From NCBI GenBank assembly GCA_030704615.1, contig CM060731.1:75454001-75518000 (forward strand): DNA of 64,000 bases, read 5' to 3'. A model generated the notes under the pieces. It saw only the letters and a program-made list of their open reading frames with translations. It had not been told where the DNA came from and did not search any database. Of the stretch, positions 1 to 64,000 are shown piece after piece. The translations under genes were made by a program, and so were the position numbers. The first letter of the stretch is position 1. Each line of letters begins with the position of its first letter. Source of the stretch: Takakia lepidozioides (lineage: Eukaryota; Plantae; Bryophyta).

Positions 1-13371: not shown

Positions 13372-14385
13372 ATGGCAGATGTGGACCCGTGTAAGGTGTC
13401 AACAAAAGAGTTGAGATACTGGCTTCGAGAGAATGAGAAACCCGTCTTCTGCGTGCATCCAAAGGCTGCAAACCAGTTTGTAAATATGGGCAAACTCGCC
13501 ACTATGATCCTTCGCAAAGGTGGTAAATGCAAGGTGTGGCTTACTTTTCACCCCTGTTTAGTACCCTTAGTTACAATAAAGCATTTGCTCTATCCAACAC
13601 CGGCAAACACTACAAAATGTTTGACATCAAGTTTCTAATATTGTACAGAATAATAGATTTATGATTGGCCACCATTCTCTGACTGTAGAAGCAGAAGGAC
13701 TTCAATTTAGTTTGAAGCCGATGTGGGGGGGGTGTGGAGGCCGCCTTTAAAATGCTCAACTGTTGATAAATCTTGCGAACAGGTCTGAGAAGTAGAAGGG
13801 AAACGTGACCAGTCTGGGCAGGAGGTCCATGAACCGTTGACATCTAGAAACATCCATTACCATGGACACTGATTTGTGTCAGAGCGCAGGATTTGTCTCT
13901 TATCTGAAGTCTGGGAAAAGTGCATAAAAGCATGTGACTAGCATGACAGTAGGGGTTCTAGATGTTCGAAGGGCTTGAGGGATAGTCACTTAAAAGATGC
14001 TCACAACCTGTTTCTTTCTTAACAGTTTGAGGTGGCCAGTGGTTGGGATGCATTTGTGACGAGCCATGAGGGTATGAACAAACCCACTCTCTCCTCACTG
14101 GAACGGCGTAAATGCACCCGCACATTGAAAAGACTCTATAACAAGTATATGATGGAGTTCATCCAGGAAACGCTAAAAGAGATGGGCCTGGAGAATGATG
14201 GTAACTTGGCCATGGCTGAAATCTCTGATGGCGGAGGCAATGACGACGATGAGGGCGATGACAACGGGCATTGTGATGCAAATAGCGGTGCCAGTGGAGG
14301 TGGTCACGGGGGTGTTTACTTAGGGCCTAGCAACCTAAATGGGAACATCTCGCACCAAAGCCTTGGGCCCCTTGGTTCCCTTTGA
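13372..14385 (+). CDS. Divergent ARID/BRIGHT-like DNA-binding domain with an acidic Gly-rich tail
   Basis: Exons 13372-13533 and 14026-14385 (phase 0, GT-AG) give ELRYWLRE..P..VNMGKLATMILRKGG..FEVASGW..LKRLYNKYMMEF. This parallels the ARID pattern (VDL..L...V...GG....W....L+..Y.KYL..F). Confidence 0.6.
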
Positions 14386-16104
14386 AGAGAATACTACCTG
14401 AACAATTTTGGAGCCTCACAGTGGCTATGCTGTGGTGCTAAGTCACTGTCGCTTACAGTTAAACAAGCTAGGAAGTTGAGGTTGCACTAACAGCTTCTGT
14501 GTCTGCCCTGATGCCACTAAGTGACTCAGTGTTGGCCGTTAGGTGAGGCCACAGTAGAGAGTATTAAGTAACATGCTGCTTGGAAATGCAAGTAAGCAAC
14601 AGTCCTAAGTCAAGACATTTCTAGTTAGGTAGACCAAACCCTTCAGTGTAGGTGCGGGAGAGATGCTTGTATATATGCTCTATTTCAACTCAGCAAAACC
14701 TGAGACTGGTAACTAAGGATCATGACATGGAATTGGGGGCCAATGAAATGTGTGTTTCCTAGGGTAGTTTCAGTTTGCTGTTGTGCTCTGGTTCTTATAT
14801 TCTCTGTAGTTCTCTCCTTCCCCCATTCTGAGCATCCCCTTCTCTATTTTCACAGATCAGCCCTCCCTCAGGACATCCCTCTCAGCAATGTATTGGGATA
14901 AGGTATAGCATGTTGATATGCAGGTTATCAAGCACATTACAAGAATGTCCACTCTCCGCAAAGCGGCAACTTTGGCCCACTCGGTACTAGGATTTGGCAG
15001 CATCCATGAATTGATGTTATAGACAAGGAAAGCGCCTAGCAAGTGACCAGATTACTAGCAGTCATTGTGTAATTAGTTCTATATTATGTACTGGATGAAG
15101 CTCAGCAGAAGTACGGTTGCAAACAGTGGCACATCATCACTAAGATGGTTTTGATGGTTTCTGAGTGGATCTGCGGTGGTGAAGTAGGTGAAGGTAACTT
15201 GAGGGGCGACTGACCTGTGGGCATGGCAAGTGGAGCTAGAAAGCAACCATGTCTTTGGGCTTTGCCAAAACTGCAATCACCCTTGCCCCACCAGCTTGTC
15301 CACAACCCCATATTTTCTCTCTACTGTAGGAAGTAAGAACCCATTTGGAAACTGAGGTGGTCTGGCATGACCATGGATCTTGAGCTAAACCTCTACAGGA
15401 TGTTCATCTAGGTGCTCCTAGCAACCACAGTCGTTGAGTGACAAACACATGGTGAGCATGGGCAGCTTATCTTTGGGTTTCCCAGTGCAATGCAACTCTC
15501 GAACAGGTGATAAGATGAAAAGGTGTAGCCCACGCCATGCTTTTCCCCCAATCCGTTCGAGATCCTCCCATGTGGACTCATTTCCAAGGAGTGCGCTCTA
15601 CCGGATGCCTCTTCTCTCCAATCTTCATCTTTGAATTCTTGGGTGCCGACAAGGAACCAGATAGCTGCTCCCTCTTCTCGCTCGAAGTATTCAGGGAGTC
15701 TTTGAAGATTTGATTGGTTGCATCCTGCTGCTCCTGGTAGGCCATCTCACGAGACTTTTCTTTCTTGGGCGCCATTCCAATATTTCTGTACAGATTTGCG
15801 AGAAATTCAGTTAGCTCTCTCGCCCTCCCCCTGTCCTGCTGCGCGTCTCGTTTCCGGACTTTTTCTTCACCAATTGTTTTCTTCCTTTAACTACTTTTCG
15901 CCGCCTTCTGGTTGGTGGATCCAGGGTGCTGCGACCTCTACCAGGGAGAAGCCTGATCCCTACAGAGAATTCCACGAGTTTGAAAATTAGAGAGCGTTTA
16001 CTGAGAGGCAACAATGTTTCTTAGTTCCCTCTCAACTTCATATTGCTTTCCCCCTCTCGATAGCGAATGTTCGTGGAACGGTCAATGAGTGCGTCTATCT
16101 CCTA

Positions 16105-16128
16105 CTCTCTCTCTCTCTCTCTCTCTCT
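16105..16128. repeat. (CT)n microsatellite
   Basis: Run of about 12 CT units. Confidence 0.85.
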
Positions 16129-17528
16129 AGCTGAATGTAGGGCTTGTCAAAGACATCAAGCAAAGAAAACGTTCCAGTTTTACAAGTACATTAAGTATAC
16201 GGGGAACTTGCAGTCACAGAAGGAAATGTCCACACAACGCCCAACGGTCCCGCTGCGAATGAGAAGATCCAGGAGCTGCAGGAGAAGGATGACGAAGGCG
16301 TTCCAGTGGATAACGATGCAGACTGTTCCATAGAAATGTAGGGCCCTAGAAGCGAATATAGAAGAGGACACAGAAGCAGGAGGAAAGAGATTCGCTATCA
16401 AAGTAAGCGGGACCGTTAAGAAGAAGAAAGACCTGTAGGACCGTACAAGAAACAGAAAAAGTAGGAGAAGACTGAGATTCTGAAGAAGGAAAAAAAGAGC
16501 TTCAGAAACTCAGAAAACAGATGGGCGAGAGAAAGATTCCAGGAAGAAGCAACCCACCCGAGAAGCATAATCACCAGGCCTTCGAAGACGGCGAGCAGCG
16601 AACGGTCGCGGCCAGCTGAAATCGTTGGTCCACGGAGCGCCATCGCTGGCGCCGCGTGGCGGGACCAACCGACGGCGCTCCGTCCGGCGGTTACAACCGC
16701 CGCACGTCAAATGCAAGGACCGTCTGGTAACGGACGGTTAGAGGCTCACTCTACCTACTTTGTGGGGCCCCAGGGAGGGAGCTAAATGGAAGACTAGGGA
16801 AGAAGAAAGAGAAGAAGAAGAAGACCCGCATGTGTTGCATCTTCCGACTTTCGATCATCAGAACTGCTTTGGAGTATGCACTGTATCTGTCTCAGATATT
16901 TCCGAGAGACACAAATCCTGGAGAGATGTGAAGATAAGCATGGAAATTCAGAGAACTCTTGCAACTTCTAATAATTAGCTTGAGATTGTGAGGATGATAC
17001 CCCTTGAAAACTGAAGCAACCGGGTTTCAGGTGCGACCAGTGCAAAAAGAGATGTCTTCCGCAACAGGACTGAACCATGTTTCTTAATGCTGGGGGAACA
17101 AGTTTCAGACCCTTTCTCGCTCAAACCTTGACGAGTTGATATGGCCAGACTCCCAGATATATCTGCTGCAACATCATGTAGAATCCACAAGCTATCTTCC
17201 GCACTATCACAAAGTCTACGAGTTTCATGAAGAGAAATCTTCATGGTTTGAAACCTTTTTTTATTGACAATCTGTCTCAATCTATGCTCCAATCTGGACA
17301 GTAATGCTTACTTGTGCCGACAAGGCAGTGGAGTCTAGTGCCCATGAATTAGAATGAATTTTCATGTAGGGAGCAAAAGTATTTGGGTGATGGATACCAT
17401 GCAGAACATCACTCATTGCTGCAACCCTCTACATCGCAAGCTGTAAAAAATGATTCTATGAATGAATACAATTCCTGGATAACTAGCCCCAGACTAGAGC
17501 TTAGATGCGATAGGCACGCGTGCACTCT

Positions 17529-20500
17529 TCATGAACTGACAGGGTATATAAACGGAGGTAGTGCCTCTCCGGATAGAAAAGTTTTGAAGAGGGTGAGGGC
17601 GAGTGCTGGTTGATCAGCTGGGACCAAATGGCCAGCAGCTCTCACTGACACAAAGCTGAAGTTATCGCCATAAACTTCTGCAAACCCACCGACCTGTATT
17701 TTGGGCCACAGAAAAAGTGAACGCCTGTCAGAAATATTTTCATTTTCCTTTCGATATGAGCTTACTGTGAAATTTTAAACCGAGACAGGGACTCCTGGAC
17801 TGAGACAAGAGCTCCTTGTTCCTTTTCGGAGCTTGGTTATCATCCTTGGTCAATTGTGCTCCAGGAAAACTGTCAGTTATTGTCACTCGGTATGTGAGTA
17901 TAATGGTGATTGGCAAAATTTACAGTCATTCACTACGAGTGAGTTACGTCACAGATATTTCGTGCGGGAAACTCAGACTTGTGATTCAATAAGTTTTACC
18001 TGTTCTCCTTCCTCCTTCACTTCTGCCTTTCCGCCGTGTTGCCATGGATACCAGGCCTTCACAATAGGAAGGTGCAGCTCTTGTATCCAATCCCGTGTAC
18101 CAGTTGTTGGAACTCTTCCATCAAAATCTCCACTGTAAGATGTCATTCCTCTCCTTGCTTTAGATGATTATTTCAGCCCACCAACAATTTACTTCATCTC
18201 TTCTCTAGTTATGGGTCTTGATTCATCGGTAAAATTTTGTCTATTAACGAAATGACTCTAAATTGCAGTCTCCCGTCACTCTCTCGCAGCCATCAACACA
18301 ATCTTCGACCGCACACTATAAAGTCTGAAAGCAGAACATTTATTAAATGATTCCCCTTTCATTGTTATGCAGCTAGTCCGTATTCAAATATGAATTTGTA
18401 TTACCTGCCTTCCAAACAAACTCAGATCTCTCCCTCTTCCACCCAAAACAGGCAGGCAGGTTAAGTGGTAGATGGATGATTTATAAGTACCTGTAAATCC
18501 AAATCCTGAGACCTGTCTTAACAAGCTCCCGGTAGATTGGGACCATTGAAGTGAGGATGTCCGATGTGCTGTAATTGTCGAACACAGGATTGCTACAGTG
18601 GGTCACACAGGTTACACATACTTAGCATTATCGCCATTTTTGAATCACACAAGCCTCAATCTCCATGGCAAAGTTGTTAGGGAGGGCTAAAGACTTTCAG
18701 GCATCAAGAAAGGTGACTAGAGAAAGTTGATATGGTAGCCCTAGTCTGCAGCAAGCCAGCAGAAATCATCAAGAAAGTCAAAAAAGGTATCAGATTACAA
18801 CCAACACAGAAATCCTTTAATTTCTGGATTCTACATAAACCTCTTCAGTGGAGGTCTCATTGCAAAGATTATCAGTTGTCACAGTTTACAACATGTCACA
18901 GCATTACATCTCTGTTTTTACAGAAGTGATGGGTTGTTCTGAACCTGCACTCGGACCATTCGATGTCGGCCCGGACATGCAGGGCAGCTTTCACTTCTGG
19001 CTTATTCAAGTATGGAGTAACATTGTCAGCGCATGCGTCTATCGCTGCTGATGCTGGAAATTGCCGAATTTTCTGTCGAACGAGAGAAATAAAAAAATGG
19101 ATTCAGTATAGCTCGTTGGACTCATCTAGTTTACTGCATGCCAGAAATTTGAAATTGTAAGAACTCAGATCTGTCAACAAAAGCAGAAGAAGCTAGAATT
19201 TCCAGTTTTAGGGTCCACCTGGCATTACGACAAAAAACAATCCACATACCTGAAAGTATCTACCTTTTGAAAAGATGGTTTGGGACTCACAGCTTTCATC
19301 GATGTCCGGACTGAGCTGTTGATTGGTAGATTGCAAGAGGGGGTATAAACATTGTAGACATTCACACCGGAGAGGTCTACATTGAGAGCAGTGGCCGCCT
19401 CCTTGCAAAGGGGGTTGGTATCTGGGTTGTCAATAGGGAACTCATGAGCAAAATCACAGTTCTTAATCAAACCTTTGTAAGTCTCATCTGAGATGAAAGA
19501 GTGTGAGAGGAACCAATCAACCGATCCCTTGTTGTCCCAGTATGCATCAGTCCAGGCATTTCCAACCTGTCAAAATACGGAACAAGTGGTTATTGAGCTT
19601 TGTTCAACAAGCTGAATGCATACGATGTAATGTTCAACAGGGTCCGGCGGTAACGAAGCACCAGCCAGGAAATATAGGGCTGTTGAGGCTTTCATGACCA
19701 GCTAGCGCACAATAAGGTCCAAGACAACCTATCTTTGGCCCAGAGTTTAAGAGACTTCTCATTTTCGACTTTGTAGTTCCACAATAACTCTCATTCTGTA
19801 TCATGAGATGGGATGCCAGGAACTAGTGGTTGATTTGAAATCCCAGGCACAAAATAGGTTGGAATTGCAGTGATAACAACCCTTCCATTTCCAGGCTGCT
19901 GTATGACATGCATGAAGAGAGAGAGGACTCCGGCCGTGGACAGCATAACTAAGAGCCACTTCATCTTGCAGGGCTACTGCCCCCTGTCAGGGGGTGGGCT
20001 CTACCAGGGAAGGGGAGGGAGGGGGGGGATGAATGGAAAGTGATCAAGTGTACCGCAAAACCCTTCAGATTGAGGTTATAGACCCCCTCCTTGTTGTGAC
20101 GCACCACTTCCTGCACCAGGGTTGGCACGTAGTGCCCTGCAGCCAATAACAGCATCACAAAGTCTATCAGAGAATTTCAAGACCTACAAGGGAAGTGCTT
20201 TCTGAAGATAACAGGTCCTAACAGATGGAGTCATAGAGCATACAGAATTTGCAAAATTCCTCAGATGACAATGGTGCTGCACTGGAATTTCTCAAAGCCC
20301 AGGACAAGTAACTATCAGACCTCCGACGGAGATAAAAACAGTGAAAGCCAACTCATGACAGGTGGGCCAATTGGCCTGAGGAGCAGTGACAGGCCTAATT
20401 GCATTCAAAGTACAGGGAAGGGGTTCTCAGAGCACGTAACATACCCCCATAGCTTTCACCCACGATGTACAAGTCATTTTTCGAGTATTCTGGATACCCC

Positions 20501-22294
20501 TTGAACCAGTTCACTAGAAAAGTATAGGCATCTGCCGCTGCACACGTCCTTAAAATAGGTCAATGGGCCGCACATGTTAGAAGCTAAACAGAGCAAAGGC
20601 TGCATTACGTCAAACCCAACAACCATCTCGTCAGATTTCATTCAATTAGAGTGAAATCGATGGAAGCTTAAGACCTCTATATTACATCAAGATATCTTAG
20701 CTCGAAACCCTAGAGTCCAGAAGTGGTAACCAATTGACTGTGCGGTGCTGATATCGACCATCGTTCAACGGGGTGTTTTGCTGTGCGTTGTAAGCTAGTG
20801 GTAAAGCTCACCAGATCGCTTAAGGTTAATTGGATAAAACAGATTTGCATCACGTTTTCAAATGGAGGGAAAATCTGCGTTGGCAGTTCTTGGCGTCGGT
20901 ATCAGATCAGAATGCTTGATAGGATATCTGCATGATGGTCCAAATGAGAGTAAAGTTCACAAACCCGTAGATCCATCAGTAAACACACTGTTGTTGGAAA
21001 AAGCATCCGAGTAGGAGAATCCGACTTCGACGGGGGACTCCACGAAGATCATGTTAGCCTCTGCTCATGCACATGCAACGAAAGATGACCTTAGAATCTG
21101 TTCCGCTCACAACTGACTCAAATTGAGTTCAATTTGCGAACAATATCACTCGCTGTCAACTGACCTTACTCAGAGTTAATTAGACAAACTTGTAGGACTG
21201 CAGAGGGACGAGGAATATCCAACTGCAAAAAGCTCGAGTGAAGTTACAATTCAAATACAGCCAATGGTGCTCAAGCATGTGCTGCGAACACCTTTCTTTG
21301 AAGCCAAGTACAGGCTGGCGAACACGAGCCAGGGAGATTGGACAAAGTCATTGGCGGCGTAGTCGTTCATTCACCTGGAACGACCACAATGGTGAAGGAA
21401 AGAGGTGCAACTGACAAGTAAACACGTTCGATTGCATCTCAAAGCTCCAGCAGAGGGCTCTTTGGGACTTCTGGAAGGGACGTGCGAGATACTGCAGCTC
21501 CCTAAAAATACGCAATCATGTGATCGTCTCCTTGCAGTAGCACGAGGATAGATATATTTCTCTCTCTCAGACTCTCCACTGCACGTAATAGACTTTCTTC
21601 TACTCGTTTCTTTATGAAATTGCGGGCAAGCTTAGGGCTCAGAGCAACTGTAATACCTTTGTTCCAGGAAAATTTGTTGAGCCCAAGATCTCCAGAAATG
21701 TTGGGATAGAAAGGGCCCAGCTCAGAGAGAAATCCATCTCCCACTGATGAGCATCCTGGTCCTGCAACTCAAACCGTTACCCCGGCACTGTAGATATTCA
21801 TTACTCACATAGGCGCGTGAAAGGAATGAATTAAATCTCCGAGAAATCTCCCCGTCTCCAGAACTCCCTCTTCCTCTACATCACTGACAATTATGCATCT
21901 ACTGCAAATTACCAACGACTTGCTACATCCAACTGCAACTGTGTCAATGTACTCATTGCCTATGGAAAAGAAACTCGGAAGAGTCGGAAGAGAAAGGAGG
22001 GGCTGATAGTGAAGACTATGATAAATCCACAACTCCCGACGAGTAAAGAGGCCCACCTCCGTTAAACCAGACAGCCACCGGGAGAGATGAAGCATGTTCA
22101 TGGTCGGCTTCTACAAACCAGTAGAAGATATGATTGCCAAGCGCTTCATTCACGTTGATGTAGCCTGCATACTGTTTGAAATTAACACTTGGCTGCCCCG
22201 GTAACCCCACTACCAAATGCTCAGGAATAGCACCGTGCACGATTGCTGCGAGCATGGAGACAAGTACCACCAGGGCCCACAACCCCCTCATCAT
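17529..22294 (-). CDS. Serine carboxypeptidase-like protein (peptidase S10), secreted
   Basis: About 10 exons (first 22057-22294, last 17529-17693). Signal peptide; LPGQP..FKQYAGY; WFNGGPGCSS; [13 protein letters not shown]; catalytic GESYGGHY; GDFDGRVP (Asp); AGHLVP (His). Confidence 0.92.
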
Positions 22295-23385
22295 CCCGCC
22301 TTTCTTGTTTTAGACGCTATCCCCGCACCTCAGCAAAACCTACACAAATGAAGAAGAGGGAACGGGTGATTGATAGTGAACTGCCTCCGATCGACTGTAT
22401 AGCAGTAGGTATGCTTCCGGCCCTCTCCACACCTGCAGTGCCCAGAACATAAGTGTGGATCCCTCTCTCTCTCTACGCACTAGACAAATGCGGTGGGACC
22501 AGGGCGTTCACTCAACAACCGACCGCCGGTATCCAGCCTCAGATCCACTTATCACCTCACCCTCTTTCTTCTTTCTTCCTTCCAAGTTCTTCCCTCCCTC
22601 ACACCCTGTCTGCAGCACGGCGAGAGGGAGAGTCAATGAGGACTCGCAATAAGTGTCGAAGGTGTAATGAGATGGCGGCCCGATGTGGCCTTGCTTCTGA
22701 ACACGTGGTACGTACCTTTGGAGATCCAGATTCAGAGCTCTCCTCCCGAGACAGCAACAACAACCGTCGCCACCACCATCATACTTACGACCATTCAATC
22801 ATCGCATCCCTTTTATACCCCCTCTCTCTCTCCCCCCCAGACTCGAGTCCCGTCCTCATCGCCGGCCACCTTTTTCCCTACAAATCCGCCCACACATCAT
22901 GCTCGCATTTCTTTGTCTTCTTTGCCGGTTGAATTCCTCTCCTGCCCGTCCTTGCAACATTGCATTACATGTTGTGATATCCGGATCAGGTCAGCTGTTC
23001 AATTACTTTAGATGGCTGCCCAGAATCATGTGGGTGGCACAGTTTTGATTCTTTCGAGGCAAAGCTTGTAGAATGTGACTGGGGTATAGTTGACCAAACA
23101 GTAACCAGTAAACAGTAAGCAGTTGGTCCCTACTTGTAGGTGTCTAACCGTCATAAATGACTCAGTGCGGTTATTTTGGGATGTAATTTAATTAATGTAT
23201 TTTTTAATGTTTTATTTACATGTGTTGGTGAACAAATTTGGGTGGATTAATTTGAACTTACGGCAGATGATTCGATGAGGGCAATCTGAAAATCCGCCCT
23301 TCGAAAAGTGGGAACTGGTGTAGGGTTCAACCCTACACCATGAGGGGCAACACACAAATAGTGTTGCACTGCTTTTCAAAGATAC

Positions 23386-23696
23386 CGGTGTTGGGAGGTT
23401 CTTTGTTTCAGCGACCAACCCCTGGAGGTTATCAAGAAGGTTATATGGATATATACCCGCGGTTCTCAAAAAAACAAAGAACCGACAAAGGCTCAATAAC
23501 CGCTGATTATGTAGTTTTGAAATAACCAGCCTGAAAACCGTCAAAGATCCACCAAAGACCCACCGGTTATTTGATGAAAACCGCTGTTTCTTTGAGGTTC
23601 TTACAATTAACCGGAACCGGAGGTTCTTTGATAGTAGGATTTTGTAAAAACCAGAACTGGAGGTTATAAAGGAAATCAAATAACCGCCCAACACTG
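23386..23696. mobile_element. hAT-type MITE
   Basis: TIRs CGGTGTTGGGAGGTT / AACCGCCCAACACTG. 8-bp TSD AAAGATAC (23378-23385) vs AGAGATAC (23697-23704). Internal AACCG-rich motifs. Confidence 0.8.
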
Positions 23697-23914
23697 AGAG
23701 ATACCCTCCATGTCTGCAAATTACTGACTTCGTGATCTTCCGCTTTCTTAAATATAATAAATAATAAATAAATTAAGGGTCCCAAATCCTGGCAGGGCTG
23801 TTACTGAAGGTTGAAAAATGGGATAGCATTGGAGCAGCCAATGGGGAGGGAGGGCACGGACGTTGGAATGGGTGAAATGTGAGGCCACGTAGAGGCGAGC
23901 ATAGAAGTAGGAGG

Positions 23915-24385
23915 TCGGCCCTCCTTCTACTTCTAGAGCTTTCCAGCAGGATGAGGCGGTGGCCCTTTCTAGAAGGCTCACCACCCACCTTGCGAGACAA
24001 TATAATGCGGGTGAGGGCTACATTTTACAGGTTTCTTCCGCCTCCACCTCACTTTGGTGGGCTCTGCAAGCATGCCCCCATCAGAAAAAGTAAATTTGGA
24101 ACCTGAACCATCTTCAAATGAATAGAAATGACTAAACTTAGGTTAATTTTACATTAAAGGTGGGTTGGCAATACAATTTGGAATATATATGCCCATCTGT
24201 GAAGGCATCTTTGATGTTTATGATGGTGCTATATTCATCCCCAAAGAGGCAGATCCCACCAAAAAGACAGGGGAGAATCCTAATAAACCCCCCTTACCCT
24301 CCTTATATAGTTTTTGGAGGCGGGGGCGGAGCCTTCTAGACGGGGCCCACCGCCTGCTCCTGGAAAGCTCTAGAAGGGCGGGGCC
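23915..24385. repeat. Imperfect inverted repeat (~60-bp arms); foldback/MITE relic
   Basis: CTTCTAGAGCTTTCCAG..AGGCGGTGG..TCTAGAAGGCTC (~23930-23980) is mirrored by GAGCCTTCTAGA..CCACCGCCT..CTGGAAAGCTCTAGAAG (~24329-24376). Confidence 0.7.
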
Positions 24386-24519
24386 CACCGCCCACCCCAA
24401 GCCCTATGAAAAAAAAACACCCTCCAGGTGTCTACCTCCCATCGCCCCCTCCTACTACGCTGGCTCCTCCTGCGGGCCCACTGATTGGCTCTTCCCACAG
24501 TGTCGGGTTGCCTGACCTT

Positions 24520-25380
24520 CCCAAACTGGGCAAATGAGTTGGCGGTATACATATCGAAGACTTGTCTAATTTGGACAATGAAGCAAAAAAGAGCCAAATT
24601 CAGGGGCCAGTTTGTCAAATGTGGGCTTGACATCAACCATTTCCCCACTAAAATTTTCACGTTAAAAGCAGGTGTGGCAGATTCTGCCACTTTTTCAGCC
24701 TAATTCTCAGGCCGAATCGGCAACCCAGGGCAGAATCGGCAGGGATGGCCGAAAACGCACAGAGGATGGCAAACCTACCACCCAGGCCCGTGTCATCAGC
24801 CATGAACCCACCCCCCTTTCCCCCAAACTGGGCAAATGAGTTGGGGTACATACCGAAGACTTGTCTAATTTGGACAATGAAGCAAAAAAGAGCCAAATTC
24901 AGGGGCCAGTTTGTCAAATGTGGGCTTGACATCAACCATTTCCCCACTAAAATTTTCACGTTAAAAGCAGGTGTGGCGGATTCTGCCACTTTTTCAGCCT
25001 AATTCTCAGGCCGAATCGGCAACCCAGGGCAGAATCGGCAGGGATGGCCGATAACGCACAGAGGACGGCAAACCTACCACCCAAGGCCCGTGTCATCAGC
25101 CATGAACCCACCCCCTTTTCCCCCAAACTGGGCAAATGAGTTCGGGAACATATCGAAGACTTGTCTAATTTGGACAATGAAGCAAAAAAGAGCCAAATTC
25201 AGGGGCCAGTTTGTCAAATGTGGGCTTGACATCAACCATTTCCCCACTAAAATTTTCACGTTAAAAGCAGGTGTGGCAGATTCTGCCACTTTTTCAGCCT
25301 AATTCTCAGGCCGACTCGGCAACCCAGGGCAGAATCGGCAGGGATGGCCAGTAAGCATAGATGACGGCAAACCTACTAAC
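24520..25380. repeat. Tandem repeat, ~299-300-bp unit, ~3 near-identical copies
   Basis: CAGGGCAGAATCGGCAGGGATGGCC recurs at 24726, 25025 and 25325. The block GAAGACTTGTCTAATTTGGAC...TTTTTCAGCCTAATTCTCAGGCCGA occurs three times almost unchanged. Confidence 0.95.
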
Positions 25381-27395
25381 TCAGGCCAGTGTCATTATCT
25401 ATGAAACCCCCCCCACGCCCCCAGGCTCGCCCCGTTTATATCCTCTCCGGGGCTCTGAATCTGGGCAATCGATATGGGATACGAAAATCAATCATATTGT
25501 GCCACGTAGTGGCAATTATCCGCCACACCTTTTAACGCCAGTGAACGGGCCGCGTTGGCCGACTCTGCCCTGTGCGCGGCCATAGGGCTCGCCCGTCTAA
25601 GTACATCTGCCATTTAGATGGGACGAGGAAACATTGACCATATCTGAGGATAGGGTAGACAGGCCTACCCTACATAGCCTAGAAGAAAGTGGAAATTTGA
25701 CAGCTGGGTGGAGAGTTGGGCTCTCCACGTTTGTGCGATGAGATTGGTGGGCTCCTATGGCCAAGACCCATTCCAAAAGCAGAAACAAACAAATCCCTTG
25801 GAAAACGCAGGAGCCATGAGCAGGGTGTATGGGATGTTTGGCACGTCAGCACAGCCGCACATGTCTTGTAATTGGATGCCTACAAACAAGGCGGATATTC
25901 CAAAATACGGAAGGTGAGAATTGTTGATAATGCGAATTTTTGCGTTTAGCCCTGGGGTCCCGTCTGCAGACAGAGTCTGTTAGTTAGTCGTAAGACTTCG
26001 AGAAACTCTGACCGTAAGACGAAAGAGAGATTATAATGTTTTAATTGGATGAAAATCTATTTTCTGATGTTTGGTGGCTAAACTTTCTTTTGGATAGTTT
26101 TCCATTATCCGCTAGCAACTTTTTAGAGGATAAAGTACACCTACAGGAGCCCCTCCTACTCATCCAATTTGGATGAAATGTTAATGCCTATTCATCTGAA
26201 GGACCTGTTGTGGGTCAAAAGCATTAAATGCATTTTGTTCTTTTTAACTTTTTATTTGCGAGAGGGAAAGATTTCTTGGATGCGAAATCCCTACGGTCAG
26301 ATGTTTCCAAACGCATTCATATACTGACACCTGCCAGTTTTGTTCCTTTTTAATGCCGTTTCCATGGTGGTCAGATTGGGCCTTGGCCTAGAGAGGGTCA
26401 CCACCCCAAGAATTTGCCTGGGTGGCCCGTCGTATTGAGGGGCCACGTCCTCCACCCTCTGGCGGGCCCCACAAGCAGCCAGTGCGCGTTGGGATCCTTT
26501 CGGGGCCACGTATGCAGATTTGGGCAGCTGGGCAGCGACAGGATACTGCCCGGAACCCAAAATAGCTACGTTGAAATTCAGATGACATCAAGTCTTGATC
26601 TGTAATTAGCATGCTAGGGGTCGTTGGAGAGCTGGGATTTTGGGCTACATTTCTTCTTTCAACATCGGAGCAAGGCACAAAAACAGAAAAAAAAAAGTAT
26701 GACGCCTCCTAAAGGAAGTGTAAATTATGGTGTCTCTTGAGCCCCAAGGGCTACTTGCCTTCTTGTGGAAAGGCGGTCACCATTTTGAAGCCAATTGGTG
26801 GATTGTTAGCCGTAATAGTTAGCCCTCAGTTTCTGAGGTACTTGAAAATCCCCTTCACCTTTTTCCCCATACTCGGCCTCGTTAACTGGGTGTCTTGCTT
26901 CCATCATAGAGTTGATTATCTTAGGGTATCCGGTTTGAGGCATGCAATTCCTTTCTTTACATGGGGTCCTCCACAATCCCAACATGACACACCCAAATGT
27001 TGCTGGCCTAACTGACCTCACCGTGTGAACTTGAACTCCTCACGGTGAGAGCTCAAGGGGGGAGAGAGAGAAGAACTATCCCGTCCAGAAGGCCTTCCTA
27101 TTTGGATGGAGATGGTGAAAAATAATAAACCATATCTACAACCAAACTGTTATTTAAATGCCTTAGTGTACAGAGTAATAACTTCTTCAGATCACATGGT
27201 AAGCCTGCAGCTGGGAAATGTAAGGTCAAATTTCACATACCCCTCATAGAGCTGCATTATTGACCGGGTTCATTTGTTGATCACTGTATGTATTTAGCAG
27301 CAATTGGGTAAATGCTACACACAGAATGGTCCAGAGGCTGTCACCCAGAACAAACAGCTTTCATGCTCTGGGGACGGGAAAGGCTTAGGAACTGT

Positions 27396-30084
27396 CTAGA
27401 CAGACATTCCCAAAGGAAATGACAGCTGACTTGGTTTCAATTGAAGACGGGAGTTTAATTTCAACAACCGGAGTTCACAAGCACGTGAAATACTCATTCC
27501 CCAGACATTAATGCAGTACAGCATTCGACATCCCCGACCAAGTGCTAACAGCCCAGTTTCGGTCACATGGCGGCATCCCCACAGAATGAGAACCTGCAAC
27601 CCACAGGCACACCATTAGGTTAATTAGCAGAAGAACTAGCATACAGTAATGGCGACTTGTATTTGTAGAACTCAAAGAACCAGATACCACAGATGAATAC
27701 AAAATGCCCACCTTCTGCCGAATTGGGGCACCATATGTTTTGCATGGTAGTTTCTAATAGTTCAGCATTCCTTCTATGGCTGTTGATAATCCCGTGTGTC
27801 CACCAACAATAGCCCACTAAAATTGGGCAGATTTCTGCACATTGACAAACCTTCAAGCAGGAGCAATGGGTCGCAATAGCCAACACAGAGACATCAGTGA
27901 TGAAGGTGCCCCCCACATTCAAATGCTCCAATGCTCGCGCCCTTGACACCTGCACCAGCAGTGGCAATGCCCATTTAGACTGCTTCATGCCGGACAATAT
28001 GTGGTTGGATAGAAAGATGTCACTACTGCAAATTTATCTGTGTGTGTGTGTGTGTAGGTGGAGCTGGCTCTCCTTTTTCTCCGAACTGGACCAAAATTTT
28101 ACTAAACCAAAGTGTAAGCTTGCAAAATTCCAAATATTTGTGAATGGCTCTAGCCGTCGTCTCTTCCTATCTCCAGCTTGCTATCAGGAATTGCCCTTTT
28201 ACATTTGCTTGATCCGGCATGCATGAGACTTCTGGAGCTTTAAATGAGATCACCAGGAGATAAAATCTTACCAAAGGGCCGGTAATCATCTCAATGGCTT
28301 TTCATTCTATAATCAGGCAGCCTGGAAAGATACTGGCAACCAGCAGCAAAACTGATTGCTGGTGCCCAAACCGAACTTCCACCCTGTTTGAAAATGAAAT
28401 TCTCCTTCCACAACCCTAATGTCCGCCAAGTCAGATCGTCTCCATTCTAACAGAATAAGAACATCAAAGACTGTTGGAATCACCATACCAGATGCACTAC
28501 ACCTTCATCGGTGATGCCTGTCACACCCCACAGTGAGAAAGATGTTAGATTTGAGCAGCAGCCTGCAAATGAGATTCGATGGAGCCCAACATCAGTAATG
28601 CGACAGCCCCACCTGCCCAGAGAGCTGCACAAGTAAACAAAATTCAATCAATGCGAGTCTCAGGTTGGAATTTATATTGCCTGAAGATGGAACAAGGAAA
28701 GTGGCGCAATTCTAAGCAGGTCTCAATGTTTAAGGATCTTCCTGTTACTATCCATTCACGTCTTTATGGAACAAAGACGGAACCAAAATACCAGGCCTAA
28801 ATAGCTGCTTGCTGAAGGTAGGCAGCCTTAGTATTTCTAGTCTTCATAACTAAATGCCTCTGCCAAGGACGAGCAGCCTCTGAAAAGACCCTAACATCTC
28901 CAGGCTTCAATCCCAGAACATACAAGACAGGAGATGAGAAAAGTTTCCTGTCTCCACTTCCTGCATGTTCCAGACTGTGAGTGGAGAGGGAAAAACAATA
29001 CAAGTGGATGTAATATCCCTGAAAGTACTTGCAACATTTTCTCAATTTGTGTGCATGGGTGCAGCTCCAGACTACTGCGAAACATGAAGCTCCAACCACA
29101 GTTCAAATTAATTTTTTTGGACAACGATGATTATACATGTCCAGAGCGAAGCTCGAGATGTAAAGCAGAGCTGAGGTTTATTAAAAGAAAGCCTAACATA
29201 TTAAGTTCCCGAAGGTTGCAAGCACCATCCACCAGACTAGAAACAGCAGCGTCATCTGCACGCCAGCCTGCAAAGCTCAACTTGTCCCGACATGCCAGGG
29301 CTTGCCTCATACCCTCTCTCCATTTCCTGCAAACTCTGCTAGCCCTGCCAGTCATCACCCACAAATGAACTCTTAGACAAGGCCTCAATGCAAATTCATC
29401 CTGCAGCTTTGAAGGATAGGTATTTAAGAATGAGCTGGGGTGAGGCACTCCAAACCACATTCTGTCTTGGGTCGGTGGGTTGTTCTTCCTTCCCTGTCTC
29501 ATTGTTCCAGATATCACAACATGAAAAACTTAACCAACAATTCTTAAAAAGCCCAACACAGTCCGCATCCCAACTATTCTATCTGAGACTGGCTTGGCGA
29601 GTGCATTCAAAAGTGCTGGATCACCAGACAGAGAGAAAGAGAATGTGAAAACAAAGGGGCTCACAAGCATGATCCCCGCAATGTTTCTCTCTACAACATG
29701 GCAGGTGAGAGATAAGCCCAGTAAGTGCGGTGGGATTTCCAAAAAATGCAAGGAGGAATTCACCCGATTTTTGGTAAAATTCAACAAGAACTACTTGAAT
29801 TTCGGTCAAATTCCGCTCAGGGATCATTGAGCAACTTTTTGTCAATTGTGGCAGAAATCTTACGAGGCCATGTCTCGGAATGATGACAGATGTAAGAAGC
29901 AATGGGCCAAGACATCCACCGGAACGTCACTCACACAAGACACCTCTCCATCCTTGCTGCGATCCAATGCTTCACACCAAACGCGGCTATGGAAGTCTTG
30001 CACAACAGACGCCGTAGTCGAGCTCACCATCTGTAAGCTTAGCAGGGCTGCTGCTGCCGAATTGGGAACGATTATGGCACTCAT
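27396..30084 (-). CDS. F-box/LRR (RNI-like) protein, resembling Arabidopsis At5g67140
   Basis: Exons approximately 29864-30084, 29199-29345, 28489-28624, 27851-27949 and 27396-27593. F-box VPVDVLAHCF..ASRVCRKW; LSFAGWRADD; WGCRITD; SLWGVTGITD; HLNVGGTFITD; WGCRHVTETGL. Confidence 0.88.
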
Positions 30085-31543
30085 GACTACCGCTTACCGA
30101 AGATTAATCAATGGAATGTACAATTGTGAGAAATCTGACGGGGTCTGGTCCTGGCCCGCCCTTTCATCCTCAAAATCCTAGGAATTCGACATCAGAAGAG
30201 GGAATACAACCGGGGAAAACTCCTCAATTTCTTTCGAACTACTTCGCTCGGAGATACTTGTATTTGGAGGGCTAAGTTACGGGAGAGACAGAGAAAGGAG
30301 ATGAGAGAAGGAGAAAGCAAGACTATCTCGAAGAATTAGATAATGGTAACGCCCATAAGACGAAGATTATGTCGAACAATTAGAAAATGGGTAACGTTGA
30401 GAAGACAGAAAACCATAGATCTCAGAGGATTCCTCACCTGCAGCTACACAAGGAGATTCAACGATCATGTGGCGAGCCAAGGAGATTCTCAGCGCATACA
30501 GAACTGGAGAGACGAACACGTATTACCTCCACACGTGCGGGAAGGGCTGTACTTTTAACTTGTTCATTCCCTTTACTTGTTTATTATTTTTCTGGACTCG
30601 AGTCCCACTTTTCGTTATACTTTTTATTTTTTGTTTTGTTAACAGGATCACTTTTGCCTTTTCTTTAATATGTCCACCATAATAATTGAAACTTAAATAG
30701 AATAGAAATGATATTCTATTCGTTTATCCATTTTATTGAACTTTATGTAATAGGAAATAGGATTTTCTTTTCTTTTCTTTTCTTTTTTTTAGAAAAGGGG
30801 ATTGTTCCATTTGTCTGTTACAAGATGACCGTGCCACCTCTAGTTTTGTTTTTTTGTTGTTTTTATACTAAGGGAACACAAGAACACACAACACACCCAC
30901 TTTATTTTTTAATATCTTTTATGTAGATCATAAATTAATATTTAGAGATACCATAGATTCTTCTTTTCTTTTGTTTCTTTTTTTTCTTCCTTTTTTTTCT
31001 TGAGCAGTAGGCTCTGTAAATTCACTGGATGTTAAAAAACTTTACTTAACCTTACCCTCTTTTGAGAGTTGACTCTGGCACTGGATTGGTTGTAGGGCGT
31101 GAGATACAACCAAAAACATTTTAATCGATTATTTAGAGACAACTGGAGCATGCTGGTTGGTGGAAAGTGTCTACTTTACAGCTGGTAAAGTGCCGGCTTA
31201 TGTGCTTTTACTCGCTTTTACTCGATGCTCGTTCTGCGTTCATCCATATTCACATATGCATCCAAACTCTTAGAGAACACGTTCCCAAGCACGACTCTGG
31301 ATGTACGGGGTGAGACATTAAATTGGTGCACTTTACGCTACTCCGGCTAGTGAAATATTGCCACTTGTCAAATAGGATTCATATACGACATGATACGAAT
31401 GGCCAGCTAGCACATAGGAATTAGATGTATTATTTTAATTTATTATATTATATTATTTAGATATAAGCAAAATATTTCCCTCGATCGGCGGTTAGGATTA
31501 GATGGGGTGGCAGAGCCGGATTGCAATGGACGGCTGTTGCAAG

Positions 31544-31623
31544 CTCTCTCTCTCTCTCTCTCTCTCCTGTGGCCTTCCTTGCTCGTCTCCGCAGCTGCCT
31601 CTCTCTCTCTCTCTCTCTCTCTC
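31544..31623. repeat. Paired (CT)n microsatellites
   Basis: Two CT runs separated by about 30 bp, upstream of the endonuclease-like gene. Confidence 0.8.
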
Positions 31624-31953
31624 CACTTTGGCATCACATTTTACGCCTCCCGTCTCCAGGGGCAGCTTCTGATCAACACTTTGGCTACTCTTTCTTCCTG
31701 TATTGGGCCCCTCTTGGGCACACGATGTACTACTTGAGTATGAAGACAAGATTGCGGATGATCATGAAAACAGTCATTCACAACATTTGGAAACCTGAGA
31801 ACTATAAGTCTACCGACGACTACTCCATTGCAAAACGATGTGAAATATTCTATGCTGACTCTTTTGAGTTCTCTCAGCAGTCCTGGTAGATAGTACGCTT
31901 TCTAAGCAAGTGGGAATGATCAACTCGAAGGAGGTCGCAAGTACTAATGCAAA

Positions 31954-34900
31954 ATGCCCGGTGTAAAATATAGTGACAAAAGTCGTGATTCTCCCTCAAG
32001 TATCTTGCAATGCATATTTTGGAATGTTCAATCGATTAGCGGGAAGAAACATGTGAGACATGTACAAGAGTACATTGCACGAAGGCAGGTAATCATGCAT
32101 GCACCCCATTCAATGCTTGAGGTAATCAACATCCAAATTTATGGCATAGACTTTATCTTGATCTAGTTAGGTCTTGGTAAAGCATAGTATGGTTGCCCAA
32201 GGAGGAATTGTTTTCTTTAAGTACCGCGGTCGTCATCTACAAAGTTATTGAACGCATGAACCAGAATTTAGAAGCATATACCTTTCGCTAATTAATTACA
32301 GTATGGAGAAGGCCCAAGGTATTGCAGTTTTGAATTATTGACACTGATTCAATTGATTTTTGTATATATCACCTCTTGACTCTTGCAGTCATATAGGCTC
32401 TCTCTCTCTCATGTTTCCATCCCTATTCCGAACAGTGTATCAACTCAGATCAGTATCTTGACTCAGAGACATGTTACTATTTCGTGAGGTAGCATAGCAA
32501 TGTAATTATCAAGTGTGGTGGTGTTACTGATGTGTGGAAATAATTTTCAGGTGGATCTACTCTTTCTATCTGAAACATGGCAGCACAAGGGTCAACCTCT
32601 TCCTCAATTACCGGTGCAAACCCATTATTGTTATGATTGTTATCTATCGTGAAAAGATTAAAATCATGTTACTTCCAATCAGCTAAATGAATCTGTGAAC
32701 CGTGGGCGCAATTAAATACTTATATCTCAATTCTGGACTCTTACAAACTTTGTTTATAAATTTGCTCAATATTGAAAAACATTATGTAACGTTGGTGTAT
32801 GATGATGATAGTTATAGATTGCATTTGAATTGCTACAGGGCTATGACCTCATTTCTTGTACGAGTGAACCAACTGGGGGCAGTGGAGGAGTTGCTTGCTA
32901 CTTCAAGAAAGAGTATGAACCTTATATCTCATTGTACAAAAAAGACCCTCATGGGCATTATCTATGGTTAAAAATCGACCAGGAATTCGGATTCGAGAAG
33001 GACTTGTTTGTAGCAATTTGTTACTATCCTCCAAAATCTTCAACTGCTTATAAGGACCGCGACAAATTAGACCAAGGGTTTCCATTTGAGAATTTGCACC
33101 AAGACATTAGTTTCTTCACAAAGACTGAAAATAACAACGATTTCTTTGTGGTTGGAGATTTCAATAGTCGGATAGGGGATGCACAAACCCAAGAAGCTTG
33201 TCGACATGGGCTTTCCCGAGAGTCTGCAGACAAAAAGACCAACACATTTGGATATCTGTCGGTTAAACGACTTGATCATTTGCAATGGCGTTACACAGGT
33301 GCCAACTTTTATACCACTTTCTATCCACATGTGCTTAGTTTTTATTTAGGATGTTGTCTTCTGCAAGCAATGAACCACATGAAGGTACCTGTGTAGGAGT
33401 TCTAAACTTCTGTTCTGGTGGCTTAATGTACAATTTGGCATTCATGATTCTTGTGCATCCACGCGGTGCATCATAGGTGTGGCCCAACTCAGGAGATACC
33501 ACTTGCCGAAACAGGAGTGTAGTGGATTATATATTAGCACCAGTTTCCAAGGCCCGCTACCTAGTAAGAGACATTGACATTCTCCCATTAGAGAAAAAGT
33601 CAGATCACAATGCATTGAACTTCACATTGAGACGACAACTTAAAAATCCCAACATTAAGATACCACATGAAGATGGACCAAAACCACATGGCCCACCTCA
33701 ACATCGGGACGAGGCTTTACCTGCAAGCATCATAGAAGTTGATGAAGTAAACCTTAAATGCCAAGCTCATGCAGAAGAACTTATCTTGAAGAAAAATAAA
33801 GACAACCATGTCGTCAAAAAGAATCAAGATGGGGGTGTTTCAGTAAGGGTTGAAACCTTAGGATATATCTCAGATATATATATGGAACGTTTAAACAATC
33901 ACAGTGGCTTGATGCTGAATTTACTACGGTCCCAATTCACCGGCATTGACAAATTATTTTACAATATTATCTCAACAATGCAAGAAAAGTGTGTAGCTTG
34001 GAAAGAGCAGGATGCACATTTACATGGAAGTATTGTAGTGAGATCTAGGCTTACTTCCTTCAGTAATCTCAACAGTGATATGTTTGGTCGACAGCTCAAC
34101 ACGGTTCAACCTTTCCCAGTTCTCGAGTTGGGAGCAGCAGCATTGGTAGAGGCAAGAACAACTCGGTTGCTCAACAAGATATTGACTAACAGTTTGGGCC
34201 TCAAAGACCAAAACATGAAAATCAATCATGGAAATATTGGTAGCCACCCTAACTTTTTATCGTACAGAAAGGGATACATGACTCGAAATTTTGAACCTCG
34301 TCGTGCAACTTCTAAGGCCACTCCGTTACCTGATAAGAAGGTACTTGGAGATGGTTTAGGTTGCAAAGAATGGAACCCAACAGTCGAAGAAATTATCAGC
34401 CATGATCCCATTTATCGCTCGGACAAAAGAGAACTAATGACAATCAATTCCCGTCCTGCATCGGTGGCCTCTCCAGGGCTGGTACAAGTAGCTAGGTAAT
34501 TTTACTCATGAATCCTTTGTAGCAGGTATATTGGAATTGACTGAACTGTCTAATAGTAGGATGAATCATTCAGATGATTATAGTCAATAACTACTCACTA
34601 GATTTTTTCGAAGCATTGCAAACATGAAACATCCCGATCAACATATCTCGAAACACATCAGTTCAATTTTAACACTCACTAATCGTGGTGGGTGGTTCCA
34701 TAGACTGTATGTGCGAGCTGATACCTCATGTCGGGGAGCGAGTAGTGACGGCTCAAGAATGACTACAGGATTTTCCACACCCAAGGGACTCCAAATTGGG
34801 GCTGGATTTCGATGCACTTGTATGTCTCCTGGACGAGAATTCCAAGTATATCAGCCCACATTGAGCAAGGTGGGCGGTGCCATGACTGTAGTTGAAGACA

Positions 34901-35016
34901 CTAACAGCTTCTTCTCTCTCATACGAAATCTAAAATCGGCCTATGCATCTGGAAAGCTTTGGAAAACCATAGCTCAGTTTAAGATTGCTCGTGACCTTGT
35001 GAAGGCTATTCGTTGA
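31954..35016 (+). pseudogene. Intron-containing gene: LINE-type APE/EEP endonuclease fused to an unassigned ~400-aa C-terminal region; one frameshift near 33248
   Basis: Exons 31954-32088, 32551-32613, 32839-33298, 33477-34495 and 34602-35016, all GT-AG. Motifs in order: FWNV, DLLFLSETW, GGVACYFK, YYPP, VVGDFNSRIG, LDICRLNDLIICNG (shifted frame), VVDYIL, SDH. Confidence 0.75.
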
Positions 35017-35552
35017 CATGATCATGATCTATCATCCATTCAAGTTTAATATTATTGAAATTACATTTGATCACTTCTAATGTTGCACTGGTAATTGCCT
35101 TCAAAATGTTAGAACAAAGGCAAGGCCCACAGAGGTTTGAGTTGCAACCATGGTCTGAGCAAGTCCTCAAGCATCATTGTCAAGAGGTCCAGAGGAGTCC
35201 CTCCAAAGTCAGCGTAACTAAGAGCCCCTGCCTCTCTGTTTGGGGTGAGGGCCTGTATCATGATCAAGTAAACTTGAGCAATTATCAAGGTTAGGTATGT
35301 ATAGTGTCACAATAACATGAATTTGAATTTTTCCTATACTTCAATTTCATTATATATAATTAGTTCTATTGGCATCTGTGAGTGACCTATCCTTTAATTT
35401 AATACAAATCATATAAACCAGGGCCTCTGTCCCCCTGTTTATTTATTTCAAAAACAAATCCCATAAATTGATAGAGAAAAAAGTGAGAGAGGGATAATGT
35501 CAAATCCAGTGCAACCAGCAAAATTTCTTTTTGATTGATCATGGGTACTTAC

Positions 35553-36405
35553 CAGTGTTGTACTGGTATGTGCCGGTAGGCTGGGGTATGTGCACTGGTA
35601 TGAGTAAGGGTATTGTAGAACATACCAGTTGGGTATGTCTTGGGGCATATACCATGGACGCTATACCATGGACCCGGGTTTTGAACACTAGACCTACCCC
35701 CTACCTACCATGCCAGTCTACGTATGAACTACTTTCATACTCTGCTCGAGACCAGTATTGAGGATTGAGGAACTCAAGCTAGCATGGGTAAGTGTAATGA
35801 TACAATAGGGGTAGAAGGTATGCCGTACAATGATCAGCATACAAGGTACAATATGCAGGATTTCTTCAGTTTTTGTCACGGCATCGAGCTTTTCTCCCAT
35901 TTGTTACAATCCAGCCTTACAATACAAAGACTTTCACTAATTTATGAGCAATTCAAATTAGTTTGCATGGGCAGGTGTGATTGCAATTTTCTTTTCTTTT
36001 TTTCCAAAACTTATCTTGCATTTTATTATGTGAGGGGAAAAAATAAACCCCTGCGGGGCCATAAGGCAAACACACATGACGGTGAGGGACGAACCCAGAG
36101 TACTTTATCGGAGAGAATCCATCTTTTTATTTTTTACCCTTTGTATGTTGCCCTCAATCTGGTTTTAATTTCAGCTTTGAATACAATATGATGACTGTTA
36201 GGGTATACCATTGCACATGCTCCCCCCATATGTCATTTGAGTTTTTGCCATACCTAGGACCAGGGTATCTCAAAATTGGAAATACCCATACCCATACTAT
36301 AACCTATCCTAATCTAACCCCGGGCCATACCAGTTGGACCCAAGAGCCAAGTTGGAGCTACCAGTACCAATCTGGTATGTCAAAAATGGACATACCAGTA
36401 CACTG
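35553..36405. mobile_element. hAT-type MITE A
   Basis: Ends CAGTGTTGTACTGGTATG / CATACCAGTACACTG. Flanked by GTACTTAC (35545-35552) and GTACGTAC (36406-36413). Subterminal GGTAT/ATACC motifs. Confidence 0.75.
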
Positions 36406-36413
36406 GTACGTAC

Positions 36414-37120
36414 CACTGTTGGCCGGGTATGGCATCTTGACATGCATATCCGGCGGTTATTTGCGAGTTATGCACATGTGCATAACCGGAAAGTGTAGGG
36501 TGTTATACCCGGAGCAAGATCCGGAGCAAGATCCGGAGCAAATGTGGCTAGCGTAGAGGCGGTTCTAGATAATACAAGTGTAAGGGTTAGTGATGGTAGT
36601 TATGAAATTACAATGTTGGGGAGATTAGGTGCACAACATTAATGAGAATGTCCAAGTAGGAAATTAATTAGTTGGGCATTTGGCATTTGGCATTTGGCTA
36701 AGACAATAGTTGTAACTTGTAAGTTTAGTGTATCAGAGGGGTAGAGAGATAGATGACAGGGTTGAACGTTTGAACTTTGAACCCGGAGACCCACAACCAA
36801 TACTCTAGTGGCTTATCACCATGCCACCGCCCTTTTGTGTATAGTTTTACACACATACACAAAAATGCTAGAAAAAAGTAAAAATAAATAAAAGTGGATG
36901 AATCCCATAACCGGTACCATGGAACCGGCATTTTTTAAGATGGCATAACCGGTAGATTGAGAACCGGACAAAAAAAAATCCATATGTTTATTGAGAACCT
37001 GTAACCGAGATGTTTTTCAAACCTATTGGTATACCTTGCCCTGGCCATCCATTTTTTTCAAAGAGTACACCATAACCGGGACCGGGAGAGGGCTCAAAAC
37101 ATGGTACCCAGCCAACACTG
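36414..37120. mobile_element. hAT-type MITE B
   Basis: Ends CACTGTTGGCCGGGTA / TACCCAGCCAACACTG. Flanked by GTACGTAC and GTACTTAC (37121-37128). Internal AACCGG motifs and CCGGAGCAAGAT x3. Confidence 0.75.
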
Positions 37121-38393
37121 GTACTTACCAAGAATGCTATTTATAAAATTTCGCCTGGACTCTGAAATTGTTCTTTTTGGAGTAGATAATTTTCAATATG
37201 GTGTGTACAAATCTTAAATTCTCTATACATCAATTTCATTTATTCCAGAAATAGCTTGTTAATGAAAATATAAAACCATCTCGTTACTTTGATGGCTTTA
37301 AAATTTTCTCTTTTTTTCTTGCATATAATATGTTGATACATGTAGGCGCAATTAAAATAAGTTCTATTTCCTTGGGTGTTCATTGATCATGTTCTTGTCT
37401 ATGCCATTGGTTGCTTCTTGCTTGGTCCCTTCGCAATTCGGTTACATATGTTATCGTATCTCTAATGATTTTTGAAGTTAAAATTTTGATGGCGATGGCG
37501 ATGGCGGAGTTGCGAAGGAGCATCCAACGGTCGCTTCACCTCTCACTTGTAGCTTTCCCCAACTCTATCTGTTTTTATCAGTCTGCTTTAGTATGCATAA
37601 TGATCCCCTTTCTATTAGCTTTTTTTTCATATTCATTTTGATGTGTTTGGTATCTCTTGTCAAGCTCTGCAGTATGTTCATCGATCCTTCTTTCAAACTT
37701 CTCCTTTCAGCTCGTGCTTGCTAATAGTGTATCCCTAAATCGCCCTCTAGAGCCGTCTCTAATTAAGACTGTTGTCACTGTCTCGTTTTCCCGCTAGTTC
37801 TAGCTCCTTCCTCTCTCCTCTTGTTTTCTATAGCACACAGTTCTCAGCTCTATCTCCCCCCTCTTTGTTGTGCTGTAATCGCCGTCATTGTATCCGTTCC
37901 TAGTTCCTGCTGTTCCGGAGAGTTTCAATTTCTAGTTCCTTATTCTTTCCTCTTCTTTCTGCATCTCTTAGCTCCAGCCCTCACCAGCCCTCTAGCTAGC
38001 GTCGTCTCTATTTGTTGCGTCAATTATTGTTTCGTTTCTCGCTACATCCATATTTTTCCTCATCCTTTCTCTTCCGGAGTGCTATCCGCAGTTTATCTTG
38101 TTTCTCTTCAAAATCTCCATTAGAGTGTTACTTCAGTGCCAAGTGCTGTTCATTGAGTTTTCTATGGTGCATTATGGCCCCTGGAAGTAGTAAGCCTCGG
38201 CTCAAGGAGCCAGTCGAGACTCAGATTCCCAGGAGCATGTTGCTGCCAATGCAAAGAAGAATACAACCAGCCTCTAGAACCGGGTTCTTTATGGCGCATC
38301 AAGCCCGTTCAAGGATGGGCTCGGCCAATGGGTCAGTAAGGCCCCTCTCTCCTCCCTTCACATTCAATCCCCTCACTCCCCCCCAACCACCAC

Positions 38394-41300
38394 CACTACG
38401 TTTGGGGGGGGGGTTAGCGATGCCTCAGCGACCTCCAAACGCCGCGCGTAGCGACGGAAATACACTACAGCTCGCCCGGGGCATGCCGGGGGCAAATGGC
38501 GACGTCGGGAAGTCGCCGCCACGTCAGTCCGACGTCGCTCTCGGAACGTCGCAGATTAGCGACCTCCGGGAATCGCTAATCCCCTGGGCCCCCTGGCCAC
38601 CAGGTCAGCGACGGCGGAATGTTGCCGACTCTCCGGGCAGTTGCAATATTGCGACTCCCGGGCGACGCAACAATGGGGAAGGAGGGGGGGTCCATCCCTC
38701 ACCCTGCGTCCTAGGGCAGTCGCAAGGACGTCGCCCATGGCGAGAAATAGCCACGCGCCGGCGACGCCGGCACATCGCACCCTGGGACATTAAAGCCCCC
38801 GCTTTGCGATGCCTGGACATCGCAAATGGGGTCTATTCTGCCTAGGGGACTGGCGACGCCCTGGAATCGCGATGACGTCGCTGCAATCTGGGGGCGTCGC
38901 TAGACCCCCATGGGTAGGGAGGTTTGCTGGCGACGCCCGGGAATCGCAAGGACGTCGCAACCCCCGGGGGCCGTCGCTAGCTCCATGGGAGGGCACATTT
39001 GTATGTAACTCCCTGGAGTCGCAACAACGACGCCACCCGCATGTTGCGACGCCTACGAATCGCAAGAGCGTCACTGGTCGCGCCGACGTCGCTGGGGGGG
39101 GTGGGTGGGAGGGTAGCCAGCTGGTATTTGGGGTGGGGTTTTGGGGGTTTTTTTTCGTTTGGGGGGGGGGGGGGGTTGGGTGTGGGGTTTTCTTGGGGGT
39201 TGGGGTGGGCCTCGTGCTTGCAAGAATTGCATGCATTCTAATCTATAGGTCGGTACATCAAATCCACATGTCCATTAAGTTTAGAATGAGGATCGAAATG
39301 GCAACTAAAAATATATATACATAAAGCGAGTACCACATGTACATGTCTCTAACTGGGAACTATCCCTCACTCCTCATCACCTGAGTCATAGGTGTACTCG
39401 TCCGAGGAATGCAAGCTACGTTGGGCCTCCAATAGGATGATGAGGCCGAGTCCGAGATTACATCATCCTTCGAACCACCCCCTACTACTGGCTCTCCCCC
39501 ATCCAGCCAAGCCACTGAACTACCCATCCCCACCCCTACAGATGCACTATCCTCCGTCAATTGTGGCGTCTTGGCCATTGAGGCTACAAGGACCTTCCAC
39601 CCCTGAGTCTTGCAAAAGTTGTGCTTGACGGCGGAGAGAGGCCTCTGAAACTTCTTTTTCTGCACAGGACATACAAATGCAATGACAGGTCAGAATTCAT
39701 TTAATGGAAGGGAGAAGCTAAAAAAGAAGAATAGGTATGACAAGAGAAAGAACACTTACGAATCGGGTGACAAAACTCTTGCTTCCACCGGGGCCCCACT
39801 TGTGTATTGCGAAGATCTCTGCCTTCAGCTCTTCCCTCTCCCTTGCGATGAGAGCCTCCCAAGATTCCTGTCCAGCCCCAACAAAGATACTATAAATGTT
39901 AATGAACTCCATACCGCAATGAACATGCATTCAAAGACGTCAATGACAAAGTGAAGTGCGTCTTACCTTGGCTATTCTATGTGGCATGGTCGTTGGTTCG
40001 GCGAATGGTTTGTCGCGCACGGTACCTCTTGTCCTTGAGGTTCTTTCCCACCAGCTCCAATAGCTTCCCCTCATTCCACTCACCCGGAAATGTGCCCTCA
40101 AGTGCTTGCACGAATGCTCGCCTATGGCGATGTGATTGGCGTGGCCAATCAACATGCCAAGGGAACCACCTCGCCGCCAAGTCGAAGGCTACTTTTTTCA
40201 TGGCCTCCCAATACTCACCAATGGGGTCACCGACCTTATTGGTCTCTAAGGGCGGCACCTTCATCTTTGGCAAATCAAGGTTGCGGGGACCCGAGGTCTT
40301 TACCTCATCCATGCTCTTCTGAACTATCTCTCCCTTGTCTTTTGTAGCTTGTATCTTCAATTGCTATGATGACCAATGTGCTCCTTGTCATGGAAACATA
40401 CAGACAAATAATCTGTCTATTCCTATCAGGAGCTTGTTATCCTTGTTAGCAGGGCAGACAAGCACGTTGCTCAAGGCTGTTTCAAAGATGCTTGGAGCTA
40501 AGGTGGTTGTAGCGTGGCATAGGAGGCTGTCATTGAAGCTATAGCTACTCAGCTGGCCAATGGTTTTCACAGAAGCGTCGGATATCACGAGCCTAAATAG
40601 GCAAACAGAGGCCCTTGGGATTGAGGGTTGGTCTAACCATCCTTGGTGGAAAGCAGGACCTCCACTTGCTATGGTACAACGTAGAGTACATTTTCAAAAT
40701 CTTCCTGATTATGAGTCTGGTCAAAGTTGGGTTATAGACAAATTCAATTATCACCAATAATTGGCTTGTCTTATGGGAGTCTCCAGGGGGAGTTGACAAG
40801 AACCCCGCTAGTGCCCTCCACCGGTTGCACGCTCATCTGAACTAGCTCCCCCTTGTCTTTTGTTCCCCATTAGTGCCCTCCCCTGGCTGCACCTCTCTCC
40901 TTCTACGCCTCTTTCTCTTACGCTCCCTCTCCTGGGCTTGTCCTTTCCCCCTCCCCTCAACTACTTCCCTCCCCCCCTCCAGTCATTCCCTACCCTCCTT
41001 GATGATTAGGGGAACCTCGGGGACACGACGTCATTTCCTCTTCCTCTTACCATCCCCAAGGGTAGGCACCGCCACTATCCCTACTTTGTCGGTGGCAATC
41101 CCACTGCCTGCCACAAGCTTAGCCACGAATTAGCCAAGCTCCTGAACACAAAACCCACAAAATTAGAAGCAAACCAGAAACAAAATGAAAGGCAAAGGAA
41201 AGAAAAAAGGTGAAGGAAAGAGGCTCACATTTGCGTCCATGACCTCAATGTTGCCATTGGTCCCCGCTTGTGGTGCACCCCCCATAAGGCCCTCTCGGAA

Positions 41301-41900
41301 TAAGGGTGGAAGCCTGTCCCATGCACCCTATAGACTCGCAAGCGGCGCCCCAAAGTCCAGGGTCTTCTTCATTGACCGTTTAAGCGACGGACTTGGCAAG
41401 GGGCCCTCCAAAGCTAGTGTCCCCCTCTCCTCTTCCCCCTCTCTTTCCCGTGCCCCCTTATTTCCCTCTTCCCTCTTCTTGTCTTCCTCCCTCTTCCTTT
41501 CCTCCTCCTTCCACCTCATTGTGGCCTCCTTTGAAGCCTCCCTCTTCTCCCAAGGTGAGGAGGAACCCACCCCCTTCTGAGCCCCCCCTTTATAAGCCCT
41601 TTTGGCTGTAGAAGAAGGGGAAAAGGCATTGGCGGTGGGGCTAAGATCAAGTTGCCCATACCTGGCGCCAGATCTAAGAATGCGCTTCCCCGCGTAAAAG
41701 TCAGGGCCCTCCATCAGCCCGTGGGGTGGCGTCCTAGCCTAAACATTAGGTGCACCACCCTCAAGTGGAGGCTCATCCCCAGCCTCTTTTGAGGGCGTGG
41801 AGGCCTCGACGGCCTTACGGCTTGGTCCTCTCACATAGCCGCCTATAGGGCTAGTGAGTTTGGACCAAGTGGACCATGTCACACGGCCGTCAATGACGGG
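38394..41900 (-). mobile_element. Truncated CACTA (En/Spm)-like element: terminus, subterminal repeats and decayed TnpA-like ORF
   Basis: CACTACG at 38394 is followed by ~700 bp dense in GCGACG/CGTCGC motifs in both orientations. Minus-strand relic 39977-40360 (WFPWHVDWPRQ..F..F..LKDKRYRAR) is reminiscent of CACTA accessory ORFs. No partner TIR seen; the distal boundary is a guess. Confidence 0.5.
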
Positions 41901-42111
41901 AGCGTTGTCAGGCTTCCCTACCTTAGTGGTAGGCGATTTCTACTCCTTCGTCGGCGCCTTCTCCTTTTCCTTTGCCATACTACGAGCTTATCCCTGCGCC
42001 CACAACACTACTACCGTGTCATTTCACACGCCAAAAACAAACAAGGTCTGACCCTCCCCCTTCCCCTCTCTCCCTCTCCCTCTATCTTTATGAAAGATTA
42101 CGTAAAATTAC

Positions 42112-42367
42112 ACTCTTGGTCAAAGCTTGCGTTAACGCAAGCCTGAACCCTAGTCTGAAACCAGTCTAGGTCAGGTTTGGGTTAACTCAAGCTTGAACCC
42201 TGGTCTGAAACTAGTCCCCTTTTGTTAAAATAAAACAAAAATAAATAAAACCACTCTTGGTCAGGCTTGCGTTAACCCAAGCCTGAACCCTGGTCTGAAA
42301 CCAGTCCCCTTTCGTAAAACATTTAAATAAAAAAATAAAAAAATAACACTTTTGGTCAGGCTTGCGT
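42112..42367. repeat. Direct repeats of a ~45-bp unit (GGTCAGGCTTGCGTTAACCCAAGCCTGAACCCTGGTCTGAAACCAGTC), 3 copies plus a partial
   Basis: Copies near 42118, 42168 and 42259, partial at 42354. Each contains the palindrome GGCTTG(C/G)GTTAAC(G/C)CAAGCC. Confidence 0.85.
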
Positions 42368-42868
42368 CCTTTCCTACACTCCGTGCACTTGTGCAAATCC
42401 AAGAAAGCAACTATGTGTGCACAGAAACGTCTGTGATACGAAGGTACGTAGTCACATCAAAAACTGTAATCAGGCTTGCGATAGAGTGCAATCGGGTCTA
42501 AAAGGAAGCAAATGCAAATGGGAATGCAGTTCCATTCTAACCTGTAAATGACTCGCTTCATTGCCTGCTCCCAATTGTATTGCGCATTGAACAGGTTAGA
42601 GCGCAAAATTTCCCCCTCTACTGCAAATTCACGGAAGAAGGCATACTTCCAAACAATCTCTTTCCACCTCCGAATGAAAGTGCCGAAAGATTATCGGGCT
42701 CAGCCACCCTCGATTTTGAAGTCATGAAGAGTTTGCTCTATAACTTCTAACCTCGTGTGCCTGTGCCCCCCCACCTTCGTGGGTGCCACCCCTTTTGTGG
42801 GTGAATCTTCTTCAGCATCGTTCCCTCTCGAGTCTCCAACCACTACTGTCTAGGGAGAAGGGGAGAAC

Positions 42869-43743
42869 ATGTTGTCGGTAGAGGAGTTTGACTGTACAGA
42901 GGCAATGTTGGATATAGAACGGGCTCCCCAAGGATCAAAAGTCAAGTGTTTCGCTATTAGGGCACCCTCGTTTCAGAAGTGCACTGCCCAAATTTTGAAA
43001 GGGACACGCGGAACTCTTGCCTCGGCAGTCACCGGCTTGTTCAAGCATTACATGTCGAGTCTAGGCCTCACAAGTTTTGGTTCTGCCCGGATGACATTGT
43101 GCGATGTGTCATGGGGACTGTTTGGAATTTTGTGATAATGAAGCCTAAAAGCCTGGCCTCACCAGCCGTGTGGCCAGTAAAATAGGAACTGCACTCTCCA
43201 AATGGAAATTGACATGCTGGAGGAGGCCGGATTTCGCCTTCCGAGAGGCCCAACTGTCGTAACGCCGGTTTTTCCAATGGCTTTCCCTTCCAACTTTCCT
43301 GCACGTCCTCGACATGGCAACGATTGGCCCACAAAAAGGAATGGAAAGGCAATACGTGTCGGGTTGAGGCTGGTGCAGATAATGAGTGCAAGATAGAGTC
43401 TGCTAGAACCCTGCAGTGTCACGTCACCCAAATTGTGAGAGTCCCCTTGACAGGCCATGGGCGGGTGTACACCTTGGCGACCTCTGGATTGGTTGTTCAT
43501 GACAGGACCTATGAGATTATTATTAGCAATTTTCCTAATTGCACTTGTCCGGACTTTCAGAATGCGCTCTCAAGCTCTCTTGGTAAGAGAGACAAATTTG
43601 TCCTATGCAAGCATCTTTACTACATCTACATTCAGAGGATGTTTTGCGATCCTAAACGAGACACTTACATTCACCAATGTACGTTAGGACCACCCAGTGA
43701 CGTTCATACATTACTGCAGCGAGATAGTTCGGGTTCAATTTGA
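42869..43743 (+). pseudogene. Decayed SWIM zinc-finger ORF, probably transposon-derived
   Basis: YEIIISNFPNCTCPDF...LCKHLYY is a SWIM CxC-xn-CxH motif. Upstream coding sequence is split over several frames. Confidence 0.65.
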
Positions 43744-44039
43744 GATGTAGTCGGGATTTGCATTGCAACTCTGCCGGTTATTATGTCATGTCATTGTTAT
43801 GAAAATCTGAAGTGTATCCAACTTTGGAGATGGCTTCGTGCTGGTTAATGGCAACATTTTCCTAAATGAAATCAATCTTGTTTTGCAATCAATATTTTAT
43901 TTCAATCTTGTTTTGCAATGCATGTTTGTGTTCCAATCATGTGGACTTGCAGATGGCTTCGTGCTGGTTATTGGCAACACCTTCTTGAATTAGATCAATC
44001 TTGTTTTGCACAATTGGTTTATGAAGTCCTACACTTTCT

Positions 44040-44445
44040 GTGAGATGAATGAATGAGATGAATGAGATGAATCCGATGAATGTCATGAATGTTCTTTTAC
44101 AAGCAATCTTATTTCAGTCATTCATTGTACATTCATCCAATCATTTTTCATCCCACATTCATCCTGCATTCATCCATTCATCTTTGCCATTCATCCTTGC
44201 TTACTTCATCGAGAAGTTTTTCATTCACATTCATCTCAGATTTTCTTGCATAGAGGTCGACGTCTTCGGTCCCGACATGGTATGTTACCCTCCAATTTCG
44301 CACAAGTTTGCGTCCACGACAATAGGCCCTGCTTCTTCCACGGTTATACGCTCCACTTCTATTTTCTGCTCACGCTTAAAATGTGCTCACGCTTAAGGGA
44401 ATCTGCTCACGCTTAGTGCATTCACGTGAGCACGCTCACGCGTTA
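44040..44445. repeat. Low-complexity ATGA/TCAT(C) tract followed by CTCACGCTTA short repeats
   Basis: GATGAAT runs are followed by complementary CATTCATC runs; GCTCACGCTTA x3 plus variants at 44367-44445. Confidence 0.65.
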
Positions 44446-45590
44446 GCTGCCCTCTCTCCAATGGATGTCGTTATGATGATACACTAAAGGCCACAAAGGG
44501 CTTCTATCAATATACCTATATCCTGAGACAAGATTGCACTTAAAGTCCTCATATTTGATTTTGGGCCAGTCAAGCCTGGAAACAAGATAAAGACAAATTT
44601 TCGCGATAAGATCTAGTCGTCAATAGAGGCTCAAATTCAAGTGGTCTATCCTCTGCTTGGGAAGGCTGAGGGATGGGACTCGGGAGAGAATGAGGTTGAG
44701 AAAGGCAAACTTCCCAAAGGTGAAAAAGAAAAGAGTATTTGTAAAACGCCTCGAAGGTCCCAGAACACTTTTTATTATCATCTCCCAATTAAAACGGTGA
44801 AATCAGCTACCCAGATTTTGTGAGAGTCAATAGGGATGAGTTTGTACAATTCATCCATGTGGATGGATGGGGGTGAAAAGATATAGCTAGGTACATCAGG
44901 GTATATACAATTTTGATCCAAAAATGCTAAAAGTTACCTCGTCCTTTAAGGGTTAATAAACTTGATAGTTTCTAAATAATATTGAAGAGAATGGGGGGCT
45001 TCGGCGCAGATGCTGCCAAGACGCTGGATATCTGATTCAACATAAGTGGGCTCTATGCCCCAAGGTAGAGCAACGTGCAGAGGCGGTCTTGCAACCCTAA
45101 CATTTTTAATTGTTTTGAAAGTTGATTTATATTTGGTGGTTGAAAGTTATACTCAGAAGAATTAGCAAGTCTGAAACCAACATGGTTTTTAAATTTGTTT
45201 GGTATAACCTGGTGACTTATGGTGTAACTTCCCCTTAAATTACCACTGCCTTTCATTTGGAAGATAAGCACAATTTAACTATCGTAGGAAATGTGAGAGG
45301 ATTAAGAGTGGGTTGTTTTAGTACCCTTTTATTCTCCACAAAGCTACAAAACTCCTACTGTTCATCGAATGAAATATATTTTTGATATAAAAGAACATTG
45401 TTCTCAAAAGTCATCACTAGAAGTGTGGAGCAACATCCTTGTATCTTGATGTGCCTCACAAACAAGCAAATTGTAGCCCAATGGTAACAGGCACATACCA
45501 CCTCGAAAGTGGTTGTAGGTTAAATCCACCGATTGGCTTCAAAATGGTGACCACCTTCCTACCTGAAGGTGTTTCCCATTCAAAATCCTA

Positions 45591-46073
45591 TTAGCGACCA
45601 TCTGTACCACTTGCCCAGGTGGCCGATCCTCCCATAGTGTCATCTTGTAAATAGCAGCAAGTGACAAGGTTTCCATCATTCTGAATTATCAGGAATGAAA
45701 GGAAGTAGTCTCCACATGCATAGTCACCAGGGCTCGAGGCCCACAAAGGCTGGTCATTGCCATCATAGACCACAAAATTCCCATCCAGTTGTATGGCCGC
45801 ATGACAATTTGTCCCCTTGTCATTTGTGTCTGTAGCCCACAATGGCTCATAGCCAGGATGAGCTGAGATGAACTTATAGAGTACCAAATTGCAATCATTT
45901 TGCATCATCACAACATATAACTTATTACCACTTATAAGTGTGTCCCCTGTTACGAGGTTGTTGGGCGCCCGAATCCAAGAGGTGCCAACTGCATCAACTT
46001 GAGTTGTAGTACAGATCAAAACTTGTAAGGTCACTAGTAATGCTGCAAGCATGAGGCGCCTCATCGTCGTCAT
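45591..46073 (-). CDS. GNA/bulb-type mannose-binding (B-type) lectin, secreted, intronless
   Basis: ATG at 46073 (MTTMRRLMLAALLVTLQVLIC signal peptide). QxDxNxVxY sites QNDCNLVLY, QLDGNFVVY and QNDGNLVTC; WAT/WAS motifs. Confidence 0.92.
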   Translation of the reverse strand: MTTMRRLMLAALLVTLQVLICTTTQVDAVGTSWIRAPNNLVTGDTLISGNKLYVVMMQNDCNLVLYKFISAHPGYEPLWATDTNDKGTNCHAAIQLDGNFVVYDGNDQPLWASSPGDYACGDYFLSFLIIQNDGNLVTCCYLQDDTMGGSATWASGTDGR

Positions 46074-47374
46074 TGAAGCTGGTGTTGCAGAGTGTATGTA
46101 TATATGTGTGACAACAAAAGTAGAACGAGACAACTTTTACACATGTTTTGTTCAAGGAGACAAAAGTTGGGGACATATCATTTGACGTCTAATGTCATTA
46201 GTTAGTAATTTCCTGGCCCTTCCATAATATACTATTCAATTGCTTGACCCTTAAACGCTCAGTGCCCTAATTTGACTTTTTCAAAAAATACACCATTTAT
46301 ACCAGTTACACCATTTTTCACTGTAGGTATCCTATTTTTTTTCATGAAAAATAAGACACCTACAGTGGAAAATGGTGTAACTTCTAGAAATTGACTTTTC
46401 AGAACTTGACCGCACATTATGTGCGTATTTTCCTCTTGCACCCACCTGCCAAATTCTATGGCAATCAGCCCCAGATCTAGCAAACACCACCGTTGAATGT
46501 GGGGATCAACCGCCGGTAGTCAAGGTTTTCCTGACTTTGAGGCTAACTACCCCCTATTGGTAGGCCCAATGGGACCGTCCGTGGTCATGCATATGACTAT
46601 AGTTATATGAAAGACTTTAGGAGGGACGTTGCATTAATTACTACATGACTCCACACTAGGCTAATCAACGGAATCAATCGTTGACCATCTTTCGCTCAGC
46701 GCTGATAGTTGTATGCACAACTTCAACATGTACATAATACTTTTCACAGTCATGCATGTTACTGGAGATTCCACGACGAATGTTTAATTCAGTAATTCAT
46801 CTCCACTTAATATTTTTATTAGGAAGAATAAACTTTGTACACATTTAATTTTACAGTTTATAGAACCAACAAAGAATCTCATGATGTTCTGTTCTAGTAT
46901 CCTAGTATTCACATGTATATGTAGCAATGCTCGAAAGACTTTGTTATATTAAAAATCAGATCATGTATGGAATTTGATTTATTTAATTTATTTGATTTTA
47001 AAAATATAACCATAGATGTTTTGCAAGAGCCCATAAATGAAACCTAGGTGGATCTAGATCAGTAGTTTTGTGTCCCATGGGGCTATCTCCTAAAACATCG
47101 CATCAATCCAATTTCTACCAATACAAAGTAGATGTCAACGCTATACTTAGTACAATAATTTGAAATCCACGAGTTTGGTACTATACAACGTAGTAGGTAC
47201 TAGGATTGAACACTAAAATATTGGAGTGATACAAAAGGTCAAAAGGTTCAAAAGTGCAAAAGATTGCTTAGGTGAAATGACACATTTGGCCATGAGTAGA
47301 GCGTTTTTGCGCCTACAATTGTAACTTTAAATATGGATGTGTTCAAGTTTGCGTTTGTTGGTGATGATGGTTGT

Positions 47375-47567
47375 GAGGGATCAGATGGCGGTAATATCCA
47401 CATGTCTTCATCCCACGAAATGAGGTTGATCTCAACGAGGGGGGACAAGACAAATGAACGAGATCATCCCTATCCTCAACAGTATGCTCATTGACATGGC
47501 CCTGGACTGCACGGCGTATCCATACCCGGAGGGGTGGAAACTCCAACAAATGGTTTGGGTATTGCAC
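47375..47567 (-). mobile_element. Fragment resembling the C-terminal region of a CACTA transposase
   Basis: FPPLRVWIRRAV..DDLVHLSCPPSLRSTSFRGMKTCG; resemblance recalled by eye only. Confidence 0.3.
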
Positions 47568-47604
47568 CGGAAGGTTGCGCTGACTTTGATTGGCATGTCA
47601 TCCA

Positions 47605-47741
47605 CAAGTGCGTGAGCAGCAGCGTCCTTCTGCGGAGGTGGAGCAATCGCAACAGGAGAAGGAGCGTACAGCAGTGCTTTTGATGGTGGCGCTGGCAATC
47701 CAGTATGGTGTGCAACCCTTGATAACCAAGCGCTTCACAGG
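47605..47741 (+). pseudogene. Isolated first-exon fragment of a ROCK1-like nucleotide-sugar transporter
   Basis: AVLLMVALAIQYGVQPLITKRFT resembles ROCK1/At5g65000 LLTLQYGAQPLISKR. It ends at a plausible donor G|GTAC, has no in-frame ATG upstream of the conserved segment and no downstream exons. Confidence 0.55.
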
Positions 47742-47788
47742 GTACAAATCTAATCGCATACTTGCGGTAGTGAACGTGGATAGCTGCT

Positions 47789-48607
47789 ATGGAGTCGGCC
47801 TTTCACCCAGAAACAGATGCCCAAACAGAAAGGACCAACCGTACAATTGAAGATATGTTGAGAATGTACGTTGGTGAAAGACAGTCCTCTTGGGAACAAT
47901 ATCTGTATATGGTGGAATTTGCTTATAACAAGCATTTCCACAGTGCCATTGGCATGAGCCCATTTGAAGCTTTATATGGACGAGATTGCTTAGCTCCTGC
48001 TTCGCTTATCACACCACCATCAAATGTGCAAAGCGTGAATGACAGAATCAAAGAGATCCACTCTGTCCTAGATCTGGTGAAGCGTAGTATGCAGGCTGCA
48101 CAAGAACGGGCCAAGTTCTTTGCTGATAAGCGTATGACTTTTCGTGAATTTGCCATTGGTGATATGGTGTTTTTGAAAGTTACACCTAAAAGAAGCAATC
48201 TAACACTAAGCAAGTGTTATAAGTTGTCACCAAGATTTTGTGGTCCGTTTAAAATCCTGGAACGCCATGGCACAGTGGCCTATGAGTTGGATCTGCCTCC
48301 AACATGGAAGATCCATAAAACTTTCCATGTCAGTCTTCTTCGGAGGTATACGTCGGACTCATCACACATCTTGCCGACGTTGCCTCAAGCCATGAATGAT
48401 GGTCAGCTGATGACTGAACCCGAAAAGATTCTAGAAACGCGAGTAAAGCACCTGTGCAACCGTTCATGGAAAGAACATTTGATTAAGTGGTTGCATTACC
48501 CAGAGACACAAGCTACTTGGGAGAAGGAAAATGAATTGACATTGAGTTACCCCTCATTTTCTGTCATTGAGGACAATGACCTGTCTTTGGGAGGGGGAGT
48601 TTGTTAG
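47789..48607 (+). mobile_element. Ty3/gypsy chromovirus 3' fragment: integrase C-half + chromodomain + PPT + start of LTR
   Basis: SAFHPETDAQTERTNRTIEDMLR, EFAYN, SPFEALYG, GPF motif, FHVSLL, chromodomain (LIKW..YP...ATWE). PPT GGGAGGGGGAG at 48589-48599, then TGTTAG at 48602. Confidence 0.92.
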
Positions 48608-49754
48608 GTGCCTTGAACAAAGATCGAGACCTGTCGACCAGTTTGGCAAAGCAAGTGACTGCTAGAAGACCGCCGAACTGACAGTTGCAGGTCGAATGGA
48701 GCAGGCTCGCGTTCACGAACAGATCCACGATTAGGGATTTAAAAAAAGTGGGCTTGGAGATGACAAGAGTGGAGAAGAGAAAAGAATGATGGTGTACAGG
48801 CATCTAGAGCAGATCTGTATTGACAGGAAACCAGTGTAGCATGGCATGGTGGCTGGGCGGACCGGCCGTAGCCGGTGCTGTGCTTTTTGGTGAGCAGAAA
48901 AAGAGGTCGTGAGAAGAAGAAAAAGGATCGATCTACACTGGTCTATGGTGATAGAATGTGTTGATGCACGGTGTGGTGGAGGGGCGGACTGGACATCGTG
49001 GTCCAGTACTGTGCATAGATAGAATGGCATGAGATGAGTACATAGGTTGACAGGGAGATCTTTTGAACAAGGAATCAGGCCAGAGTAGGAGTGACGATCA
49101 CTTGATCGATCTGTGAATTTGTAAATGAGGGAAGTGGAATAAGAATAGGGCCTTGGCTGGAATTCAGATATAGATGAGAGTCCGGTTGAAACAAAATCCC
49201 GAGCAATCAGTTTTCCTTGGAGTTTTGGTAAATTCCCTGTGAACAGCAAACCAAGCAAAGCGCCTGAAATTTTGTCATAGTTGGACAAAGAAAAGAGAAT
49301 TAGATCCTTTACAGATCCACAAAGATATCCTCTGGTTTGGGAAGCCTGTGCAGTGCTGCTAGCTCGGGATCTACATCATCCAGTGTATGTTCTACTGGCT
49401 GATTCCTAATCTCAGATTCGTCGTTCAAAATGGACTGATCGGACATGACTGGTGTGATTTATAGCATTATGACCAGCCTCAATCCAAATGTCTCTATCAT
49501 GGCACAGTATCCATGCCTTAGCATATGTTCCTCCACCAGTGTGCACAATACGAATCACTATATCTCTCGGCATACAATAGAAAGACAGTGGATTCAAACC
49601 TGCAAGTGAGATGCGACCAAAGCTTTCTATACGTAACACCAAGTCACCTATGTCTGGCACTTACATTGTATAGTTAGAACTGTGCATCCATTGTGCTACT
49701 AAATCGCCATCTCTCTCTTGCGCCAGCTTGAACTTGAAATGGCCACGATCAGCA

Positions 49755-50765
49755 GCTCTAATACCAAAAATGGGGGCCTTGTTTCACCACCCGGGGTAAA
49801 TCATCCGTTCCCTCTTGATCAGACAACCCGTCAGTCCAGTTTCGATGCTACATGAGCCCGCAGCGGAAGCAGGAAAACATCGTGACACCTCGACTGGACC
49901 GTTCTACTGCTCGTTCGTTTGTTAAACATCATGTTATCATTCCGTTTGTGGCATGGCAAATGCTCAGAAAAGATATGTCAACCCCTCGTAGGGCTCCTGC
50001 TTGCAGCACCCGCACTCCGTTATCTCTTATGCTTGGTTCACCATGTGCACGGGTAGTCACTTAACTTACATTCCGTGGGCATCCTTCATGGCAGTGACCC
50101 TTGGCTGCTATGCTTACTTGTGCGATTTGTCCCTCAATACATGCTACACATCGTTACATCTCTACCTATCATCTCGATCTGTCACAGAACTTGCACGGAT
50201 CCGTTTTGCTTGCGATCCACATCAGCTAACCTCTTCTTGTCTCTTTTCGTTCTCTCTACACATATTGCAGTGCAAACGTTCTAAAGTATTGCTCTCTTGA
50301 TCATTGGTTTTCAACTTGTACATGCTTTTCCTTGTAAAATCCATTCTATCTCCTTTACATCACGCGGCTTACTACGAAGGCAGCCTGGTATCAACACGTT
50401 CTGTACACTGTACAAGCATCTCACTAATCGCTTCACTAACCCTACTTAGTCTAATCCATATTTCTTCTCCTCTGTCTCCATCGCCTCTCTAACTTGAAAG
50501 TTTGAATCGTCTCCCTATCTGATCATTCATTCTTTCATGATCGTCTGTCTGCTACCTTGTACCCTGCAGCAGTCTTCAGAATTCGCTTCTTTCCCAAGTT
50601 CCTACTTTCTAATCACTGCCCCAGCATATACTAATCAGCTGAGCCTTCCCTGGTCGTGCCTGCTGACTAAGCACTAAGTTATGGACCGATCCACGTCTTG
50701 ATAAGATCTTAAGAGCCCAAAACTTAATTACATGGGTACGCTTAGTCATGCGCCTTAGTGTCACA
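49755..50765 (-). mobile_element. Putative LTR plus tRNA-iMet primer-binding site of an oppositely oriented retroelement
   Basis: GCTCTAATACCA at 49755-49766 reads TGGTATTAGAGC on the minus strand (canonical TGGTATCAGAGC). Candidate LTR edges are TGTGACA (50765) and CA (49771). No second LTR is available to confirm. Confidence 0.4.
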
Positions 50766-53700
50766 AGACGGCGTCCCCTCGTCCGTTGATCAACATTAGA
50801 TCAATGGTGTGCATGCTTTTCATCATGTGCATCCATTCTGTTCATGCGCAGTGCATCCAGTGTCCTCAATCATCGTGGCATGGCGCTCAAGCAACGTCTT
50901 ACTTGATGAATGTTCTTCTCATGCTGACTGTTCATACTACATCCATCCTGAACCAAGACGAACATCCTTTGCTTCGTTCATCCGCGTTCATCCTCCTTTA
51001 CTTACGTTCACCCTTCTACTGTTCATCCAGTTCGCCTTGCCTCTTCGCTTGTTGTCTCCTTCCCCCGCACACTCTATACTCTACATGCGAAATCCAAGTG
51101 TGTTTCTGATAACCTGTTTTCCCCTTACAGGAGCTCATGAAGCCAGTATCAAGGAGGAAGAACAAACAATGGCGGTGCCTCATCTAGACCTTCATTAACC
51201 TATGAGCAACGCCAAGAATGTTATCAGAAACTAAGAGAGCTCAAGAGACGCACCAGGTGCAAATCTGTGTGGCAAATACAACATTGGGTGAGGGAGTGCA
51301 CTGAACCAGAAGGAAAGAGGCCATACGTTGCAGTTAAACTAGAACATGAGCCAGTTACACGAGCCTTCATGGCTAGCGTCACAAGCACAACTTGTCACGA
51401 ACCACATGTTGACGGTGAAGCCTAGTCTTGGTATGCCGATAGTGGAGCATCTCAGCATATGATTGACAATCGACATTGGTTCAAGAATTTTACAGTCATA
51501 CCAATCGGTCAATTACCGGTGCAAGCTGTTGGGAATCACACCGTATGGGTGACTGGACGTGGTGACATTAAGATACTCACACTCGTGGAGGGACAGTGGG
51601 AGCCAGGCATTTTGCAGGATGTCTTGTATATGCCAGGATTGAAGCGCAACCTGTTCTCTATAGCACGTATCACTCATAAGGATGTGGAAACTGTTTACAA
51701 CAAACATGGTTGTGAAATGAGGAGTGGCAACACTGTCGTGATGGAGGGAGTTCTAACGAACATGATGTTTGAGCTCAAGATCAAGGTCATAATACCACAA
51801 GTGCTACAAGCAAATTTTGCTGCATCACTGGGCACCAGTTCAACTGCAGATGGGACCCAAAGCTTGGAACTATGGCATTGTAGACTCGAACACCTCAGTA
51901 CTGCCATGATCAAGAAAATGGAAACCATTGCCATGGTTGTTGGTCTGCGAGTTAAAAATAGCACTGCAGGTACTACCCTTTGTCATGGCTGTGCCTACGG
52001 CAAGAATCGTTGAAGAAGCTTCCCAACGAATATGGACCACAAAGAGGGACAAAACCAGGAGAAATTTTGCACACAGACGTGTGTGGCCCCATGAACGTCG
52101 ATTCTGTTGGAGGAGCAAATTTGTACATAGTCGACAGTACTTTAAGGTACTATGTACTATTCAAGGATGATAGCACAGCCTATTGCTTTGTTTTTGGTAC
52201 TCAAAGGAAGTCAGAGGTTCTTTCAGAAACTACTTCGACAAATTCACACACTCAACATCGCATTCGCATATTGAGAAGCGACCATGGTGGAGAATACTTA
52301 AACAAGGCATTTGAGCCGTTTATCAACAATGAGAACATTCGATACGAACTATCTGTTGCCTACACCCCTGAGCAGAATGGAACTGCAGAAAAGGAGAACC
52401 GTACCATTGTGGAGTGCATCAGGAGCATGCTTCATCATAAGAATGCTCCCCTAAAGTTTTGGGGTGAAGTGGTGAACACAGCCGTTTACATCCTTAACAG
52501 GACCAGCACCAAAAAGCAGCTTGAAGGAATGACGCCATTTGAGCATGGACCGGAGTAAAGTCATCAGTGGAGCACATGAGGACATTCGGGTGTGATGCCT
52601 ACGTTCATATTCCTAAAGCTCTACGCAAGAAACTGGATGCAAAGAGTAAGAAAATAATCTTTCTTGGATACTCAGACGAGAGCAAAACATACCGTGTTTG
52701 TGACATAGAGAGAAATTGTGTCATCACAGTGAGAGACGTGATTTTTGATGAATCATCTCCACAAGAGCCACGCTATCATACTGAAACAAAGTTTGTTGGC
52801 AATCAAGTTACACTCCTATATCCAACAAATGCGGAGATTGTGAACAATCACAGTGATGCCCTAGAGGAGGAATCTCGAGTTGATACTACCAATCCTCCAG
52901 CATCACCTGAATTGATAGTTGACCTACAAGTTGACCTACGGATGAAGCTGTAACGCCACAACAAAGTCCTACACTTCTGGACATGGCCATGGTGCCATCG
53001 CTGCCACATCGCAGCAAGAAGCCACCAGCTCGATACGGAGAATGGATCTATCATAATCAAGAGGCTCCAAGTGCATTTGCTACTGAATCCATTGAGATGC
53101 CCGATGAACCACAGATGTACCATCAGGCCACACAATCTACGCACGCTGCATAGCGGCCAATGGCCATGACCGATGAGTTCGATTATTTGATTAAGAGTGA
53201 AACCTGGACGTTGACAGATTTGCCGCCAAGACACCATGCTGTAAATTGCAAATGGGTGTATAAACTGAAATTGAAGTCTGATGGCTCAATCGATCGGTTC
53301 AAAGCGAGAGTTTTGGCTAAAGACTTTACACAGCGAGAGGGAATCGACTACCATGAAACATATGCACCAGTGGCACGTTTTGATTCCATCCGTGTTGTTT
53401 AGCAATTGCTGCCATCGAGGATATGCACATGGTGCAATTTGATGTCGAGACTGCATTTCTCTATGGCGAAGTCGATGATGAGATTTACATGGACCTAGCT
53501 CCAGGATTCATCGACGACTTCCTGGTCACACATCATCTCACACATAGTACAACTCACACATAGTACAACAGACCCTTGCGATATATATTTCAATGCAACA
53601 TAGTCGTGAGCCGCAATTGATATAGCCGCAATTGATTGTCACTATTTTTGTTGATGACAGTATCAGTACTTCCCGCATTCAGAACACCATTGCGTCAATG

Positions 53701-53823
53701 GATGATGTCTTTGAGATAAAGACGGGAGTTCCTGATTGTTATGTTGGTTTACGCATCATCAGAAACCGAGCTCTTCGTCTGCTTTTCTTAGATCAACAAG
53801 TATACATCGAGCGCACAATACAG

Positions 53824-54245
53824 CCAAAAGACCGGATGGGTTTCCGTGGAGAGGTGCAAGGGAGAGAACCCCAGCGTTCATGCAGACGCTCTTGGAGTCA
53901 TGCAGCCACCATTCTGCAAGGGTGGTCGACCTCACACTATCCACACGTTCGTTGGTTCAATACTGTTCCCATTTTTGAGTTCTTCCGGTTTGCATCCGAT
54001 TTGGAATCCTCTACAACATTCTTGATGCTTTCTGTCTTGGCAGGTGCGACTTATCGACTTATCGTGTTTGCAAGGTTGGCGGGAGAAGCCTTTTTGGCAT
54101 GGAGGGCGACACCGAACTATTCAAAAGTGTCCTCCTCCCTCTTGTGTCTGGCTCTACGTCTGGCACACAGACTGAACAAATTCAAATCAGAAATGATGAG
54201 GATACCGAGGATAAGCAGGTCGACAACGACATTTCATGTGAGTAA
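53824..54245 (+). pseudogene. Intron-containing C-terminal fragment of a beta-class N4-cytosine/N6-adenine DNA methyltransferase, inserted in copia RT
   Basis: PWRGARERTPAFMQTLLESCSHHSARVVDLTLST, then a 97-nt GT-AG intron (53947-54043), then (R)ATYRVCKVGGRSLFGMEGDTELFKSVLLPL after removing an 8-bp duplication GACTTATC. Spacing parallels N6_N4_Mtase motifs X-I-II (KP..L...LI...S..GD.VLDPF.GSGTT..AA...GR..IG.E.D). Confidence 0.55.
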
Positions 54246-54249
54246 GTTT

Positions 54250-54606
54250 GTCATGGAACTGTGATTCCAGTTTGGGTGCATGTTCAATTGCTGCCTTTGG
54301 TGATGCAACCATGCACCTCTTTGCATCTGGTAGTCTGACAAGCATTCACCTTGGTACGATTCCAGCTCTGAAGATGTCGCCATGTGGACCTCTTTCCCCT
54401 TTTCCAAAGCTGCCAGGGCAGTGTTCAGATTGACATTTGGTACAATTCCAGCTTTGATGATATCCCCATGCACCTTTTTGCCCTTCTCCAGGCCAGCTGC
54501 CAGGCATGCACAAGCATTGCAAATGCACACAAACATGTTGTGCTTCCCCCATCATTTGCTCATAGCTCTCCAAAGCCTCCATTCCACATCCCTGCTGTGC
54601 ATACCT
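54250..54606 (-). pseudogene. PLS-class PPR gene fragment inserted in copia RT
   Basis: GYAQQGCGMEALESYEQM..FVCICNACACLAAGLEKGKKVHGDIIKAGIVPNVNLNTAL..ALEKGKEVHGDI; frameshifted. Confidence 0.8.
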
Positions 54607-56796
54607 GGCTTTGAGGATGCTAATCTAGTCATTGTACCTGTTGACCCCAATGTTCAGCTCTGCCTTTCATCCACAACCGAAGAAAATGTTGAGACAAATT
54701 TTCCCTATCAGTAGATTCTGGGGAGCATTGCATTTGCCAGTCTTGGCACTCAGCTAGATATTGCATACGCGGTCCCTAATGTTGCCAAGTACTTCGCCGC
54801 TCCTACACGAGCTCATTGTGTTGTTTTGAAGCGGATCTTGAAATATCTTAAGGGTACATCGCATCTCTCCATTTGCTATGGAGGAACTGCCAACAACAAT
54901 GTCCTCACTGCCTATTGTGATGTAGATTATGGAGCAGACCTTGATGATCGAAAATGTCGAAGTGGCTACATTCTTTTCCTCAACAATGGTCCCATTGCCT
55001 GGGGGTCTCAAAAACAATGGTGTACAGCAGACAGTACCACTGAGGCCGAGTATGTGGCTAGCTTTGTAGCCACTAAAGAAATTACTTGGCTTTGCCGTCT
55101 ACTCGCAAGTGTTGGATATCCACAGCGTTCATCTACCTTGCTTCTATCCGATAGCCAATGTTGCATCAAGCTCGCTCACAACCCAAAGTTCCCCAAGCGT
55201 ACAAAACACATAGATATTCAACATCACATTGTGCGAGAGAAGCTGAGCGAAGGGGAGATTTATATTTCATATGTGCCCACAGGTGAGCCAATATCTTTAC
55301 TAAGGGTTTGAGTACAAAGAAATTTCAGCGTTTGCATGGCTTACTTGGTCTTGCACCAGTGATCCGTATCATTGCCCGATCATTGAGTGGGAGTAGCATG
55401 CATCATGATGAGTGCAATGCTCACTGGCTCATTGAGTGGGAGTGTTGGATATTTTGAATCGAGTTCACCAATGAGCAGTACGAGTAGTGTTTGAATTAGT
55501 AGCTACTTACCTACAGGTTATAGTCACCACCAAGATTACTTAGATAGTGACTTACCATTCTTTCCGCCTTACTATTCAAGATCGTCTTCCACTCTATTTT
55601 GCTGGTTGTAGTTCTTGTTACGTTTGTCAGATGTTGTAGAGTGCCATCTGGACTCTCTTTAGTTCTGTGTGATAGAGTAGTCACATACAGTGATCAGATT
55701 CACTTGCTACCAAGGGATCATTGACTACTAGCCGAGAAGCTGACGATATAAAATTCCGGTGCTTGCTGCAAAGGCCGTTTTGCATTGATGGTCTGGTAAT
55801 TGCAAGAGTAAGTTGATCTTAGCATAAGGTCTGATTACCTGTGATAACTACAAGTATGTTTAATACTACCCGATTGTCATGGTTAACCTTTAATATGATA
55901 CAAGGGCCTTCATCCCCTTCCTCATAATTTAAAAAGCAAAAACAAAAAAGAACGAGTTGTTCCTCTTCCGGAGCCCTGGCTCGCGCCTAGCAGACTCCCT
56001 AGATCCTTCTCTCCACATTTGAGGCTGCTACAGGGTTTCAGGTCTCATCTCGTGCTGAAAGCTGTGGTGGTCAGTTTGAGGTTCGCTCACATGCCTTTGT
56101 TCCACACTGAATATGTAGAGCATGTCGAAGAGTATAACTCCATGGAGCCTCTTGGCACTTGTGACTACCCTAGGAAATTGGGGCACACTTTTTCTTGTGC
56201 CGTTCATGTTTCACAGGCAGACTACTTAGGGGCAGTCTGGTCCTCCAAGGTTTGCTTGCAAACACTAAAAGTTATGATGGATTTGAGGTCTCTCATTAGA
56301 ATGAGTAAACTGTTAAACCTGGTTTGGCCAAAATATCACCCCAGGCGCTAATGAAGCCTATAACTTTTCTCAGCCAAACTATGATAGGTATACTCATGTG
56401 AGTCCTGTGCTGAACTTCAAACAATGCTCCAGATCAAAGCTGCATTCATACAAAGTCCTACAGTCATGAGAGGTGGAAACAGATAGAAAACTCCTGACAT
56501 GAGAACGCACAAAATCCACACTAGAACAATTCCAAAAAGTTATGCGGGGGAAACCTCCCAGGCTGCAAAATTTCCTGACTAAGGGTATACTGGCTTCATG
56601 TGGGAAATAATAGATGGCACCTGATTTTGGGCCTCTAACTGACATACTGTGAGAGCAAACACCTATTCCATCTACCCAAAAAACCGCTGAATTCGGTGTT
56701 TCAATACTTGAGCAAGCCTGCCTCTGCGGGAGTACCCACTGCCAGAAAGAGAAGCATGTAAATTGTGGGGAGGGAGAGCGAGAGACTACTCTCCCC

Positions 56797-58248
56797 TCAT
56801 AATTTCTGATGACTCGGCTTTCGTCCCAGGCGAAGAATCTTGCGGCAGAAATGAACCACGCCTTTCTTCTTCTTAGGCGCAGATAGCTTGGAGGTCGGGT
56901 ACGTCCAGCCATGGGCGGGGGGACGACAAGCCTGACAGAAAGAGGCGTCAGTGCCTGGGTTTCCCTGGACAATTACTCCCAAGCCACGCCCGCAAGCTAC
57001 GCATTCGAGCACCGCATGTTGAACCCCGTGCCTCTCAGTATAGGCGCGGGCCATCTCCTTTATTGCCTCAGAATGAGCTCCCCCTTCTCTCATGGATGAT
57101 GCTTTCTGCATTACTGGAACCTGGGTTCCGATGTTGTAGCCATAGCCTTCCTCTCTGGAGAATCCTCTCTCCTCTGCAAAACTAGAACCCATGCGATCAT
57201 ATCGCATTGACTGTGCTTTCTGTACAGGTGCCCCAGACCAGTTGTAGTCACTGGGATCTTCCCATCTGCCACTATCGTCCCCCTGTCCAGAACTCTGTCT
57301 GAACACTGGCATAGAATGCTGCCCAGATGCCCGCACCGACGGCGTTCGCTGGATCGATGCTACCCACCCATGCGTTTCTTTCATGGAAATATTTCTTGGC
57401 ACAGCAGCTTCCATGGATGTTGGCACACCATTGAAGGCATTCTCCCTCACAGGCACGGATCGCTGGACGGCGGCCACTGCCATCCAGCTATTCCCGTCCC
57501 TAACCGACGAGCTTCTTTGCACTGCAGGTGCCCACTGCCCACCAGCTTCATGCATTGAAAGGCATCGCGGCCCTCCTGTTGCCCAGTCCCCATCTTGCAG
57601 CCTGCCCGACTCTCGATAAGACCCTCCTCGTTGCAGTGATGCTGGCACATGCCCGTATTCTTGCATAACTCCTGCACCTCCCCATGCCTCAGTGCTGGGG
57701 CCCCAGCGACCACTTGCAGATTCGGAGTCCTGGATCCCCATCCCCCATCGCCCACTCGCTGACCCGCTCTCTTGAGTTGGAGGACCCCAGCGCCCACTTA
57801 CCGACCCAGGATCTTGTGTTCCTGAGGCCCATCGGCCACTTGCAGACCTTGAACGCGGCTCATTGGACATGGAGGAAACTCCCGGCCACCGCCCACTGCC
57901 AGGTCGAGACCCTCCCTCTCTGAAAGATGACACCTTAAGGGCATCACCCCACTCAGTCTGCCTCTCTCTTTGGTTGAAGTTTTGGGATCCAGGTTTCGAA
58001 TTTCCATTTGACGACTCGGGCGCCTCTCTTCGTGTTTCCCCCACAGAGCTAAGTCGTCCAGAGTCCGGTGCATCCTTTCGAGGGGATGCTGAGCTTGCTC
58101 TTTGAGTATCTGCCCCCGACACAGGCCTGGCTTGTGTTCGTCCATTCTCCTTTTCAGAGAATTCTTCTGGTGCAACATCAAATAAGCAGTTTTCTCTCTC
58201 ATCAAACTTCTCAGATCCGACAGGCCTAAGCCTGGCATACTTTTTCAT
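56797..58248 (-). CDS. Intronless 483-aa protein of unknown function; Ser/Gly-rich repeats and a C-terminal CxxC...CxxC finger
   Basis: Uninterrupted ATG-TGA ORF. SGRW motifs at ~13-aa spacing; repeated (V/M)Q(R/K)xxS(V/M)R(E/D); LECVACG..FCQACR; basic tail KKKKGVVHFCRKILRLG. Confidence 0.8.
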   Translation of the reverse strand: MKKYARLRPVGSEKFDERENCLFDVAPEEFSEKENGRTQARPVSGADTQRASSASPRKDAPDSGRLSSVGETRREAPESSNGNSKPGSQNFNQRERQTEWGDALKVSSFREGGSRPGSGRWPGVSSMSNEPRSRSASGRWASGTQDPGSVSGRWGPPTQESGSASGRWGMGIQDSESASGRWGPSTEAWGGAGVMQEYGHVPASLQRGGSYRESGRLQDGDWATGGPRCLSMHEAGGQWAPAVQRSSSVRDGNSWMAVAAVQRSVPVRENAFNGVPTSMEAAVPRNISMKETHGWVASIQRTPSVRASGQHSMPVFRQSSGQGDDSGRWEDPSDYNWSGAPVQKAQSMRYDRMGSSFAEERGFSREEGYGYNIGTQVPVMQKASSMREGGAHSEAIKEMARAYTERHGVQHAVLECVACGRGLGVIVQGNPGTDASFCQACRPPAHGWTYPTSKLSAPKKKKGVVHFCRKILRLGRKPSHQKL

Positions 58249-60858
58249 TATGTTGCTATGAGCACCAAGTAGATAACGGAGAATTTATCAGGCGCAGCTC
58301 CCACACTCAATCGTAGTCTAGATCCTTCATCTAGCACCAATTTCAACTGGCAACTACCAGGAGAGGCTCAGAGATCATCAGAAAACATCGTCGTGGCGGC
58401 TGACCCTCTCTCAGGTTAATATTCTCTGATGCACCCATGGATTATGCAAAGGAATGTCGTATGTAACTTAGATCATCAATCATGGACAACCAAAATGATC
58501 GACACTGCAGGATTACTGACATTGTGGGGCTAACCACTGGGACTAAAGAAAGAAGTCGTGAGAATTCGCACTGTAAGCACTGTGAAGGGAAAAGAAGGCA
58601 TTGTTTCCATCTGCTTTAGTGCTCCTTACGAGGAGCAATCTAGTATGAACCGAGGATTTCCACCAGATTGACAAACTTCCTGGTCATATCCAATGCTACC
58701 CTTCCAAAGCTGCGTAAGTCAAGACAGGGAATCAGAATCTAGGAAGCAGGGAAACTCGAGTCAAGCGATTCCGATAGACTACAAGGTGCTACCAGCAGAA
58801 ATGAAGAGTCAGAAACACCCTCGCAAACAACTAAACATGTCACCCACAACAAGCTGATCGGCGAGAGTATGGAATTAGAAGAAGATAACCGAAGATAAAG
58901 GAAAGGAGGCGTCAGCGGCCGAGCAATCCAACGAAGCAGTCACAGTACCCCTGGCCGTCACCAGCTGCTGGATGCAGCAACCGGAAGAGATGCAGAGACA
59001 CAGATGATCATTAGCACCGTCGTTTGAGAACCCAAAGAGGAAATGGGGGGTCCGCAGTTGATAAGGAAGCACTGCTCTTGCGAACTCCCAGAGTATGCCA
59101 CAAGCAACCACACCTTTCGGCTCCCAGCAGCCGCCAAACAGTCCAGAAGCAGGGAGAGAGATCGGGGAGGGAGAGGCGGGCCCGCACAAGGACAGAGTAG
59201 TAAAGCCATCGCTCTGACCAATCCCCGGACAGGCTGCTTGTCTTTACTATCCTAATCATTTTTGCACAGTGTCTACTCAACACTGCCTGCACACTCCCTA
59301 GGATTTGACTGCTCTCTGTACCATCCCCTTCTTTGCTTATGACATGATATGGCTATTATTGTCCTTCTTGCAAAGAATTACTCTACACCCCAGCTCGGAT
59401 CCCCACCAAGCAAAGATCACATCTGAAACTTGCTGGCTACTTGAATCGTAGTTAAAGCTACGTAGTCTCAATCATTATAAAAAACAAAATTAAATATTTA
59501 TTTTAATGTCGTCGTATTTATGTATATTCAATTATTGATGATGCAATGCTAACAAAGCAAGGGATCCTTGATTATAAGATCAACACTAATTCAATCTAGT
59601 TTCAACATTTCACCTACAACATAGCCAATTCAAGAGTGGCACAATGTAAAATCAACCTAACAATTAAATTGGAATATCATATGTATTGTAGCAGTTTAAA
59701 ATGGATAGTTACTAATTCTATATTGAATCAATGCAATGTGTAGATACTAAACTAAGCCTATGTTGTTACGTCTGTGTAAGATGCGCTTACATAGATTCAA
59801 CATCACTTTCCACTAACATCGATTAGCATTGAATGGACAGTTTTTGGACGAGATAATGCAGTAGAGACGTCCCTACAGCGCCTGGTCGCTCGTTCCCACT
59901 CAGGCTGGTAGTGTTGATCACGTTGTGACGAGCTTAAATTCGAATTCATAACGAATTTTTAGTGCAATAGCTTGCAATGTGTGTAGGAACTGTTCGTTGG
60001 AAGTTGAACTCCCTCGCACATGTACTCTTTCTGTGATAACATAGTGTTTTTCTGCAAGTTGAAGAGGAGGAGAGGCTGTGGACGGAGGTAATTGACAACT
60101 TGTACCAAAAGGCTGATGCTGAGCAGTGGGTTCCAGACATTGTGGCAAGAGCATGGGGTAACCGCGGAAACACTCGCAGTCGCCAGGTCAACCTTTCTTT
60201 ACTGTCATCATAACCCAAAACGTCAGGCTTTTGTTGTCAAAAATGTCTATTCAGTAGTCTTCTGTCTAGACTTGAGTTTGGGTGGAAATACATGTGATAC
60301 AAACGAGTATGCATAGGAAGAGATCCAGGCAGGGAAAGTGATTGAAGTCTCTTTAAGTCTGAATGCCACCTAGTTCCATGTCCAGCCCCCCAAAAGCTTT
60401 CTCGCGAGCAGTGGATGTGGAGCCTCTACAGGCACTGGGGAGATTTTGAAGCACTCCATTCAATTGGCTCCGTCTGTACATACTAAGCCCCTCTCCTTCT
60501 ATGAGGCGGCACCCTTTTCTAACTAACACATTGCACGTCTTTGTAATATATTAGTCTGAGCTCCAGTGAACCAAGGTGCTGATAGAAGCAAGGAGTGTGG
60601 TCCATATAGAAGTTTAAAATCAGAGAGGGGTGCTCCACCCTAGCTGGTTGGAGGTTGGGAACCGCCTATACCATGGGGGATAGTTCTGTCTTGAGGCTGT
60701 ATTTTACGTGTCTTTCATACAAACTGGACGCTGAAATAGGTTGGGCTATGGATTATGCAGGCGCCCTTAAATTGCTCCCCGATGTGGAGCCATCAACTTT
60801 GCTCACAAATCTGCACTAACGGCACCAAAAAAGCATAGCCTGTCGATCCCATGAGCTT

Positions 60859-63800
60859 GTGAGAGAGAAGAGGCCGGCTATTGACTTAGCAAGGGCTCAC
60901 CATAGGTCTTTCATACCACTTGACCAACCTTCTGGTGGTCATGACCTTCTTGAAGAGCTTGAATATTTGTCACCGCCCATTGAAGAAGTTCCCATTGAAG
61001 ATTTCCGCCCCCAATACAATCCCACGTTCTCTCTTGTGCATTGGATCAGAAATTGCAAAACAAGACAGGATTGTCAATCAAGGATATCATTCACTCTTTA
61101 GCCAGGTTTTGTTCCATCCCTCATTCAAACACTGGCGGAGGTTTACTGAGGGTTGCGGCTGACATAGAAAAATACGAGGAAACACTATTCAAAAATGAGG
61201 ATGGTTGGTTTGAGCACGCGGTGCATATCGAGGACGGAGATATTGGACAAAGAATCTACTATCGAGATCTTCTTGAGGCTCTAGCGTCTCTTTTCTCGTC
61301 CCCACAAGTTGCAGAGGGCTTTCAAATGGCTCCAAGGATAGTACGCCATGACTCGGATTCTCTACACCCCGACACTGGCCGATGGTGGCAAACAATGCAG
61401 GTATGTTTGTCAATGGGAGTGGTATATCACAGAAATTGTCCAATCCCCTAGCTTAATGGAGATTGTTTGACTCATTCTGAATCCAACTTGTTGCTTGAAG
61501 ACCAGCCACTCTTTCTTGTATGATGACAAACTCCCCTTAGTTCTTCACCAATACCTTGTGAGCTAGATCTTCACATCTTTTTTGTCCATAATGCAGGAAC
61601 ACATTAAATGTGATGGAGCAGTGGTAGCACCATTGATCTTGCATAGTGATCAAACAACTTTATCCAACGATGGAAGGGCGTCTGGCTATCCACTTGTTAT
61701 GACGATTGGAAACATTGCATGCAAAAATAGATATATGGACGAGGGACATTTGTTACTTGCAGTTCTACCTATTTTTTCGTCATCTGAGGTGTCACACGAA
61801 CGAAGGCTACAGATTTTTCATGAATGCCTCAGCCACATGTTGGAGCCACTGAAGAAAGCTAGTTATAGGTTAAATCATCACCAATCTTTCATTTCCACTA
61901 AATGTTGAATGTTGAATGTTTGTATGAGCAATAATCAATTGAGAAACTCCATTTCTAACTTTTTGCCTTTGTTTGCAGTGGCATAGTTTTATCAGACCCT
62001 TTCGACAATGAGCAGTGGGTATTTCCACTTCTTTATGCGTACATTTGCGATCATCCCGAAGGATGCAAGGTGAAATGATATAAACATATGACCTAATTAG
62101 GTTTTGGGAGGTTTCTTGCAACATTCTTGTCTAATGAGTATCTTGTTTTGGACAGGTCACTGCAACTTACGACACGAACCAGTGTCAATTACCTTGCAGT
62201 ATGTGCCTTTGCCCTAAGGAAATGCTAAGGGAAGTTGGAGAGAAGTTCCCATATCGAACTGAAGTTGGAATGAAAAGGGTTGTGGAATGGATGCTCAAAG
62301 CATCAAAGCAAGTTACCAAGGACTTGTCCAGAAAACATTCATTGCATCCTGTCAAGGTTGGTAACTCACTCTTAAATTACCTTTGAATTGCTTACTAACA
62401 CATGGTAAGCATTACTGAATTCAAATATATGTGATATTTTGTTTGTCTTCTTGACAGTGGGCGCATACGTGCAAGTACTTGCTGACATAATCTTTGACTA
62501 CTAGTTCTGGTATGTTGTCTGCAGTGTGTTTTGTGGGGTTTTAATGGGGGCGACACAGAGTTTGGGAATCCCTACAGAGCAGTCAATGTGGACATGCTCC
62601 ACCAATCGGACTTGGGGGTTTTCAAAACTTTAGTGGACATTCTACGGAACATTGCAATGTCCGTGCCACGACAAAAGATCCTCTTGGAGTTGGATCAACG
62701 GCTTTTGGCAATCAAGCGTGTATCTAGATTTTCAGAATTCAGAGTGCCAGGCACTGACAAAGGAGGATACTTCTCCTCAAATGCAAATTTTGCTGTGTTC
62801 GAACATCGCTCTGTTGTGCAGGTAATTTCTCATTCCATGTTTGCAAGTGACTCAAGTACCTGAAGTGCATAAGAAATTCCTCATGACATTGTGACCTCAA
62901 AATTGCAGGTTATTGTACTTTCTATGGTGGGTCTCTTTTCTCCAGACATTGTGGGAGCGGTTGTGAAATATTTGCGGTGGTATGAGGTTGCTTGTCGCAC
63001 CAAAGAACATCATGATGAGTCACTTGCACGAATGGATTCGTTGATGCTGGAGTAAGAATCTCATAACTATACATTGGGACATCATTCTTGAGCAAACATT
63101 GAATTGAACTTTTACTGGTAAGCAAGTCATATATATCATGTGCCTCACTGAACTCGTGTTGGATGTTGTATGTGGAGTCAGAGCAATCAATACATTCAAG
63201 GTTACTTTCTCAACGTGGCAGAAATCCAACTTTAACCTGGTCAAAGTGCATGCAATGATGCATTTTGCCGATGCCATCCAAAGATCCGGGGCACCTTTTG
63301 AGTACAGCTCAAACATGTACGAGCATCTGCACATAGTGCTCATGAAGACTGCTTACAGAGGAAGCAACCGCAAAGATTTTTCAAGTTACATTGTCAAACA
63401 TAACCAACGACGTCAAGCTCTTCGAGAGGGTGCTAAAGATTTGGAAGGGTCTCCTCCTTCCTTTGAGAAGGTCACAACACTAGATATGGTACAATTTGAA
63501 CCTTATGCTTTCAAGTTTTATTTGGTTTCTTGTGTCCCACACTCAAATTTCAAATTTTGTGGATGAAGGTTCTAAGTCAGTTGGACATCGCTTCTTGTTG
63601 ATTGATGAGGTAGTATAATGGTGGTATTCGCAGGCAGTGCAAAGCGGAATGAATGTACTAGTAGGAGCTAAGGCCAACCTACGATTGTCCTGGCTGTCTT
63701 CTTCCGAATCAGAGACTGGATCACATTCAAATGTTTGTTATCCCAAACGGTTGCAAGAGATTCTCTCACAACAACCAGAGATCATGCAGAGGCTTTTGGA

Positions 63801-64000
63801 TGCTCTTGAGAGCTATGTTTCACAGACAGATTTCACGAGGATTTGTGAGGTATGATGCTAGTCTTTTTTGGCTTCAATCCATGCACGTTTAAAGTAAATC
63901 ATAGTTGTTGAGTCTTTTGCAGTATGCTGATCGAAGTGTGTGTTTGTTGAAGAGCAGGTTCTCAAGATTTACAATTCTCTAGTCATACCTATGGGAGCAA
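60859..64000 (+). mobile_element. Plavaka-type transposase gene with multiple introns; 5' exon frameshifted; runs off the window
   Basis: HPDTGRWW..Q | PLILHSDQTTL..GYPLVMTIGN..LLAVLP..FHECL..LEPL | FPLLYAYICDHPE | CSMC | VDMLHQSDLGVF | FNLVKVHAMMHF..I..SG..YSSNMYEHLH..K.AYRGSNRK. Exons approximately 61598-61868, 61980-62069, 62156-62356, 62525-62821, 62909-63050, 63182-63487 and 63637-63849. Confidence 0.8.

Follow-up and report, generated by a model that had tools for sequence, protein, structure and literature searches.

A probable LINE-derived endonuclease host gene of the moss lineage and its frameshifted copy in Takakia lepidozioides

Among host genes of transposon origin, those built from DNA transposases or from the gag, protease and integrase of LTR elements are well known. 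A LINE-like APE domain outside a retrotransposon is also found in Helentrons (Helitron2), where it follows a Rep/helicase protein within a rolling-circle element. In LINEs themselves, the APE endonuclease (EN) of ORF2 (PF03372 / PF14529) is recognized by a series of motifs in the order WN, (S/T)ETW, GG-A, CY-PP, GDFN-R, -DY- and SDH. Cellular members of the EEP superfamily include APE1/ExoIII, TDP2, the CCR4-type deadenylases and DNase I. As regards LINE-derived coding sequence that was co-opted into host genes, vertebrate LINE-1 sequences are described as domesticated protein-coding exons (PMC12129022).

Here, we describe a locus of Takakia lepidozioides whose motifs follow the same order as those of the LINE ORF2 endonuclease. 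The window, i.e. the whole stretch of DNA that was analysed, measures 64,000 nt and corresponds to positions 75,454,001-75,518,000 of the forward strand of CM060731.1 (GCA_030704615.1); the gene lies at 31954-35016 within it (Table 1). We consider it probable that this is a copy of a low-copy, LINE-derived host gene of the moss lineage and not a mobile element; the copy in the window is frameshifted. LTR retrotransposons are found 13-17 kb downstream of the gene in the window, and such elements also flank the homologous locus of Physcomitrium patens.

Table 1. Features of the gene and its upstream region, in window coordinates
Feature	Position	Strand	Content and remarks
Upstream non-coding motif	31484..31535	+	GGCGGTTAGGATyAGATGGGGTGG...; conserved across L001, L003, L007
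CT-rich tract	31536-31631		directly after the upstream motif
Exon 1	31954..32088	+	45 codons, phase 0; start codon and WNV (catalytic Asn)
Exon 2	32551..32613	+	21 codons, phase 0; VDLLFLSETW (catalytic Glu)
Exon 3	32839..33298	+	nuclease core: GGVACY, CYYPP, GDFNSR; 14-bp deletion inside
Exon 4, first part	33477..33635	+	nuclease end: VVDYIL and SDHNA (catalytic Asp, Asp-His)
Exon 4, middle	33636..34136	+	linker of ~170 aa, indel-rich, weakly conserved; open frame in the window
Exon 4, last part	34137..34495	+	C-terminal block 1: VAWVExKTTRL, KKGYMTR, LMTINSRPxxVxPPGLVHVAR
Exon 5	34704..35016	+	C-terminal block 2: LYVRADxSCRG..DGSR..GFRCTCM..LKSAYDxGKLWxSITQFKIA; stop codon 35014-35016

An earlier reading of this locus, made from the sequence alone (the sequence-only reading), had assembled the EEP/APE motifs across five exons joined by GT-AG introns, three of them inside the EN domain. 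Comparison with homologous loci agrees with this in most respects. The motifs WNV, SETW, GG(V)A, CYYPP, GDFNSR, VVDY and SDH are all in open frames of exons 1-4 and provide the ordered catalytic set Asn, Glu, Tyr, Asp-x-Asn, Asp and Asp-His, which is kept in the three homologous loci L001, L003 and L007; the four introns are bordered by GT-AG, with positions and phases that are identical in the window and in these three loci. L001 and L003 preserve the ATG context of exon 1, its CIYWNV(R/Q)SISGKK block and its CAG/GT donor; block and donor are likewise kept in L007, and the block, with an upstream ATG, is present in the P. patens locus (L018), where the same five exon blocks were found. Exon 2 measures 63 nt in the window as well as in L001, L003 and L007, with its AG/ and /GT borders kept. 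At the protein level, the first part of exon 4 is 77-89% identical to its counterparts in these three loci, and exon 5 is 53-58% identical. Exon 4 ends at a conserved AG/GT donor in phase 2 (34495), a site that is also used by the model which NCBI gives for LOC112279722 of P. patens. The five-exon model nevertheless needs correction at exon 3, whose donor had been placed at a non-conserved site, and at exon 5: the acceptor proposed at 34602 is in frame yet non-conserved, whereas the acceptor kept in L001, L003 and L007 lets the exon start at 34704, likewise in frame.

Conservation extends to the upstream motif, which is 89% identical to that of L003 over 54 nt, compared with only ~73% for the exons, and which is found 0.5-1.25 kb from the ATG in L001 and L007, 5' of the gene in both. 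It has no match in Rfam, and an Rfam search of 31300-35300 gave nothing credible; the motif probably belongs to the promoter or 5'-UTR region of the gene.

The exons of the nuclease are colinear with the EN domain of LINE ORF2 proteins, where it is contiguous, and show 31-40% identity to proteins that combine EN with reverse transcriptase (RT). For instance, exon 2 aligns to residues 33-52 of the LINE protein P0010, and the first part of exon 4 to residues 198-253 of P0017, an EN+RT protein of Psilotum. An exhaustive profile search retrieved only three family clusters, followed by a gap, after which the next matches were LINE ORF2 proteins at E ~1e-17 (2.5e-17 and weaker). All eight long non-family matches tested carry RVT_1, while the ten shorter ones tested match PF14529 in eight cases and PF03372 only in two; one non-family match is an EN+RT transcript of Psilotum nudum, and no cellular enzyme look-alike was seen among the 18 top representative non-family matches examined. 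When the separate exon pieces were scanned against Pfam, exon 3 matched PF03372 with E=7.6e-5 and 23.0 bits, a score just below the cut-off of 24.5, as would be expected of a query that is a fragment of the domain. Since the closest relatives outside the family are endonucleases linked to RT, the derivation of this APE-type (EEP) endonuclease domain from a LINE is supported.

For the part that follows the nuclease core, the sequence-only reading had described a C-terminal region of ~400 aa that continues without RT. The lack of RT stands, but from the start of the SDH-containing exon onwards the protein consists of three pieces, namely ~53 aa that complete the nuclease, a linker of ~170 aa and a conserved portion of ~220 aa. 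The linker shows low conservation and many gaps in the alignment with its homologues, and its frame is interrupted in L003, L007 and P. patens, which may reflect an extra intron or decay; as a single additional intron could rescue the frame of L003, L007 and L018 in hundreds of formally possible ways, this analysis was uninformative. AlphaFold2 models of exon 4 alone (pLDDT 35 overall; below 50 throughout the linker, for which some long helices are predicted) and of exon 5 alone (pLDDT 42) were unusable. The C-terminal pieces of the window, L001-L003, L018 and the annotated P. patens protein P0185 match nothing in Pfam down to E=10, and the C-terminal module found nothing in the PDB by sequence and profile searches or in the ESM Atlas by a feature search. 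Likewise, a word-index protein search with the 418 aa encoded by exon 4 of L001 retrieved the query only. A decayed RT or LINE linker had been raised as another possible origin of this region; C-terminal profiles (HMM and phmmer) compared with 149 LINE-type matches revealed no recognisable similarity and no trace of either. The pattern RxD..CRG..R...GFRC was also considered as the tail of an FGE-sulfatase-type domain, a candidate that was dropped for lack of Pfam support.

Homologous loci are found in four other deeply diverged lineages, including P. patens (CM009316.2). Between the deep lineages, synonymous sites are saturated (pS 0.7-0.9) and pN amounts to 0.14-0.20 in the EN part and 0.22-0.34 in the C-terminal part, and this combination of saturated synonymous sites and a conserved protein fits long vertical descent. 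Among close orthologues, with a DNA identity of 95-97%, indels are confined to the introns and the exons are free of stops; dN/dS is 0.30-0.46. L001 and L013-L017 represent one locus, which is largely collinear over ~12 kb barring a few indels, with identical neighbours that include eIF4E. Strong purifying selection and a fixed, collinear locus in one lineage thus fit a host gene that was domesticated from a LINE rather than a mobile element. Truncated, EN-only copies occur in other metagenome contigs (L005 and L009); they point to repeated decay within the family, which makes an essential function less likely. Apparent matches to ethylene receptors in the flanks of the loci disappeared once the low-complexity filter was on and were rejected.

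In the window, 14 bp are missing from exon 3 at about 33248-33251, whereas all homologues in our alignments have them in frame. The exon measures 460 nt here; its counterparts in L001, L003 and L007 have lengths (471, 474 and 510 nt) that are each divisible by three. Despite the full set of motifs, the frame is therefore broken between GDFN and DY, and 33251-33298 still encodes the conserved DICRLNDLIICNGVTQ, in another frame. The conserved CAG/GT donor at 33298/33299 is intact; its use loses the frame and leads to an early stop in exon 4. The donors that would keep the frame, for instance TCG/GT at 33261/33262 and AAG/GT at 33384/33385, are non-conserved, and the former of these two would drop the conserved LLDxCxxNDLIICNGVTQ segment. 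For comparison with reads, 4,001 letters were matched against runs X1, X5, X6 and X7, where the contigs placed are DNA only, and two runs presumed to be RNA contain nothing of this stretch; the Logan contigs of X1 show the same sequence as the window with zero differences, deletion included, although the reads behind them may stem from the very sample that was assembled. The remaining exons are open and without visible decay. Because the loss of 14 bp makes conserved splicing shift the frame and run into a stop, the window copy is probably a recently disabled pseudogene, which would give rise to a frameshifted mRNA ending early in exon 4; the frame-keeping donors would allow for a shortened or altered protein. 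The proposal of a domesticated nuclease with a lineage-specific partner is supported for the gene family, but it had overlooked the frameshift in the very copy it was based on.

It could be argued that the window copy still works, bypassing the deletion by means of a splice site specific to its lineage and producing a slightly altered nuclease with its C-terminal module. Its start and stop codons and every conserved splice site are intact, the other exons are open, GT sites that restore the frame exist, and the window branch is not longer than others (with values similar to those of L001: pN 0.16-0.20 for the EN and 0.30-0.34 for the C-terminal part). We find this unlikely, given that each frame-keeping solution removes or garbles the LLDxCxxNDLIICNGVTQ segment, which is near-invariant in the family and has a counterpart also kept in LINE EN domains ('...LLICNG'), and that the stronger, conserved donor would compete. 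The broken frame of exon 3, together with the LINE-type nuclease motifs, might also suggest a decayed LINE in which the RT was lost by erosion and the 'introns' are chance interruptions. This is extremely improbable, being contradicted by the shared positions and phases of the intron borders, by the restriction of indels to introns in close orthologues and by dN/dS values far below 1. Nor is there any RT similarity downstream: the ORFs of the gene have no match to the RVT Pfam domain, and the RT parts of eight LINE proteins find nothing in the 64-kb window, as the sequence-only reading had anticipated. It had also noted the lack of a poly(A) tail and of target site duplications, and we found neither a poly(A) or A-rich tail after 35016 nor terminal direct or inverted repeats flanking the gene. 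With its four conserved introns and the few loci seen in a metagenome scan, the gene differs in these respects from an autonomous LINE.

The absence of terminal repeats also speaks against the alternative that the gene is cargo or an enzyme of an undescribed DNA-based mobile element, which the sequence-only reading had entertained and which would explain the scattered, decayed copies. Truncated or rearranged copies do occur (L005/L006 and L009-L011), no synteny between deep lineages was detected in the flanks at hand, and the LTR retrotransposons near the Takakia and P. patens genes could be seen as further signs of mobility. However, similarity between the window and L001-L004, L007 and L018 stops at the exon blocks and the short upstream motif, to the exclusion of the flanks, which in close relatives are collinear; a scan of JGI metagenomes yielded 6 loci only, five of which are one collinear locus; the neighbouring ORFs tested match no Pfam family, so no transposase, Rep or helicase is found there; and the signs of long vertical descent point the same way. 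We therefore regard a DNA-based element as quite unlikely. That the gene is not LINE-derived but an old cellular EEP gene with a mere resemblance to LINE EN, or with a relationship to the ancestor of LINE EN, is in our view very unlikely. Its spliceosomal introns, the promoter-like conserved motif and the Pfam scores of exon pieces below the gathering thresholds would suit such a gene, as would the fact that a profile built from the exon 3 alignment missed the solved LINE EN structures in the PDB; yet the same search gave no EEP-family chain whatsoever at E<=10, its two weak matches being unrelated proteins. When grouping with cellular EEP families was checked, the nearest relatives proved to be the EN+RT LINE proteins instead, and the family is absent from annotated proteomes apart from a partial P. 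patens model, which fits a narrow, recent lineage and not an ancient cellular gene.

The reading that we favour, a LINE-derived host gene, would imply that the N-terminal ~280 residues form an entire EEP endonuclease domain of the APE type that originated in a non-LTR (LINE) retrotransposon, that three spliceosomal introns were gained later inside the EN domain and a fourth further on, and that a variable, probably flexible linker joins the nuclease to a conserved module of ~220 residues without recognisable relatives. With its fixed loci, conserved introns, conserved upstream motif and purifying selection, the family behaves like a host gene. Its orthologues would most likely be metal-dependent DNA-nicking or phosphodiesterase enzymes, and the C-terminal module would probably serve in targeting, via a partner or via nucleic-acid binding. 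The full picture of an old moss gene, in which a domesticated LINE EN acquired introns and an orphan C-terminal module and whose intact copies encode an enzyme that nicks DNA in a targeted manner, with roles such as repair, recombination or anti-retroelement defence, is plausible but tentative. If true, this would make it the first case of a LINE endonuclease domesticated as a plant gene, as far as literature searches reach; we found no description there of a whole catalytic LINE EN as a spliced, constrained host gene without RT. Activity of the intact orthologues would further raise the questions of why a plant would use the DNA-nicking domain of a retrotransposon, and how a retro-derived domain gained internal introns. 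For the window itself, the message is more modest, as its copy is probably recently broken.

The closest annotated counterpart is P. patens LOC112279722, whose product P0185, an "uncharacterized protein" of 176 aa, belongs to this family, corresponds to exon 5 together with the last stretch of exon 4, and shares 50% identity with exon 5 of the window; our literature search found no mention of this locus. As regards expression, this model of the 3' part provides the sole hint, an indirect one. Exons 1-4 lie upstream of the annotated model, so that only the tail of the gene is annotated. The P. patens gene has SDTW instead of SETW and DC instead of DY, and nine residues are missing at the start of its exon 5, in addition to the interrupted linker. 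Given that the family is present in this model moss with only the last 176 residues annotated, its annotation can be corrected and its function tested there.

In comparison with LINE ORF2, the moss gene shares the order of the endonuclease motifs, but has neither RT nor ORF1, carries three spliceosomal introns inside the EN domain, resides as a low-copy gene at a fixed locus and ends in an unrelated C-terminal module; its nuclease is not close to the solved EN sequences of L1, TRAS1 and R1, to which the PDB profile search with exon 3 gave no match. From the Helentron APE it differs in that its EN is N-terminal and in that the neighbouring ORFs tested, without Pfam matches, provide no Rep/helicase. 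With the cellular EEP enzymes it has in common the superfamily fold and the pattern of catalytic residues, which suggests that the chemistry is probably the same, i.e. metal-dependent phosphodiester cleavage, although the sequence relationship is far weaker than that to LINE EN. Lastly, in the vertebrate LINE-1 cases, to the extent covered by the account cited above, L1 pieces were added to existing genes, whereas in the moss gene a whole catalytic EN forms the core.

The gene lies on the forward strand as five open pieces between 31954 and 35016 of the window, across which the motifs WNV, SETW, GGVACY/CYYPP/GDFNSR and VVDYIL/SDHNA follow one another before a long tail. Because these motifs stand in open pieces in the listed order, and the largest nuclease piece matches Pfam PF03372 (E=7.6e-5, slightly below the cut-off, as a fragment would be expected to score), the nuclease motifs named in the sequence-only reading are real, and its observation was largely right. 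The start that it gave for exon 5, 34602, keeps the frame, but the conserved acceptor lies at 34704.

Coordinates of the gene, its neighbours in the window and rearranged paralogues
Feature	Coordinates	Strand	Remarks
Exon 1	31954-32088	+	
Exon 2	32551-32613	+	
Exon 3	32839-33298	+	
Exon 4	33477-34495	+	
Exon 5	34704-35016	+	starts at conserved acceptor
Upstream motif	31484-31535		followed by CT tract; common to window, L001, L003, L007
ETR1-type ethylene receptor, first exon	2093-3070	+	ETR1_N (E=8.5e-32) and GAF domains
tRNA gene	8964-9035	-	Rfam RF00005, 70.8 bits
LTR-retrotransposon pieces	47789-48604 and 51459-52555	+	
Rearranged/truncated paralogue	L005 1402-2701		
Rearranged/truncated paralogue	L009 3168-4551		

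In DNA and translated comparisons, the likeness of the window to homologous loci on metagenome or Logan contigs (L001/L002, L003/L004 and L007) consists of the five exon blocks and one short upstream motif, which is probably a promoter or 5'-UTR. A (CT)n microsatellite (31536-31631), at which Logan contigs are broken, lies just 3' of this motif, and a second one (32398-32410) lies in intron 1. The window is streptophyte nuclear DNA, as marked by its ethylene-receptor exon. Elsewhere in it, one LTR piece, with SH3 and chromodomain, is the tail of a Ty3-type integrase and resembles elements that flank the Physcomitrium patens locus and L005, and the other is of the Ty1/copia type with gag-pre-integrase and rve domains. 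The window also holds a B-lectin fragment, a GC-rich stretch (38715-39033, up to 65%) with 75-77-bp direct repeats of families D4 and D5, and an ORF (53632-54261) with no Pfam match at E<=0.01. An isolated stretch 16 kb upstream of the gene, on the opposite strand (15608-15775), resembles a 124-aa ORF 3' of the gene in L003 (8912-9079; 56 aa, 41% identity, E~1e-7); this similarity could come from either a repeat or a gene present in both.

Queried with the exon 3 piece, a word search of proteins returned five short 'hypothetical proteins' on metagenome or Logan contigs; queried with the exon 5 alignment, it returned the 'uncharacterized protein' LOC112279722 (176 aa) of P. patens. All five exon blocks are present at this moss locus (L018 7889-10681; CM009316.2, about 9.31-9.33 Mb), of which the NCBI annotation covers only the last 176 aa; the exon 4 donor of the family is also that of the NCBI model. 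The intron positions are common to homologues: all four introns, each GT-AG and ranging from 118 to 1228 nt, agree in codon position and phase between the window, L001, L003 and L007.

The P. patens copy has SDTW for SETW, DC for DY and a shortened exon 5. The exon 4 linker does not form a single open frame in L003, L007 and P. patens, with many stops in the expected frame in the last of these, which may reflect either an extra intron or decay. L005/L006 and L009-L011 are EN-only copies, truncated or rearranged; the L005 and L009 paralogues have a fragment of exon 3 located 5' of exon 1, an internal deletion or a frameshift in exon 3, and no C-terminal blocks within their contigs. Thus, the family is old and constrained, yet single copies die.

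The window copy is itself most likely a fresh pseudogene. All homologues share one frame up to the donor CAG|GT, reading KTNxFG(L/M)(P/S)L(L/M)D(V/I)C..NDLI(I/V)CNGVTQ|, whereas 14 bp are missing from the window at about 33248-33251, and its exon 3 measures 460 nt as against 471, 474 and 510 nt elsewhere. The conserved donor (33298|33299) is intact, and from the sequence its use leads into exon 4 out of frame, with a stop soon after. The frame is kept only via non-conserved GT sites, e.g. 33261|33262 or 33384|33385, every one of which loses a segment that both the family and LINE EN domains conserve. In run X1, which may come from the source sample itself, the contigs built from reads are identical to the window sequence. 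As the remaining gene is open and the window branch is not lengthened, the lesion looks recent.

After SDHNA, about 170 indel-rich, poorly conserved residues precede two conserved blocks on either side of intron 4: VAWVExKTTRL ... KKGYMTR ... LMTINSRPxxVxPPGLVHVAR and LYVRADxSCRG..DGSR..GFRCTCM ... LKSAYDxGKLWxSITQFKIA. In searches run exon by exon rather than with the spliced protein, this part showed no similarity to LINE linkers or RT and no match in Pfam, the PDB or the ESM Atlas features; AlphaFold2 models of single exons reached pLDDT values of 42 and 35, too low for any fold statement.

Among four deep lineages, synonymous sites are saturated (pS 0.70-0.89), and the fraction of non-synonymous sites that differ is 14-20% for the nuclease and 22-34% for the conserved blocks of the C-terminus. 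The close orthologues (L001 and L013-L017) are largely collinear over ~12 kb, with few indels, 95-97% identity and an eIF4E gene downstream; their exons are free of indels and stops, every indel being intronic, and overall dN/dS is 0.30-0.46, with smaller values for the nuclease. A scan of JGI metagenomes yielded six loci only, five of which represent one single collinear locus, and the gene in the window has no bounding terminal inverted or direct repeats. Given this constraint, the collinear locus, the confinement of indels to introns, the lack of terminal repeats and the few loci, the family behaves as a host gene and not as an active element. The proposal that the gene is cargo of a DNA-based element is accordingly unsupported, whereas the other proposal, in which a LINE nuclease was domesticated and became joined to a lineage-specific region, gains support at the family level from the shared introns, the constraint and the type of the nuclease.

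This type emerged from an exhaustive profile search with the exon 3 alignment against 1.84 billion representatives, which gave three family clusters at E<1e-30 and, after a gap, further matches from 2.5e-17, among them a Psilotum nudum transcript. RVT_1 lies downstream of EN in all eight long non-family matches scanned; eight of ten shorter ones contain PF14529 ('Endonuclease-reverse transcriptase'), and PF03372 alone occurs in the remaining two. A profile search of the PDB matched no EEP chain, including the solved L1, TRAS1 and R1 EN domains. Since the matches checked, the family's own fragments aside, are LINE-type EN domains, and the unbroken EN of LINE proteins is matched collinearly by exons 1-3 together with the opening 53 codons of exon 4, the nuclease is, judged by sequence, LINE-type. 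We infer that the family protein may be an enzyme that nicks DNA in a metal-dependent manner and is attached to a putative targeting module. The (S/T)ETW/CYxPP style of its nuclease is presumably closer to the CR1/Jockey/I-like groups than to L1.
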